Positions 1 through 64,000 of a stretch of DNA of 64,000 nucleotides are shown here, piece after piece. The first letter of the stretch is position 1. Each line of letters starts with the position of its first letter. Origin of the DNA: Thermodesulfovibrionales bacterium (GTDB lineage Bacteria; Nitrospirota; Thermodesulfovibrionia; Thermodesulfovibrionales; SM23-35); assembly GCA_963715195.1 (NCBI GenBank), contig CAVQRT010000007.1, forward strand, positions 96,001-160,000, written 5' to 3'. Made by a program: the position numbers and the translations under genes. The notes beneath the pieces are model-generated. The model did no database searches and had not been told where the DNA came from. It saw only the letters and a list, made by a program, of their open reading frames with translations.

Positions 1-156
1 TTTGATTCACGGAAGATCATTGACAAAGCAACATACGAAGATCCGTTTATGCAGCCGGAAGGGATGAATTATGTGATCGTCAATGGGATTCCTGCCAGAT
101 GGGAAGGTCAATTAACCGGATTGAGGTCTGGCAGGGTATTAAGAAACGGAAGATAA
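1..156 (+). CDS. 3' end of an amidohydrolase (D-aminoacylase/N-acyl-D-amino-acid deacylase-like), partial
   Basis: Frame 1 reads FDSRKIIDKATYEDPFMQPEGMNYVIVNG...TGLRSGRVLRNGR*, the typical D-aminoacylase C-terminus (DxATYxxP..GxxxVxVNG..G.VLR). Truncated by the window edge. Confidence 0.75.
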   Translation, partial: FDSRKIIDKATYEDPFMQPEGMNYVIVNGIPARWEGQLTGLRSGRVLRNGR

Positions 157-161
157 AAACG

Positions 162-189
162 GTAGATAGTAGGGAGTAGACAGTAGGCA
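162..189 (+). repeat. Degenerate heptamer tandem repeat (GTAGRCA-like x4)
   Basis: gtagata gtaggga gtagaca gtaggca just after a stop codon. Related arrays at 8215-8274 and 23700-23721 (minus). Confidence 0.65.
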
Positions 190-215
190 GGAAAAAATTC
201 AGCAACTGACAACTA

Positions 216-944
216 ATGTCTGATAACCGACAGTTGGGAGTAAACGGGGAAGACGCAAAGAAAGTGGGCAATGCAGCATCCGGCAAACCACTCATAGGAA
301 TTACCACTGATATTGATGGCGAATACCTGCGGCTAAGACACGATTATTGTGAGGCAGTGGTAGAGGCAGGGGGTTCCCCCCTGTTATTGCCGCCTGTTGG
401 TGATGCAACACAGCATGCAGCGCTGATACACGGACTTCTTATACCCGGCGGGAATGATCTTGATCCTGCCTATTACCATGAAGAAGTGCATCAGAATGTC
501 AGACCGGTGTCCAGCGTGAGAAGCAATTTCGAGATCTCTCTTCTCAGGGAAATTCTCGCCCTGAACAAGCCTGTTCTAGGCATATGCTATGGAATGCAGC
601 TTTTGAATGTCTTTTTCGGCGGTGCTCTCTATCAGGATATTTCTACACAACTGCCTGTAGCGAGAAATCACAAAAACGGCTATCATATGGTTGTGATAAC
701 AGAAAACAGGTTTCTCATGCAGGGTACGTTTTCTGTAAACAGCACGCATCATCAGGCGGTCAGAACCCTGGGGAACGGTCTCTCTTCATGTGCCCGTTCT
801 GATGATCAGATAATCGAGGCTTTCTGCAAGGTAGATTATCCTTTTCTTGTCGGTGTTCAATGGCATCCGGAACGCATCCGGAAAGACACGCTTTCACAGG
901 ATATCTTTCGGTGTTTCATCAATGCCGCGAATTTCAGGAGTTGA
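216..944 (+). CDS. Peptidase C26 / gamma-glutamyl-gamma-aminobutyrate hydrolase (PuuD-like) class I glutamine amidotransferase
   Basis: KPLIGIT, GGNDLDP, LGICYGMQ nucleophile elbow, NSTHHQAV, GVQWHPE triad motif. Confidence 0.9.
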   Translation: MSDNRQLGVNGEDAKKVGNAASGKPLIGITTDIDGEYLRLRHDYCEAVVEAGGSPLLLPPVGDATQHAALIHGLLIPGGNDLDPAYYHEEVHQNVRPVSSVRSNFEISLLREILALNKPVLGICYGMQLLNVFFGGALYQDISTQLPVARNHKNGYHMVVITENRFLMQGTFSVNSTHHQAVRTLGNGLSSCARSDDQIIEAFCKVDYPFLVGVQWHPERIRKDTLSQDIFRCFINAANFRS

Positions 945-1071
945 ATTGTTTTTTGTACCGGTGTTGTTTTTTTGAATGTCCGGTATTCCGGAATGACAAG
1001 CCTTTCCTGAATACCACTGTGGATATTCAGTCATTACATCTGAATTTTTTCACCCATGGAAGGAGGAGCAT

Positions 1072-2193
1072 ATGATCAGCAGGGAAGAACTGAAGGATAT
1101 TGCGAAGATGAAGGACGACGGTGCATATTTCATAAGCCTCTACCTGAATGTCAATCCAAAGACAACCGTAAAAGACAACTATGTAATCCACGTGAAAAAC
1201 ATGCTCAGGCGGACGGCTGAAAAACTTGATAAGACCGTCACAAAAAAGGTAAAACCTGACATCGATAAAATTGAAACATATATCCTGACCAACAAGAGGG
1301 TATTCAAAAAGGGGCTTGTCATTTTCAGTTCCCATGAGAGGAAATTCTGGAAGGAATTTCACCTTGCAGTTCCGTTCAGGAATGAAATTATTGTGGATAC
1401 TAGTCCCTATGTAAAACCGCTTCTCGATGTCCTCGATAATTATCAGAGATACGCAATATTGCTCGTCGACAGGGAATCCGCACGTTTATTACTCGTCCAT
1501 CTCGGGGAAATAGAGGAGTATTCCGAGGTTCATTCAGAGGATGTTCCGGGCAGGCATAAGAAGGGTGGATGGTTTTCACTCGCTGAAAGAAGTTACGAAC
1601 GCCATATTAATTATCATGTCAGTCTCCATCTGAAGGATGTGCTCAAAGAGTTGGAGGCTTTTTTGTCCGGCGAGTACGTCGGCCGGATGATTATCGGCGG
1701 CTCGGAAGAGGCGGTACCAAAAGTTAAGGCTATGTTGCCACAGGGAATTGCTGAAAAAGTTATCGGAACATTTCAGGCGGAAATGTCGGCCAGCAGCAAA
1801 GAGATTATGAAAAAAGCTGAACCTTTGTTCCAGGAATATGAAAAAAAGAAAGAGACCGATGATATCGAAGAGCTCCTGACAAAAGCAATGAAGAATGAAA
1901 ATGCTGTTCTCGGAGTGGAGAATGTCCTGAACGCCCTGCAGGAGGGACGAATCATGAAGCTCATTGTCATGAAGGATTTTAAGCAGTCCGGATTATCCTG
2001 CAGGCAGTGCGGCTATCTGAGTGCCCAAAAAATGGCATCATGTCCATTCTGTAGCGGGGATATGCAGAAAGAAAAATATCTTATTGATCTTATTGCCCAA
2101 AAAGCGGTCGAACAGGGGGCGTTTATCGAAGTGGCCTCAGAAAACAGGAAACTGCGGGAAACCGGCAATATCGGCGCCTTCCTGAGGTTCTGA
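1072..2193 (+). CDS. Bacterial archaeo-eukaryotic release factor-like protein (aRF1/eRF1/baeRF superfamily) with Zn ribbon
   Basis: SLYL N-domain, PYVKPL..Y.ILLVDRE.ARL core, KKGGW loop, C-terminal L7Ae-like domain with CRQC...CPFC, ends IGAFLRF. RBS aggagga. Confidence 0.85.
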   Translation: MISREELKDIAKMKDDGAYFISLYLNVNPKTTVKDNYVIHVKNMLRRTAEKLDKTVTKKVKPDIDKIETYILTNKRVFKKGLVIFSSHERKFWKEFHLAVPFRNEIIVDTSPYVKPLLDVLDNYQRYAILLVDRESARLLLVHLGEIEEYSEVHSEDVPGRHKKGGWFSLAERSYERHINYHVSLHLKDVLKELEAFLSGEYVGRMIIGGSEEAVPKVKAMLPQGIAEKVIGTFQAEMSASSKEIMKKAEPLFQEYEKKKETDDIEELLTKAMKNENAVLGVENVLNALQEGRIMKLIVMKDFKQSGLSCRQCGYLSAQKMASCPFCSGDMQKEKYLIDLIAQKAVEQGAFIEVASENRKLRETGNIGAFLRF

Positions 2194-2243
2194 CAATATC
2201 ATACAATAAATCAGTCAATAGAGGACTGCTCAGGAATCTTGTA

Positions 2244-3800
2244 TTGTACTTTTGCTGTTTCCTTATTTCTGCATTTTGTTTCCTGGTCACTGTTTCGTGT
2301 TTATCCCGTAACCGTCTCCATGGTTATGTTTACTTCCGTCTGAGCGCAAACCCAACGACTCTTGATCCGGCACTGATTGTAGATGTAACGGGCGGATCAC
2401 TGGCTGCCAAGCTCTATAACGGGCTTGTGAGGATCGGGGACGATCTTGATGTCAGACCCGACATTGCAGAACACTGGAGAGTATCCCCGGATGGACGTAT
2501 TTATGTATTTACCCTGAGAAAAGGTGTGACGTTCTCAAATAAGCGCATGGTAGGGGCTGCCGATTTTAAATATTCTTTTGAAAGAATTCTCCGGCCTGCT
2601 ACCAGGTCTCCGAACACCTGGGTATTCGAAAAGATTCTGGGAGCAGACGACTTTATGAAGGGAAGGACTATCGATGTTGAAGGGATAAAGGTTCTTGATG
2701 AATATACGCTGAGCATAGAGCTCAAGCAACCGTTTGCCCCGTTCCTCAGTCTCCTGACGATGACTGCAGCGTATGTCGTTCCGCGTGAGGATGCTGAAAG
2801 ATGGGGGGTTGATTTTTCAAGTCATCCGGTCGGCACCGGCCCTTTTGTTTTACAGGAATGGCTTCCGAACAGAACAATACAGTTGGAAAGAAGGAATGAT
2901 TATTTTGATGTGCCTGCGAAAGTAAAAGGCATTCTATACCGGATTATTCCCGAAGACCTAACAGCCGTTACGGAATTCGAGATCGGAAGTATCGACATCC
3001 TGACGGTACCAGCTTCTGAATACTCACGATACAGGAACGACAAGAAAAGGCATGATCTTATCTCATCCCTACAAGGGCTCAACACCTATTATATAGGCTT
3101 TAACTGTTCCCGTCCTCCGCTCACGAATCCAAACCTGAGAAAGGCAATTTTTTATGGGATAGACAGGGAAAAGATTCTGAACACACTGTATGAAAAGCGC
3201 GGGCGTCTCGCAGCAGGCCCTGTTCCTGCCGTTATGAGAAAATGGCAGGAGCCGGCGCGTTTTCCTTTTGATCTGAAGAAGGCAAGGGAATTGATTCATC
3301 AGGAGGGAATTGCCGGCATGACGCTGAATTTTTACATTACCTCTGAGCAGGAGGTTGTTGATATCGCGGAGGTCATCCAGTACTATCTCCATGAGATAGG
3401 AATAACGGTGAGGATAAAGCAGCTTGAGTGGAGTGCGTATAAGGAAGCAATCAATCAGGGAGAACCAGACATGTTTTATCTGAGCTGGTGGGCTGATTAT
3501 CCTGACCCAGAAAATTTTCTCTATCCGCTCTTCCACTCATCCAATCATGGACCTGCAGGGAACAGAACGCGCTATACAAACAGCAGGGTGGATGCTCTCA
3601 TAGAGCAGGCAGAGGGTGAATCACTTGAAACAAAGCGGTGGCAGCTCTATAAGATGGCAGAAGATGAAATTGTATCAGACGTGCCATGGGTGTTCCTCTG
3701 GCATAAAACGGATTTTGTTGTCAGACAACCATGGATTGCGCATTATGAGATTTGCCCGATTTACAGCATGGACAAAGGGACAGAACTATCGTTTCACTGA
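2244..3800 (+). CDS. Opp/Dpp-type ABC transporter substrate-binding lipoprotein
   Basis: PTTLDP, LYNGLV, PDIAEHW, GTGPF, WWADYPDPENFL family-5 SBP motifs. Start codon uncertain. Confidence 0.9.
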   Translation: MYFCCFLISAFCFLVTVSCLSRNRLHGYVYFRLSANPTTLDPALIVDVTGGSLAAKLYNGLVRIGDDLDVRPDIAEHWRVSPDGRIYVFTLRKGVTFSNKRMVGAADFKYSFERILRPATRSPNTWVFEKILGADDFMKGRTIDVEGIKVLDEYTLSIELKQPFAPFLSLLTMTAAYVVPREDAERWGVDFSSHPVGTGPFVLQEWLPNRTIQLERRNDYFDVPAKVKGILYRIIPEDLTAVTEFEIGSIDILTVPASEYSRYRNDKKRHDLISSLQGLNTYYIGFNCSRPPLTNPNLRKAIFYGIDREKILNTLYEKRGRLAAGPVPAVMRKWQEPARFPFDLKKARELIHQEGIAGMTLNFYITSEQEVVDIAEVIQYYLHEIGITVRIKQLEWSAYKEAINQGEPDMFYLSWWADYPDPENFLYPLFHSSNHGPAGNRTRYTNSRVDALIEQAEGESLETKRWQLYKMAEDEIVSDVPWVFLWHKTDFVVRQPWIAHYEICPIYSMDKGTELSFH

Positions 3801-3827
3801 GTACATGGTGAAAACGTCGTTTGAGAA

Positions 3828-4760
3828 ATGAAGACTTATCTGATTAAGCGCGTACTTTTTCTTATTCCCCTTTTGTTGGGAGTCACACTCCTGACATTTA
3901 CCCTCACGAAAGCTCTGCCCGGTGATCCCGTATTCAGTCTTGTCGGGGAAAGGGCGGACCCCGGGGTGATCGAAAAGATACGAAAAGAGCTGGGTTCAGA
4001 AAAAGATATTGTAGGACAGTATCTTGGATATCTGAAATTACTCATACGTGGTGAATTCGGACGCTCTTACCATACAAACAGAAGGGTCTTTGATGATATT
4101 AAAATGAAATTTCCGAATACCTTGAAGCTTGCCGTGGGAGCGATGATGATCGCAGTGCCCGCAGGGTTGCTTTTCGGTTTTGTTGCCGCACAAAAGAGAG
4201 GCAAGCTTCTTGACAGGATAATTTCAGTTTTTTCTGTTTCCGGCATGAGCCTGCCGGTGTTCTGGAGCGGGCTTTTGCTTATGTTTGTTTTCAGTCTGCA
4301 ATGGAAAATACTGCCACCGTCCGGGACCGGAGGCCTGCAGTATTTGATACTCCCTGCACTGACGCTCTCGCTTCCTGCCCTGGGGATTTTATCGAGGATT
4401 ACCAGAACGACGGTACTGGAAATAATTGATGCGCCGTTTGTCAAAACTGCGCAGGCAAAGGGAATAAAGGAGCTGAAGATTCAGCTTGTTCATGTTTTCA
4501 GGAATGCACTGATACCCATAACAACGGTTATAGGTCTTGAGTTCGCAAGCTATCTGAATGGAGCCGTTCTGACAGAGACGATATTCGGGTGGGACGGCAT
4601 AGGGAGATTTACCGTGGAGGGAATTATCAAAAGGGATTACCCGGTAATTATGGGATGCGTCATCACCGGAACACTCGTCTTCATTGGCATCAATCTGTTG
4701 GTTGATATTCTTTATCACTATCTTGATCCGAGAGTGAGGATTGATGGAAGGAACAGGTAA
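3828..4760 (+). CDS. Opp/Dpp ABC permease (OppB/DppB-like)
   Basis: LPGDP, QYLGYL, AQAKG EAA loop, RDYPVIMG, LDPRVR. Confidence 0.92.
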   Translation: MKTYLIKRVLFLIPLLLGVTLLTFTLTKALPGDPVFSLVGERADPGVIEKIRKELGSEKDIVGQYLGYLKLLIRGEFGRSYHTNRRVFDDIKMKFPNTLKLAVGAMMIAVPAGLLFGFVAAQKRGKLLDRIISVFSVSGMSLPVFWSGLLLMFVFSLQWKILPPSGTGGLQYLILPALTLSLPALGILSRITRTTVLEIIDAPFVKTAQAKGIKELKIQLVHVFRNALIPITTVIGLEFASYLNGAVLTETIFGWDGIGRFTVEGIIKRDYPVIMGCVITGTLVFIGINLLVDILYHYLDPRVRIDGRNR

Positions 4761-5553
4761 GTTGTGCGCGGCAGCCCTGGTTTTCATTGCTCTCCTGTCG
4801 CTTTTTGCCCCTGTTATATCAAGCTACGATCCAAACGGCATAGATCTTGACAGTCTCAGGAGGCCGCCCGGTCCTGAACATTTTCTGGGGACTGACAATA
4901 AGGGACGGGATGTATTCACCAGGATACTTTACGGAGGAAGGATTTCATTGGGTATAGCGGCAACCGCTGCTTTTTTCTCCCTCCTTATCGGAATGATTCT
5001 TGGTCTCTGTTCAGGATATTTCGGCGGAAAGGTCGACCTGCTTCTTATGGCAGTGGTGGACCTGGTTCTCTCTTTCCCTGCGCTGCTCCTCGCGATCGGC
5101 ATCGGCATACTTTTCCCATCCGGCATTCATACTGTAGTGATTGCAATCGTTACAGTCGGGTGGGCTTCTTTTGCGAGAATCATCAGGGGACAGATCCTCA
5201 TGCTCAGGGAGGCTGCATTTATCGAATCGGCCCGTTCGGTTGGCTGCAGTCATGCAAGGATACTCTTTCGCCATCTCCTGCCGCAGTGTATCCCGGTAAT
5301 GCTTGTTATGGCGGGAATGAAAATCGGTAGTTTTATCCTAACGGAATCATCACTGAGCTTTCTGGGATTGGGGGCACAGCCCCCCACGGCAACGTGGGGT
5401 TCGATGATCAGTGCGAACAGGGTTTATATTGCATCAGCTCCCTGGATGGTACTCTTCCCGGGGGCTATGATTGCGCTGACCGTGTTCTGCTGTAATATCC
5501 TCGGTGATATTTTGAGAGACCGGTACGGATTGAACATAAAGGGGAGGATATGA
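4741..5553 (+). CDS. Opp/Dpp ABC permease (OppC/DppC-like)
   Basis: HFLGTDNKGRDVFTR, FIESARSVG, LSFLGLG.QPP..TWG. Confidence 0.92.
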   Translation: MMEGTGKLCAAALVFIALLSLFAPVISSYDPNGIDLDSLRRPPGPEHFLGTDNKGRDVFTRILYGGRISLGIAATAAFFSLLIGMILGLCSGYFGGKVDLLLMAVVDLVLSFPALLLAIGIGILFPSGIHTVVIAIVTVGWASFARIIRGQILMLREAAFIESARSVGCSHARILFRHLLPQCIPVMLVMAGMKIGSFILTESSLSFLGLGAQPPTATWGSMISANRVYIASAPWMVLFPGAMIALTVFCCNILGDILRDRYGLNIKGRI

Positions 5554-5571
5554 CCGTCTCAACGAAACGGA

Positions 5572-6078
5572 TTACGCTTCCCGGAGTTTTTCTTCCTCTT
5601 CCTCGAGTATTTTGCATTCGATGCACATCGTTGTGACCGGTCTTGCTTCAAGGCGTCTGATATGTATCGGCTCCCCGCATCTCTCACATATGCCGAACAC
5701 ATTCTGATCAATTCTCTCGATAGCTTCATCAATCTTTTTTAACAGCTTCCGCTCCCGCCCGCGCAAGCGCAGCATAAAGTTTCTGTCTATTTCTGCAGTT
5801 GCCTGATCACCGAGATCGGGGAATACCGTAGGTCCCGGGAGCTCATTCAGCGTTTCAATGGCGCCAATGAGGAGAGATTTTTTCTGTTCAAGGAGTTTCC
5901 TTCTGATCTCCTGAACTTTCTTTTCCCTTGGACTGATTGTCTTCGCGGATACTTTTCTTACCTGTTTGACAGGCTTTGATTTTGGCTGTTTTCTTGTCGT
6001 TGTCGTTTTAGTGACTTTCGGCTTCATCTTAGTTTTAACAGTCTGCTTTTTCGATTTCGCTGGCTGTTTCTTTGGCAT
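5572..6078 (-). CDS. dksA: RNA polymerase-binding transcription factor DksA
   Basis: DLGDQA coiled-coil tip, CERC...RLEARP....CIEC zinc finger, Lys-rich N-terminal extension. Confidence 0.9.
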   Translation of the reverse strand: MPKKQPAKSKKQTVKTKMKPKVTKTTTTRKQPKSKPVKQVRKVSAKTISPREKKVQEIRRKLLEQKKSLLIGAIETLNELPGPTVFPDLGDQATAEIDRNFMLRLRGRERKLLKKIDEAIERIDQNVFGICERCGEPIHIRRLEARPVTTMCIECKILEEEEEKLREA

Positions 6079-6201
6079 ACAAACTCCTCAAAATAAAAAG
6101 TAATTTATAGATTAACAGAAGTAAACTGTCTTCGTCAACGAGACTTCGCAGGGCGTCAATAATTCTTGATTTTTCGACAGGTGCTATGCGATACTATGCT
6201 C

Positions 6202-6255
6202 GAAGTATCGGAAGTATTGATGTATGTAGCTTCAAGGACTTTGGACTTTGTAGCT
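6202..6255 (+). promoter_or_regulatory. Conserved 5' leader hairpin of cold-shock gene
   Basis: Aligns with the leader of the second csp gene (39490-39551), with different but pairing stem bases. Confidence 0.55.
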
Positions 6256-6309
6256 CCCATACCATGATTCCGTAAGCTTCTATTCTTATTATCAAGGAGG
6301 TGTGGCAGT

Positions 6310-6510
6310 ATGGTCAATGGAACCGTGAAATGGTTCAACGAGTCCAAAGGCTTTGGATTCATTACCAAGGAAGACGGCGGAGATGTGTTCGTGCATTATT
6401 CAGCCATTCAGGGTAACGGATTCAAAACACTGGCCGAGGGTCAGGCGGTAAGCTTTGAAGTTGTTGACGGCCCGAAAGGTCCCAAAGCAGAAAACGTCAC
6501 AAAAATCTAA
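6310..6510 (+). CDS. Cold-shock protein (CspA family)
   Basis: [27 protein letters not shown] motifs. RBS aggaggt. Confidence 0.97.
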
Positions 6511-6519
6511 CCAAAAAAC

Positions 6520-6547
6520 TGCGGGTCTCGTTTACACGGGACCCGCA
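6520..6547. terminator. GC-rich stem-loop downstream of csp
   Basis: tgcgggtctcgt-ttac-acgggacccgca. The U-run lies on the minus strand, so direction is uncertain. Confidence 0.55.
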
Positions 6548-6590
6548 AATCAAAATCCTCTGTCAAGCAATCTCCTCAAGCATTCTTATT

Positions 6591-7106
6591 ATGGAATCAG
6601 ATGAACTGTTGGAAGTAGTCGACTATAAGGGTAATGTGATTGCATGTGCGCCGAGGAAGAGTATCCATGGCGATCCTTCTCTGATGCACAGAGTAGTCCA
6701 TGTCCTCGTGATTAACAAGAATGGAGATATTCTTTTACAAAAACGCTCACAGAAAAAAGATGTTGCTCCCGGGAAATGGGATACATCTGTTGGCGGACAC
6801 GTGTGCATGGGTGAGGATTTGCTCTCCTCTTCCAAAAGAGAGATGCACGAAGAACTCGGCATCACCGGATACGAACCGGAGTATCTGTATTCCTATATTC
6901 ACAGGAGCGAATTTGAGACTGAAATGGTTACATCATTTTACTGTTTCTGTGAACGCGGGTTTTCATTCAACCGAGAAGAGATCGACGATCTGCGATTCTG
7001 GAGTCGTGAAGAGATTGAAAACGCGATGGGAATGCAGATTCTGAGCGAAAACTTCGAGCACGAATTCAGGACATACAAGGGGTTTTTGGGAAACAATATT
7101 TTTTAA
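6591..7106 (+). CDS. NUDIX hydrolase (YfcD/IPP-isomerase-like)
   Basis: Nudix box GGHVCMGE......REMHEELGI; HRVVHV and LLQKRS..K...PGKWD. Confidence 0.88.
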   Translation: MESDELLEVVDYKGNVIACAPRKSIHGDPSLMHRVVHVLVINKNGDILLQKRSQKKDVAPGKWDTSVGGHVCMGEDLLSSSKREMHEELGITGYEPEYLYSYIHRSEFETEMVTSFYCFCERGFSFNREEIDDLRFWSREEIENAMGMQILSENFEHEFRTYKGFLGNNIF

Positions 7107-7115
7107 GATGGAGTT

Positions 7116-8069
7116 CTATCTTGGTGGTTCGTATAGAATATCTTTGATCTCAGCAGGTGGGCTTTCTCTTTGCGGGCCGAGCGCAGTGACCCGGTAATTT
7201 CTCTTTGCGGTAATATCCTCTCTGTCGACGAAAGACGGAGTATAGGTAAAACCTAACAGTACATATCCTTTCTGTTTATCTGCCTCCCTGTAAACCCTGT
7301 ACCCGGTTACCCAGGTTTCAGGGGGTTCTTTCCATATCAGAAAAATCCTTTCTGCTGTAGGGACCGCAATAAGATTCTGGGGTGCTGAAGGAATAAATGC
7401 AAGAGGATTTACCTCGAGTTCTTCTGAATGGGGGCCTTCGTCCCGTATTGCGCTTCCCGCGGAACTTCTGACCGTATAAAAAACGGTACGGTTGATATCA
7501 AATGAATCACGAAAAGATGTCTCCTTCAGTGGCTGTGAATTCAACGGAGTGAGAGTGTACTGTCCTTTTTGGGCACTTTTATAAATGTTAAAATATTGTG
7601 TTTCATCTGAGCTTTCCCAACTGAGAGTGAGTATCTCGTGATGCACTTCAAACGTGAGGTTTACCGGTGGGGGAGGCGGAGGAAGCGGTTTAATACTGAG
7701 AATCACCGAATCATTTGTAATGCCCTTGAGATTTTCCGAGAGGATTCTGTAATGATATTCCTTTCCAGGAGAAAAATTAGTATCTGTGTATACACGTTTG
7801 TCCCTTTCAATGAATGCGATTTTTCGAAAATCACCATCTGATGACTTCATGAGATGGAAGCCTTTGATACCCTGTTCTGTCATTTTCGGGAACTCCCACG
7901 ACATGATGATCTCTGATTCCCTGTGAATTGCTTTCAAACCAGAAGGGGCATCAGGTTTTTCGTATGACTTGAGTGACGGGTCCCCCTTTCTCCCGCAAGC
8001 CGGAAGAAGCAAAAAAAGGAGACAGGAAAACAATAAAAATACATTGCTATTTCTTGAGTTTGTCATCAT
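7116..8069 (-). CDS. Fibronectin type III repeat lipoprotein
   Basis: Lipobox LLPAC-GRKG and three FN3-like units (P.AP.GL.., Y.YRI, Y.VTA...ES). The longer N-terminus in the ORF track comes from an inserted palindromic repeat, so ATG 8069/8066 is the likelier start. Confidence 0.8.
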   Translation of the reverse strand: MMTNSRNSNVFLLFSCLLFLLLPACGRKGDPSLKSYEKPDAPSGLKAIHRESEIIMSWEFPKMTEQGIKGFHLMKSSDGDFRKIAFIERDKRVYTDTNFSPGKEYHYRILSENLKGITNDSVILSIKPLPPPPPPVNLTFEVHHEILTLSWESSDETQYFNIYKSAQKGQYTLTPLNSQPLKETSFRDSFDINRTVFYTVRSSAGSAIRDEGPHSEELEVNPLAFIPSAPQNLIAVPTAERIFLIWKEPPETWVTGYRVYREADKQKGYVLLGFTYTPSFVDREDITAKRNYRVTALGPQRESPPAEIKDILYEPPR

Positions 8070-8084
8070 CTGTCCAGACCAGTT

Positions 8085-8159
8085 TGTCATTCCGGCATGT
8101 CCGGAATCCTTCTTTAGGTTTGAAAGAATCAGAAAGATTCCCGACAAGCCGGAATGACA
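8085..8159. repeat. Palindromic interspersed element (TGTCATTCCGG...CCGGAATGACA), full copy
   Basis: Terminal inverted repeats tgtcattccggc / gccggaatgaca with internal ggaatc/gattcc stem. Shorter copies at 977-998, 24230-24256, 39034-39060 and 43066-43101. Confidence 0.75.
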
Positions 8160-8214
8160 GCCTATGCAAGCATGTTGTGAACAAACAGGTATGACGCTAT
8201 CTCTGTTTCTTGGC

Positions 8215-8274
8215 CGTCTGCTGTTTACTGTCTTTTATTTCTTCCCTGCCTGCTGTCTACTGCATACTGTCTAC
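8215..8274 (-). repeat. Degenerate heptamer tandem repeat after argH stop
   Basis: Minus strand gtagaca gtatgca gtagaca gcaggca ... gtaaaca gcagacg. Confidence 0.65.
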
Positions 8275-9653
8275 GTCTTTTTGTCTGCTGCCTTCTTGAG
8301 TTTTTTGATTTGTTTCCTGACTTCATCCGGTGAAGTGCCGCCATAGGACTTCTTGTTTCTCACAGATTCCTCCGGCTTCAGGAAAGAATAAATATCCGAT
8401 GAAATCCGCGGTGAAAAGGTACGAAGTTCTTGAACGGAAAGCTGTTCAAGCGGTTTTTTTCTTGTAATACATGAGAGAACGATCTTGCCGGTAATCTCGT
8501 GGGCCCGCCTAAACGGGATGCCTTTTTTTACGAGATACTCTGCAAGATCGGTTGCAGTTGCATACGCGTCCCCTGCGGTAGCTCTCATCCTTTCCGTGTG
8601 GAAGGTGATGCCCGGTAACATCTCATTGAGAACAATAAGACACGATTTAACCGTGTCAACAGTATCGAAAAGGGGCATTTTGTCCTCCTGGAGATCTCTG
8701 TTATAAGACAGCGGGAGACCTTTCATGACTGTCAGGAGAGATATTAAATTGCCATACACCCTACCTGTTTTGCCCCGGATCAGTTCTGCAATATCCGGAT
8801 TCTTTTTCTGGGGCATGATGCTTGATCCGGTCGTGAAGGCATCGGGAAGTTCTATAAATTTGAATTCCTCTGTTGACCACAGAATAAGTTCCTCCGCTAA
8901 TCGTGATAGATGCATGATAAGCAGGGCAGATGCCGACAGGAATTCAATCGCAAAGTCCCTGTCCGAAACCGCATCAATGCTGTTCCGGGATATGCCATTG
9001 AATCCGAGAAGTTGAGCAACGTATTCCCTATCGACGGGAAGCGTTGTTCCGGCAAGGGCACAGGAACCAAGCGGCATCTGATTCACCCTCGCGTGAACGG
9101 TTTTCATTCGTTCAACATCTCTCTCCAGCATTTCGAAATACGCAAGCAGATGATGGGATAAAAGCACGGGCTGAGCTCTCTGTAGATGGGTATACCCTGG
9201 CATGAGCGCGTTCAGGTGCTTTGATGCAGCATCAAGGATGGAAAGCTGCAATTGTTTGATGAGCGATGTGATTTCCTGTGTTTCACTTCTCAGATAGAGT
9301 CTGAGGTCGAGAGCCACCTGATCATTGCGGGACCTCGCTGTGTGGAGTTTGCGACCGGCATCACCGATTTTTCTGATGAGAGCAGTCTCTATGTTCATAT
9401 GGATATCCTCAAGGTCTTCCCTGAATATGAATTTCCCTGCTGCTATTTCATTCGCAATTTCATTGAGTCCCCTGACTGTTTTTTCGGCATCCTTTCGGGG
9501 AATAATCCCCTGTTTGCCGAGCATTTTGGCATGCGCAATGCTTCCCTGTATATCGTATTCCCACAGACGGTAATCGAAAGAGATGGACTCTGAGAAAGAC
9601 TCAGCGCTCTTTGAGGTTTTTTCCCTGAACCGTCCTGCCCACAGTTTTTTCAT
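8271..9653 (-). CDS. argH: Argininosuccinate lyase
   Basis: KLWAGRF, HTARSRNDQ, GYTHLQRAQP, GSSIMPQKKNPD signature. Confidence 0.98.
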   Translation of the reverse strand: MKKLWAGRFREKTSKSAESFSESISFDYRLWEYDIQGSIAHAKMLGKQGIIPRKDAEKTVRGLNEIANEIAAGKFIFREDLEDIHMNIETALIRKIGDAGRKLHTARSRNDQVALDLRLYLRSETQEITSLIKQLQLSILDAASKHLNALMPGYTHLQRAQPVLLSHHLLAYFEMLERDVERMKTVHARVNQMPLGSCALAGTTLPVDREYVAQLLGFNGISRNSIDAVSDRDFAIEFLSASALLIMHLSRLAEELILWSTEEFKFIELPDAFTTGSSIMPQKKNPDIAELIRGKTGRVYGNLISLLTVMKGLPLSYNRDLQEDKMPLFDTVDTVKSCLIVLNEMLPGITFHTERMRATAGDAYATATDLAEYLVKKGIPFRRAHEITGKIVLSCITRKKPLEQLSVQELRTFSPRISSDIYSFLKPEESVRNKKSYGGTSPDEVRKQIKKLKKAADKKT

Positions 9654-9681
9654 ATTAGCAGTGAACTAATTTCTCATCGTC

Positions 9682-9751
9682 GTCCTTATCCGGCTTAACC
9701 GGATAATCCAGTATTTTTCTCTGGATGCTCCGATCAAGTCGGAGCATGACA
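9682..9751. repeat. Palindromic interspersed element, second subfamily
   Basis: gtc..ttatccgg-cttaa-ccggataa-tccag..ctgga-tgctccga-tcaag-tcggagca-tgaca: multi-hairpin with GTC/TGAC ends, intergenic. Confidence 0.7.
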
Positions 9752-9860
9752 TGTTTTATCTATTCATTTGCTTAAGTCGTAATAATAATAAAGGTCATGG
9801 AGAAGACTGTCAAGAAAATAGAGCGGTTATCGTCGCGAGCAAAGCCAGCCAATCTCTGCA

Positions 9861-10766
9861 TTATTCAGTATCATTCGCGAGCTTCAGAATGACACTCAGC
9901 ACTGCCTTCGTAACATTAGTGATAAACGCAAAGTCGAGGGTTTCAAATCTGTCATGATAAGTATGATAGTGAGGATTTCTGAACATGGCTGTGTCTGTCA
10001 GCATGAGTGCCGGATACCCTGCGTTCCAGAATGAGGCATGGTCGCTGAAACGCGTCTCAGGGATAAATCGACCCGACAGAGGAACCTTGTACGGGACTGT
10101 AATAAGTTCAGGGACATATTCACGGGAGATTCTGTGAAAGGCATCCATGACGGCTTTCGACCTGTTGTTTGCAATCACGCCAAGAAAAGTGCCTTTTTTC
10201 GGCACGGTAGCTCTCACCAGGAGAGGTACAATCTGACCGCCTTCTCCTTCATCGGTATATCCGACCGACTCAAGAATGAGAACGGCCTGGTATGAAATAT
10301 TTGATCTCTTTGCCTCCCGTGCAAAGGTCTCGCTGCCGATCAAAAAATGAATCGTCTGCGGCTGGGGTTCTTCAAGGGTAAAAGCTGCAAATTCTACTGT
10401 TCTGCCCAATTCCTGTCTGCTGAGGATCTCTGCTGCCTCGAGGAGAACTGCAACCCCGCTTGCATTATCATCTGCACCGGGACTGCCCCAGGCGGCATCA
10501 TAATGGGCACCCAAAAGAATCCGTTCTTTGACCTTATATGTGCCCTCCAGCGTAGCAATTATGTTCCGGTAAGATCGTTCGTGGAAGAGGACTTCCTGGT
10601 TTTTGACAGAGCACTGAAAAGATTTGAAAGTGTCTTCAATGAATCTTGCTTTTTTCTCCAGCTCATCATAGTTGTCCCACCCATGCCGTAATCCTTCTAT
10701 TTTTTTGATATACCCTTGAAGGCGTTCTGTGCTGACTTGTGAAATGATCTCGTTAATGTATGACAT
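9861..10766 (-). CDS. M28 family metallopeptidase
   Basis: GAHYD, PGADDNASG, FTLEE, SDHASF, YHTYHD metal-ligand motifs. Confidence 0.9.
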   Translation of the reverse strand: MSYINEIISQVSTERLQGYIKKIEGLRHGWDNYDELEKKARFIEDTFKSFQCSVKNQEVLFHERSYRNIIATLEGTYKVKERILLGAHYDAAWGSPGADDNASGVAVLLEAAEILSRQELGRTVEFAAFTLEEPQPQTIHFLIGSETFAREAKRSNISYQAVLILESVGYTDEGEGGQIVPLLVRATVPKKGTFLGVIANNRSKAVMDAFHRISREYVPELITVPYKVPLSGRFIPETRFSDHASFWNAGYPALMLTDTAMFRNPHYHTYHDRFETLDFAFITNVTKAVLSVILKLANDTE

Positions 10767-10826
10767 AAGTATTCAAACACAATCATCTGTATGTCATATG
10801 GTGATTGATGTTAAGATGACTGCTTA

Positions 10827-13457
10827 TTAAGATAGGGTTTTCCTGATAATTTCGTATAAAGATTCGAGAGCGGTGTTCAGCTTTTCAATATCCTTTGTGC
10901 CGCCCTGAGCTAATTCAGGTTTTCCCCCGCCTTTTCCTCCTGCCTTCGCAGAAATGTCCCTGACAATATCACCCGCGTTATATTTTGCCGTCAGATCCCT
11001 CGTCACCATGCAGAGAATCGCTGCGTTTCCATTATTTACCGATACAGCAACGATGATGCCTGACTTAAGGCGGTCTCTGATGTTGTCTGAGAAGAGGCGA
11101 AGTTCATTGGGATTGAGGCCGTCCTGACGTATTTTTACGACTTTAACGCCGTTCAGATCACGAGACTCGTTCAGCGCATTTGCTATTGTATCTCCCGGAG
11201 AGCAGGTCTTCAATTTCTGGATCTCTTTCTCCATGGATTTTGTATCACTAATAAGTTTTTCTATTCTTTCGAGCGGTGCATCTGTCTTCAGGATATGCTT
11301 AATCGTTTCCATTTCGGATCTTTTGCTTCTCAGATAACCGAAAGCTCCGGTTCCGGTAAGTGCCTCGATCCTGCGAATACCGGAGGCCACGCTTCCCTCG
11401 GATAAGATAACAAAGATACCGATTTGTCCGGTCGAGGTGCAGTGAGTACCCCCGCATAATTCAGCGCTGACGCCCGGAACTTTAACTACCCTTACGGTTT
11501 CTCCGTATTTTTCTCCGAACAGAGCAATGACGCCGGATCTAAGGGCATCCTGAATATCGGTTACTTCTGTCGTTACCTTGATATCCTCCAGAATCTTCTG
11601 ATTCACAAAATCCTCGATTTCATCCATTTCCCTCTTTTCGATCTGTGAGAAATGGGAGAAATCAAACCTCAGCCTTTCGGGTGTTACATATGAACCGGCC
11701 TGTTTTACATGGTCTCCGATCACCGTCCTTAGGGCTGTATGCAGAAGATGGGTTGCGGTATGATTTCTTGCTGTTGAGATTCTCTTTCCATCGTCAACAA
11801 GACAACGGACGGTATCCCAAATATTTATCTGGCCGCATTTAATCTCGACGATATGGACATGGAGACCAGCCTCCTTTTTTGTATGCAATACGACAACATC
11901 GGCATTCTCTGAGGTGAGTTTGCCGGTATCGCCAACCTGTCCACCGGATTCTCCGTAAAAAGGTGTTTTGTCGAGTATCAGTTCAACGGTATCCCCCTTT
12001 CTTGCCTCCTTTATGATTTTCTTATCTTTTAAGAGTGCCTTTATTGTTGATTCGGATTCGAGGGTGTCATACCCAATAAAATAGGTCTTACCTATCTCGG
12101 CTTCGAGTTCGTGGTAGATTGATGCAACTGCCTCTTCTTCACCAACCCAGGAAGCACGTGCACGTTCTCTCTGGACTTCCATTTCCCTGTGGAAGCCGAC
12201 CTCATCGATAACCAGTCCGTTGTCCGCTGCCATATCACGGGCAAGATCCAGGGGAAATCCGAAGGTATCATATAACCTGAACAGTTCACCTCCCGGGATA
12301 ACATTGCCGCCGGACCTTTTTACAGTATCCATAGTCTCATCCAGGATTTTCATGCCCTGTTCAAGGGTACGGGAAAATCTCTCTTCTTCGAAAAGAAGTA
12401 ATTTTGAAGCGCTGTCTTTCTCATGGATAAGCTCTGGATAAACATTTCCCATTGCATCGGCGACGGAGGCGACAAGACGGTACAGAAAAGGGCCGTCGAT
12501 ACCGAGAAGTTTTGCATGGCGAGAGGCCCTTCGTATAATCCGTCTCATCACATATCCTCTCCCTTCATTTGAGGGCATGAGCCCTTCACACAGGAGGAAA
12601 GATATTGCCCGTGTGTGATCGGCGATGACTTTTATGGAAACATCCCTTTGCCTATTCTGTCCGTATTCAACCCCTGAAAATGCCTGAATTGAAGAGATGA
12701 TGGGTGAAAAGATGTCCGTGTCAAAATTGGTCCCTTTCTTCTGCAGAACCGCTGAAATTCTTTCGAGACCCATTCCCGTATCAATGCTTGGTTTCGGAAG
12801 CGGTGTGAGTGTACCGGATTCATCCCTGTTGAACTGCATGAAAACGAGATTCCAGAGTTCCAGATATCTGTCACAGTCGCATCCCACACTGCAGCCCGAT
12901 TTTCCGCATCCAAAATCCTCTCCCTGGTCTATGATGATTTCAGAGCATGGCCCGCACGGACCGGTATCACCCATTTGCCAGAAATTGTCCTTTGCCCCGA
13001 GTCTGATAATTCTCTCTCCCGGAATCCCGATGAGATCAGACCACAGTGCTGCAGCTTCATCGTCTTCTTCATACACCGATACGTAAAGATCATCTTTCGG
13101 GAGTCCGAACTGATCAGTCAACAACTCCCATGCAAAGAGCATAGCATCCTTCTTGAAATAGTCACCGAACGAAAAGTTCCCGAGCATCTCGAAAAACGTG
13201 TGATGGCGGGCAGTATGTCCCACATTCTCGATATCACTGTGTTTCCCGCCCGCTCTCATGCACTTCTGGCATGAGACGGCTCTGGTATAGGGTCGCCGTT
13301 CTTCTCCAAGGAATGTGGATTTGAACTGGACCATTCCTGCATTGACGAAGAGCAGCGTGGGGTCGTGCCGGGGGAGGAGAGGGGAGCTTTGAACGATTGT
13401 GTGATCCCTCGCCTTAAAATATTCCAGGAATGCGGACCTGATATCGAAACTTTTCAC
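10827..13457 (-). CDS. alaS: Alanine--tRNA ligase
   Basis: DPTLLFVNAGM, HHTFFEMLGNFSFGDYFK, NHTATHLLH and ELCGGTH editing motifs, C-Ala GGKGGG. Confidence 0.99.
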   Translation of the reverse strand: MKSFDIRSAFLEYFKARDHTIVQSSPLLPRHDPTLLFVNAGMVQFKSTFLGEERRPYTRAVSCQKCMRAGGKHSDIENVGHTARHHTFFEMLGNFSFGDYFKKDAMLFAWELLTDQFGLPKDDLYVSVYEEDDEAAALWSDLIGIPGERIIRLGAKDNFWQMGDTGPCGPCSEIIIDQGEDFGCGKSGCSVGCDCDRYLELWNLVFMQFNRDESGTLTPLPKPSIDTGMGLERISAVLQKKGTNFDTDIFSPIISSIQAFSGVEYGQNRQRDVSIKVIADHTRAISFLLCEGLMPSNEGRGYVMRRIIRRASRHAKLLGIDGPFLYRLVASVADAMGNVYPELIHEKDSASKLLLFEEERFSRTLEQGMKILDETMDTVKRSGGNVIPGGELFRLYDTFGFPLDLARDMAADNGLVIDEVGFHREMEVQRERARASWVGEEEAVASIYHELEAEIGKTYFIGYDTLESESTIKALLKDKKIIKEARKGDTVELILDKTPFYGESGGQVGDTGKLTSENADVVVLHTKKEAGLHVHIVEIKCGQINIWDTVRCLVDDGKRISTARNHTATHLLHTALRTVIGDHVKQAGSYVTPERLRFDFSHFSQIEKREMDEIEDFVNQKILEDIKVTTEVTDIQDALRSGVIALFGEKYGETVRVVKVPGVSAELCGGTHCTSTGQIGIFVILSEGSVASGIRRIEALTGTGAFGYLRSKRSEMETIKHILKTDAPLERIEKLISDTKSMEKEIQKLKTCSPGDTIANALNESRDLNGVKVVKIRQDGLNPNELRLFSDNIRDRLKSGIIVAVSVNNGNAAILCMVTRDLTAKYNAGDIVRDISAKAGGKGGGKPELAQGGTKDIEKLNTALESLYEIIRKTLS

Positions 13458-13496
13458 GAATGTTTTATGAGTAGTAGTGCAAAAGTACCTGCCAGA

Positions 13497-13817
13497 TTAT
13501 TTGACATAGAGCAATCTTCCCTCATAGAAGAAGAGGATTTTTGTACCAAGTACCCCCATGGTGCCCTGTTCAGTATAAATCCATTCCTCCCTTGATCTGC
13601 CTTCATATGGTTCGAGGATTTTACTGGAATCAGGCGCCCCCCATGCATACCGAACCTGGTTCTTGGACATGCCGAGATCGACGGTTCCTGTACGTATCTG
13701 CTCCTGGATGTCGGCAGGATAATCTCTTATTTCATCCTCTGTGTACCGGATGGTTTTGGTACATCCGACTGCTGTAATACAGAAAAGTGCAACCATGATG
13801 AAAACAACCTTTTTCAT
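13497..13817 (-). CDS. Small lipoprotein (SmpA/BamE-like fold)
   Basis: Lipobox AVGC; GMSKNQVRYAWGAP and EEWIY pattern. Confidence 0.65.
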   Translation of the reverse strand: MKKVVFIMVALFCITAVGCTKTIRYTEDEIRDYPADIQEQIRTGTVDLGMSKNQVRYAWGAPDSSKILEPYEGRSREEWIYTEQGTMGVLGTKILFFYEGRLLYVK

Positions 13818-14284
13818 AACTCCTCCTTTCCAATTTTATCCTTTAATACCTTCATGATTGTCCCGGCAGAATATCCTCTCCGCAGGAGGAGATTGTACAG
13901 CCTCCGCTTTGCAATTCCTGGAGGATACTTTCCGAGAATCCTGAGCTTTTTATCGGCTAAACGCGATGCATTTTCACAATCGGTATTTTCAGAATTGCTG
14001 AATATGGAATCAACGATACTTTTCGGAACTCCTCGCCTCAGAATGAAAATTCGTGCACCGGACTGACTGAGCATCCTGTTCGTTAATGCCTCTCTTTTCA
14101 GCGTTTCAGCAAGCACATAGTCATCGAGAAATCCGGAATCTTTCAAATAGTGGATGGTTGTGGAAATAGCATGCGCTGAGACGCCCTTTTTTCGTAACCG
14201 TTCCTCCATCTCTCTTTCGCTCCTCCCCTTGTAGCTGAGGAGTTTCAGAGCATATTGTTTCGCCTTAGAGTCCAAACCGGTCAA
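13814..14284 (-). CDS. recX: Regulatory protein RecX
   Basis: ALKLLSYKGRSE.E...RL, GFLDD, LLRRGY; lies in the recA operon. Confidence 0.9.
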   Translation of the reverse strand: MTGLDSKAKQYALKLLSYKGRSEREMEERLRKKGVSAHAISTTIHYLKDSGFLDDYVLAETLKREALTNRMLSQSGARIFILRRGVPKSIVDSIFSNSENTDCENASRLADKKLRILGKYPPGIAKRRLYNLLLRRGYSAGTIMKVLKDKIGKEEL

Positions 14285-15437
14285 AATTCATCTTGTCCTC
14301 GTCATCAGGATTATTCGGCTTATCCGGCCGGAAGGAGAGTTGCTCCTCGATGCTCAGGTCGCTCGTTGACTGGATGCCTTTCACTTTGAGGACAAAATCA
14401 TCCGGATTGGTTGCCCTCCTGAGCGCTTCTTCATAGGTAATAAGTCCTGCTTTATAAAGGTTGAGAAGAGATTGGTCGAAGGTCTGCATGTTGTAATGGA
14501 TCGCACTCTGCTCGATCATGTCCTGAATCAATTTTGTTTTATCAGGGTCAACGATACAGTCCTTTATCATGGCAGTTGCAATAAGGATCTCGACAGCGGG
14601 GACTCTACCCTTGCCGTCAGCCCTCGGCATAAGTCTCATCGAGATGATAGCCCGCAGCACGGCGGAGAGTTGCAGGCGAACCTGTTTGTGCTGATAGGGG
14701 GGAAACACGGTGATGATCCGGTTGATCGTTTCGATAGCGTCTATGGTGTGCAAGGTGCTGAGGACAAGATGTCCTGTCTCAGCGGCAACGAGCGATGTTT
14801 GGATGGTTTCAAAATCACGCATCTCACCGACGAGTATGACGTCAGGATCCTGCCTGAGAGCCTGTCTCAAGGCTTTGCCGAATGACTCGGTGTCGGTCCC
14901 GATTTCCCGCTGATTGATGATGCTCTTTTTGTCCCGGTGCAGGTACTCTATGGGGTCTTCGATCGTTATAATATGTTCGGTCCGGTTAGAATTAATGAGA
15001 TCTATCATGGAGGCAAGGGTTGTCGATTTCCCGCTGCCCGTTGTTCCGGTAACAAGAATAAGACCCCTTGGTTCAGCGGAAATCTTTTTGATCACTTCAG
15101 GGAGCAGCAACTCGTCAATGGATGGTATCCTTGTAGGAATGACCCTGAAAACAATCCCGACCGTTCCTCTCTGCATGAAGACATTACATCGGAATCTTCC
15201 GAGACCGGGGACACCGTATGCAAGATCGATATCATACTTCTTTTTGAAAATCTCTGCCTGTCCGGGGGTCATCACCGATAAGGCAATATTCATGGCGTCT
15301 TCGTGGCTTACTTTTTTCTCGGATGCGAGGGGAGTCAGTTCTCCGAAAATTCTCAAGATGGGAGGCGATCCCGCCTTAATGTGCAGGTCAGATGCATCCA
15401 GAGAATGTGCCTTCTGCAACAATTCATTGATATCCAT
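14265..15437 (-). CDS. pilT: PilT/PilU-family type IV pilus retraction ATPase
   Basis: ASDLHI, Walker A GTTGSGKST, TIEDPIE, LRQDPDVILVGEMRD, GHLVLSTLH. Confidence 0.9.
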   Translation of the reverse strand: MDINELLQKAHSLDASDLHIKAGSPPILRIFGELTPLASEKKVSHEDAMNIALSVMTPGQAEIFKKKYDIDLAYGVPGLGRFRCNVFMQRGTVGIVFRVIPTRIPSIDELLLPEVIKKISAEPRGLILVTGTTGSGKSTTLASMIDLINSNRTEHIITIEDPIEYLHRDKKSIINQREIGTDTESFGKALRQALRQDPDVILVGEMRDFETIQTSLVAAETGHLVLSTLHTIDAIETINRIITVFPPYQHKQVRLQLSAVLRAIISMRLMPRADGKGRVPAVEILIATAMIKDCIVDPDKTKLIQDMIEQSAIHYNMQTFDQSLLNLYKAGLITYEEALRRATNPDDFVLKVKGIQSTSDLSIEEQLSFRPDKPNNPDDEDKMNFDRFGL

Positions 15438-15439
15438 GG

Positions 15440-16438
15440 TTACCTCCCTGCCTTAACAGATTCTGTGATCCTGTTTTCGATCTCTTGTGAAGTCTCGGGA
15501 TTTTGCTTGAGATACTCCTTCGCGTTTTCCCTGCCCTGTCCGATTCTATTGCCTCCGTAACTGTACCACGCTCCTGCTTTGTCAATAATTCCCTTTTCTA
15601 CGCCGAGATCTACAATCTCTCCAACCTTTGAAATCCCCTGGTTGAAATAGATATCGAATTCAGCCTGTTTAAACGGCGGGGCAACTTTGTTCTTGACGAC
15701 CTTAACCCGCACCCTGCTGCCGATGGTTTCCTGATTTTCTTTCAGGTTTTCTATTCTTCTGATGTCAAGCCTCATCGAAGAGTAGAACTTCAGTGCTGTT
15801 CCGCCGGAGGTAGTTTCGGGACTTCCAAACATAACGCCTATTTTCATCCGTATCTGATTGATAAAGATAACGGTTGTCATGGATTTTGATATGGCTGCAG
15901 TCAGTTTTCTGAGCGCCTGGCTCATGAGGCGTGCCTGAAGTCCCGGCAGTGAATCACCCATGTCACCTTCTATTTCTGCTCTGGGAACAAGTGCAGCTAC
16001 GGAGTCGATCGCAATGATATCAACGGCTCCGCTCCTTACGAGGACTTCTGCAACTTCGAGCGCCTGTTCACCGGTATCCGGTTGTGAAACGAGCAGATCC
16101 TCTATGTGTACGCCCAGTTTCCGTGCGTATGTCACATCTAAAGCATGCTCGGCATCGATAAAGGCTGCAGTGCCACCTTGTGCCTGGGCCTGTGCTATGG
16201 CGCCCAGGGCAAGGGTGGTTTTGCCCGATGACTCAGGACCAAAAATCTCTATGACCCGTCCTCTGGGAAATCCGCCGATACCCGTAGCGATATCGAGTGT
16301 CAGTGAGCCGGTAGGAATTATCTGAAGGCCTTCCGCAACTCCTTCTGATCCGAGGCGCATGATCGCACCTTTCCCGAAGTTCTTTTCTATCTGGGTGATT
16401 GCGACTTCAAGTGCCCTGACTTTGTCTTTCGTTGTCAT
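15440..16438 (-). CDS. recA: Recombinase RecA
   Basis: [39 protein letters not shown]. Confidence 0.99.
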
Positions 16439-16489
16439 GTTTCCTCCGTATCTGCGATGTGTTCCTGAGCGTATATTGATTCTGCATGT

Positions 16490-17065
16490 TCAGACTGAAT
16501 CTCTCATACCTAACGGTATGGTATACAAACAGGTATATTCTGCCCCTTTGGGTTTTAATTCACTTTTCATCAGCTTCACCTGATCGACAAGAAAATCTCC
16601 AAATCGTTTATCACGAAAGAGCGAGAGTTCCTTCACGAGCGAAATCATCCCCCTTTGAGACCTGACCCTCCCGAGTGTAAGGTGTGGGCTAAATACCTTG
16701 TCGTCCCGCTGAAACCCGAGCAGAGAGAGTGTGCTTTCGATGCGGTCTCTCAGTGCTTTCAGAAGATCGGAGTCGACGATACCGATCCACAGCACCCGGG
16801 GGTGTTTCTCGCCCGGGAATACTCCCGTGCTCTGTATAGTAATATAAAACGGCTCATATGATGACACAATGGGAAGGAGAGATTCCCGGATTTCTGTGAC
16901 CAGAGTTTCAGGCGTTGAACCAAGGAACTTGAGTGTTAAGTGCATATTATCCGGTTTTATCCATTTCATATCAGCATCATGCTTGTTCAGCATGTTCATG
17001 AGTTCACCAATTTCTCTCTTTATCGGTTCCGGAATATCGATTGCTATGAAAAGCCTCAGATTCAT
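16490..17065 (-). CDS. thpR: RNA 2',3'-cyclic phosphodiesterase (2H family)
   Basis: RLFIAI, two HxT motifs (HLTLKFLG, PHLTLGR). Confidence 0.93.
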   Translation of the reverse strand: MNLRLFIAIDIPEPIKREIGELMNMLNKHDADMKWIKPDNMHLTLKFLGSTPETLVTEIRESLLPIVSSYEPFYITIQSTGVFPGEKHPRVLWIGIVDSDLLKALRDRIESTLSLLGFQRDDKVFSPHLTLGRVRSQRGMISLVKELSLFRDKRFGDFLVDQVKLMKSELKPKGAEYTCLYTIPLGMRDSV

Positions 17066-17532
17066 CAGGAAAGAGATACAATGCCGGGAATTACCAACAA
17101 CAGTATCTGCAGAATTATATTGGTATATACGCCTGCCATAAGATCGTCCGCCATAATTCCAATTCCTCCGCTCAGAGAGGATTCCATGGTGCGAATCGGA
17201 AACGGTTTTAGTATATCGAAAAGTCTGAATAAAAAAAAGGCTGTAAGTGAGGAGCTTACGCTGAAGGGAATCAGGAATACAGAGAGGAAATATCCGCAGA
17301 ACTCATCAATGACGATATGTCTGCTGTCTTTGTCGTCGAGGAGCACTTCAGCCCGGTGAGCGGACAATATCCCGACCGGTATGATGATTAGCAATATCAG
17401 CAGATGGAGAACGGTGGACGGCTGAAGAAGCATAAAAATCAGAAAGGCGGCGACTGTTCCAAACGTGCCAGGAGCGTGCGGAAGATAACCGATAAAACCG
17501 AGCGTCGCGGTATATTTTATAATGCTGTCCAT
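17065..17532 (-). CDS. pgpA: Phosphatidylglycerophosphatase A
   Basis: APGTFGT, D...IVIDE, FRLFDILKPFPI, GIMADDLMAG. Confidence 0.95.
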   Translation of the reverse strand: MDSIIKYTATLGFIGYLPHAPGTFGTVAAFLIFMLLQPSTVLHLLILLIIIPVGILSAHRAEVLLDDKDSRHIVIDEFCGYFLSVFLIPFSVSSSLTAFFLFRLFDILKPFPIRTMESSLSGGIGIMADDLMAGVYTNIILQILLLVIPGIVSLS

Positions 17533-17695
17533 TCATCACTTTAGGGAATCTCATGTATTTTGTCAAGAAAACTGCATATTATCTGGATATTAATGTTTTT
17601 TATTGAAAGTACCTCGTTAATACCATATCATAATGACAGTGTATGAAACGCAAATCATCCGGGTGAAACGGACCGGAAACGGGAGAATCCTCTCT

Positions 17696-18286
17696 ATGGA
17701 TGCTTTGATACTGGCTGGTGGAGAGAATACCAGAATACCTGTACCAAAAGGTTTTTTGCTCATACAGGGGCAGCACGTAATCGACCGGAATATCAGTCTT
17801 TTCAGGAATATCTTCGGCAGAATTATTATCAGTACAAATGCACCGGAACTCTATTTCTACACCGGTGGCATGCTGGTTGGTGATATCCTTCCACAGAAAG
17901 GTCCTATGACGGGTATTTATTCGGCACTGACAGTTCCCGGAGTCATAGCGGTTTTTGTCTCTGCATGTGATATGCCCTTTATAAATGTTATACTTATCCA
18001 GTATCTTATCGGGCAATGGAAATTCGGAATAGATGCGGTTATTCCTGTTTACCGGAATAAACCTGAGCCGCTTTTCGGTATCTATTCCAGTAATATTACC
18101 GGAATCATGGAAGAAAGCATCAGGAACGGTCAGATGAGTTTGCAGAACTTTCTCGGCAGAATTAATGTTCTGTATATTGACGAGGAAGACGTGAGACGCA
18201 GGGATCCGGAAGGGAGATCCTTTGTGAATATCAATACTCTGGAAGATTACCAGAAAGAGACAGGAGGAAAGGAATGTTTGGGTTAG
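17696..18286 (+). CDS. mobA: Molybdenum cofactor guanylyltransferase
   Basis: ILAGG..TR, KGPMTGIYSAL, ACDMPF, EPLFGIY, FVNINT. Start reassigned to ATG 17696. Confidence 0.92.
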   Translation: MDALILAGGENTRIPVPKGFLLIQGQHVIDRNISLFRNIFGRIIISTNAPELYFYTGGMLVGDILPQKGPMTGIYSALTVPGVIAVFVSACDMPFINVILIQYLIGQWKFGIDAVIPVYRNKPEPLFGIYSSNITGIMEESIRNGQMSLQNFLGRINVLYIDEEDVRRRDPEGRSFVNINTLEDYQKETGGKECLG

Positions 18287-18486
18287 GAACGCAGGAGTTG
18301 ATAATCATTTTGGTTATCATTATTGTTCTCTTCGGTGCGACACGGCTCCCGCAGATCGGAAGCGGAATAGGCCAAGCCATCAAAAACTTCAAGAAGAGCG
18401 TCCGTGAGGGTGAAGAAATCGATGTCACTCCGGACAAGGAAACAAAAGACAAGAAAAAAGAAACAATAGAAAAAGAAGGTGATTAG
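18274..18486 (+). CDS. tatA: Twin-arginine translocase TatA/E
   Basis: MFGLGTQELIIILVIIIVLFGATRLPQIG. RBS aggagg. Confidence 0.95.
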   Translation: MFGLGTQELIIILVIIIVLFGATRLPQIGSGIGQAIKNFKKSVREGEEIDVTPDKETKDKKKETIEKEGD

Positions 18487-19588
18487 AGGGCCTATCGCAG
18501 AGATCAGTCTTTCGGCGATAGCGCACAATCTCCACTCTGTTCAAACAATCGTAAACAAACGTCCGGTCATTGCTGTTGTCAAGGCAGATGCATACGGTCA
18601 TGGCGCAGCAGTTGTTTCAAAAAAACTTCTTGAAAAAGGAGTTTCCCACCTTGCAGTTGCCTTTGCGGGTGAAGCCCTGAACCTCAGGGAATCAGGCATA
18701 GATTCACCCATCCTGGTATTATTTGATCACGAAGACATCAGAGATTATTTCGATCATGATTTATTGCCGGTTGTTTCCTCGTTCGATACCGCCCGCAAGC
18801 TGTCCGAAGAGGCGAGGAAGAGGGCAGGCGTAATGAAAATTCATGTTAAAATCGATACAGGCATGGGAAGAATCGGATTCCATGGGGATCAGGTTATAGA
18901 AAATATCATGAGGATATCAGCCCTGCCGGGGCTCGAAATTACCGGGTTGATGAGCCATTTCTCCGAGGCTGATCTTGCAGACAGGTCTTACGCTGCAGTC
19001 CAGCTTGAGCGCTTCAACATAATCAGGAATGAACTGACAAAAAGAATGGGAAGGTCAGTCATGGCGCATATCGCAAACAGTGCGGCTGTCATGGCTTTTG
19101 AACAGGCATACCTGAATGCAGTAAGACCGGGGCTCATGCTGTATGGATATTCTCCATTTTCAGATAATTCTCCTCCGGGTCTTATCCCGGCGATGACAGT
19201 CAAGGCGAAGATTCTTGCTATTCGAAATCTGCAGGCTGGAACGCCGGTAAGCTATGGCAGAACATTTGTAACAAAACGGCCGAGCAAAATCGGTGTTCTC
19301 GCAATAGGTTATGCTGACGGCTACAACAGGCTTTTTTCGAACAATGCTCATGTTCTTGTGAGAGGAAAAAAGATTCCCGTGATCGGAAGAGTCTGCATGG
19401 ATTTAACGATGATCGATCTTACCGATGTCGGAGAAGTGGATACCGATGATAAAGCCGTCATTATCGGAAGGCAGGGAGATCTTGCCATTACGGCTGATGA
19501 ACTTGCCGTCAGGGCACAGACCATCTCATACGAAATCCTTATATCTCTTGGAAGCAGATCAAGGCGGGTCTATGTTGAAGATCATTGA
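18479..19588 (+). CDS. alr: Alanine racemase
   Basis: AVVKADAYGHG (PLP lysine), HVKIDTGMGRIG, VRPG, GYADGY, GRVCMD. Confidence 0.97.
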   Translation: MIRGPIAEISLSAIAHNLHSVQTIVNKRPVIAVVKADAYGHGAAVVSKKLLEKGVSHLAVAFAGEALNLRESGIDSPILVLFDHEDIRDYFDHDLLPVVSSFDTARKLSEEARKRAGVMKIHVKIDTGMGRIGFHGDQVIENIMRISALPGLEITGLMSHFSEADLADRSYAAVQLERFNIIRNELTKRMGRSVMAHIANSAAVMAFEQAYLNAVRPGLMLYGYSPFSDNSPPGLIPAMTVKAKILAIRNLQAGTPVSYGRTFVTKRPSKIGVLAIGYADGYNRLFSNNAHVLVRGKKIPVIGRVCMDLTMIDLTDVGEVDTDDKAVIIGRQGDLAITADELAVRAQTISYEILISLGSRSRRVYVEDH

Positions 19589-20345
19589 GATTATCGGGAG
19601 AACGGTTATCAGATTCGCTGAAAATTTTGGCAGGATACTGATCCTTCTCTTTCTGACGATTAAACAATTACTTTTCCCTCCGTATGAAATCAGAAATACC
19701 TTTAAACAGATGCTTGAGATCGGAGTTCGCTCATTGCCGGTCGTACTCATTACGGCAATTTTTACCGGTATGGTTTTTGCGCTCCAGACATTCACAGGGT
19801 TCAAGAGGTTTGGTGCAGAAGCCCTTGTCGGTACGGTTGTTGCGCTCTCGGTGACGAGGGAGCTTGGTCCGGTCCTGACCGGTTTGATTGTTGCCGGAAG
19901 AGCAGGAGCGGCCATGGCAGCAGAGATGGGAACCATGAGGGTGACGGAGCAGATTGATGCCCTTGAAACGCTGGCTACAAATCCGGTGAAGTATCTGATC
20001 GTTCCTCGTTTTATTGCGGGTATCCTGATGCTGCCTGCGCTTACCATTGTCGCTGACATCACAGGCATCACAGGAGGTTATTTTGTTACGGTCGGACTTT
20101 TTAAGACAAGCTCAATTGTTTACTGGAACAGAACATGGGATTTTCTCGAAATGAGTGACATTTATAATGGTCTGATTAAAGCGGCTTTTTTCGGAGCTAG
20201 CATTTCATTAATCAGTTGCTACGAGGGTTTTTATACGCGAGGCGGAGCGGAGGGTGTGGGTAAGGCGACGACCGGTGCTGTCGTCCTGTCCTCAATGACG
20301 ATCCTGATATCCGACTACTTTCTCTCCGCGTGGTTGTTTAAATAG
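19572..20345 (+). CDS. mlaE: MlaE-family ABC permease
   Basis: RELGPVLTG...AGRAG.AMAAEMGTMRVTEQIDAL, GGAEGVG.ATT. Start reassigned to ATG 19572. Confidence 0.93.
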   Translation: MLKIIEIIGRTVIRFAENFGRILILLFLTIKQLLFPPYEIRNTFKQMLEIGVRSLPVVLITAIFTGMVFALQTFTGFKRFGAEALVGTVVALSVTRELGPVLTGLIVAGRAGAAMAAEMGTMRVTEQIDALETLATNPVKYLIVPRFIAGILMLPALTIVADITGITGGYFVTVGLFKTSSIVYWNRTWDFLEMSDIYNGLIKAAFFGASISLISCYEGFYTRGGAEGVGKATTGAVVLSSMTILISDYFLSAWLFK

Positions 20346-20354
20346 GCTTACAAC

Positions 20355-21146
20355 ATGAACCGGTACGTAATCGAAATTATTGATCTCCATAAATCCTTCG
20401 GTACCAACTATGTTCTGAGAGGAGCTGATCTCGGGATTGAGAAGGGCGAGAACATGGTCATTATCGGAGGAAGCGGTTCAGGTAAAAGTGTGCTGCTGAA
20501 GCATATTATCGGGATACTGAAGCCGGACGAGGGAAAAGTCCTCATCAGCGGTGTTGATTTAACATCATTAAAAGAAGATGAACTCTATGCAGCAAGAAAA
20601 AAATTTGGTATGCTTTTTCAGATGTCTGCTCTGTTTGATTCGCTGTCTGTATGGGAGAATGTTGCCTTTGGAATTCTCAGGAACAAGAAAATGCCGGACA
20701 AAGAGGCAAAGGCTTTTGCCATAGAAAAACTGAGGTCTGTGGGGCTTGCCGGTGTGGAAGATCTGATGCCGGCAGAGCTTTCAGGGGGCATGAAGAAACG
20801 GGTTGGTCTTGCCCGGGCAATTGCCCATGAGCCTGAGATTTTGCTGTATGATGAACCTACGACCGGACTCGATCCCATCATGGCAGACGCAATCAATGAT
20901 CTCATTGTCGAGATGAAAAATAATCTGTCAGTGACCAGCGTTGCCATAACGCACGACATGAACAGCGCATATAAAATTGCGGATCGGATTGCGATGCTCT
21001 ATGAGGGAAAAATAATCGAAACCGGCAGTCCGGATGAAATCAAAAATACCTCAAATCCAATCGTAAGGCAGTTTATTACAGGGAGCGCATCAGGCCCAAT
21101 AAAGATACAAGGAGTGCATTATGAGGGGAATTTCAACAGAACTTAA
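20355..21146 (+). CDS. mlaF: MlaF-family ABC ATPase
   Basis: GGSGSGKS, LSGGMKKRVGLARA, YDEPTTGLDP; sits between mlaE and an MCE gene. Confidence 0.93.
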   Translation: MNRYVIEIIDLHKSFGTNYVLRGADLGIEKGENMVIIGGSGSGKSVLLKHIIGILKPDEGKVLISGVDLTSLKEDELYAARKKFGMLFQMSALFDSLSVWENVAFGILRNKKMPDKEAKAFAIEKLRSVGLAGVEDLMPAELSGGMKKRVGLARAIAHEPEILLYDEPTTGLDPIMADAINDLIVEMKNNLSVTSVAITHDMNSAYKIADRIAMLYEGKIIETGSPDEIKNTSNPIVRQFITGSASGPIKIQGVHYEGNFNRT

Positions 21147-22602
21147 GGTCGGATTATTCGCGGTCTTGGTCATAACAATTTTGACGTTCATGACATTCAA
21201 GGTTGGCGGCCTTTATTGGGTGAAAGAAGAAGGCAATATCTACTATATTTACTTCAAAAATATCGCTGGCCTTGATGAAAAGACGAAGATTAAAATTGCC
21301 GGTGTCGATGCAGGGTTCATCGAAAAAATTGAGCTGCAGAAAGGGTTAGCTAAGGTAACCGTTCGCGTGCAGAAAGGGGTCCTGTTGTTCAGCGATGCGA
21401 GTGCCGCTATCAAAGCCGCAGGCCTGCTGGGAGACAAATATCTTGAGGTAAAACCAGGTTCAAGAGAACCCGCCCTGAAGAACGGAGATACGATCCAGAA
21501 TGTGGTAGAAATCGTTGACATCGACGATTTGGTGAGAAAGCTCACGAACGTTTCTGAAAATATCAGTACACTCGTAACCGCTCTTAATGAATCACTCGGC
21601 ACCGAGGAGGCAAAACGGTCTCTGAGGGAAACGGTGACCAACCTGAGTCATATAACTGCAAATCTCAATGAGACCATCATCGTCAATGATGAAAAGCTGC
21701 GGAATGTTCTCGACAGCATCAAGACCCTGACTGCTTCTTTGAATGAGCTTGTCGACAAAAACAAGGAGCCAATAACTGATACAGTTGGTAACCTCAGGGA
21801 GTTCTCTTCCAATCTGAAGACCGATGGCCCTGAGCTGATCGCAAACCTGAATAAGGCGACCAAGGAACTGAAAGAGATGGTTGAGGAAAATAAGCCTGCT
21901 GTAAAAAGTGCTGTTGAATCCCTCGACAGGATTACCACACAGATTGATCAGGGAGAAGGAACACTGGGTAAGCTGGTTAAAGACGAACGGCTCTATGACA
22001 ACATTAATAAGGCAGCCGAAGGCGTGGAAAAGACCTTTGGAGCCATAGACAGGTTCAGGACGTTTATTACCTTTCAGGCAGAATATCTCAGCGAAATAGA
22101 AGACGGGAAGGGGTATTTCTATCTTACACTCCAGCCGCGACCTGACAGGTACTACATCCTTGGTGTAGTTGGAGATCCGCTTGGAAGAGTAACAACAACG
22201 GAGACTGTTACAACTGTTGATGGAATCACAACGCGGAAAAAAGAGTTGAAAACAAAGAAAGAAATAGAATTTACCGCCCAGTATGCAATGCGATATAAAG
22301 ACGTTGCTTTGCGTTTGGGATTGTTTGAAAACACTTTCGGAGCAGGAGCAGACTATTTCTTTCATGGAGATAGGGGAAGGGTAATGCTCGATGCATGGGA
22401 TTTTTCGAATGATGAAGAGTATTCGAAAAATCCTCATATAAAAGCAGGAGTTGATTATTTCATCTTCAAAAATTTATTTATATCTGCGGGTATTGATAAT
22501 GTTATGAATAGCAAATGGCGCGGCGGTTATGCGGGCTTAGGACTTAGGCTCGAGGATCAAGACCTGAAGTACATTATGGGAACGATTCCGGTAGTCAGAT
22601 AG
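21121..22602 (+). CDS. mlaD: MCE/MlaD-family protein with long helical region and beta-rich C-terminus
   Basis: N-terminal TM, MCE domain (AGL..K..I.IAGVDAG, GLLGDKYLE), coiled-coil, GEGTLGKL, aromatic beta-strand C-terminus. Confidence 0.85.
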   Translation: MRGISTELKVGLFAVLVITILTFMTFKVGGLYWVKEEGNIYYIYFKNIAGLDEKTKIKIAGVDAGFIEKIELQKGLAKVTVRVQKGVLLFSDASAAIKAAGLLGDKYLEVKPGSREPALKNGDTIQNVVEIVDIDDLVRKLTNVSENISTLVTALNESLGTEEAKRSLRETVTNLSHITANLNETIIVNDEKLRNVLDSIKTLTASLNELVDKNKEPITDTVGNLREFSSNLKTDGPELIANLNKATKELKEMVEENKPAVKSAVESLDRITTQIDQGEGTLGKLVKDERLYDNINKAAEGVEKTFGAIDRFRTFITFQAEYLSEIEDGKGYFYLTLQPRPDRYYILGVVGDPLGRVTTTETVTTVDGITTRKKELKTKKEIEFTAQYAMRYKDVALRLGLFENTFGAGADYFFHGDRGRVMLDAWDFSNDEEYSKNPHIKAGVDYFIFKNLFISAGIDNVMNSKWRGGYAGLGLRLEDQDLKYIMGTIPVVR

Positions 22603-22667
22603 ACGTGAGAGGAAAGAGAGTTGATGCTTCAGTAGATTATCTGTTTTAACGGAAAGGAGGTGAAGAA

Positions 22668-23063
22668 ATGAGAATCCCTTTCATAAAATATATCTCTTGG
22701 TACCTTGTTGTTTCTATGTTTTTCATCAGTATTGTGCCCCGGGTGGATGCTGGCCTGGTTCCGTCAAAAGTTATTCAGCTCGCTGCTGTGGACAGGGTTG
22801 AAGACCTTCATAAAATCCGGCAGGTGCTTGAAATGAAAGCAGTAAGCGCCCGGCTCGGACAGTTGGGACTTACCCCGGAAGAAGTCCAGCAAAGAATGGT
22901 ATCTCTCAGTGATCAGCAAATCCACCAGCTTGCGCTCCAGCTGGATGAGCTCAGAGTGGGACAGTCTGATGCTTTGGGAGTGATCATTGCTCTTCTTGTT
23001 ATTGTCATACTAGTCATTGTTATCCTGAAGCTCACAGGACATAAAGTTATCGTGACAAGATAG
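22668..23063 (+). CDS. PA2779-family protein
   Basis: Signal peptide, L.QLGLTPEEVQQR..SLSDQQIHQLA, C-terminal TM. RBS aggaggt. Confidence 0.8.
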   Translation: MRIPFIKYISWYLVVSMFFISIVPRVDAGLVPSKVIQLAAVDRVEDLHKIRQVLEMKAVSARLGQLGLTPEEVQQRMVSLSDQQIHQLALQLDELRVGQSDALGVIIALLVIVILVIVILKLTGHKVIVTR

Positions 23064-23071
23064 TTTTAAAC

Positions 23072-23113
23072 AGGTACCCCCCTTTTCCCTCATTGATGAA
23101 AAGGGGGTACCTA
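23072..23113. other. Intergenic inverted repeat
   Basis: aggtacccccc-tttt ... aaaa-gggggtacct between the PA2779-like and C39 genes. Confidence 0.55.
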
Positions 23114-23124
23114 TTATTAGCATA

Positions 23125-23661
23125 TTGAGAATCTCACTCTTTTTCATATGTTGCATTACCGCACTTGCAATAATATCTGCTTGTGCGGCTCCTCAATTTA
23201 CACAACAAACACATGACGTTTATTTGATAGAATACGTGCCGTTTTATCCGCAGGAAGACTATCAGTGCGGTCCTGCTTCACTTGCAAGTGTCCTGGCCTA
23301 TTGGGATAGCAATGCTGACCCGGATGAAATCGCCAGGGAAATATTCAGTAAATCTGCCCGCGGCACCTTGACGATAGACATGATACTCTATGCTCAGAGG
23401 AAAGGATTTCATGCAGTACAAGTTAAGGGCAGCATTGAATCTTTGAGGAATTCCATAGATTCCCGATTTCCGCTTATTGTGCTTGTCGATTATGGAATAT
23501 CCGTCTTTCAGAGAAACCATTTCATGGTTATAACCGGATATACCAACGATGGCGTAATTGTGCATTCGGGGAAATCTCGAAACAAGTTCCTGCCGGAAAA
23601 AACGTTCCTGGCGGCATGGAAAAAGACAGATTACTGGGCACTGTTGATCAAAAAGCCGTGA
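23125..23661 (+). CDS. C39-family cysteine peptidase lipoprotein (PA2778-like)
   Basis: Lipobox ISAC, VPFYPQEDYQCGPASLA (catalytic Cys), HFMVITGY. Confidence 0.85.
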   Translation: MRISLFFICCITALAIISACAAPQFTQQTHDVYLIEYVPFYPQEDYQCGPASLASVLAYWDSNADPDEIAREIFSKSARGTLTIDMILYAQRKGFHAVQVKGSIESLRNSIDSRFPLIVLVDYGISVFQRNHFMVITGYTNDGVIVHSGKSRNKFLPEKTFLAAWKKTDYWALLIKKP

Positions 23662-24137
23662 CGTATCCCGGTTTTTTCAAAAAGGGCCGTTTTCTTTTCT
23701 GTTTGCTGACTACTGCCTGCTACCTAATGTTGTTCGGGTGTGCCTTTCCGCGGATTATTGTCCTCGATGATCCATTGAGTCCCGAGGAACACCTGAATTT
23801 AGGTGTAGCGTACGAGCAGAGCCGGGAATATGACAGTGCCCTCAAAGAATTCGAGAAAGCATCGAAAAAACTTACTATCGCTTACCTGTATATGGGAAAC
23901 ATACATTTCCTGAGAAATGAGTACGAAGATGCGGAGTTCTACTACAAAAAAATGATTGAGATAGATCCGGAGAATGCGGATGCGTATAACAACCTCGCAT
24001 GGCTTTACTATGCAAAGAGGGAGAATCTGCAGGAGGCAGAAGGTTTGGCTCTGAAGGCGATTGACCTTAACCCGCTGAAGAAGGATATTTATGAAGACAC
24101 ACTGTTAAAGATTAGGGAAGTGATACAGGAAAAATGA
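23616..24137 (+). CDS. Tetratricopeptide repeat lipoprotein
   Basis: LFGC lipobox, HLNLGVAY, AYNNLAWLY TPR motifs. True start probably GTG 23658 or later. Confidence 0.82.
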   Translation: MEKDRLLGTVDQKAVTYPGFFKKGRFLFCLLTTACYLMLFGCAFPRIIVLDDPLSPEEHLNLGVAYEQSREYDSALKEFEKASKKLTIAYLYMGNIHFLRNEYEDAEFYYKKMIEIDPENADAYNNLAWLYYAKRENLQEAEGLALKAIDLNPLKKDIYEDTLLKIREVIQEK

Positions 24138-24229
24138 CGTATAGAACATTAACAATTACTTTATATAAAATTCATAACGAATTGAAATTGATAGTTATAT
24201 TTATAATAAAAACTGTATGGTAACAGGGA

Positions 24230-24366
24230 TGTCACTCCGGCTCGTCCGGAATGACATTTTTTGATACCTCTCAGCTCTGCTGCGGGGTGATTCATTGCAA
24301 AAGGCATTAACCGAAATAATTCTCTCCTCGGCAAGTCGCTGAGGGGACGCGATAAGCGGGAATGAA
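24230..24366. repeat. Cluster of palindromic repeat remnants upstream of rlmN
   Basis: tgtcactccggctcgtccggaatgaca (24230-24256), ACCCCGCAGCAGAGCTG hairpin element (24263-24296, minus) and a ...gcgggaatga end (to 24366). Confidence 0.6.
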
Positions 24367-24412
24367 AGAATATCGACAATCTTGACTTTAAAGCTAAATT
24401 TCGAAAAATTTT

Positions 24413-25465
24413 TTGAAAATTATAAATCTTAAAACACTCGATAAAGAAGGTGTTCACCGTTTTATCGAGTGTCTGCATCTCCCACGGTACAGGGCTGATC
24501 AACTCCTGCTGAGACTGTACAGGAAACACGCAGTTGACATTGAAGAAATCACCGAGTTTTCCAAAGAACTCCGTACCGTTTTAAAAACTGTCGCTTATAT
24601 CAGCAATCTGAAGCTGGTCAATCAGGTTACATCATCTGACAATACAGATAAATTTCTCTTTGCCCTTGAAGATGGCCAGACGGTAGAGAGCGTATTGATT
24701 TCAGATAAGGAACGCCTTACGCTCTGCATATCTTCCCAGGTGGGATGTGCCATGGGGTGTCTTTTTTGTCAGACGGCAAGATGCGGCTTTGTAAGAAATC
24801 TGAAATCGTATGAAATTATTGACCAGATTATTGCTGTCAACAGAGTCATTCACCCGAAGAGAGTGACCAACGTTGTTCTCATGGGGATGGGAGAGCCTCT
24901 CGCGAATTTCGATTGGGTTGTTGATGCCCTCTGGAAGATTGTTGAGTTGCTTGGAATTTCCAAGCGAAAAATAACTCTCTCGACTGCGGGGCTTGTGCCG
25001 AAACTGCTCATGCTGCCCAGGAAGGCCCCGGATATCAACCTTGCTATTTCCCTGAATGCAACCACCGATGAAGTCAGAAATAGAATCATGCCTGTAAATA
25101 GACGATATCCAATACAAAAGCTCCTCGATGCTTGCGGGAGATATCCCCTTCCCCCTGGAAGAAGGATAACATTTGAATACGTTATGATTGATGGACTGAA
25201 TGATTTCTCCGAGGATGCCCGCAGGCTTGTAAAGCTCCTCTCGGGAATACGGTGCAAGATCAACCTTATACCGCTGAATCCTTTTTTGGGCTGTGAGCTG
25301 AAAAGGAGTCCGGATGAACGGGTTCATACTTTTCAGAAGATACTCTTGCAGCATAAAACGAGGGCATTTATCCGTGAGAGCAGGGGGCGGGATATCTGCG
25401 CAGCCTGCGGTCAGTTGCGGGCGAACAGGAGTAATCTGCAGACGGTGAACGAAAGATCAGTATGA
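24413..25465 (+). CDS. rlmN: Dual-specificity RNA methyltransferase RlmN (radical SAM)
   Basis: CISSQVGCAMGCLFC, MGMGEPL, DICAACGQL. Confidence 0.96.
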   Translation: MKIINLKTLDKEGVHRFIECLHLPRYRADQLLLRLYRKHAVDIEEITEFSKELRTVLKTVAYISNLKLVNQVTSSDNTDKFLFALEDGQTVESVLISDKERLTLCISSQVGCAMGCLFCQTARCGFVRNLKSYEIIDQIIAVNRVIHPKRVTNVVLMGMGEPLANFDWVVDALWKIVELLGISKRKITLSTAGLVPKLLMLPRKAPDINLAISLNATTDEVRNRIMPVNRRYPIQKLLDACGRYPLPPGRRITFEYVMIDGLNDFSEDARRLVKLLSGIRCKINLIPLNPFLGCELKRSPDERVHTFQKILLQHKTRAFIRESRGRDICAACGQLRANRSNLQTVNERSV

Positions 25466-25625
25466 ATGAATCTGTTGTCATACACAGCCCCTTATCTCTT
25501 TTTCTGCCGGATCGCGATCAGAAGAATTGCAACACTTCTCGAATATGCATAGTGATAAGAGCATTGCTATCTCCGGAAATCAGTTCTATACAAACCTTTC
25601 GTCATCGATCTGCCAGAGGTATAGG

Positions 25626-26531
25626 TTATGATTGTGAGAAGACAGCCTCAAGCGCCTTCTTCAAATTACCATAGTCAAACTTGAACTGGATATTGTTCAA
25701 TTTCGCGGGGATTACCTTCTGGCTATTTGTTAGTTCATTCGCCAGATCTTTTATGAACGGCCTGACAAGGGCAACAGGGAACGGTATAACAATAGCTTTG
25801 TGGTATATCCGGAGATGATCCAGCAATTCACGAAAACGAACTGGTTGGGGAGAGCAGGCATTCACAGGGCCTGAAAGGCGTTCATCAGCAATTGCGGTTT
25901 CATATATATGGATAAGATCATCCATATGAATCCAGGGAAACCAGTTCTGACCTGAACCAAACTGCAGAGTGAACCCGAATCTCATGGATTTCACGAGCTT
26001 TCCGAGAAAGCCACCCCTCCTGTCAAGAACAGGTGCTGTCCTCAACTGAACTGAACGTATTCCTAAGGTTTCTGCTCGGCGTGCTTCGTTTTCCCATGCA
26101 ATACAGACATCTGCAAGGAAACCCTTTCCATGTGACGCAGTCTCATCAACTTCATTTTCACCCTTGTTTCCATAGAAGCCGACCGCGGAAGCGGAGACGA
26201 ACGTCCTGGGTTTTTGTTCAAGTGCAGAGACAAAATCTATGAGTTTCTTGTTGACGGTAATACGGCTTTCCCAGATCGCCTTTTTATACTCTTCTGTCCA
26301 GAGTGTCAGGATATCCTTACCGCTCAGGTTAATAATGGCATCTGTTTCCATAAACCATCGCTTTTCAAAAAGACCGGTGTCGAGAAGGTTGACGACAAAC
26401 GACTGCAATTTCGGGGAGGTTACCCCCGACTGATTTCTGTCGAGAATGACAACTTCGTATCCTTTCCCGAGGAGATGACGTGCGAGGCGCTGGCCAATGA
26501 AACCTCCGCCACCGCATATGATTACTTTCAT
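25626..26531 (-). CDS. TIGR01777-family NAD-dependent epimerase/oxidoreductase
   Basis: GGGGFIG, SASAVGFYG, FLADVCIAWE, GSGQNWFPWIHMDD, GPVN. Confidence 0.9.
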   Translation of the reverse strand: MKVIICGGGGFIGQRLARHLLGKGYEVVILDRNQSGVTSPKLQSFVVNLLDTGLFEKRWFMETDAIINLSGKDILTLWTEEYKKAIWESRITVNKKLIDFVSALEQKPRTFVSASAVGFYGNKGENEVDETASHGKGFLADVCIAWENEARRAETLGIRSVQLRTAPVLDRRGGFLGKLVKSMRFGFTLQFGSGQNWFPWIHMDDLIHIYETAIADERLSGPVNACSPQPVRFRELLDHLRIYHKAIVIPFPVALVRPFIKDLANELTNSQKVIPAKLNNIQFKFDYGNLKKALEAVFSQS

Positions 26532-26890
26532 GGGCTATTATATCAAGAATCATCGAAAAGAACGTTTGCCTTTCATAGTCCAGATTCGTGAACATAATTG
26601 CATCTATAGCAATGAAGACTGTTCAGATGCTGATACACTATGGTAATCTTATCATCATTGTTCGTAACAAAATACTCTTCTTGAGCACAGATCAATCGGG
26701 TAGTATTTCTCATAATCTGCACTTCGAGGTAGGCGCATCATAACAGGAAACGGACATGATGTACTAAGATTACTTTATGAAGCCTCATAGAAAATCGATT
26801 AAAGGAGTTGTAACGGCAAACAGCGTATTAGGCAGATATTATTTTTGCTCATGATTCCTATTTTGGTATACTGAGGAGGAAAAACAGGTC

Positions 26891-27292
26891 ATGAAACTGA
26901 AAGATTATCTTGAAGAGCAAAACGGGATCAGCATTCTTTCCACGGCAGACCGGGATGGTAAGTTGACGACTGCAATATATTCCAAGCCGCGTGTTATGGA
27001 GAACAATAGCATTGCATTCATTATGAGAGAACGTCTCACATATCATAACCTTCAGAGCAATCCATATGCCGCTTATATGTTTATTGAAGGCAGTGCAGGC
27101 TATCGGGGAATAAGGCTTTTTCTCAGGAAAATCAGAGAGGATAATGATCCTGAAGTCATCGCAAAGATGACCCGGCGGAGTCTTACACCCGAGGAAGACA
27201 AAGAGAAAGGGCCAAAGCATCTCGTTGTTTTTCACATTGAAAGAATTCTTCCACTCATTGGCGCCGGAGAGAGTTTTGTAACTCTTGCATGA
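26891..27292 (+). CDS. Pyridoxamine 5'-phosphate oxidase-like (FMN split-barrel) protein
   Basis: LSTADRDG, AIYSKP, TYHNLQSNPYA, GYRGIRL. RBS gaggagg. Confidence 0.8.
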   Translation: MKLKDYLEEQNGISILSTADRDGKLTTAIYSKPRVMENNSIAFIMRERLTYHNLQSNPYAAYMFIEGSAGYRGIRLFLRKIREDNDPEVIAKMTRRSLTPEEDKEKGPKHLVVFHIERILPLIGAGESFVTLA

Positions 27293-27418
27293 TTTTAAAG
27301 AGAATCATGAAGGACAGAAGAAGGGATTATAGAAATGTTATGTAGATATTTGATGGCAGCCAGCACCCTCCAACAATTGCCATCTTCATTATTAAATGAT
27401 TATTGTGCCCGGCAACCT

Positions 27419-27802
27419 TTATTGAGCCGCTTCCTCCATGGCATCCAAAATGACTTTCTCAACTTCCTCAGCTATGTTTTTTAACTCAGGATTTGGGTAC
27501 ATTGAAAGCATGATTGTTGGCTTTATGGTTGAAAGTTTGGTTTTATTATTTTCTGTGAAAATTGAAATACGGCAAGGCAAAGCTGTTGATATTTCAGCAT
27601 TTGCCTCTAAAACTCTTTTAGCTTGCAGAGGATTACATACTTCAAAGATCCTACATTCCTTGTTTAATTCAACGCCTTTCTTTGCCAATGTTTCTTTCAG
27701 GTTGTGAACTGTAAGAACACCAAAATTTCGCTTTTTAATAGCCTCTTCAAGACTTACGCCTACTTCATCAATATCCTTGGAAGATTCAATTGTATACAGC
27801 AT
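27419..27802 (-). CDS. DUF302-family protein
   Basis: FGVL..H, IFEVCNP..A...L, LPCRI motifs. Confidence 0.88.
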   Translation of the reverse strand: MLYTIESSKDIDEVGVSLEEAIKKRNFGVLTVHNLKETLAKKGVELNKECRIFEVCNPLQAKRVLEANAEISTALPCRISIFTENNKTKLSTIKPTIMLSMYPNPELKNIAEEVEKVILDAMEEAAQ

Positions 27803-28001
27803 ATTACAACACCTCGCTCTTTCTTAATCGTTGATAAACACATTGAAATACTTCAAATTATTTTAAGAGATCTTAAGAGGTTATCTCTCTCACGGTCATG
27901 GAAAAAATGAGATTAGGAATATCAATGTGTAACACGCACAATTATATCAGATTTCTATGGCGTGAACCTAGTCGGCTGTTGCATCTTGGGGATCACATAA
28001 A

Positions 28002-28165
28002 TAAAAAAGTGGTGCTTGCCTCCCCCCCAAAACCCAGCTTATTGTACATCCTGAGACATACAGCTTAAGACTTTCACGTCTACAACCTTACGTCTACGAC
28101 CTTACAACATATGCTGAGTTAGAGAGGAGGAAGAGCACCACTTATCGAAATCTCACTCTTCTTAA
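28002..28165 (-). ncRNA. Candidate structured non-coding RNA (long rod-like hairpin)
   Basis: Near-consensus sigma70 promoter upstream, long pairing with G-U wobbles only on the minus strand, U-run right after the closing stem, no substantial ORF. Confidence 0.6.
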
Positions 28166-28169
28166 CATA

Positions 28170-28198
28170 CTTATACTCCCATTTAAAGTGGTTGTCAA
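28170..28198 (-). promoter_or_regulatory. Sigma70-type promoter TTGACA-17 nt-TATAAG
   Basis: -35 at 28198-28193, -10 at 28175-28170 on the minus strand, 17-nt spacer. Confidence 0.7.
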
Positions 28199-28277
28199 GT
28201 TTTTTTGTTGACAATAAATTATTGAGAAAGGAAATAGGCTTTGACGGTTGCAGGAAGGTCTCTGTCCGATAGGGTGT

Positions 28278-29165
28278 CTAAGCGGTCTGTTTTTTTCTTT
28301 TCTGCTGATACATATATTCATCAGCTTGGGATAAGAGCTCATCAATGGTACAAGGAGACCAAGAATTAAAGTATGCTACCCCGGTGCTTATTGACAGCCC
28401 ATATTCACGGGCACTTTTTATATTGTCCATATCTACTGCTTTTTGAAAACGGTTTATAATGAGATCTATATTGTCACCTCTGTTTCCAATCGGCATGACG
28501 ACAAATTCATCCCCACCCATCCGGGCTATAATGTCAGAACCACGAAAATTTTGCTTCAGGATATTCGCAACATCAATTAATGCCCAATCCCCTTTTTGAT
28601 GACCAAATGTATCATTGATACTCTTTAAATCATCCAAGTCAGCGTAAAGCATGTATAAACCTTCTTGCCTGCGCTTAGCCTGTTTCAGTAAATGTTCAGC
28701 TAAGGTGAAGAACCCTCGGCGATTGTACAGACCAGTCAGTTCGTCATGGAGTGATATTCTATAAAGGTTTTCATGCTTCTTAGCGTGTTCCATCCTTGCG
28801 ATAAGCTCCTGAAAGCCGAAGGGCTTCTTGATGAAATCCGATGCTCCGGCTACCATTGCATCTTCGTAGGAAAACTCATCAATAAACCCGGTCATAAGGA
28901 TTACTACGATATCAGGGTTAAGTTTTTTGATTTTTCCCGTGAGTTCAAAGCCATTTGTATCAGGGAGGTTAATGTCAATGACTATGCTGTGAAAATAATT
29001 TTTATTTATGAAGTTGAGAGCCGTGACAGCATCAATAGCGGTTTCACACAGATACCCCCTTAGGGATAGTCCTTTTTGCAACATGTCACGTAAAATGGCA
29101 TCATCATCAACAATGAGAACACGCCTTTGATTTGATATCACATATGGAAGTTGTGCGTTATCCAT
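28278..29165 (-). CDS. Response regulator-diguanylate cyclase (REC-GGDEF)
   Basis: VLIVDDD/DINLP/KP receiver motifs; DELTGLYNRR; I-site RGSD; RMGGDEF. Confidence 0.93.
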   Translation of the reverse strand: MDNAQLPYVISNQRRVLIVDDDAILRDMLQKGLSLRGYLCETAIDAVTALNFINKNYFHSIVIDINLPDTNGFELTGKIKKLNPDIVVILMTGFIDEFSYEDAMVAGASDFIKKPFGFQELIARMEHAKKHENLYRISLHDELTGLYNRRGFFTLAEHLLKQAKRRQEGLYMLYADLDDLKSINDTFGHQKGDWALIDVANILKQNFRGSDIIARMGGDEFVVMPIGNRGDNIDLIINRFQKAVDMDNIKSAREYGLSISTGVAYFNSWSPCTIDELLSQADEYMYQQKRKKQTA

Positions 29166-29245
29166 GCTCTTTTCCTCACCTTTTGAACCTTCTCCGTGTA
29201 TGACTCATCTTGCTTATATTGTATGGGTTTCATGGCAGACAGCAA

Positions 29246-29300
29246 TCCTACCCAAGTAGGAGCATAAACAACTAATAATCATTCTCCTACGCTGGTAGGA
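29246..29300. promoter_or_regulatory. Two palindromic operator-like sites TCCTAC-N4-GTAGGA
   Basis: tcctacccaagtagga (29246-29261) and tcctacgctggtagga (29285-29300) between divergent genes. Confidence 0.6.
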
Positions 29301-29378
29301 TTGATTTCCATGATGTGATGAAGCAGAATTTAATCAAAGGAGACGCTAACTGTTCAATAAAAAAAACGGAGGGCAGCT

Positions 29379-30044
29379 GTGATAAATAATAATCCTACAG
29401 CATTTCGTCAATTACCAAGTGCCAAGATGAATGAGGATAAAACGCTGCGTGGAGGAAAAACAGTTCAGAGGGGGAAGGTACTTATTGTTGACGATGAGAT
29501 TGACGTAGTAAGAACTTTACAGACATATCTTTCAGAGAATGGCTATAAGACGTTTGGTTGCATATCAGCAAAGGGAGCTCTTGAGGCAATAAAGAAATAT
29601 GATTTTGACCTTCTCCTGATAGACCTTGTGATGCCTGAAATGAACGGGATTGAACTATTGAAGGCAGCATTGGAAATAGACCCTCACCTTATCGGAATTA
29701 TCATCACGGGTAAGGGAACAATTCAAACTGCTGTTGATGCGATGAAGGCGGGTGCTTTTGATTACTTATTAAAACCCTTTAAGTTTGAAATGCTATCTCC
29801 GATACTTGACCGTGCAATGAAGGTGAGAGAGTTAATGAAATCGGAGGATAAGTGCCGCTCCCTTGCAGAGGAGCTGCATTACAAGGTTAGAGAGCTTCAA
29901 AATACCCATGATAAAGGTTCAGGTGGGGAACTTGAAGTTTTTGAACTGAGAGAAGAAGTGGAATCACTGAAGGAAGAATTAGAGAAATATAAAGAAGCGG
30001 AGAAAAACATGTTTTTTAATGGCAGCGGATTTGGTAACTATTAG
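29379..30044 (+). CDS. Response regulator receiver domain with C-terminal coiled-coil (no recognisable output domain)
   Basis: VLIVDDE, DLVMPEMNG, GAFDYLLKPF; Glu-rich heptad tail. Start uncertain (possibly 29427). Confidence 0.85.
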   Translation: MINNNPTAFRQLPSAKMNEDKTLRGGKTVQRGKVLIVDDEIDVVRTLQTYLSENGYKTFGCISAKGALEAIKKYDFDLLLIDLVMPEMNGIELLKAALEIDPHLIGIIITGKGTIQTAVDAMKAGAFDYLLKPFKFEMLSPILDRAMKVRELMKSEDKCRSLAEELHYKVRELQNTHDKGSGGELEVFELREEVESLKEELEKYKEAEKNMFFNGSGFGNY

Positions 30045-30555
30045 AAATTCTTTCATTACAATTACTAGCGTCAGAAGTGTGTTTTGATCCTTGGGGCTGT
30101 TTCTCGGCCTTTTTGCACCCATTAATGAATGACAATACAATAATCACTGACAATGACAGAACTATAAATAAAGTCTTTTTCAATAACTATCATCTCCTTT
30201 CTGAAGAGTCATTATATTATGTATTATCGTTAGTAATCTGCGATCTTAAGAAGAGTCACGATGCATTGACTGAGATGAGGAAGGATTATAGAACCTATAT
30301 GCTGAGTATCAGACTGCATCATTAGTAGATGTGGGATGGTCTTCAGGCAGGCGTACGAGGATCCAGGGTGCATACATCGACACCTTTGCCCCTAGCCGAT
30401 TTGCTGATGGAAATCGTGCGGCCTCGCTTCTTTGCCAACTTGAGTGCTCGAAAATCATGTCCTCGGTCACTTGGCGGATAATCTGCTGGGTGTCTTGTTT
30501 TGACTAAGCTTCGTCATAAAAATGAAATAGGTGATTTAGGTTATAGGAAATTTCT

Positions 30556-30732
30556 TTATGCTCTCTTATCAAGCACATCTTGCTGGACATAATCCGTGTA
30601 GGCCATCAGAAAAGTCAACAGATCTGGCTGGTTTTTACCCATGGCAACCATCTCTTTATTTGCCCTGTCCGGTGTAAATCTTGCAACTTGCTGCCAGGTT
30701 TTCTCCACGAATCCTTCAGATAAGGGATCCAT
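30556..30732 (-). CDS. Unannotated 58-aa ORF (possibly truncated gene)
   Basis: RBS ggaggt, then MDPLSEGFVEKTWQQVARFTPDRANKEMVAMGKNQPDLLTFLMAYTDYVQQDVLDKRA*. Below the ORF-track cutoff. Confidence 0.55.
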   Translation of the reverse strand: MDPLSEGFVEKTWQQVARFTPDRANKEMVAMGKNQPDLLTFLMAYTDYVQQDVLDKRA

Positions 30733-30992
30733 TTAACCAACTACCTCCCTTCTAAATGCTTTATTAGAATCGTCGATATTATACCTGATTGTGTATGCGC
30801 TACTTTCAAGAAGAGGATTTCCGGTTAACAGCAAAGTATTGTAGAGAGATTCCCATGCAGGTTCAGGGATTATTTTCATCCTGCCTATCATATCTAAACA
30901 GCGCAAACCTGCTCAACCTGTTCTTGACTGAACTCATCTGATCACATATTATTAATAAGAATTTATTCTAAAAATTTAAAGGGGGTTATGAT

Positions 30993-31859
30993 ATGAAAAA
31001 GACAGAATTGATAGAAATGCTCAACCGTGATCTTGCGGATGAACATGCAGCAATTATCCGCTATCTCGCTCACGGATGGATGGAGGGAGAGGATACCCCA
31101 ATTGGAGCGAGCCTGATATCCCGTTCAAGAGAGGAAATGTGGCATATGCACTGGCTGGGTATGATCATAGGGCAATTGGGCGGCAGTATCAATTTTAAAC
31201 CAGCTCCGTATCCTCATGATCCGACAAACAGAAAAACCATATTCAAATCGTATGTTGCATATGAAGAGAATCTGGTGCCTCATTATAACAAGCAGGCTGA
31301 TATGGTAAGCGATCCTCATGTGAAACGCGTTTTAAAGAGGGAAGCCTGGGAATCCGCATATCACGCAAAGAAGTTTCAGCGGATACTCGATAAATTGAGT
31401 CCGGATCAGGCAAAGAGTTCTCCCGGAGGAGAACGGGAACTGCCGGAAAGTTTTCTTGAACTCCTTCAGAAGGAGGTAACTAGTAAATATCAGGAAATGC
31501 TCCGGCATATCGGCTGCTCCTGGACGTTTCAGAAAAAGAGTCTATTAGCGTGGAATCTCATGGACCAGGCCATGGGAAAGATGAAGCAGCTTTCCCATTT
31601 CGCAGAGGATATCGGCGGCAACGGTATCCCGGTGGAATTCAAGCCTGGAAAGATCGATATCACAAAAGTTTTCGGAACTTCCGTCAAAAAGGCAGCGGGG
31701 GATGTTTTGAAAGCTCATGGCAGGCACCGCAAAATCATGCGGGACAGTGAGTTTCAGAAACATGCCGGATTGGTCATCAACCTTGATCTTACCATCCGGC
31801 AGGAAGAGTACCAGGCAGAGGAACTCAAGGGTATACTTACTGATGCAGCAAGAAAATAA
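30993..31859 (+). CDS. Ferritin-like superfamily protein (tandem domains)
   Basis: LNRDLADEHAAIIRYL, EEMWH, E..L...Y, E..H in domain 1; degenerate second four-helix repeat. Confidence 0.8.
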   Translation: MKKTELIEMLNRDLADEHAAIIRYLAHGWMEGEDTPIGASLISRSREEMWHMHWLGMIIGQLGGSINFKPAPYPHDPTNRKTIFKSYVAYEENLVPHYNKQADMVSDPHVKRVLKREAWESAYHAKKFQRILDKLSPDQAKSSPGGERELPESFLELLQKEVTSKYQEMLRHIGCSWTFQKKSLLAWNLMDQAMGKMKQLSHFAEDIGGNGIPVEFKPGKIDITKVFGTSVKKAAGDVLKAHGRHRKIMRDSEFQKHAGLVINLDLTIRQEEYQAEELKGILTDAARK

Positions 31860-33072
31860 ATCGGCAGGGCAGGGCAAATCAGTTCTGTCTCAAAGAGCTG
31901 GAAAGATTAAGCCGTCGCCGACTCTCGCGATGGATGCGAAGGCAAAGGCAATGAAGGCATCCGGAGTGGATATTGTGAATTTCGGCGTTGGCGAGCCTGA
32001 CTTCGATACACCGGACAATATCAAGGAAGCGGCAGTGCGGGCTATGCTGGAAGGGTTTACAAAATATACGCCTGTTGGGGGTATCGAACCCCTGAAGGAT
32101 GCAATTATCGATAAGTTAAGGAATGACAACAACCTACGCTACTCACGGGACGAAATTATTGTATCCTGTGGAGCAAAACACAGTCTGTATAATATAGCGC
32201 AGGCACTCTTCGATGCCGGTGATGAGATACTGATCCCGGCGCCTTACTGGGTTTCATATCCTGACCAGGTTCTCTTAAACGATGCTGCGCCGGTATTCGT
32301 GAAGACGTATGAAGATGACCTTTTCAAAGTGCAACCTGAAGCCATAGAATCTCATATCACAGGGAAGACCAAGGCCCTGATTCTGAATTCACCCTCGAAC
32401 CCAACAGGCCTTGCCTATGACAGAAAGAGCCTCGAGAAAATAGCGGAATTAGTCCTGAAATATGACATGTACGTCATATCCGATGAAATCTACGAAAAAC
32501 TGATGTACGATGGATTCGAACATATTAGCCTTGCTTCGGTAGATCCTTCTTTGAAGGATAAAACTTTAGTCGTCAACGGTTTATCTAAGTCTTATGCAAT
32601 GACCGGATGGAGAATCGGATATGCAGCAGGTCCGAAACAGATCATACAGGCCATGACGAATATTCAAAGTCAGTCTACCTCAAACCCGAATTCCATAGCC
32701 CAGAGGGCAGCGGTGGAAGCGCTGACCGGTCCTCAGGATTTCATACAGACCATGCTTCATGAATTTGACCGCAGAAGATTGTTTCTTGTCAATGCACTGA
32801 ATACGATTCCCGGCATACGCTGTCTGATGCCCGCCGGGGCTTTCTATGCTTTTCCCAATACGCAGGGATGCTACGGAAAGTCTGCAAATAACACTCTGAT
32901 ATCCTCGTCGTCCGACTTTGCGTTCTATCTCCTCGAAGAGGCGAGGGTGGCACTTGTCCACGGGGGGGCATTCGGCAATGACAATCATATCAGGCTCTCC
33001 TACGCCACCTCCATAGACGAGATAAAAAAGGGGGTAGAGCGGATACGGTCCGCTGTCAACAGGCTTTCTTGA
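31843..33072 (+). CDS. aspC: Class I PLP-dependent (aspartate) aminotransferase
   Basis: GEPDFDTP, NSPSNPTG, SDEIY, NGLSKSYAMTGWRIG. Start reassigned to ATG 31843. Confidence 0.92.
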   Translation: MQQENKSAGQGKSVLSQRAGKIKPSPTLAMDAKAKAMKASGVDIVNFGVGEPDFDTPDNIKEAAVRAMLEGFTKYTPVGGIEPLKDAIIDKLRNDNNLRYSRDEIIVSCGAKHSLYNIAQALFDAGDEILIPAPYWVSYPDQVLLNDAAPVFVKTYEDDLFKVQPEAIESHITGKTKALILNSPSNPTGLAYDRKSLEKIAELVLKYDMYVISDEIYEKLMYDGFEHISLASVDPSLKDKTLVVNGLSKSYAMTGWRIGYAAGPKQIIQAMTNIQSQSTSNPNSIAQRAAVEALTGPQDFIQTMLHEFDRRRLFLVNALNTIPGIRCLMPAGAFYAFPNTQGCYGKSANNTLISSSSDFAFYLLEEARVALVHGGAFGNDNHIRLSYATSIDEIKKGVERIRSAVNRLS

Positions 33073-33965
33073 AAACCGAAGAAGATTTCCGCTCCGGCTA
33101 TGTATCAATCATTGGTCAGCCAAATGTCGGCAAGTCAACCCTCCTGAATGCAATTCTCGGTGAGAAAGTAGCAATCGTTACACCCAGGCCGCAGACCACC
33201 AGGAACCGGATTATCGGAATAAAAAATCTTCCGGATGCACAGATTATTTTTATTGATACTCCGGGAATTCACCAGCCAAAACATAAACTCGGGGAGGCCA
33301 TGGTGAAAACTGCGCTTGGGTCTTTACGGGAAGTTGATGTTGTTCTCCTCATGGTTGAGCCGCATAAACCCGGCAAAGATGACCGAAACATTATTTCTCT
33401 GTTGAAGACCGTAAAATCTCCTGTTATTCTCCTCATCAACAAGATAGACACGATCAAGAAGCAGAGACTCCTTCCGGTTATCGATCGCTTCGTCGAATTG
33501 TTTCCCTTTCGTGAGATTTTTCCAGTCTCTGCCATGAAATTGGACGGAATCGACATGCTGGTGCAAACGATATGCGATAAACTTCCCCGCGGACCGAAGT
33601 ATTTCCCTGACGATCTTTTTACGGACCAGGCAGAGCGGTTTATGGTATCCGAGATCATCCGTGAGAGGATCATGGAAATGACAGAGGAAGAACTGCCGCA
33701 TGCCGTGGCTGTTGAAGTTCACAAATGGACGGAGAGAGAAGACGGCCTTATATCAATCAGCTGTAATATTTATGTTGAAAGAGAAGGGCAAAAAGCTATT
33801 ATAATAGGAAGGCGCGGTTCGATGCTGAAGGCTGTCGGAAGTGCCGCACGGATAGAGATCGAAAAGCTCCTCAATGCAAAGGTATTTCTTGCATTATGGG
33901 TCAAGGTCAGGAAAAAGTGGAGAGACGACAATCAGTTGCTGAAGGAACTCGGATACCGGGTGTAG
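33069..33965 (+). CDS. era: GTPase Era
   Basis: GQPNVGKSTLLN, QTTR, DTPG, NKID, KH-domain IIIGRRG. Confidence 0.97.
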   Translation: MKTEEDFRSGYVSIIGQPNVGKSTLLNAILGEKVAIVTPRPQTTRNRIIGIKNLPDAQIIFIDTPGIHQPKHKLGEAMVKTALGSLREVDVVLLMVEPHKPGKDDRNIISLLKTVKSPVILLINKIDTIKKQRLLPVIDRFVELFPFREIFPVSAMKLDGIDMLVQTICDKLPRGPKYFPDDLFTDQAERFMVSEIIRERIMEMTEEELPHAVAVEVHKWTEREDGLISISCNIYVEREGQKAIIIGRRGSMLKAVGSAARIEIEKLLNAKVFLALWVKVRKKWRDDNQLLKELGYRV

Positions 33966-33969
33966 ATGG

Positions 33970-34422
33970 ATGCTGATTCAGATGAAAGTCGAGGGAATGC
34001 TGTTCGATCCCCGCAGCAATATGTATATTCTTCTCCTGAAAGAAATCGACGGCAACGGTACACTTCCAATCTGGATCGGGAAACCCGAAGCTGATTCAAT
34101 TGCACTTGCATTGGGAAAAGTCGAAACGCCGAGGCCTTTGACCCACGATCTCATCAAAAACATCGCCGACAGTCTGAAAGTGAAAATAACGAAGATTATT
34201 GTTACCGAAATTCTGGACAATACCTATTATGCACTCGTCTGCATGAACGACGGAAGAAAAGAGACCATGGTGGATTCCAGACCAAGTGACGCTGTTGCTG
34301 TTGCGCTGAGAGTGAATGCGCCCATTTTTGTCGAAGAAACCATCATGGAGCAGAAAAGTGCAGACGAGCTCGAAGAATGGCTGAAAAACCTGAAACCTGA
34401 GGATTTCGGAAATATCATGTGA
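33970..34422 (+). CDS. Bifunctional nuclease domain protein (DUF151)
   Basis: LPIWIG..EA.SIA, PRPLTHDL, DSRPSDAVA.ALR..APIFV. Confidence 0.92.
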   Translation: MLIQMKVEGMLFDPRSNMYILLLKEIDGNGTLPIWIGKPEADSIALALGKVETPRPLTHDLIKNIADSLKVKITKIIVTEILDNTYYALVCMNDGRKETMVDSRPSDAVAVALRVNAPIFVEETIMEQKSADELEEWLKNLKPEDFGNIM

Positions 34423-35246
34423 TGCTCAGACGAACAGAGGGTATTGTATTACGCACCGTTCCTTTTGGAGAAGCCGACCTTATTGCAACCTTCCTGACTC
34501 CTGATTACGGATCGATGAAAGTGTTCGCAAAGAGTCCCCGCAAAATCAGAAGCAGATTCGGAAGCAGCCTGGAACCCCTTACCTGTTCAGTGATATCCTT
34601 CTGGGGCAAAGAGGATGCTGCGCTCCCGAGACTTACCCAGTCCGATATCCTTCACTCTTTTCAGACGATCAGGAATAACCTCCATGTCTTTGTGAAGGTA
34701 TCGGAAATCATTGAACTCACCATGGTCCTTATGCCGGAGAAGGACGTAAATAAAAAAACGTATCAGCTTCTCTCCCATACCTTGCAGGCCATTGAGCAAG
34801 GGCTGACGGGTGACTGCGGACACCAGCCGACCGAGAGGGGATCGGGAAGCAGTTTGCAAGGCGAAAAAAGCGTTCTTCGCGACACAGAATTTCTGATTAG
34901 TCATTATAAGGTTAAATTTCTTAAATATGCGGGTTTTGCACCCAAACTCGATGCCTGCGGGAGATGCGGTGAGAAAGGATTCTGTTTTTATGTCTCCCAG
35001 GGAGCAATTCTCTGTGAGTCATGTGCAAAGGGTACAGACACTCCGATAGAAATCTCAGCCGCAATGAGGAAATTATACGAAGACCTTTTGCTGTGGGATA
35101 CGGCAAAGGTGCAGCGGATTAAACCCTCTCAGGTGCTCCTTGCAGACCTTTCAGAGGTCATGAGAATGCACATACGGTACATTCTCTCAAAGTCGCTGAA
35201 TACCGAGGCATTTGTTTCTGCAACCGGTAAGGAATTGTATCAATAA
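34419..35246 (+). CDS. recO: DNA repair protein RecO
   Basis: TEGIVLR...[20 protein letters not shown]...CESC zinc finger. Confidence 0.93.
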
Positions 35247-35265
35247 AACAGAAGGAAGGGTTTTC

Positions 35266-36150
35266 ATGGAAAACGTGGTATTAAAAACTGATTTTCGCGA
35301 TGTGAAATTCCTGAAGCGGGGAAAAGTGAGAGACATCTATGATCTCGGCGAACATTTACTCCTTATAGCGACTGACAGGATTTCTGCGTTTGATGTGGTT
35401 CTGCCAAATGGAATACCGGGAAAGGGCAGGGTGCTCACTCAGATATCGATATACTGGTTCAGACAGATGGAAAACATTGTCCTTAACCATATCGAAGCTG
35501 CCAATGTAAAGGATTTTCCTCAAATGCTCCATAAATACTCCGATATTCTCGAGGGAAGGAGCCTGCTCGTCAAAAAGACGAACCCCGTGCCGGTTGAATG
35601 CGTTGTACGGGGTTATCTTTCAGGCAGCGGCTGGAAGGAATATCAGAACAATTCGTCTGTCTGCGGAATACCGTTGCCCCCCCGACTGGTTGAATCTGCC
35701 CGGTTAGAGGCGCCTATATTTACACCAAGCACAAAAGAAGATGAAGGGCATGATATGAATATCACGTATGATGACGTCGTGAACATCGTCGGGACCGACC
35801 TCGCGGAGAAACTGAGAGATACCAGCATCTCCCTTTATTCACGGGCAAACAATATTGCAAAAGCGAAGGGTATCATCATTGCTGATACAAAATTCGAATT
35901 CGGCTTGTCAGGCGGAAATTTTATGGTTATCGACGAAATGCTGACACCCGATTCATCACGTTTCTGGTCGGCAGACACTTATCTGCCCGGAAGAAACCAG
36001 GACAGTTACGACAAGCAGATTGTCAGGGACTATCTCCTGACACTCGACTGGGACAAAACACATCCCGGTCCTGTCTTGCCGCAAGAAATAATCGAAAAGA
36101 CAGCTGTACGATATCGGGAAATCCTCAAGATTCTCACCGGGCAGGAATAA
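35266..36150 (+). CDS. purC: SAICAR synthetase
   Basis: [52 protein letters not shown]. Start reassigned to ATG 35266. Confidence 0.97.
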
Positions 36151-36195
36151 AACTCAACTTTATTCGTTTCTATTAAGGTTTGTTGAGAAAGCTTC

Positions 36196-38772
36196 CTACA
36201 GACTTAAACGTTTCTTCAACTCGATAAGTTTACTGAGGGCTTCATGTGGAGTCATTGTATCTGCATCGAGGTTCCTGATTTCTGTTACAACAGAATCGGT
36301 GAGTGACGAAAAAAGGTCAAGCTGTGCACTTCCCTTCTTTGTCTTCCTGTCCGCAAACCTCGGTTTGCCGGCTTCGTTCAGTTCTTCCTTTTCGAGATTC
36401 GCGAGCACCTCTTTGGCCCTTCCAATAATGCTGTCCGGAAGGCCTGCAAGCCTCGCAACCTGGATGCCGTAACTCTTGTCCGCAGGCCCCTTTTCAATCT
36501 TCCTCAGGAAGATGATTTCGTCTCCCCACTCTTTTACAGCAATATTGTAATTTCTAACGCCATCGTGAGTAAGGGCGAGCTCGGTAAGCTCATGATAGTG
36601 TGTTGCAAAAAGCGTTCTGGCGTGAAGGGCGTTCAGAATGTGTTCGGCAACCGCCCATGCGATGCTGATCCCGTCGAAAGTGCTCGTCCCCCTTCCCACT
36701 TCATCGAGAAGGATAAGACTTTTTGATGTCGCATTGTGTGTGATATTCGAGACTTCGATCATCTCGACCATGAATGTGCTTTGACCCATCGTGAGGAAAT
36801 CGGATGCCCCAATCCTGGTAAATATTCTGTCTGCAATGCCGATATGCGCTTCAGACGCAGGAATAAAACTTCCTATTTGGGTCATGATCATCATGAGGGC
36901 AACCTGCCGCATGTAGGTTGACTTTCCTGCCATGTTTGGACCCGTAATGATGAGAAGACGGTCGGCGTTGTTATCCATATAAACACTGTTCGGAATAAAC
37001 CGGCCGGCTGACTGGATCCTTTCGAGTACCGGGTGGCGTCCGTCGCTTATATCGATGACGCTGGTGTGGTCGACAGACGGTTTTACATAGTTGTACCTCT
37101 TTGACACGACGGCAAGGGAACAAAGAAAATCCGTAATCGCAAGAGCCGATGCAGTCTCGAAAAGTCGTGATGATTCGCGGTGCACTTCACCAAGGATTTC
37201 CTGAAATATCTCATATTCAAGGCCTTTCAGTCTCTCCTCTGAGCCAAGAACCCTGGATTCATATTCTTTCAGTTCGGGTGTTATGAACCGCTCTCCGCCG
37301 ACAAGGGTCTGCTTCCTGATGTAATCATCAGGAACCATGTGGAGGTTCGACTTTGTGACTTCAATGTAATACCCGTAGACTCTGTTATAGCTGATCTTGA
37401 GGGAAGAGATGCCTGTCCGCTTTTTTTCTCTCGACTCCAGTTCCGCAATGAAATATTTTCCTTTTTTCGAAAGATTTCTCAGTTCATCGATCTCGGGAGA
37501 GTATCCGTCCTTGATGATTCCTCCTTCCTTAATATTGACCGGCGGGGAGTCGATGATGCTCTTTTCGATTAGTTCCTTCAGGGCGTGGAATTCAGATATA
37601 GCTTCCGCAATAGTCCGGAGAAAGGCATTTTTTGAAGCGTTCAGGGATTTTTTTATACTCGGCACATTGACTACTGAAATTTTAATTGCTACGGTATCCC
37701 GGGCATTGGCGGTTTTGGCATGTATCTTCGTCGTGAGCCGTTCGATATCCTGTATTCTTCTGAGAGCAGTCCTGAGCTGCTCGAGGAGTTCAAAATCATC
37801 AATGAGATATTCAATCGCGTCTCTTCTCTGTTTAATCTCGTTCAGATCCGTAAGGGGCTTCATGATGGAAGAGCGAAGAAGCCTTCCGCCCATGGGGGTC
37901 AGGGTCTCATCGAGCACCCACAGCAGGGTCCCCTCGGAAGAACCGTCTTTCACATTGTGTGTCAGTTCAAGGTTTCTCTGTGTCGTTGCATCGAGAAACA
38001 TGCACGTGTCCTGTCTGAGACGGGAAATTTTTTTCAGACAGAATGTATCTCTCTGGGTCTCCACAAGATAATTGATGAGCGCACCGGCAGCAGAGATTGC
38101 GGCAGTCATGCCCTCACAACCGAAACCTTCAAGGGATGATACCTTGAGATGCTGCAGTAGTGTTTTATAGGCATCTGCATAATCATAGAACCAGTCTTCG
38201 TAAACGGACACAAAGAATTGCTGAAAGGCCTCCTGATAGTGGATATCGCTCTGAATACTTCTGGGAATAAGGATTTCTCTCGGTTCAAAACGGAAGACCT
38301 CGTCCTGAATATCATCAAATGTCTCGTACATAATGAACTCCCCGGTCGAGATATCAGTCAGTGCGATGCCGTGCTGATTGCCGGAGGGAAAGATGCTAAT
38401 GATATAGACATTTTCCTTCGGATTTTCAGGGGTGTATGTCCCGGGAGTGATGACCCTTACGACATCCCTGTCGACAATCCCCTTTGCCTCCCTGGGGTCT
38501 TCCATCTGTTCACATATGGCAACCTTAAGACCGGATTTGATCAACTTCAGGATATATGAATCCGCCGCAAAATAGGGTACACCGCACATGGGCATAGGGT
38601 CTTCTTTCGATTTGTCTCTCGTTGTAAGTGCTATCTGAAGAATCCTTGAAGCCTTTTCAGCATCTTCTCCAAACATTTCGTAGAAATCTCCAAGCCTGAA
38701 AAGAACAATCGCATCCCGGTACTTTTCCTTTACACTCAAATATTGTTTCATTAACGGAGTCGGTTCAGTCAT
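36196..38772 (-). CDS. mutS: DNA mismatch repair protein MutS
   Basis: TPLMKQY, GDFYE, GPNMAGKST, DEVGRGTST, SYGIQVARLAG. Confidence 0.99.
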   Translation of the reverse strand: MTEPTPLMKQYLSVKEKYRDAIVLFRLGDFYEMFGEDAEKASRILQIALTTRDKSKEDPMPMCGVPYFAADSYILKLIKSGLKVAICEQMEDPREAKGIVDRDVVRVITPGTYTPENPKENVYIISIFPSGNQHGIALTDISTGEFIMYETFDDIQDEVFRFEPREILIPRSIQSDIHYQEAFQQFFVSVYEDWFYDYADAYKTLLQHLKVSSLEGFGCEGMTAAISAAGALINYLVETQRDTFCLKKISRLRQDTCMFLDATTQRNLELTHNVKDGSSEGTLLWVLDETLTPMGGRLLRSSIMKPLTDLNEIKQRRDAIEYLIDDFELLEQLRTALRRIQDIERLTTKIHAKTANARDTVAIKISVVNVPSIKKSLNASKNAFLRTIAEAISEFHALKELIEKSIIDSPPVNIKEGGIIKDGYSPEIDELRNLSKKGKYFIAELESREKKRTGISSLKISYNRVYGYYIEVTKSNLHMVPDDYIRKQTLVGGERFITPELKEYESRVLGSEERLKGLEYEIFQEILGEVHRESSRLFETASALAITDFLCSLAVVSKRYNYVKPSVDHTSVIDISDGRHPVLERIQSAGRFIPNSVYMDNNADRLLIITGPNMAGKSTYMRQVALMMIMTQIGSFIPASEAHIGIADRIFTRIGASDFLTMGQSTFMVEMIEVSNITHNATSKSLILLDEVGRGTSTFDGISIAWAVAEHILNALHARTLFATHYHELTELALTHDGVRNYNIAVKEWGDEIIFLRKIEKGPADKSYGIQVARLAGLPDSIIGRAKEVLANLEKEELNEAGKPRFADRKTKKGSAQLDLFSSLTDSVVTEIRNLDADTMTPHEALSKLIELKKRLSL

Positions 38773-38930
38773 AACGGATATTTAATACCATCGGTACATG
38801 AAAGTGCAATACGGCAGGCAGAGCGCCGCAGATCGAAAATACCTTGACGCTTTTATTTCTTCAGGAACGTTCTGTTGCCGGTTGCAAGCCCTCAGGAATG
38901 AACAATGAATAATGAGTTCCTTTGATCAAA

Positions 38931-38960
38931 GAATTCATCGATGCTCTGCATCGGGGTCAA
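38931..38960 (-). repeat. ACCCCG-hairpin element (IS200/IS605-end-like miniature repeat)
   Basis: Minus strand gaccccgatgcagagcatcgatgaattc; same architecture as 24263-24296 (accccgcagcagagctgagaggtatc). Confidence 0.5.
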
Positions 38961-39132
38961 TATTTCCGCTATTCAGAGATTCCCGCCTGGCAGGAATCGT
39001 TCTGAATTATGAGAAATTGCGGTATATCAACGTCAGATTTTGGTCAAGCCGGAATGTCATTTTATGATACCTCTCGATCGTTGATGAGGAGGGAAATACA
39101 GCGGTGAAGACCGGATTCCAGTGATAGAGGCC

Positions 39133-39171
39133 AAAAAAAATGGCAGGGAATGTATAACATCCCTGCCATTT
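39133..39171 (-). terminator. Rho-independent terminator of the small Sec-peptide gene
   Basis: AAATGGCAGGGA-tgttatacat-TCCCTGCCATTT followed by a U-run on the minus strand. Confidence 0.85.
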
Positions 39172-39179
39172 CGAATCGC

Positions 39180-39326
39180 TTATTCGTTGCTTGACCAGCA
39201 ACGTCAGCTTTTTCAGCTCTTTCACTTATGGCATGACTTCCCGGGAATTTCCTTCATGGCCGTCTTGATCCCTTCCCAGAAAGCAGTTTCTCTCGCGAGC
39301 ATTTTTTTGCTCAGCGGTTTTTTCAT
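39180..39326 (-). CDS. Putative 48-aa multi-selenocysteine peptide MKKPLSKKMLARETAFWEGIKTAMKEIPGKSCHKUKSUKSURCWSSNE
   Basis: RBS AGGAGGT 7 nt before ATG; in-frame TGA at codons 35, 38, 41 in register with TGC Cys32; SECIS-like hairpin after; TAA then terminator; selD nearby. Confidence 0.7.
39185..39203 (-). promoter_or_regulatory. SECIS-like hairpin CGTTGCT-GGTCA-AGCAACG
   Basis: Perfect 7-bp stem, loop starting with GG, 25/16/7 nt from the three UGA codons to the loop. Confidence 0.55.
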
Positions 39327-39392
39327 GGTAATCACCTCCTTTTCTCACATTGATAAATATTATGGGTAAAGGTTTGCTTATAGCTTTACTCA

Positions 39393-39420
39393 ATATTAGC
39401 AGATAAAAATTGTTTGTCAA
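39393..39420 (-). promoter_or_regulatory. Sigma70-type promoter for the Sec-peptide gene (TTGACA-16-TAATAT, extended TG)
   Basis: -35 at 39420-39415; TG-c-TAATAT with -10 at 39398-39393. Confidence 0.55.
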
Positions 39421-39489
39421 GAATTTTTTTGGGTGCTCTGCGCAGCCTGTCCAATTGACTTACATGCTGATATATGTCATTCTATAGGT

Positions 39490-39551
39490 GAAGTCCAGAA
39501 GTTTTTGTATTACGAAGGCCACAAAGACTTTTAGCTTTGTGGCCTTTTTTT
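39490..39551 (+). promoter_or_regulatory. Cold-shock gene leader with terminator-like hairpin
   Basis: aaggccacaaag-acttttag-ctttgtggcctt plus T-run, upstream of the RBS; homologous to 6202-6255. Confidence 0.6.
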
Positions 39552-39593
39552 GATCGTTCTGAGATTTCAATTTACACGTAAGGAGGGAAAATA

Positions 39594-39794
39594 ATGGCTC
39601 AGGGAAAAGTAAAGTGGTTCAACGACTCTAAAGGGTTTGGCTTTATCACCAGAGATGATGGTACGGATATTTTTGTCCATCATTCTTCCATCCAGGGTAA
39701 CGGATTCAAGTCCCTTTCCGAAGGCGATTCAGTCAGCTTTGACAGTGAGAGCGGCCCAAAAGGGCTGAAGGCAATTAACGTAGTGAAACACTAA
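39594..39794 (+). CDS. Cold-shock protein (CspA family), second copy
   Basis: [27 protein letters not shown] aggagg. Confidence 0.97.
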
Positions 39795-39800
39795 GATGCG

Positions 39801-39840
39801 AAGAAGTCCCCTGCAAACGAGCGGGGGACTTCTTCATTTT
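39801..39840 (+). terminator. Stem-loop/terminator after csp
   Basis: aagaagtcccc ... ggggacttctt-catttt. Confidence 0.65.
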
Positions 39841-39849
39841 GAGGATTCA

Positions 39850-40230
39850 TTGGCCCACAAACAAAATTATCTTGAAAGAGTCGAAAAGAATAAACAGCTA
39901 AAACTGAAAGCTGGTTTAATTTCTGACCGTTTCCCTGAAGTTTCAGACATCATCGTTCATATGACCTACTATCAGAAAGCGGTCAATCCGGTTCTGATGT
40001 CAAGAACGATTAATTTCTGGCCCTCTCACTACGCCTACTTCAATATGGAATGCATGAAAAAAGACTGCATTGACGGTGGATTTGATCTCACCTCGGTGAT
40101 TGTCAAGATGATTAAACATCATAAGAAATCAGCCAAAGGAAAAATGTGCTGTAATGGTCATATCATCCCTCCCGCCGCTGAGCATGCAAGCATTACTTAC
40201 GAAATTTCGATTAAGTATAATAAAAAATAA
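39850..40230 (+). CDS. Hypothetical protein with Cys residues (ECMKKDC...CC)
   Basis: Open frame, RBS gagga before TTG 39850. No family recognised. Confidence 0.7.
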   Translation: MAHKQNYLERVEKNKQLKLKAGLISDRFPEVSDIIVHMTYYQKAVNPVLMSRTINFWPSHYAYFNMECMKKDCIDGGFDLTSVIVKMIKHHKKSAKGKMCCNGHIIPPAAEHASITYEISIKYNKK

Positions 40231-40466
40231 GTAGAAATCATACAGATATTACGAATACCTCTGCCGGACTTTAAATTCTCCATCACGAAGTTCGCAAACA
40301 TGATCATAAGAAGCATAAATATCCCTTTAAATATGGTAACGATCCGGCTTATTTCATCACGCATATTTGCATCAGGCCGATTTTCGCTTTGCCAGATACA
40401 ACTATCGCTTCATGGTTAGACAGCCCTTTTGTTAAAAAAGAAATCAATGAATATCTTTACGACTTT

Positions 40467-41516
40467 TTACAATACCTTAATGCAAGGAATTGAACTTGGT
40501 AATACGGTTCCAATGATTGCAGCAGTTTCAACACCTGCAGTTCTCAAGCTGTGAATTAACTGTTCCGCCTGAGATTCAGGAACAGCCAGAAGAAGACCGC
40601 CTGATGTTTGTGGATCAAAGAGCAATTCTTCCTCCTCCCTTGATAATTTTGCGACTATTTCAAGATGTCCTTCTGAAAGTTTTCTGTTTGCTTTATTGCT
40701 TCCAGTTGTTTCACCTTTACGGTACATCTCAAGAGCATGAGGATAAAACGGCAATTTATTATAGAAAAGGTTTATTTGAACTCCACTTCCTGATGACATT
40801 TCCCATGAATGTCCGACAATACCGAACCCTGTTATATCTGTACATGCATGGATATCGAAATTTACTGCCATATCAAGAGCCTTTTTATTAAGAGCGGCCA
40901 CCTGAGGTAAGATGCCTTCCAGTTCCTTGAAGGAGAGTTTTCCTGATCTGCAGGCATTAAACAAAACACCGGTGCCTAATGGTTTTGTGAGAATGAGGGA
41001 ATCACCCTCCTGAACCTTGCAGTTTGTTAATATTCTATCCGGATGAACGATTCCTGTTACGGCCAGACCATACTTGGGCTCATTGTCATCCACAGAATGT
41101 CCACCAGCCATAGAAGCACCAGCTTCAACAACTTTGTCATTGCCGCCACGAAGTATTTCCTTTAAGACACTCTTGTCAAGTTTCTTGGGAGGAAACATGA
41201 CAAGATTCAATGCAGTAAGAGGTTTACCCCCCATAGCATAGACGTCTGAGAGAGAATTCGCTGCAGCAATTTGTCCAAACCAATACGGATCATCTACCGG
41301 CGGAGTAATGAAATCAACGGTACTGATAAAGGCTATCTCATCTGACATGCGGTAAACTGCTGCATCGTCACACGTATTGAACCCGACAAGCAGGTTGGGA
41401 TCATGAGAAGAACTGAGCGCTTTGAGTGCTTCCGCCAGATCTGACGGACCTATTTTCGCTGCTCAGCCGCACGTGCGGGATAGTCCTGTAAGGGTTTTTT
41501 TCTTGAAGAGATTCAT
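40467..41516 (-). CDS. selD: Selenide, water dikinase SelD (selenoprotein; UGA=Sec at codon 18)
   Basis: Read-through gives MNLFKKKTLTGLSRTCG-U-AAKIGP...DDAAVY, in frame with STVDFITP, AANSLSDVYAMGG, GGHS, TDITGFG, DPQTSGGLL. TGA at 41465-41463. Confidence 0.95.
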
Positions 41517-41633
41517 TTTCCTTATTTTTACTTTCGTCTTTAATGTACTTTCATGTCCAATAGTTCTTTTCTATTGCTTTCTCAAGATGTATAGAAAATG
41601 TCTATTTATAGCATCGCATTTTTAGTGAATCCC

Positions 41634-42908
41634 CTATGGTTTTCCTGTGGAATGAATTATAAAAATTGCAGCTATTATGAAAAAGAGTATAAGGAATTGT
41701 TGGAGGAGGCTACCCTTTTTGCTTTCTTCTCCAACAGTGAAAGCCCTTTCGCGTGTTATTGTTCCTCGGAGTGTCTTTTTAAAATGCTTCTTCAGTCTAA
41801 TACGGTTCAGGTATGTAAAAGGTGATTTCGAAACTTTTGCCTTGCCTGTCATCGCATTTTCAGGCTCGAAAAGCAGATCAAGAATATGAGTTGTGGGCAT
41901 AGAAGATCCCAAAGAATTAACACACCCTGCACAATAGGTGAGGACTCTATTGTTGCCGTCTGCTTCACTCCTTCTTAAGTGACTCCAGTTCTTGGCGAGT
42001 TCAGGGTTAAGATATCCAACGGAGCCACCCTCACCACAGCAAAGCGTTTTCATTCGACTGTGAGGCATTTCTTTTAAGGTTAGGCCTTTCGCACCCACTA
42101 AATCCCGTATTGCATCATGTACAGGTTTTTCGAACCGTGATGCGCAGGAATCGTGAATAGTTACAGTACCCTCCAGCCTGCCAGTTTCGGGCAAGGCAGT
42201 CTCAATTATCATTTCATATACTGTTTTCACTGTCAGTTCATTACCATAACGCTTGAACACTTTAAAGCAACTCGGACAGGCAACAATAATCTGACGAATC
42301 CCGTTGCTTAAAAGAAATGCCTTCATCTCATCAAACATTCGTTGAAAGTAACCTGCTCTGCCCAGATCATGAGATGGTAGTGTGCAACAGTCGAGGACAA
42401 TTCCCAGCTTTGGAATATTGCTGCTCAAATGCTCGTAAACTTCGATAACTTTTTGAGGATGTGTTCCCGAAAGAGCACACCCGGGGAAAAAAATTGTATC
42501 GCATCCGTGAGGTAGAGAATAAAAAGTGTATTTTTTTGAAATACCGCGCTTTTCGTACCGCAAAATAGTAGCATGCTCCGGATAATAACCGATCCCCCTT
42601 CTCACCGTTTCCCGTCGCATATCCAAAAACATCTCTGTAGGATTGATCTTTACGGGACATACTGCAGCGCACAGCTGGCAGAGGCTGCATTCGAATGGCA
42701 TACCCTGATACAGCTTATCATTCGGATCATATAAATCTGCTATATCTTTTGGTTTCCCGTATTTCCTGAGGAATGCACACTCCTTCTGGCAGAGCTTGCA
42801 TTTTATACATTTCTCGGACATGATCAGAATCTGCTCTCTGAGATTCTCTTCCACATCGAGAGTCGATACATCCCTTACCTGAATTTCACGTTTATCCATC
42901 ACTTCCAT
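41634..42908 (-). CDS. Fe-S oxidoreductase (2x[4Fe-4S] plus CCG domains; HdrD/GlpC-like)
   Basis: CIKCKLCQKEC, CSLCQLCAAVCP, FFPGC, DCC, ACPSC, HDSC, CCGEGG, YCAGC; single C-terminal TM. Confidence 0.88.
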   Translation of the reverse strand: MEVMDKREIQVRDVSTLDVEENLREQILIMSEKCIKCKLCQKECAFLRKYGKPKDIADLYDPNDKLYQGMPFECSLCQLCAAVCPVKINPTEMFLDMRRETVRRGIGYYPEHATILRYEKRGISKKYTFYSLPHGCDTIFFPGCALSGTHPQKVIEVYEHLSSNIPKLGIVLDCCTLPSHDLGRAGYFQRMFDEMKAFLLSNGIRQIIVACPSCFKVFKRYGNELTVKTVYEMIIETALPETGRLEGTVTIHDSCASRFEKPVHDAIRDLVGAKGLTLKEMPHSRMKTLCCGEGGSVGYLNPELAKNWSHLRRSEADGNNRVLTYCAGCVNSLGSSMPTTHILDLLFEPENAMTGKAKVSKSPFTYLNRIRLKKHFKKTLRGTITRERAFTVGEESKKGSLLQQFLILFFIIAAIFIIHSTGKP

Positions 42909-43065
42909 TTAAACGCATCTGCTCCAGGATATCCAATTCATATTTGTTATACCAGCAGAGGAATCAATAGACATTATCAATGCTGAAAAACGAAGATGAT
43001 CGAGTGAAATATCAATTCGTAGCTGAGGACAATTACATAGAAGATCAAAAATAAGGTAACATTGC

Positions 43066-43101
43066 TGTCATTCCCGCAAGCGAAGAACGTCCGGAATGAC
43101 A
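43066..43101. repeat. Short copy of TGTCATTCC...GGAATGACA palindromic element
   Basis: tgtcattcccgcaagcgaagaacgtccggaatgaca. Confidence 0.65.
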
Positions 43102-43139
43102 AAGGTTTTCATACATATGAACCTGTAAGCAACTTATTA

Positions 43140-44411
43140 TTATTCGGAGGAAAGGACTTCTTGGTAGACCGTTCGTATTTTACTGTAAATGCCCTGCCAG
43201 TTCATAGACTCTATGCAAGGGATAACTTCATTTTCCCAGTTGGGTTCCTGAGCAGTGCAACGGTAAAGCTGCCTGTTAATGGCAGTCACGAGGTTATGCA
43301 CAAACGGCGGAAGGGATGATGGATCAGGTACATCAGGGCCCATCAACTGCGGCATCGGAACCAATTCCACGATCCCCTCATTGGTGAGCCTTTCCGGCAG
43401 CCAATGATTTATTCCGGGAAGATTTGTCACGACAACCCTGCAACCGCAGGCGATTGCCTCAAGAACAACAAGGGGAAGGCCCTCATATAATGATGGAAGC
43501 ACAAAGACATCGGCATCCTGAAAGATGGAAGCGAGATCTTCCTGCGGTTTCTGACCGAGAAATTCCACAATATCCCGAAATCTGAAAGCTTTTTCACGAA
43601 TTAATTCAGCTTCATCCCCTGCTCCGGAGCCGACAATACGGAGACGAATATGTTTCCCCGAAGGATGCTCCAAATGTTCTGCTGATTCAATAAGCCATGG
43701 TAATCCTTTTGCAAAACTCAGCTTCCCGGCATATACAATCGTAAGCGTATCTTTTTGGCTACGGCTGCAAGTCATGGATAGAGGAGGACAGAAAATATCA
43801 TTTCGGAAACCTGCACCGATGAGTTTTATGCAAGAAAGGTCAATCCCGTAAAGTTCGTGTATCCTTACCATATGATTCTCGTGGAGAGCCATAACCCTAT
43901 CGACATATGAACACGCAGGAATGACAAATTCTCTGAATACAGGTGCCAAATCCAGTTGTCTTATCTCAGTCCCGTGGCAGGTTGTCACCAGGGGGATATC
44001 TGTGAAGAGCAATCTTGTTAAGGCAGTTGCCAGCCAGAGGTGATGCGTGTGGATTACATGGGGACGAAAATCCCTTACGTTTTTCTTTAGAATGGATGCA
44101 AAGGCATAAAGATATGCGTCAAGCATTTCAGGGGTAAAGTCCGAAAATTTCGTACTCTGATACGGCATGACATCACTCATGCCAGCCACAGGGTAGGGGA
44201 GGTCAGGATCACAGAATCTGACGCATGTTATGCAGGATGTGTCGAGAGATGTCATTTCGGGTTTTGCAGAATCTGACGGGATACCGACAATTATTTTTTG
44301 CTGAAGACCGTCTCTCGCGCCCTGCTGAACTAATGCCTGCAGATAGACACCGCTCCCTGTTTTGCCAGGTTGCTGGGAGAGGAGATGGAGAATCCGCATC
44401 GGGCCATTCAT
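43140..44411 (-). CDS. Glycosyltransferase family 4 (GT-B)
   Basis: MRILHLLSQQPGKTGSGVY, HTHHLW, YAGKLSFAKG, VFVLPSLYEGLPLVVLEAIACG. RBS aaggag before 44411. Confidence 0.88.
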   Translation of the reverse strand: MNGPMRILHLLSQQPGKTGSGVYLQALVQQGARDGLQQKIIVGIPSDSAKPEMTSLDTSCITCVRFCDPDLPYPVAGMSDVMPYQSTKFSDFTPEMLDAYLYAFASILKKNVRDFRPHVIHTHHLWLATALTRLLFTDIPLVTTCHGTEIRQLDLAPVFREFVIPACSYVDRVMALHENHMVRIHELYGIDLSCIKLIGAGFRNDIFCPPLSMTCSRSQKDTLTIVYAGKLSFAKGLPWLIESAEHLEHPSGKHIRLRIVGSGAGDEAELIREKAFRFRDIVEFLGQKPQEDLASIFQDADVFVLPSLYEGLPLVVLEAIACGCRVVVTNLPGINHWLPERLTNEGIVELVPMPQLMGPDVPDPSSLPPFVHNLVTAINRQLYRCTAQEPNWENEVIPCIESMNWQGIYSKIRTVYQEVLSSE

Positions 44412-44628
44412 TTTCACGTGTCTCCTTAATCTGACCGGTTGATGATATTTCAGCAGTTGCCAGGAAAGAGATCCATTAACCGGCCATTCAGGAGTTATGC
44501 GCAGGTGTGGTTCCATAGGATTTAAAATGTAAGCATACCATACTACATAATACAAATATGATTTTTCATATTTCACATCGACTTCTCTTTGCATGGATTC
44601 AGATAAACATTACTGTTACAATAAGGAC

Positions 44629-45099
44629 ATGTTTCATCTCGATATCCCAGGATATGGTCATTTGGACCTTGAATATTTTGTCACTGATTATTCCGGTACG
44701 CTTTCTGAGGATGGTTCTCTTCTCGCTGGGATAAAAGAAAAGCTGAATGACCTTTCTGAAAAATTGCACATCCATGTATTAACCTCCGACACATTCGGAA
44801 AGGCTAAAGATGAGCTAATAGGAATTCAATGCACGCTTCATGTTCTCGGGGGGAATGATCATACAAAGCAGAAGGAAAAATATGTCGTAGAGCTTGGAGC
44901 AGATAAAGTAGTTGCTTTCGGCAACGGCAATAATGATGTGGGAATGCTGAAAGCGGCAAGAGTCGGGATAGCTGTATGTCTCAAAGAAGGATGTTCTTCA
45001 GAATCCATCAAGGCATCTGAAATTCTCGTCAGATCTCCCATTGATGCAATTGATCTCTTTCTCTTCCCGAAGAGACTTATTGCTACCCTGAGAAGATAG
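44629..45099 (+). CDS. HAD-family hydrolase (soluble P-type ATPase-like)
   Basis: DYSGTLSEDG motif I, TSDTFG, GNGNNDVGML, ends RLIATLRR. Start reassigned to ATG 44629. Confidence 0.85.
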   Translation: MFHLDIPGYGHLDLEYFVTDYSGTLSEDGSLLAGIKEKLNDLSEKLHIHVLTSDTFGKAKDELIGIQCTLHVLGGNDHTKQKEKYVVELGADKVVAFGNGNNDVGMLKAARVGIAVCLKEGCSSESIKASEILVRSPIDAIDLFLFPKRLIATLRR

Positions 45100-45120
45100 T
45101 CAGAAGATCATTCCCCCGGA

Positions 45121-46014
45121 TCATTTTCGTTGCAGAACCAAGGCAGCTTGCCAAAAATGATTAGGATCATCGATATAGGTATGAATCGTAAAAAAAGGAG
45201 ACCATTCACGTTCGATAAAGGAAAGCGGAACAATAGCATCTCCGTAGGTTCGGCCAATATGTTCACCACAGGTTGGCAGAAAAGCAATCTCGCCTGCATC
45301 GTATTTCTGGTATAACGCCTCAGATTGTTCAGAATATTGAGAGAGTAACCTGTACCATTCGGACTTTGTATCAGGTGGAATGGTGGTAATGAAATCAATG
45401 AACCGTCTCGGCTCAAGCGTGAGGCAGAATACACTTCCAGGCTTTGAAACTCGTGCAAGTTCGTGCATCCAGTGGAGATTCACACTTTCCGGAAGATGTG
45501 TGAAGACAGAATAGGCTATGATGAAGTCAAAATACGCATCCCGATAGGGAAGTCTTTCTTCGGGAGCTATGAGAGAGAGATTCCCCGGAACGTTTGTTTT
45601 TCGACAGACATCAAGGATTATTGAATTTACATCACAGCCAAACAGTCTATTCACGTTGACATCCTTCCAGAAAAACCGTAAAAACCGACCCCAACCACAT
45701 CCGAAGTCAAGTACCCGACTCTTTCGTTGAAGGGGCATATTCAATAACGCCGCCTGTTGCTTCATAAATGAATAAAAAACGAATGCCTCCTTTAGTGCAT
45801 GCTCATAGTCCGACCCGACAAATCTCACCTGGAGTTCAGGCGGTGGGAATCCCGGGAACTCGATGGTATCGATATTTTTTAAAGATATGCTTCTTATCAG
45901 CAGATCAAGCCAGTCCTCGTCGCAGAGGTTTCTGATATGTTCCGGAAGACGCCTTTTCCTCACCTCTAAAACCTTCTTCGTTTCACGAAAAAGGTTCTTC
46001 ACGTGGTTAAGCAT
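45121..46014 (-). CDS. Class I SAM-dependent methyltransferase
   Basis: VLDFGCGWGRFLR, LPYRDAYFDFI.AYSVFTHL, ELARVSKPG. Start uncertain. Confidence 0.88.
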   Translation of the reverse strand: MLNHVKNLFRETKKVLEVRKRRLPEHIRNLCDEDWLDLLIRSISLKNIDTIEFPGFPPPELQVRFVGSDYEHALKEAFVFYSFMKQQAALLNMPLQRKSRVLDFGCGWGRFLRFFWKDVNVNRLFGCDVNSIILDVCRKTNVPGNLSLIAPEERLPYRDAYFDFIIAYSVFTHLPESVNLHWMHELARVSKPGSVFCLTLEPRRFIDFITTIPPDTKSEWYRLLSQYSEQSEALYQKYDAGEIAFLPTCGEHIGRTYGDAIVPLSFIEREWSPFFTIHTYIDDPNHFWQAALVLQRK

Positions 46015-46152
46015 GCATATATAGTAATCGATTGGCGACAAAAACTGCAGGCGATTGAGGGAAAAATATCTAAGGCATTATGAGTTGAGTTCATGCATCG
46101 GTGAGAGTGTGATTTCGCCCAACACCCTCACCGAAAAAAGGGTAATAATTTT

Positions 46153-46665
46153 CTATTTGACTTTTTCTACGGGATAATCAGCTTCATTCCAGGCTTTGAT
46201 ACCACCTGGATACCGGTATACATTATTGTAACCGAGCTTCACGGCCCACATTGCACCGTTGTGACTCCGTGTGCATTTTACGAAGCCGCAATAAATGACT
46301 ATCGGAATTTCTTTATCGGGACCAAGCAACTTTAAAAAAGCTTCTTTGGTTTTTTCATCGAGGTTTGTCAACTCCGGAATCGGAAACTCGAATTGCACAG
46401 CACCCGGGATATGCTCTTTCTTATAACTGTCTTCGTATGGCATCGTATCAACGATAAGCATGTTCTTCTTCTCGTCAATCCACTTCTTCAGTTCGTCGGT
46501 TGATACAATCTTATAGCCTCCGCGTATGACTTCATTGGCAAATTTGACGGCAGACGCTTCTGTTTCGAGCTCTTTGCTTCCCCATGCTCCAAAACTGTTT
46601 ACAGAAACAGACAAGAGAAACATGCTACAGAAAACCAATGCGGTAAATACCCTTGCTCCCTTCAT
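46153..46665 (-). CDS. Exported rhodanese-domain protein (sulfur/selenium transferase)
   Basis: Signal peptide, IVDTMP..SY...HIPGA, active-site loop YCGFVKCTRSH, YPGGIKAW. RBS aggagg. Confidence 0.88.
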   Translation of the reverse strand: MKGARVFTALVFCSMFLLSVSVNSFGAWGSKELETEASAVKFANEVIRGGYKIVSTDELKKWIDEKKNMLIVDTMPYEDSYKKEHIPGAVQFEFPIPELTNLDEKTKEAFLKLLGPDKEIPIVIYCGFVKCTRSHNGAMWAVKLGYNNVYRYPGGIKAWNEADYPVEKVK

Positions 46666-46678
46666 GCTTACTACCTCC

Positions 46679-47158
46679 TTAAAGTAAATTGATAAGCCAC
46701 GAACGCGGGCTCATTGTGCGATCTGATCGGATATATCTGTGCAGATATATGAAAAATACTGCCCCCATCATCAATAAATCGCGGTAGAAGGCTCTCTTGA
46801 GACTGTCGTGGCCTGCGATCTCTTCAGGGGTGAAACAGCCGCAGCCTATACTCAGATCTTTCAGGATGCCATACCAGAGAACAAATACAAACAGAACGAG
46901 CATGCTGAATATTACGGTTAGACTGCCGCGGATGTTGAAAATAAGTCCTAACCCAGCAAGAAGCTCCATCAGGGGTAACCCGACAGCAACAGGCGCCAGG
47001 AAGGCTTCTGGTATAAGGTCATACTGGGAAATCACCTTTGCAAATGATTTAGGATCCATAATTTTCAGGGATCCCGCGTAGACAAATATACCACCAATCA
47101 TTAATCTTAAAAGAAGGTTGAACCAGGGAGAATGAATGATCTGTTTCAATGAACCCAT
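46679..47158 (-). CDS. MauE/DoxX-family redox-associated membrane protein
   Basis: R...GGIFVYAG..KI.DP, P..E...G, CGCF motif, RDL. Confidence 0.88.
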   Translation of the reverse strand: MGSLKQIIHSPWFNLLLRLMIGGIFVYAGSLKIMDPKSFAKVISQYDLIPEAFLAPVAVGLPLMELLAGLGLIFNIRGSLTVIFSMLVLFVFVLWYGILKDLSIGCGCFTPEEIAGHDSLKRAFYRDLLMMGAVFFIYLHRYIRSDRTMSPRSWLINLL

Positions 47159-47353
47159 GTTATTCCTTATTGACCTCTGCAGAAAATAAAGTTATTAATC
47201 AATCGATAGTAAATTATTGAACAAAGAAAGGTTCATATTCCAATAGTTAATATTGATAGATCTACGCTCATTCATAGATATTTTGAACTGGTGGAAAATT
47301 GTCCGTAAAAAAGATATAATTAAGTATAAGTTTGATAAACGTGGAGGAATACA

Positions 47354-47647
47354 ATGTGCCTTGGCATCCCATCAAAAATAATCAGTATTGAAGACTCAAG
47401 GGCAAAAATAGATGTATACGGAGCCCAGCGCGATATAAGCCTCATGCTTTTGGAAGACCAGGTAAATGTTGGTGATTATGTAATCGTTCACGCAGGATTT
47501 GCCATCCAGAAACTCCAGGAGGATGTGGCAAAAGAGACCCTCGGATACTTCGATCAATACTTGCAGGCATTGGCAGTGGAAGAGGGGATGATTGAGCAGC
47601 CTGTCAAGAAGACAAAGGCAAAAACAAAAGCAAAAAAGAAACAATAG
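47354..47647 (+). CDS. hypC: Hydrogenase maturation chaperone HypC/HupF
   Basis: MCLGIP N-terminus, VGDYVIVHAGFAI; Lys-rich tail. Confidence 0.93.
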   Translation: MCLGIPSKIISIEDSRAKIDVYGAQRDISLMLLEDQVNVGDYVIVHAGFAIQKLQEDVAKETLGYFDQYLQALAVEEGMIEQPVKKTKAKTKAKKKQ

Positions 47648-47795
47648 CCTTTATTTCATATCCCAGTAATCCTTTTTCCCATTTTTCATTACCGTTCATG
47701 CTGGTTTGCATCCTGCCTGCTTGTTTCAGCGCAACTCTTTATGGTAATCTCCCTACAGTGCACTGATATCAATCACTCTTAAAAGGACTCATTGC

Positions 47796-48347
47796 ATGGT
47801 AAAAAATGACCGCTGGATAAGATCAATGGCAGGAAAAGGCATGATACAGCCCTTCAACAGGAGGGGAATAAAAAAGGGTGTTATATCCTACGGGATAAGC
47901 TCATATGGCTACGACATGAGAATTGCGGATGAGTTTAAAATATTTATCCCGGTGGGTGAGCCGGTAGTTGATCCAAAGAATTTCGATGCGAAAAGCCTCG
48001 CGGATTTCAAAGGTGACAGATGTATCGTCCCGCCTCATTCTTTTGTCCTCGGCAGGTCTCTCGAATACTTCAGAATACCAAGAGATATCCTTGTCATATG
48101 CCTTGGAAAATCAACTTATGCCCGCTGTGGTATCGTCATTAACGTCACCCCGCTTGAGCCTGAATGGGAGGGACATGTCACCATAGAGATTTCGAATACA
48201 GGACCCCTTCCGGTGCGCCTTTATGCCAATGAGGGAATTGGACAGCTCATTTTTCTCCAGGCATCCGAAACGTGTGAAAGATCGTATGCTGATAAGAAAG
48301 GGAAATATCAGGCTCAGAAGAGTATTACCCTGGCAAAAGTTCAATGA
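47796..48347 (+). CDS. dcd: dCTP deaminase
   Basis: [39 protein letters not shown]. Confidence 0.96.
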
Positions 48348-49072
48348 GTTCTGTTTCAGCAACCGAACGATTAATACTCGCCCTCGATACCCCGGAACAT
48401 GATTATGCTCTAGAAATAGTAGATAAATACGGTAGTTTTATTAATATATTTAAAGTAGGACATGAACTGTTTACCTCTTGTGGACCAGGGATTGTCGAGG
48501 ATATTCATAAACGCGGCAAGAGGGTGTTCCTCGACCTCAAGTACCATGATATTCCTCACACGGTCACCAATGCAGCTCTCGCTGCAACACGGCTTGGTGT
48601 TTATATGTTCAATCTTCATGCATCAGGTGGCCTTGAGATGATGAAGCAATGCATGGACTCTGTTGTAAAAGTATGCCTGAAAGAAAACAGAGAGCGCCCA
48701 AAAATTCTCGCGGTTACGGTACTCACGAGTCTGTCGCGGGAGATGCTCAGGGATGAAATGGGAATTCAGCATGGCCTCAGGACACACGTCAGACATCTGT
48801 CGGCGCTGGCGATGAAAGCGGGACTGGACGGAGTTATTGCTTCCGCACGGGAAGCTGAGATCATTAGAAATCATTGCGGAAAAGGGTTCCTTATCGTAAC
48901 CCCCGGCATACGGCCGTCGTGGACCCCGCCGGATGATCAGAGCAGAACTATGACCCCAAAGGAGGCCATACGGGGAGGTGCAGATTATCTTGTCATTGGG
49001 CGCGCTGTCCTTCACCAGCCCGATCCATTGAAGGCGCTTGAATTGATTACCCTCGAAATTCTCGCTGCATGA
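48344..49072 (+). CDS. pyrF: Orotidine-5'-phosphate decarboxylase
   Basis: [40 protein letters not shown]. Confidence 0.97.
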
Positions 49073-49093
49073 CCCCAGAAATAATGCTCAATC

Positions 49094-50614
49094 ATGGTAA
49101 CTCCCTCAAAGAGAATCTTTTTAGATATTATCCATGCCGGCGGCATACCACCCGTTTACGCTGAGATCCCCTTTCGATCTCCCCACGAAGCCTATCAATC
49201 CATTGCTTCCCGCGACAGCTTTCTCCTTGAGAGTGTAAAGGGTCCTGAAAAAATCGCGCGGTATTCCTTTATCGGGTTCGATCCCTGCCTCATATTCAAA
49301 ATCAAGAACGGTAATGCAGCGGTGGAAGGTTCATACAAGAAAACTATCCTTTCGAGGAAACCACTCTCCATTCTGAAAGCTCTGATGAGCCGGTATACAC
49401 AGGCACCGTATGATTTTCTTCCGCCATTCCAGGGCGGCATTGCCGGTATGATGAGTTATGATTTCGTACACTATTTTGAAAATCTTCCCATCAACACCAT
49501 AGATGATCTGCAGCTTCCCGATGCCCATTTTTTCATGATTGACAGACTCATTGCATTTGATCATGAAGAAAAACGAAGCTGGGTTATCGTTTGTCCAGGA
49601 TTACGGTTCTTGATGTCCCATGAAAACTCACAAGTCGTGCCCGACTGGTCAGTGGTCTATGACGAGGCAGATAATGCAGCAGGGGAGATCATGAAAAGAA
49701 TGATGTGCACGATACTGCAGGCGGGGAATGGTGTTCCCGCAGCGTCACAGTCTGGCATACGTTCAGACAAAAAAATAGAAGTTCACCATGAGATGACGAA
49801 ACAAGATTATACGGATATGGTGAAGAGGGCAAAAGCCTACATAACCGCCGGAGATATTTTTCAGGCAAATCTTTCACAGAGGGTCTCCGCAGGTATCATG
49901 CAGAAGAGTCCATGGAATCTTTACCGGATACTGAGATCCGTCAACCCGTCGCCATTCTCTGCATTCATCGATTTCGGCGATTACCAAATTGTGAGTTCAT
50001 CGCCGGAGAGGCTGTTGCGAATCAGGGGAAGCACTATCGAAACGCGACCTATTGCCGGTACAAGACCACGGGGAAAGAACAGGAAAGAGGACGCACTGAT
50101 GCGGAAAGAACTGCTCCTGAATGAGAAGGAGAGGGCCGAGCACATCATGCTGATAGATCTCGAACGGAATGACCTCGGGAGGGTTTCATCGTATGGAACT
50201 GTAGGGGTCGACGAATTCATGATTACCGAGGAGTATTCGCACGTTATCCATATTGTCTCGAACATAACCGGCAATCTTGCACACGGGAAATACTGTTTCG
50301 ACGCGATACGGGCGACATTCCCCGGGGGGACAATCACCGGCGTTCCGAAAGTGAGATGCATGGAGATTATCGATGAACTCGAACCGCTGAGGCGGGGACC
50401 TTACACAGGATCGATAGGATACCTTGGCTTCTCCGGCGCTCTTGATTTCAACATCATTATCCGCACATTCATCATAAAAAATGATTCTGCATATGTCCAG
50501 GCAGGCGCGGGAATTGTTGCTGATTCAGATCCTGACAGAGAATACGATGAAACGCTGAGAAAGGCGGAGGCGCTTGTGAAGACCCTGGAGCTGGTGCAGA
50601 TTACAGAAATCTGA
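49094..50614 (+). CDS. trpE: Anthranilate synthase component I / aminodeoxychorismate synthase family
   Basis: FLLES, GDIFQANLS, NPSP, SSPERL, RPIAGTRPRG, KERAEH.M, FPGGTITG.PK, AGAGIVADS. TrpE versus PabB not resolved. Confidence 0.85.
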   Translation: MVTPSKRIFLDIIHAGGIPPVYAEIPFRSPHEAYQSIASRDSFLLESVKGPEKIARYSFIGFDPCLIFKIKNGNAAVEGSYKKTILSRKPLSILKALMSRYTQAPYDFLPPFQGGIAGMMSYDFVHYFENLPINTIDDLQLPDAHFFMIDRLIAFDHEEKRSWVIVCPGLRFLMSHENSQVVPDWSVVYDEADNAAGEIMKRMMCTILQAGNGVPAASQSGIRSDKKIEVHHEMTKQDYTDMVKRAKAYITAGDIFQANLSQRVSAGIMQKSPWNLYRILRSVNPSPFSAFIDFGDYQIVSSSPERLLRIRGSTIETRPIAGTRPRGKNRKEDALMRKELLLNEKERAEHIMLIDLERNDLGRVSSYGTVGVDEFMITEEYSHVIHIVSNITGNLAHGKYCFDAIRATFPGGTITGVPKVRCMEIIDELEPLRRGPYTGSIGYLGFSGALDFNIIIRTFIIKNDSAYVQAGAGIVADSDPDREYDETLRKAEALVKTLELVQITEI

Positions 50615-51641
50615 ACCAGCGCTTTTTCGTTTTTATGTTATTGAGAGAGATCGATACATCTTTGATTCTCGCCTGCATTTCCTTCTGATCCTTTTTGAGG
50701 TCCCTTACTTCAGACTGGACGCTGTGGATCATATTTTTCAGTTCCTTGAATGTCTGGGATAAATCATGGATGCTGCTGATGATCAGTTCGAGCTTCTCTT
50801 TCGGGATGACTTGTACTTCCCGTACATCTCGTGCAGAAACTTCCCGTGTGCGCAGTGATTCTTCGTTGACCGATGTTTGAGGGGCATTGCCAGCGCCCTC
50901 GGTTATACCGTAAGGAGATTTTTGACTGCCCAATGCGGTAGATTCAAAACCCGTTGGCTCAAATCCATGAACAGCTGCAACAGGTTTCGCGGATAAGGGC
51001 TTTTCATCAACAACCGCTTCCACGAGTTCTTCCGGAGGCTGAATGGTTATGTTGTGTTTTTCCGCAATACCTTTCATTACGAGATGGGTTATCCGCTGAA
51101 ATGTTTCTTCCACCCCGGTCCCGTTCACAGCAACTGCTTCCCTGAACTCGTACCGCCCCTGTTCATTCAAATCCCTGTTCAGCTCATCAACCGTGGCGAT
51201 ATTCGGGAGATCACGTTTGTTGAACTGGAGCATAATCGGAATTTCATCAGGGTTGATATTGTTTGCACTGAGGTTCTCACGCATATTCGCAATGCTTTCC
51301 AGATTCTGCTCTTTCATTTCATGCTGAGAATCCGCCACGAAAACCACTCCGTCGGCACCCTTCAGAACCAGTTTTCTTGTGGCATTGTATCTGACCTGCC
51401 CCGGAACGGTATACAACTGAAACCGTATAGAAAAATCATTGATCTTTCCGAATTCAACAGGCAGGAAATCAAAGAAGAGCGTACGGTCGGCTTCTGTTGC
51501 AAGGGAGATGAGTTTTCCACGTTTCGACGGATCAAAAAACGAGTGTAGGTGCTGGAGGTTAGTTGTTTTACCGCTCAATCCGGGCCCGTAATAGACGATC
51601 TTGATCGTAATTTCCTTCGATGCATAATTAAAAAGTGCCAT
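50601..51641 (-). CDS. MglA-family small GTPase with C-terminal extension
   Basis: KIVYYGPGLSGKTTNL, RTLFFDFLP, YTVPGQ..YNATRKLVL.GADG, NKRDLP; about 150-aa linker plus coiled-coil tail. Confidence 0.9.
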   Translation of the reverse strand: MALFNYASKEITIKIVYYGPGLSGKTTNLQHLHSFFDPSKRGKLISLATEADRTLFFDFLPVEFGKINDFSIRFQLYTVPGQVRYNATRKLVLKGADGVVFVADSQHEMKEQNLESIANMRENLSANNINPDEIPIMLQFNKRDLPNIATVDELNRDLNEQGRYEFREAVAVNGTGVEETFQRITHLVMKGIAEKHNITIQPPEELVEAVVDEKPLSAKPVAAVHGFEPTGFESTALGSQKSPYGITEGAGNAPQTSVNEESLRTREVSARDVREVQVIPKEKLELIISSIHDLSQTFKELKNMIHSVQSEVRDLKKDQKEMQARIKDVSISLNNIKTKKRWFRFL

Positions 51642-51644
51642 GGG

Positions 51645-53039
51645 TTATACTATAGCATAAACTGCATTTCTTGTCTGATGCTTTACCTTGTACATTGCTT
51701 CATCGGCAATCTTGATCAGCTCCTCTTTTGAACGTGCACTTTCCGGATACGAAGCGACGCCAAAACTTGCAGTCAGTTTGAGGGTATATCCTTCCTTCTT
51801 GAGAAAGGTATTCTGCTCGATAGACTTCCGCATCCTTTCGGCGATAAGTGCAGCGGTATTTGGAGTCGTCTGCGGAAGTACAATTACAAATTCATCTCCA
51901 CCGTACCGTGCAACGATATCGATCGACCTGAGGCTTTTCAGGAGAAGCTGGCCCATCTCAACCAGAACCTTGCTCCCGATCAGATGTCCGTACTGATCGT
52001 TGATGCGTTTGAAATAATCAATATCCATGAATATGAGGGATACCGAGGTCTTGTACCGTGTCGAACGCTGGATCTCAATCTCAATTGTCCTGTTCAGATA
52101 CCTGCTGTTGAAGAGCTTGGTGAGATCGTCTGTAAGAGCAAGTTCCGTCATTTTCTGATAGAGTGCTGTCCTCTCAATGGCAACGGCGATGAGGTCAACG
52201 AGGCGCAGGAGCAGGTCGAGGTCTTCCCTGATGAATGGATCCCCGGTTATCTTATTCACAAACTCAAGCACGCCTATCACTTCGCTCTTTATGATCATCG
52301 GAACACAGATGAGCGATTTTGTTTTAAAAAGGACGGCTTTATCGATCTTTCCCATGAACCGTTCGTCTTTTGATACATCGGGTACTACCACCGGAATACC
52401 TTCACGGGCTACCCATCCGGCAATACCTTCACCCAGTTTGAGCCTGATCTTCTGGATTTCTCGTGATTTCCGTGCATTCGTTTTTTCGAAGACCAGTTCT
52501 CCGGTCTCCTGATCAACGAGGAGCACAGACCAAGCTTCAGCCTGAATCATTGCTTTGACCTTTTCCATGATTCTGCCGAGAATTTCTCGCAGTTCCTGAG
52601 AGGATGCAAGATCACCGCTCACCTCTTTAAAGAAGGAGAGCTCCCGTTGCATTGACGAGACATCCTTCTTTAGTCTGGTGCTTTCGGTGAATAGGTTGTG
52701 CTCTCTCAGTAGCCTTTTTACGAAATAGAGAAGTTCGTTGACGCCCGGACTATAGAGGGGATAAACAAGGGGTTCCTTCAGCCATGGACCGAAACCCCTG
52801 AACGATTTGGAATCTGAGATGACAATTTTGGGGACGGATTTTGATGACTGGAGGAATGTTCTGAATGCCGGTTCACTACTCAGTTTCTTATCGGCAATCA
52901 GCATGTCGGTTTTCCCAATCAGGTTCTGTATGCCCTTGTTGAGGGAATCAACAGTGCTGACCGTATACCCTAATGATGACAGACCATCCTCATAGTCATT
53001 TCTGATCGCGCTTCTTCCTATCAGCAGAACCTTATGCAT
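51645..53039 (-). CDS. GAF-GGDEF diguanylate cyclase with degenerate receiver-like N-terminus
   Basis: [15 protein letters not shown]...DL.LL GAF motifs; DDLTKLFN; I-site RSID; RYGGDEF. ATG 53039 overlaps the secA stop. Confidence 0.9.
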
Positions 53040-55701
53040 TTTTTCCACAGCATTTTTTGAATTTCCGCCCGCTCCCGCAGGGGCACAGGTCATTCCTTCC
53101 CACTTTTTTTGCACGCCGGACCGTCTGGGTTGACGAACCCTCACCACGATTGTAGGTGACAGGCCTCTGACGCAACGGCTCATTCCTCACCGATTCTTTC
53201 GCCTGGACCTGCATTTTGAAGAGTCTTGTGATGATCTCCGTTGATATCCGCGATGTCATTTCAGCAAAGACATCAAATGCCTCTTTCTTATACTCGACCA
53301 GCGGGTCTTTTTGTCCATACCCCCTGAGGCCAATCCCTTCTTTGAGATGATCCATGCCGAGCAAATGGTCTTTCCACTGCGAATCGATTACCTGCAGCAT
53401 AATTACTTTTTCAAGATACCGCATGAGATCATGACCGACTTCGGCTTCTTTCTGTTCATATGCATGTCTGACTGCGGAAAGCAAGAACGCCCTCAACGAT
53501 TCACGGGCATCCGGCGCAATATCCGGCGAAACAGCAAATATTCCGAAGACTGCATCCTTTATCCCTTTGATATCCCCCTCTTCAGGATGTTTTTCCTCGG
53601 GGCAATATATCAGGAGCAGTTCATCGATCACATCTTCGATCATGCCGAATAAACGTTCCCGTAGATTTGTTCCCTGAAGAATTTCTTTTCTGAAAGAATA
53701 GACTTCCGAACGCTGCTTATTCATGACATCGTCATATTCGATGAGGTGTTTCCTGATATCAAAATTATGCGCTTCGACGCGCTTCTGCGCATTCTCAATA
53801 GCCTTTGTCACCATTTTATTTTCGATCGGCATGTCTTCTTCCATACCGAATTTTTCCATGAGTCCTGAAATCCTATCTGAACCGAAGATCCGCATGAGAT
53901 CATCCTGGAGGGACAGGTAGAAGCGTGACGATCCGGGGTCACCCTGTCTCCCCGAACGGCCTCTGAGTTGATTATCGATTCGTCGTGCTTCATGTCTCTC
54001 CGTACCGAGTATATGGAACCCGCCGGCTGAGAGAACATTCTCCCGGTCTATTGCACAGATCTCTCCAGCCTTTAAAAGGGCCTGTGCCCAGTCGTCATCG
54101 GTATAGTCTTTTTTGTCACGGAGCAGTTCCCGTGCCAGACCATCAGGATTTCCGCCGAGAATGATATCAGTTCCCCGGCCGGCCATGTTCGTCGCGATGG
54201 TAACAGCTCCCTTCCTTCCTGCCTGTGCAATGATCTCGGCTTCTTTTTCATGATATTTAGCATTCAGAACAGAATGGGGTATCCCTTTTTTCTTCAAAAG
54301 GAGACTGAGCGTTTCTGATTTTTCTATCGAAATGGTTCCGACGAGAACCGGCTGCCCCTTTGCATGAAGTTCTTCGATTTCCTTGAGAACTGCATTGAAC
54401 TTGCCTTTTTCCGTTTTGTAGATCATATCAGGATAATCGCTTCTGATCATTACCTTGTTCGTCGGAACGACAACAACTTCGAGATTGTAAATCTTGGCGA
54501 ATTCCTCGGCCTCTGTATCGGCAGTTCCAGTCATTCCAGCGAGTTTGTCATACATCCTGAAATAATTTTGGAAGGTAATTGTTGCGAGTGTCTGGTTTTC
54601 ACTCTCGATCTTGACGCCTTCCTTCGCCTCGACTGCCTGATGGAGACCGTCCGACCATCGCCTTCCCGGCATAAGCCTCCCGGTAAATTCATCAACGATA
54701 ATGACCTCCCCGTCTTTCACAACATAATCAACATCCCGTTTAAACAGCGCATGGGCTTTCAATGCCTGGAGGACATGATGAACGAGATCGATGTTTGACG
54801 GATCATACAGGTTTCCGGTTCCGAGAAGCCTTTCGACCTTGCTGTTGCCTTCTTCTGTCAGAATCGCAGTTTTCGCCTTCTCGTCGATTGTATAGTCTTC
54901 GTTCAGGGTAAGTTTGGGGATAATCTTGTCTATGCGGTAATACTTATCAGTCGATTCCTCGGACGGCCCTGATATAATGAGCGGTGTTCTTGCTTCATCG
55001 ATCAGGATGCTGTCTACCTCGTCAACGATCGCGTAATGCAGTTCCTTCTGGCTGTAATCAGCGATATCATACTTCATGTTATCCCTGAGATAATCGAATC
55101 CGAACTCGTTATTGGTCCCATAGGTAATATCAGCGGCATAGGCTTCCTGCCTCGAGCAGGGCCTCAGGAAGTCAAGCCGCTTGTCTGTCGAAAAATACGA
55201 TGGATCATAGAGGAATGAAATATCGTGCTGAATAACGCCAACCGATAAACCGAGAAAGTTGTAAACGGGGCCCATCCACTGGGTGTCCCTTTTGGCAAGA
55301 TAATCATTCACCGTGACAACGTGCACCCCTTTTCCTTCGAGCGCATTCAGGAAGACGGGTAGGGTGGCAACAAGGGTCTTTCCTTCACCCGTCTTCATTT
55401 CAGCAATCCTGCCTTCGTGGAGAACAATACCGCCGAGGATCTGAACATCAAAATGCCTCATGTTCAGCTTTCGTTTCGAAACCTCACGCACTATTGCAAA
55501 AGCCTCGGGAAGCAGTTCATCAAGCATCTCACCGGCTTCGAGCCTCTTTTTGAACTCTGATGGTTTTTCTTGTAACTGACTCTCTGAAAGATCCGCCACA
55601 GTAGGTTCAAGTGCATGAACCTTTTCTACCAGAGGCCATAACCGCTTGAGTTCACGTTCATTTTTCGTACCGAACACTTTGCTGAGGATTGTTCCAATCA
55701 T
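53032..55701 (-). CDS. secA: Preprotein translocase ATPase SecA
   Basis: [57 protein letters not shown]. Confidence 0.99.
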
Positions 55702-55840
55702 AGGTTATATAATAGATTACAGGTGCTAATATTGCAAGAAAGTGACGGGAATCACAGGGGGTCTTCGGCACACGCTTCAACCGCCGTGTGTCTTCCCGGA
55801 ACCCTTGTCAGATTCAGCAGATACATGATACATTTCTGAT

Positions 55841-57133
55841 ATGTCAAAGACCGTGTATATACGTACTTTCGGATGTCAGATGAACGTTCATGATACCGAG
55901 AAGATGTTCGGGGTTTTGCTTCAGAGCGGGTACCACCGGACTGAAAGCGCGCAAACCGCTGATCTGATAATACTCAATACCTGCAGCATCAGGCAGAAGG
56001 CTGAACAGAAATTCTACAGCGAGCTCGGGAGACTGAAATCGCATAAAGAGAAGAGGGCTGATCTCAAGATCGCGGTTGCGGGCTGTATTGCGCAACAGGA
56101 AGGGGTAACCCTCTTCAAAAAAGCACCCTTTGTAGATTTTGTTTTCGGACCGCAGAATATTCATATGCTGCCGCATATCGCAGAAAAGTCTCCGCCATAC
56201 TCTGCCCTTGAGGAAAACCCATCACTGGAACTATGCGACCTTCCTTCTGCACGAAATGACGAGATACAGGCATGGGTAACCATCATGTATGGCTGCAGCA
56301 ATTTCTGCAGTTACTGCGTTGTTCCCTATGCAAGAGGGCGGGAACGGTCACGGCCGAGCGAAAATATTTATGCTGAAATTTCCGAACTTGCCGACAGAGG
56401 CTGCAAGGAGATAACACTCCTTGGGCAGAACGTTAATTCCTATGCAAGCGACGTTGATTTCCCCGGCCTCCTGAAAAAACTGGATGCAATCAGGGGGATC
56501 AGGAGAATACGATTTGTTACATCCCATCCAAAAGACCTCTCCGATCCACTTATCCGAACGGTTGCCGGCCTTCCCGGTGTCTGCGAGCACATTCATCTGC
56601 CACTGCAGTCAGCCTCCGATTCCGTATTAATGCGTATGAACAGAGGGTATGCATTCAAGGAATACCTGCAGAAGATAGATGCACTGAGAAAGATGATTCC
56701 GGATATTGCAATAACATCAGATATTATCGCGGGGTTTCCGGGAGAATCCGATGATGATCATGTGCAGACAATGCAGGCTCTTGAAGAGATTTCTTTTGAC
56801 GGTATCTTTGCTTTTGCATTTTCGGCAAGGCCGCATACAAGGGCTGCGACGTATGAAGGCCAGATTCCTGAAGACATCAAATTGAGAAGGCTTCAGGAGA
56901 TTCTCCGGCTTCAGGACCGGCTTACGCTCGCAAAGAACAAAGGGCTTGAAGGTACCACACAGGAAATACTCATCGAAGGTTCAAGCGAAACAGACAAGCA
57001 CAAAATGATGGGAAAAACCCGGACAAACAAAATCGTTACGTTGGAAAACAGAGACATACCGAAAGGAAGCTTCATCTGTGCAAAGATCGTAAAAGCCCGT
57101 AAACACTCGCTTGAAGGTGTCCCCGTCATCTGA
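55841..57133 (+). CDS. miaB: tRNA-2-methylthio-N6-dimethylallyladenosine synthase
   Basis: TFGCQMNVHD, NTCSIR.KAEQK, GCSNFCSYCVVP, LLGQNVNSY, TRAM domain. Confidence 0.95.
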   Translation: MSKTVYIRTFGCQMNVHDTEKMFGVLLQSGYHRTESAQTADLIILNTCSIRQKAEQKFYSELGRLKSHKEKRADLKIAVAGCIAQQEGVTLFKKAPFVDFVFGPQNIHMLPHIAEKSPPYSALEENPSLELCDLPSARNDEIQAWVTIMYGCSNFCSYCVVPYARGRERSRPSENIYAEISELADRGCKEITLLGQNVNSYASDVDFPGLLKKLDAIRGIRRIRFVTSHPKDLSDPLIRTVAGLPGVCEHIHLPLQSASDSVLMRMNRGYAFKEYLQKIDALRKMIPDIAITSDIIAGFPGESDDDHVQTMQALEEISFDGIFAFAFSARPHTRAATYEGQIPEDIKLRRLQEILRLQDRLTLAKNKGLEGTTQEILIEGSSETDKHKMMGKTRTNKIVTLENRDIPKGSFICAKIVKARKHSLEGVPVI

Positions 57134-58371
57134 TGAAATTTTCTATCCTTACCCTCGGCTGCAGGGTAAATCAGTCCGAAAGCGACGTAATCGAAGGCAA
57201 TCTTGTCGGACGCGGCCATTCCGTCGTGCCCTTGTGCGAGAAGCCGGACTATTGCATTGTGAATACCTGTTCAGTAACGGCAAAAAGTGACCACCAGTCC
57301 AGACAGTTGGCACGAAGAGCCTTACGGCAAAATGCAAGAGTTATTGTCACGGGGTGTTATGCTCAACTGAGACCTGAGGACTTCAAAAGAATAAGCAGCG
57401 ATATGCTTATCGTTACAAATAATAATAAATACAATATTATCAATATATTAGATAACAACATAAAATATATTAGTTTAAGTTATTCGAATAGATCACGACC
57501 ATCTATCAAGGTTCAAGATGGGTGCAATCATACATGCTCCTTCTGCATAGTTCCTTATGCAAGAGGAAAGTCCCGAAGCGTCGAAAGTCACACAATCGTT
57601 GATCAGATTATTAGCCTCGAATCAAAAGGATTTAACGAAATTGTCCTTACAGGTATCCATCTCGGCTCATACGGTAACGATTTAAAACCTCAATTAAAAC
57701 TTTCAGATATCATTGAAATCATAATAAATAAAACACAAATTAAACGAATTAGATTAAGTTCACTCGGAATGAATGCAATTGATAGCTCCCTGATAGACCT
57801 GCTGCAAGAAAACCGGGTATGCAAACACCTCCACATTCCTCTTCAGAGTGGCGATGATTCAGTGCTGAGACGTATGAGAAGGCCTTACGATTCTGCATCT
57901 TATTTTCAAATAATATCCCGTATAATTGCGAAAATCCCTAATATCTCAATAGGTACTGATGTCATAGTTGGTTTCCCGGGAGAAACCGATTCGGCCTTCA
58001 TGAATACAAAGAATTTCATAGAGGACGTTCCTTTTGCGTATCTCCACATCTTTCCCTATTCAGTACGATCCGGTACTGCTGCTTCAAAGATGGCCGGTCA
58101 GATTGAGTTTTCTATAAAAAAGAGGCGGTACGAAATTCTGAGACAATTAAACAGTAGAAAGAAAGAATTATATATCTCATCACAAATCAACAAAATCCTC
58201 GACATCGTCATTGAAGACGAGGATTCTGATCAGGGTATGGTCGGAACATCCAGTAATTATCTGAAAATACGAGTATGTTCAAAAAGATATCCGAAGAAAT
58301 CCCTCATCGCTGTAAGGGTTGCTGAGAGGACAGGGGATACCCTGAGAGGAGTACCCGTAGAAAAGCTTTAA
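57133..58371 (+). CDS. mtaB: tRNA threonylcarbamoyladenosine methylthiotransferase
   Basis: TLGCRVNQ.ES, NTCSVT, KVQDGC...CSFCIVP, LTGIHLGSYG, HIFPYS.R.GT.A. Confidence 0.93.
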   Translation: MKFSILTLGCRVNQSESDVIEGNLVGRGHSVVPLCEKPDYCIVNTCSVTAKSDHQSRQLARRALRQNARVIVTGCYAQLRPEDFKRISSDMLIVTNNNKYNIINILDNNIKYISLSYSNRSRPSIKVQDGCNHTCSFCIVPYARGKSRSVESHTIVDQIISLESKGFNEIVLTGIHLGSYGNDLKPQLKLSDIIEIIINKTQIKRIRLSSLGMNAIDSSLIDLLQENRVCKHLHIPLQSGDDSVLRRMRRPYDSASYFQIISRIIAKIPNISIGTDVIVGFPGETDSAFMNTKNFIEDVPFAYLHIFPYSVRSGTAASKMAGQIEFSIKKRRYEILRQLNSRKKELYISSQINKILDIVIEDEDSDQGMVGTSSNYLKIRVCSKRYPKKSLIAVRVAERTGDTLRGVPVEKL

Positions 58372-58503
58372 CTCATTGATATTCAATATTTATTATACTG
58401 CATAAATCCTAATCAAACTGGCTTGAATCCCGCGCTGAAAAGGGGCAATAAGATTTCTCTGTCGATTTAATAACAGGTTGCTAACATATCGTGTAGATAT
58501 ATT

Positions 58504-58531
58504 GCGTCCGATAAGATATATTATGTAAAAT
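58504..58531 (+). other. dif: XerC/XerD recombination site (dif)
   Basis: GCGTCCGATAA-GATATA-TTATGTAAAAT: 11+6+11 layout, XerD arm one base from E. coli TTATGTTAAAT, intergenic between convergent genes. Confidence 0.85.
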
Positions 58532-58544
58532 TCCATGTTTAATT

Positions 58545-59751
58545 TTAATATCCCACTTGCTTTATAAACGACACTGCTTCTTTTCTTGATCTCAGTATTC
58601 CTTCGAATTTTGCCTTTTTAAGAGATACAAGTATTTTGCCCAGTTCGGCTCCCGGACTCACCCCTGCAATATTCATAACCTCTTCTGCAGACAACAAACC
58701 ATTCCTCCATATTTTCTGGAATCTCCTGAATTCTTTCAGTAGCGGTAATCTGTTCGTCACGATGAGGATATCAATTGATGCTTCGCCCGAGTTTTTGAAT
58801 ATCCGGAATATCTTGTCATAATTGAATTTTTTCATCCTTTTCAACTCTTTAATGCCCTTATTGACAACTTCTAACCGATTCAGGATCTTTCTGCTTATGG
58901 TTACATTGTACAGGCTATTTCCTTCGAAACAATCACCGAGCAAAATGTGAAGGCACAGCAAGCCCTTATAGGATAGATTTTGAGCAAATGTCTCATAAAG
59001 TAGCACTTTAATATGCGAAGGAAGAAGGTGAAGTATCGTCTTTTCAAATGTAACTAATGCTTTAAGACTATATGATAACTGATTAAATTTAAATGGTAAT
59101 ATAGTATTCAACAACTGGTCTGCAAGTGCCATTTTTAGGTGCGTTGAAGACTGCTTTGCGTTTAACAAATTGAACATTTCTAAAGTAATTCTTTCATCTG
59201 ATGAAAAGTGAATCATCATGTGATTTTGTTTAATAATCCGACGTGTTGCTGGGTCTATTGTACCGTCAATCTCAGCAGAAAACCGGTAGGCGCGCAACAT
59301 GCGTAGTGGATCATCGATGAGGTTCTTTTCCGAGATGGAACGAACAACTCTCCTGTGTATGTCGTTAATGCCATTATACAAATCAATGACACCCTTTCCC
59401 GGTGACCATGCAAGCGCATTCATTGTGAAATCTCTTTGCGAAAGGTTTTCCTCGAGTGTTCCTTCTAAATGACTGAAATCTAAGGTATGCCCTGTTTTCA
59501 ATGCAAGTCTTACGGTATCTTTGAATTTGAATTCGATAATCGTTCCACCGGTTTCTTTTCCGAATAGTTTTGACAAAAGACAGTACGTTTCCGCGCACGA
59601 TATAATCTCTGTCATGTGAATCAATTCCTCTGATAAGATCCCTGAGATATCCGCCAACGAGGTATACCTCTCTTCTTCGTCCCCTATCGAAGATGAACGA
59701 GTCATATTTATCCTTATGTATTTTTTTCTCGAACAAACGATTGTGTCTCAT
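58545..59751 (-). pseudogene. cca: Class II tRNA nucleotidyltransferase (CCA/CC-adding) split by a +1 frameshift
   Basis: Motif A (YLVGGYLRD...DRD) in one frame; RDFTMNALA, DDPLRMLRAYRF and ERI in another. Removing one A at 59556-59559 gives VKTIRKETGGT. Could be a sequencing error. Confidence 0.8.
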
Positions 59752-60078
59752 GACGAATTAATAATAGCAATGTTGGATGGTGTTATTTAAGATATCTGGA
59801 TTGTCCGGTTCTGATGTAGTGTTTCCCCTTCCCTTTCCGATTTGATAACTTCATTGACGTTTTTTTCACGGAATCTGCTTTACCATATAGGACAAATTAT
59901 TTCCTGGTAGACTGGCAAATCTTCGAAAGTCAGGAGGTTTTTACTGTCAGATTAAAAGTTTCAATGAAGGGTCAAATGTCTGATTCTTTTAATGTGCTCC
60001 TTACAACCATCATAGAGGATCTTGTTAATTATAGCGTGTGAAAGGGAAATGCTGCTTCATAAGGTGACTTTACTCTTT

Positions 60079-61941
60079 TTATAATGGATCCGACTGAAGA
60101 AAACTTTCACCTGCGGTTACAAAGGTATGATTTCCAAAAACGATATCCCAAAACCAAGTAGAGGTTTCTGAATTTCTCAATGTCCATGATTTCCCGTTAG
60201 TTGACGATAAGATAGTGCCGTTATTCCCAACCGCGACAAAATTACCCTCTGCAAACGTTATACCGGAGAGATACTCACTGGTTTTTGAATTTCTCTTGGT
60301 CCAATGCAACCCGTCAGCAGACGTTAAAATTGCACCATGTGCACCAACAATAGCAAAAAGGCCATTTCCATAACTACATGCTTCAAGATAATCTGAACTC
60401 TCCGCATTTCCTTTCTTCCAGTCTATACCGTCTTTGGATAAAAGCACTTCTCCTACAGCACTTACTACAATAAATATTGCGTTCCCATAGGTCACACTCT
60501 GGAGAAAAGAAGTGGTATTCGAATTTCTCTCTACCCAGGAGATTCGATCAACAGAGGTAAGAATAGTGCCATTTTCACCAATAGCAACATAGATTCCATT
60601 ACCAACAGTTATTCCTGTAAGCCAATTTGAAGTTCCTGTATTTGTTATACTCCACGAGATTCCATCAGCAGATGAGAAAATAGAACTTCCGCTGACACCG
60701 ATAAAGTTCCCGTCGGCATAAATTACCCGATTTGGGCCATTACTATTGTCTTGACCTACAATGGTCCATGTGACGCCATCAGGAGAGGTAACGACTCCGT
60801 TACCAACCCCAACAAAATGCCCATTACCATAACTCAAATGCTGTATTTGACCACGGGGATAAGAAAAAAATTTAGAAGTCCAGTTTTTCCCATCAGTAGA
60901 TGTTGACATATAGGTAGCATAGTTCCCATAGGGGTCCTCCTTGCCCGCTCCGTAAGCCAAGAATATGCCATTGCCATAGGCTAAAAGAGGCGACCCGAAT
61001 GGCTCGGGAATGACTGAAAACGTCCAGTTTATCCCATCTTTAGAAGTACCACTAATACGGGGAAGAACAGGAGGAGGAATCAACTGGGTATGAACTGTCA
61101 TATCAGTCTCAATTACGCCCATGATCAAGAAAGTATCGTTTCCATATATTACTTTAGAAAAACTATACTGCACATCTGCATTTCCACTTGACCAATTAAT
61201 CCCATCGGCTGAAGTCATAATGGTACCGCCAAGCCCACCTATGACAAATATACCGTCGCCGTAAGTTATATCCATTAAATAGTTTGTCCATACAACTGTA
61301 TGTGACCACGTGATACCATCAGGAGAGACATGAATGGCTTGAACTGTTCCAGTCTCCTTAGTATGTAATGAGCCAATGGCGACAAAAATGCCATTCCCAA
61401 ATATTATTTTAGACAGATTATAAGATGCAGTTTTCGTACTATTCTCTGTCCAAGAGATTCCATCATGTGAGGTTAAAATGGTCTGATTAGAGCCGACCGC
61501 GACAAATATGCCGTTACCATAAGTTACATCGTTTAAAATCTCAGACGTCCCAGCAGACCTTTTTGTCCAGGTACTTCCATCAGGAGAGCTGAGAATGGAA
61601 CCATTTTGTCCAACAGCAACAAAGATACCATTTCCATATGTTATCCCACTGAGATAATCTGACGTCACAAAAGTTGTCAACGTCCAAAAGATACCATCAG
61701 GAGAGGTCAAAGAGGTGTTTCTACTGATTGCAACAAAGATACCGTTACCATAGGTAATGTCATAAAGATTATCCGGTGTGTTTGGTGCTCTTACGTGCCA
61801 GGTATCAAGTGGGTTCGGTGTTGGCGGTGTCTTAGTACCTCCATTGCCTCCACCCCCACAACTTACAAGAAAAAATAATGTTCCTAAAAGAAAGGAAAAT
61901 ATTATTCTTATGCAGTATCTTGTCTGCATTTTGTTCTCCAT
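60079..61941 (-). CDS. Repeat-rich beta-propeller-like lipoprotein (BNR/Asp-box-like repeats)
   Basis: Lipobox LVSC-GGGG; many ~40-aa repeats YGNG.FVAVG..G.IL.S.DG..W. Confidence 0.85.
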   Translation of the reverse strand: MENKMQTRYCIRIIFSFLLGTLFFLVSCGGGGNGGTKTPPTPNPLDTWHVRAPNTPDNLYDITYGNGIFVAISRNTSLTSPDGIFWTLTTFVTSDYLSGITYGNGIFVAVGQNGSILSSPDGSTWTKRSAGTSEILNDVTYGNGIFVAVGSNQTILTSHDGISWTENSTKTASYNLSKIIFGNGIFVAIGSLHTKETGTVQAIHVSPDGITWSHTVVWTNYLMDITYGDGIFVIGGLGGTIMTSADGINWSSGNADVQYSFSKVIYGNDTFLIMGVIETDMTVHTQLIPPPVLPRISGTSKDGINWTFSVIPEPFGSPLLAYGNGIFLAYGAGKEDPYGNYATYMSTSTDGKNWTSKFFSYPRGQIQHLSYGNGHFVGVGNGVVTSPDGVTWTIVGQDNSNGPNRVIYADGNFIGVSGSSIFSSADGISWSITNTGTSNWLTGITVGNGIYVAIGENGTILTSVDRISWVERNSNTTSFLQSVTYGNAIFIVVSAVGEVLLSKDGIDWKKGNAESSDYLEACSYGNGLFAIVGAHGAILTSADGLHWTKRNSKTSEYLSGITFAEGNFVAVGNNGTILSSTNGKSWTLRNSETSTWFWDIVFGNHTFVTAGESFLQSDPL

Positions 61942-61962
61942 ATCTAATCTGCCAAGGTTGAT

Positions 61963-62130
61963 CTACGATTTCTTGCTCGTTTTTGTGGTAAATTCTGAAA
62001 TTTTCTTCTGTACGTTGTCACTTTGACAATGAGGACATTTTATTTTCGGGTTGGATTCAAAATCTTTTATCGAGAGGAAGACAATAAACTCGTGGTTGCA
62101 GTCCTTACAAACATATTCATAAGCAGGCAT
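61963..62130 (-). CDS. FmdB-family zinc-ribbon protein (55 aa, missed by ORF track)
   Basis: MPAYEYVCKDCNHEF...CPHCQS..V.K.IS.F. RBS aggaggt. Confidence 0.88.
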   Translation of the reverse strand: MPAYEYVCKDCNHEFIVFLSIKDFESNPKIKCPHCQSDNVQKKISEFTTKTSKKS

Positions 62131-62340
62131 GGCGACCTCCTTATTATTGAGGAATTGCGGCTGTACTATATACCATTATATCAATTCTGATTACCGTTTA
62201 GGATGGAATTCTGATATGCAGCAAAGAATATCAATATAATACTGATAGCAAATAGTACATTTGCAAATAATAAATGAATTAGTAGAATTGAAGTAATGGT
62301 CACTTTAAAAATACTTTGCTGAATTTACTAGAGGTGCATT

Positions 62341-63081
62341 TTGCTGATAGCATGGATAATAATTTGCAGCCTCCTTGGGAGTATCATTTCAGTTTGTGGA
62401 GCAGCTCTCCTTTTATATTTCTATGATGGTGTGAGAAAGACACTCGTTCCTTGTCTGATAAGTTATGCTACAGGGACATTACTTGGTGCAGCTTTTCTTG
62501 GGATGTTACCAAGAGCTCTTGAACATAGTGAACCAAATCAAATCCTGGTAGTACTTCTCTTTGGCATAATTCTTTTCTTTACGCTCGAAAAGTTTGTTCT
62601 CTGGCGACACTGTCACGACCACAAGTGCGAAATACATAGTACAGCCGGACATCTCATTCTTATAGGAGATGCTTTTCATAATTTTATTGACGGAGTAGTT
62701 ATAACTGCAACATTTCTTGTATCAATTCCTTTGGGCATTGCAGCAGCACTTGCAGTCATTGCACATGAAGTCCCTCAGGAAATAGGAGATTTTGCCATCC
62801 TGCTTGAAAGTGGTTTTTCAAAAAAGAAAGCCTTTATTTATAATCTCTTATCATCAATTACCACTCTGCCGGGTGCCATTATTGCATATATCTATCTCAA
62901 AGAAATGCTTACAGCAATACCTTATATTCTTGCACTATCAGCTTCAAGTTTTATCTATATTGCTACAGCAGACCTTATTCCAATGCTTCATAAAAAAATT
63001 GGGATGAAAGAGAACTTATTACAATTAGTTTTGCTCTTAGCGGGCATAGGGACTATTTTCTTGTTTAAGCTATCTCAATAA
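62341..63081 (+). CDS. ZIP-family metal transporter
   Basis: HCHDH loop, GDAFHNFIDG, AHEVPQEIGDF, multiple TMs. Confidence 0.92.
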   Translation: MLIAWIIICSLLGSIISVCGAALLLYFYDGVRKTLVPCLISYATGTLLGAAFLGMLPRALEHSEPNQILVVLLFGIILFFTLEKFVLWRHCHDHKCEIHSTAGHLILIGDAFHNFIDGVVITATFLVSIPLGIAAALAVIAHEVPQEIGDFAILLESGFSKKKAFIYNLLSSITTLPGAIIAYIYLKEMLTAIPYILALSASSFIYIATADLIPMLHKKIGMKENLLQLVLLLAGIGTIFLFKLSQ

Positions 63082-63094
63082 AAAGCAGGCAGCG

Positions 63095-64000
63095 TTAGGT
63101 TTTCGGTAATGAAAAACTGAACGTGTTGCCTTTTGCGGCACTACTTTCAACCCATATTTTCCCTCCGTGCGCTTCTATGATTGTTTTTGAAATGGCAAGT
63201 CCAAGCCCTGAACCTTTCTGCTTTCCTGCGCCACGATAAAAGGGTTCAAACAGATATGGAATTTGGTCTTTAGGGATGGCGAGGCCAGTATCTTGTATTT
63301 CAAAGAGGATGTCCTTGTCCCTACCAAACAGTCTAATACTTATTTTTCCTCCTATATCTGTGAATTTGATAGCGTTATCTAAAAGATTTGTAATAACTCT
63401 TTCAATCATCACTCTATCAGCATTCACATTAGTTACCGTGTCCGATGGAAATTCGGTGACAATATTGATATTCTTGTCATCTGCTAATATCTTTTCTGTT
63501 TCAATCTGTTTGTTAATAACCTCAACGATATCGAATGGAGCTGGTTGAGGTTGATATTCCTTACGCTCAAGCCGCACAAAATCAAGGTAATGCCTTATGA
63601 ATCCCTCGACTGTCTTCAGTTCGTCTCTTATTAATTCAAGATAGCTATACTGTTGTTGTTTTTCGACTTTGCCTCTAAGAAGTCTTGATAAAAACCCCAA
63701 TGATGCAACAAGAGGATTTTTCATATCATGAACAAGCATAGAGAGTATGTTTTTTTGTTCTCTTTCCAACTTCTTTTCAATTGTTATATCTCGAAAAAGC
63801 TCAACTCCTCCAATAAAACTTCCTTCTTGATTGAAGATAGGAGCTGCTGTTATCTGCAGAGTCATAGGATTGCCATCTCTATTTATTATGTTGCTCTCGA
63901 TTGTCTCTATAGGTTCTTGTAATTTGATTGAATGTTTAAGCAGAGGACACGCATTTTTATCAGATGTACCATGAAATATTTCCAGGTGAGATTTCCCTAT
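63095..64000 (-). CDS. PAS-domain sensor histidine kinase, 5'-partial
   Basis: Frame is open to the window edge; PAC-like FRDIT, H-box HDMKNPL, NLLDNAIKF, GSGLGL. Confidence 0.9.
   Translation of the reverse strand: MGKSHLEIFHGTSDKNACPLLKHSIKLQEPIETIESNIINRDGNPMTLQITAAPIFNQEGSFIGGVELFRDITIEKKLEREQKNILSMLVHDMKNPLVASLGFLSRLLRGKVEKQQQYSYLELIRDELKTVEGFIRHYLDFVRLERKEYQPQPAPFDIVEVINKQIETEKILADDKNINIVTEFPSDTVTNVNADRVMIERVITNLLDNAIKFTDIGGKISIRLFGRDKDILFEIQDTGLAIPKDQIPYLFEPFYRGAGKQKGSGLGLAISKTIIEAHGGKIWVESSAAKGNTFSFSLPKT

Follow-up and report, generated by a model that had tools for sequence, protein, structure and literature searches.

SbtA/SbtM (TIGR04081, TIGR04082) is a thio(seleno)oxazole RiPP system (PMC9204691, PMC11002830), one that stands as 'selenobacteriocin' in Table 1 of a 2026 review (PMC13188914). 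In that table it is the only such peptide, and nothing there carries the motif considered below. Two selenocysteines (Sec) found three residues apart are known as well from several families of UxxU and terminal-Sec selenoproteins (NF041115, FmdB-family, SaoC, KCU-star; PMC13188914), with a SECIS beyond the stop having been described for SaoC (bioRxiv 2022.07.06.499078). From the perspective of enzymology, further points of reference are CteB, Tte1186, and PapB, i.e., ranthipeptide/sactipeptide enzymes. When Sec is substituted into the peptides, both PapB and Tte1186 give selenoethers in vitro, with Sec binding to an open site on auxiliary cluster 1 before the selenoether is formed (PMC10177961).

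The locus described here is found on the minus strand of the window, that is, of the whole 64,000-nucleotide stretch of Thermodesulfovibrionales DNA that was analysed. As with SbtA/SbtM, its family combines a short, UGA-recoded precursor of about two Sec, a SECIS behind that precursor, a radical SAM/SPASM gene next door, enzyme motifs QxHxT and CR[RK], and anaerobic hosts. Most likely what is seen is a tiny, wrongly annotated gene which reads two UGAs as selenocysteine, giving a 40-residue peptide. Probably this peptide gene encodes the precursor in a selenocysteine RiPP system of two genes, representing a second family that is separate from SbtA/SbtM. The gene and its co-retained radical-SAM enzyme, that is, point to a family of enzyme-modified selenium peptides.

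The peptide gene and its UGA codons

The gene, all of whose features lie on the minus strand, is preceded by a candidate sigma-70-type promoter at 39393..39420 (TTGACA, 16 nt, TG-TAATAT; 10/12), which is a sequence match. TTGAC(A/T)-type sites are found 5' of the gene in 40 of the 146 homologous loci with sufficient flank, and the region has 6 promoter-like sites versus 6.4 expected. An AGGAGGT ribosome-binding site follows at 39334..39340, with RBS-like motifs seen in 137 of those 146 loci, and then the coding sequence of the 40-aa peptide together with its stop codon (39204..39326), which begins with the ATG at 39326 and is supported by homolog conservation. Residues 1-31 (39234..39326) would appear, as judged from their sequence, to have a leader role. 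They display a conserved L-x-K-E-A-A-F-W-x-x-L-K-K within a helix predicted for residues 7-26, with E13 and W17 found in 109 of 117 loci, and the peptide model consists of that helix along with a low-confidence tail. Residues 32-40 (39207..39233) form the core, C-H-K-U-K-S-U-K-S, as indicated by homolog conservation and by synonymous codon variation 3' of both TGAs. Among the 117 loci the core Cys is retained in 117, K34 in 112, K36 in 111, K39 in 114, and S40 in 96, and the motif as seen across homologs is C-x-x-U-x-x-U-K-S-stop. No second copy of the gene was found in the source genome.

An earlier note on this DNA had given the same letters, with TTGACA at 39420, TG-TAATAT ending at 39393, AGGAGGT at 39340-39334, ATG at 39326, the Cys codon at 39233, TGA at 39224, 39215, and 39206, and TAA at 39182-39180, all of which are present. 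Its broader suggestion, that a small gene is really present, that UGA encodes selenocysteine in it, and that its layout is leader plus core, is borne out by homolog conservation and Sec machinery and, as to layout, by the conserved helical leader and the core with its disordered tail in the model. The local pattern taken alone would be within chance, as C-x-x-TGA-x-x-TGA patterns number 126 in the genome, with a SECIS-like hairpin in 6 cases; in terms of sequence it is conservation that serves as proof of the gene. Two further sites, G000:C19:59025 and C20:2775, carry an identical C-x-x-TGA-x-x-TGA stretch, hairpin, and RBS-like site, and are probably a duplicated element.

Codon counts were based on 117 distinct homologous loci, none of which was chosen by DNA pattern. 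Pattern-selected loci (L036-L154) were left out of these counts because the pattern itself fixes those codons, and also dropped beforehand were L127, L153, and L196 (chance), L157 (a remnant), and L221 (damaged). The first Sec codon (39222..39224, residue 35), found 25 nt from the SECIS loop, is TGA in 117 of 117 loci, and the second (39213..39215, residue 38), at 16 nt, is TGA in 116 of 117. The third TGA (39204..39206, codon 41), only 7 nt from the loop, is the true stop and is variable among homologs: TAA in 58 loci, TGA in 39, TAG in 8, and a sense codon in 12. The TGA share of these codon-41 stops, 37%, equals the share in the long ORFs of the source genome (420/1144). The first 30 loci as read out display the same pattern, i.e., the first two TGAs constant and the third variable.

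Codon changes at Lys36, Lys39, and Ser40 are mostly synonymous across loci, and protein-level selection therefore lies behind both UGAs, just as had been suggested in the earlier note from the differing codons of the Lys-Ser spacers. What is found, that is, is an in-frame TGA conserved in homologs along with conserved coding sequence 3' of that TGA, rather than the homologs ending at codon 34 with TAA or TAG, and with nothing conserved beyond, that the same note had named as contrary evidence. Its expectation of conserved TGA in homologs holds for codons 35 and 38 but not for codon 41.

Cys homologs aligned to a TGA are the usual supporting criterion for a selenoprotein, though not a strict requirement. 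Here the Cys form was seen at the TGA positions in none of the 117 loci, although the filter permitted Cys, and in none of 9 database entries opened among 120 listed. Absence of a Cys version suggests that the chemistry needs selenium and, as none exists in the loci seen, the family is therefore missed by the usual Cys/Sec-pair search. Variation in the core is seen otherwise. One locus (L246) has a single-Sec variant, C-Q-K-U-K-E-T-stop, 5' of an intact enzyme gene, and a divergent branch (L271, L272, L275-L277, L283, L299), with enzyme 42-47% identical and SECIS spacing kept, has cores of C-L-A/K-U-K-x-U-K-x-x and leaders with E-x-R-L/F-F/W.

Behind the stop, in the 3' UTR at 39185..39203 (minus strand), is a bacterial SECIS hairpin with a 7-bp stem, a GGUCA loop, and a folding energy of -8.9 kcal/mol, as supported by folding and covariation. 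Two-sided changes occur in 6 of 7 pairs, with 0 of 500 shuffles reaching the score and slid registers scoring far lower, this being for a set of 26 hand-picked rows among which kin inflate that score. In the bSECIS model (PMC13188914) the loop is of 3-9 nt, has G in its first two positions, and is at a distance of 16-37 nt to the UGA, with a folding energy of at most -7.5 kcal/mol. Both UGAs agree with this model, and the stop, at 7 nt, is outside of the range. Loop distances are 25 and 16 nt in 62 of the 117 loci and 26-27 and 17-18 nt in 39 more. The frame of the SECIS relative to the ORF differs between loci (offsets 72/29/16), and the region behind codon 41 is therefore RNA rather than protein. 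A single hairpin would seem to serve both UGA codons.

A second hairpin, at 39133..39169 (minus strand) and with a U7 tail, is either an intrinsic terminator or a 3' stabilising stem. It is strong (z = -5.7, 0 of 200 shuffles), in keeping with the terminator that had previously been claimed, and is not listed by a simple terminator scan. Its base motif is seen in 138 of 178 loci versus about 11 in shuffles, including where the enzyme gene comes next; a crude hairpin scan of 70 loci, which missed stems, is superseded by this count. An Rfam scan of 37000-43000 gave no match at the peptide gene, only a sub-threshold cspA leader. Contigs from 4 RNA runs, of 11 with a small share of the stretch, cover only the cspA gene and are uninformative on the peptide gene.

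The machinery needed for recoding was proposed as a check on the reading and is found: selA and selB above cut-off, tRNA-Sec, and, 1.1 kb from the peptide gene, selD (40467-41516, minus strand). The in-frame TGA at the selD catalytic site is indeed there, at codon 18 (R-T-C-G-U-A-A-K), with plain ORF callers starting this gene at 41348 and thereby losing the catalytic loop. The surroundings include as well the cspA gene (39458-39834, plus strand), with its sub-threshold match to the cspA thermoregulator RF01766 (59.7 of 78 bits), and behind it a 144-aa ORF with several Cys (39796-40230, plus strand), found at the same position in G003 and without a Pfam or real NCBIfam match. Located 5' of selD, at 41634-47158, are genes which resemble selenium-neighbourhood families below cut-off, i.e., those of an Fe-S/CCG protein (NF045663 'diclust_near_Sec', 245 of 530), a GT4 glycosyltransferase, a HAD protein, a methyltransferase, a rhodanese (TsoB-like part), and MauE/DoxX. 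In L008, L024, and L157 as well, a flanking position next to the peptide is taken by the HAD gene.

Of 401 genomes sampled from the phylum, 74 have the peptide, one of these (G126) being a chance match, and records with the closest homologs are, among the matches listed, mostly labelled Nitrospirota/Thermodesulfovibrionales. Against NCBIfam and Pfam the peptide gives no family match. In databases the product is entered as a hypothetical protein of 34 aa, truncated at the first TGA, such that the prediction that gene callers would miss the gene is correct of the true product but not of its truncated form, which is listed.

The partner enzyme

In most homologs the peptide gene lies just 5' of an uncurated 347-aa radical SAM/SPASM gene. 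What is seen, that is, is the short leader-core precursor linked to a radical SAM/SPASM gene that typifies radical SAM RiPPs, which supports the earlier suggestion of a Se-containing RiPP precursor whose neighbours should be inspected for such enzymes. In the source genome the two are unlinked. There the enzyme ortholog, 60% identical to a linked ortholog, is at G000:C3:30483-31523, a separate contig from that of the peptide, behind a holin-like gene and with no peptide gene before it.

Linkage was counted from both directions. Of the first 30 loci, 13 have a radical SAM gene directly 3'. A DNA-pattern search gave at least 119 matches, 80 of them with flanks, and after dropping of 14 that had no leader or SECIS there were 66 true members; in 52 of these 66, among the matches listed, the enzyme gene is within 5 kb downstream. 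Starting with the enzyme, the peptide is upstream in 53 of 59 metagenome loci whose flank is 350 nt or longer (80 kept of 563 matches). It is upstream too in 15 of 15 full-length orthologs of at least 42% identity among 301 genomes from another phylum, i.e., that of a Syntrophus-labelled record; a 40%-identity homolog in that sample has no peptide upstream.

Among 101 relatives searched with the 48-aa query, 47 were matched at E <= 0.1 and 38 at E < 1e-5, with G060 confirmed later and seven weak matches dropped (G005, G006, G037, G050, G059, G066, G067), only G005 of which was rechecked. Both genes are present in 38 of these genomes, the peptide only in one (G049), the enzyme only in one (G052), and neither in 61, where G049 and G052 are fragmented assemblies and kin genomes are not independent; selA is present in 94. 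The genes are adjacent in 21 of the 38 and unlinked in 17. Within genera g1, g6, g11, g19, g20, g25, g35, and g45, the peptide and enzyme genes split together. One genome counted as having neither (G048) retains decayed remnants of both, on different contigs (L157, L158): a leaderless peptide gene with its second TGA changed and an enzyme gene which is without roughly residues 50-300, behind the same holin-like gene. The enzyme is dedicated to the peptide, that is, kept and lost with it, even when unlinked.

Other genes are less constant companions. YceI (16 of 66 neighbourhoods) and a PEMT-like methyltransferase (8 of 66) are often found 3', and no peptidase, exporter, or RRE gene is conserved near the pair across the 66. 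In one lineage (L060, L074, L079, L095, L109) the gene directly 3' of that for the enzyme encodes a second radical-SAM-cluster protein. One genome (G397; L189-L191) has three peptide copies, i.e., one enzyme-linked, one unlinked, and one with a damaged leader. Beside unlinked copies may be found another radical SAM gene (L006) or selB (L007, L022).

The enzyme has Pfam Radical_SAM and SPASM domains and ten invariant Cys, at 19, 23, and 26 and at 252, 270, 308, 311, 317, 320, and 343. It falls below every NCBIfam cut-off, with heme b synthase best (163-187 of 500) and then NirJ2, GeoRSP, ACGX, and SbtM, and it passes none of the curated maturase models PapB, StsB, and SkfB. The barrel starts at residue 7 of the structure model (pLDDT 88.8), and therefore there is no RRE, as is the case for about half of RiPP classes (PMC11002830). 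The nearest folds, at 14-21% identity, are the peptide/protein maturases SkfB, SuiB, anSME, PqqE, and CteB. By sequence, solved structures give 12 distant matches, the best being SkfB at 1.9e-16, and matches in the ESM Atlas are confined to generic radical SAM/SPASM clusters. In number and position the seven SPASM Cys are compatible with the arrangement of CteB and PapB, in which cluster 1 would have three ligands, and an AhbD-like paralog also has seven. In a 26-row tree, which is midpoint-rooted, carries no clade test, and has row labels assigned from motifs, the enzyme clade is apart from SbtM and the ACGX maturase and nearer to Ahb/Nir-like and mycofactocin-like rows.

Proposed mechanism and its alternatives

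The sequence of events could be as follows. SelB, on the single SECIS hairpin, would recode both UGAs in turn, with translation ending at codon 41. The leader helix (E13, W17, K21) would then dock on the enzyme, in which an N-terminal recognition domain is absent, and the enzyme would use SAM radicals to modify the C-x-K-U-K-x-U-K core. Sec or Cys may bind the three-Cys auxiliary cluster and become bonded to a carbon atom in a nearby residue, the conserved lysines being the probable partners, such that selenoether rings arise. Granting that the peptide is a substrate, such a selenoether crosslink is tentatively the favoured chemistry; an SbtM-like oxidation, with a selenoaldehyde or selenooxazole formed at the beta-carbon of Sec, is possible though less likely, and some other chemistry equally so. 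With no conserved peptidase or exporter nearby, the product therefore probably remains intracellular, with a role in redox or metal handling and not that of a secreted antibiotic.

The most elaborate version, which in its entirety is doubtful, is of an obligately selenium-dependent RiPP in which an RRE-less, leader-binding enzyme joins two Sec to lysine carbons. That would be a first natural selenoether-ring peptide, made from unlinked genes in trans and serving anaerobic Nitrospirota and Desulfobacterota as an intracellular redox or metal cofactor. Against a RiPP reading generally, seven Cys in such a layout are non-diagnostic, NCBIfam scores are highest for heme b synthase and NirJ2, if well under the cut-off, and the core is without the acidic acceptor (CX3D) of PapA and without the Gly-Sec-Gly motif of SbtA.

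Strongest among the rivals is a reading in which the peptide, left unmodified, is a partner subunit that carries Fe-S or selenium. Here C-x-x-U-x-x-U, with three chalcogen ligands at i, i+3, and i+6, would hold an Fe-S cluster or donate selenium or electrons, while the enzyme acts on a small, heme- or cofactor-like molecule. Co-retention is explained equally well this way; top HMM scores go to heme-pathway enzymes, with Ahb/Nir-like rows among the tree neighbours; and the pair often has YceI or the PEMT-like methyltransferase next to it rather than a conserved peptidase or exporter. A partner subunit is nevertheless improbable, as the predicted anatomy of leader and disordered core would suit a precursor instead, as does the strong hairpin between the genes, which fits with precursor excess. 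In addition, the source genome has its own AhbD-like gene elsewhere, and no conserved small-molecule pathway surrounds the pair.

A selenium-sensing leader peptide is a good deal less probable again. Ribosome progress over the two UGAs would in that case control the downstream hairpin and hence the next gene, as the tandem UGAs, the SECIS, and a conserved terminator-like stem right before the enzyme gene in linked loci might indicate. The peptide gene, however, is intact in 17 genomes which have the enzyme elsewhere, with unrelated genes 3', often on the opposite strand. Attenuation, furthermore, needs no invariant Cys, Trp, Glu, or Lys, and only 4-5 bp of possible anti-terminator pairing is seen by eye.

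Still less credible is that the peptide acts on its own in chelating metal or storing selenium, in the manner of a metallothionein, with the enzyme an incidental neighbour. The source gene is monocistronic and 1.1 kb from selD, and some unlinked copies have selD, selB, or a HAD gene beside them. But the enzyme is present in 38 of 39 peptide genomes, unlinked cases included, the two genes have decayed jointly in G048, and there are only three chalcogens. Co-retention largely refutes the idea of a chelator or store, and near-perfect co-retention with one enzyme disfavours all of the stand-alone metallothionein, store, and sensor readings that had been offered at first.

Very improbable is a product with three Sec, the 48-aa frame ending in RCWSSNE that the earlier note had put forward, with C-x-x-U-x-x-U-x-x-U-x-C as its motif. 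Were all three TGA read, the frame would stay open to 39180, and 39 of 117 loci do have TGA as codon 41. That codon is TAA or TAG in 66 of 117, however, making it a variable stop whose TGA share is that of the background; 7 nt to the loop is outside of the 16-37 nt model; and the tail, i.e., the eight 'codons' after codon 41, is the SECIS hairpin, which shifts frame between loci (72/29/16) and varies as RNA pairs. Least credible of all is translation stopping at the first TGA to give the 34-aa protein of databases, where most of the 120 entries listed do end, as a plain stop would swap with TAA or TAG, yet TGA is found in 117 of 117, with synonymous-type conservation and a SECIS behind it.

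Comparison with known systems

Descriptions of this family were not found in the available parts of the literature, including PMC3531188, bioRxiv 2022.07.06.499078, and PMC13692751; the main text of BSepDB mentions neither RiPPs nor Nitrospirota, and the deep-Sep, BSepDB, and groundwater-MAG supplementary lists could contain it. Known families with closely spaced Sec, i.e., NF041115, FmdB-family, SaoC, and KCU-star, differ in that none is a 40-aa, radical-SAM-linked peptide, and no model of them matched.

AhbD/NirJ2 (TIGR04545, TIGR04055) have the best HMM scores (163-187 bits) and share the seven-Cys SPASM layout, and some homologs carry the JGI label 'AdoMet-dependent heme synthase'. The cut-off of 500 is unreached, however, identity to the AhbD-like protein of the source genome is about 31-33%, and in the loci seen the new enzyme is never in a heme operon. 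The ACGX enzyme (TIGR04340) is alike in size, in architecture, in having no N-terminal domain, and in having a small Cys peptide upstream. It differs in its eight SPASM Cys and in its target, an ACGS/ACGA repeat peptide without Sec, with the new enzyme scoring 146-169 bits versus a cut-off of 400. With CteB, Tte1186, and PapB, which accept Sec in vitro (PMC10177961), are shared a putative three-Cys auxiliary cluster 1, a putative four-Cys cluster 2, the 18-residue spacing of the first two ligands, and a Cys-bearing core. In contrast to these, the new enzyme has no RRE and is 347 versus about 450 aa long, its score with the PapB model is 66 bits versus 340, and its core is without CX3D and has Sec naturally.

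From SbtA the new precursor differs in being unrelated, with no TIGR04081 match, and in having C-x-K-U-K-x-U-K instead of SGUG/GGUG. The Gly-Sec/Cys motif is absent, that is, and Lys precedes each Sec; nor is there a Cys form in 117 loci. The enzyme is without the 200-aa N-terminal part of SbtM, is 26% identical, belongs to a separate clade, scores 116-147 bits versus the TIGR04082 cut-off of 350, and has seven SPASM Cys to the eight of SbtM. A true SbtA/SbtM pair exists in the source genome as well (L035:1492-3315; G000:C3, minus strand), about 18 kb from the new enzyme, with a 532-aa SbtM scoring 707 of 350 and SbtA scoring 44.8 of 30.5. Its SbtA-type ORF has 58 codons and then an in-frame TGA (..S-S-U-T-G-K-K), unlike the SGUG motif of the review table (PMC13188914), along with a lipoprotein-like Cys.

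As the new genes are unlinked in the source genome, RiPP mining that is based on neighbourhoods therefore misses such pairs. The locus offers as well a natural and compact case for testing a single bacterial SECIS, with two UGAs served and a third UGA spared as stop, and, in a 40-aa peptide and a 347-aa enzyme, what may be a minimal two-part system for new radical C-Se chemistry. It would be a second selenocysteine RiPP system, unrelated to SbtA/SbtM, which is the sole one in Table 1 of the 2026 catalogue (PMC13188914).
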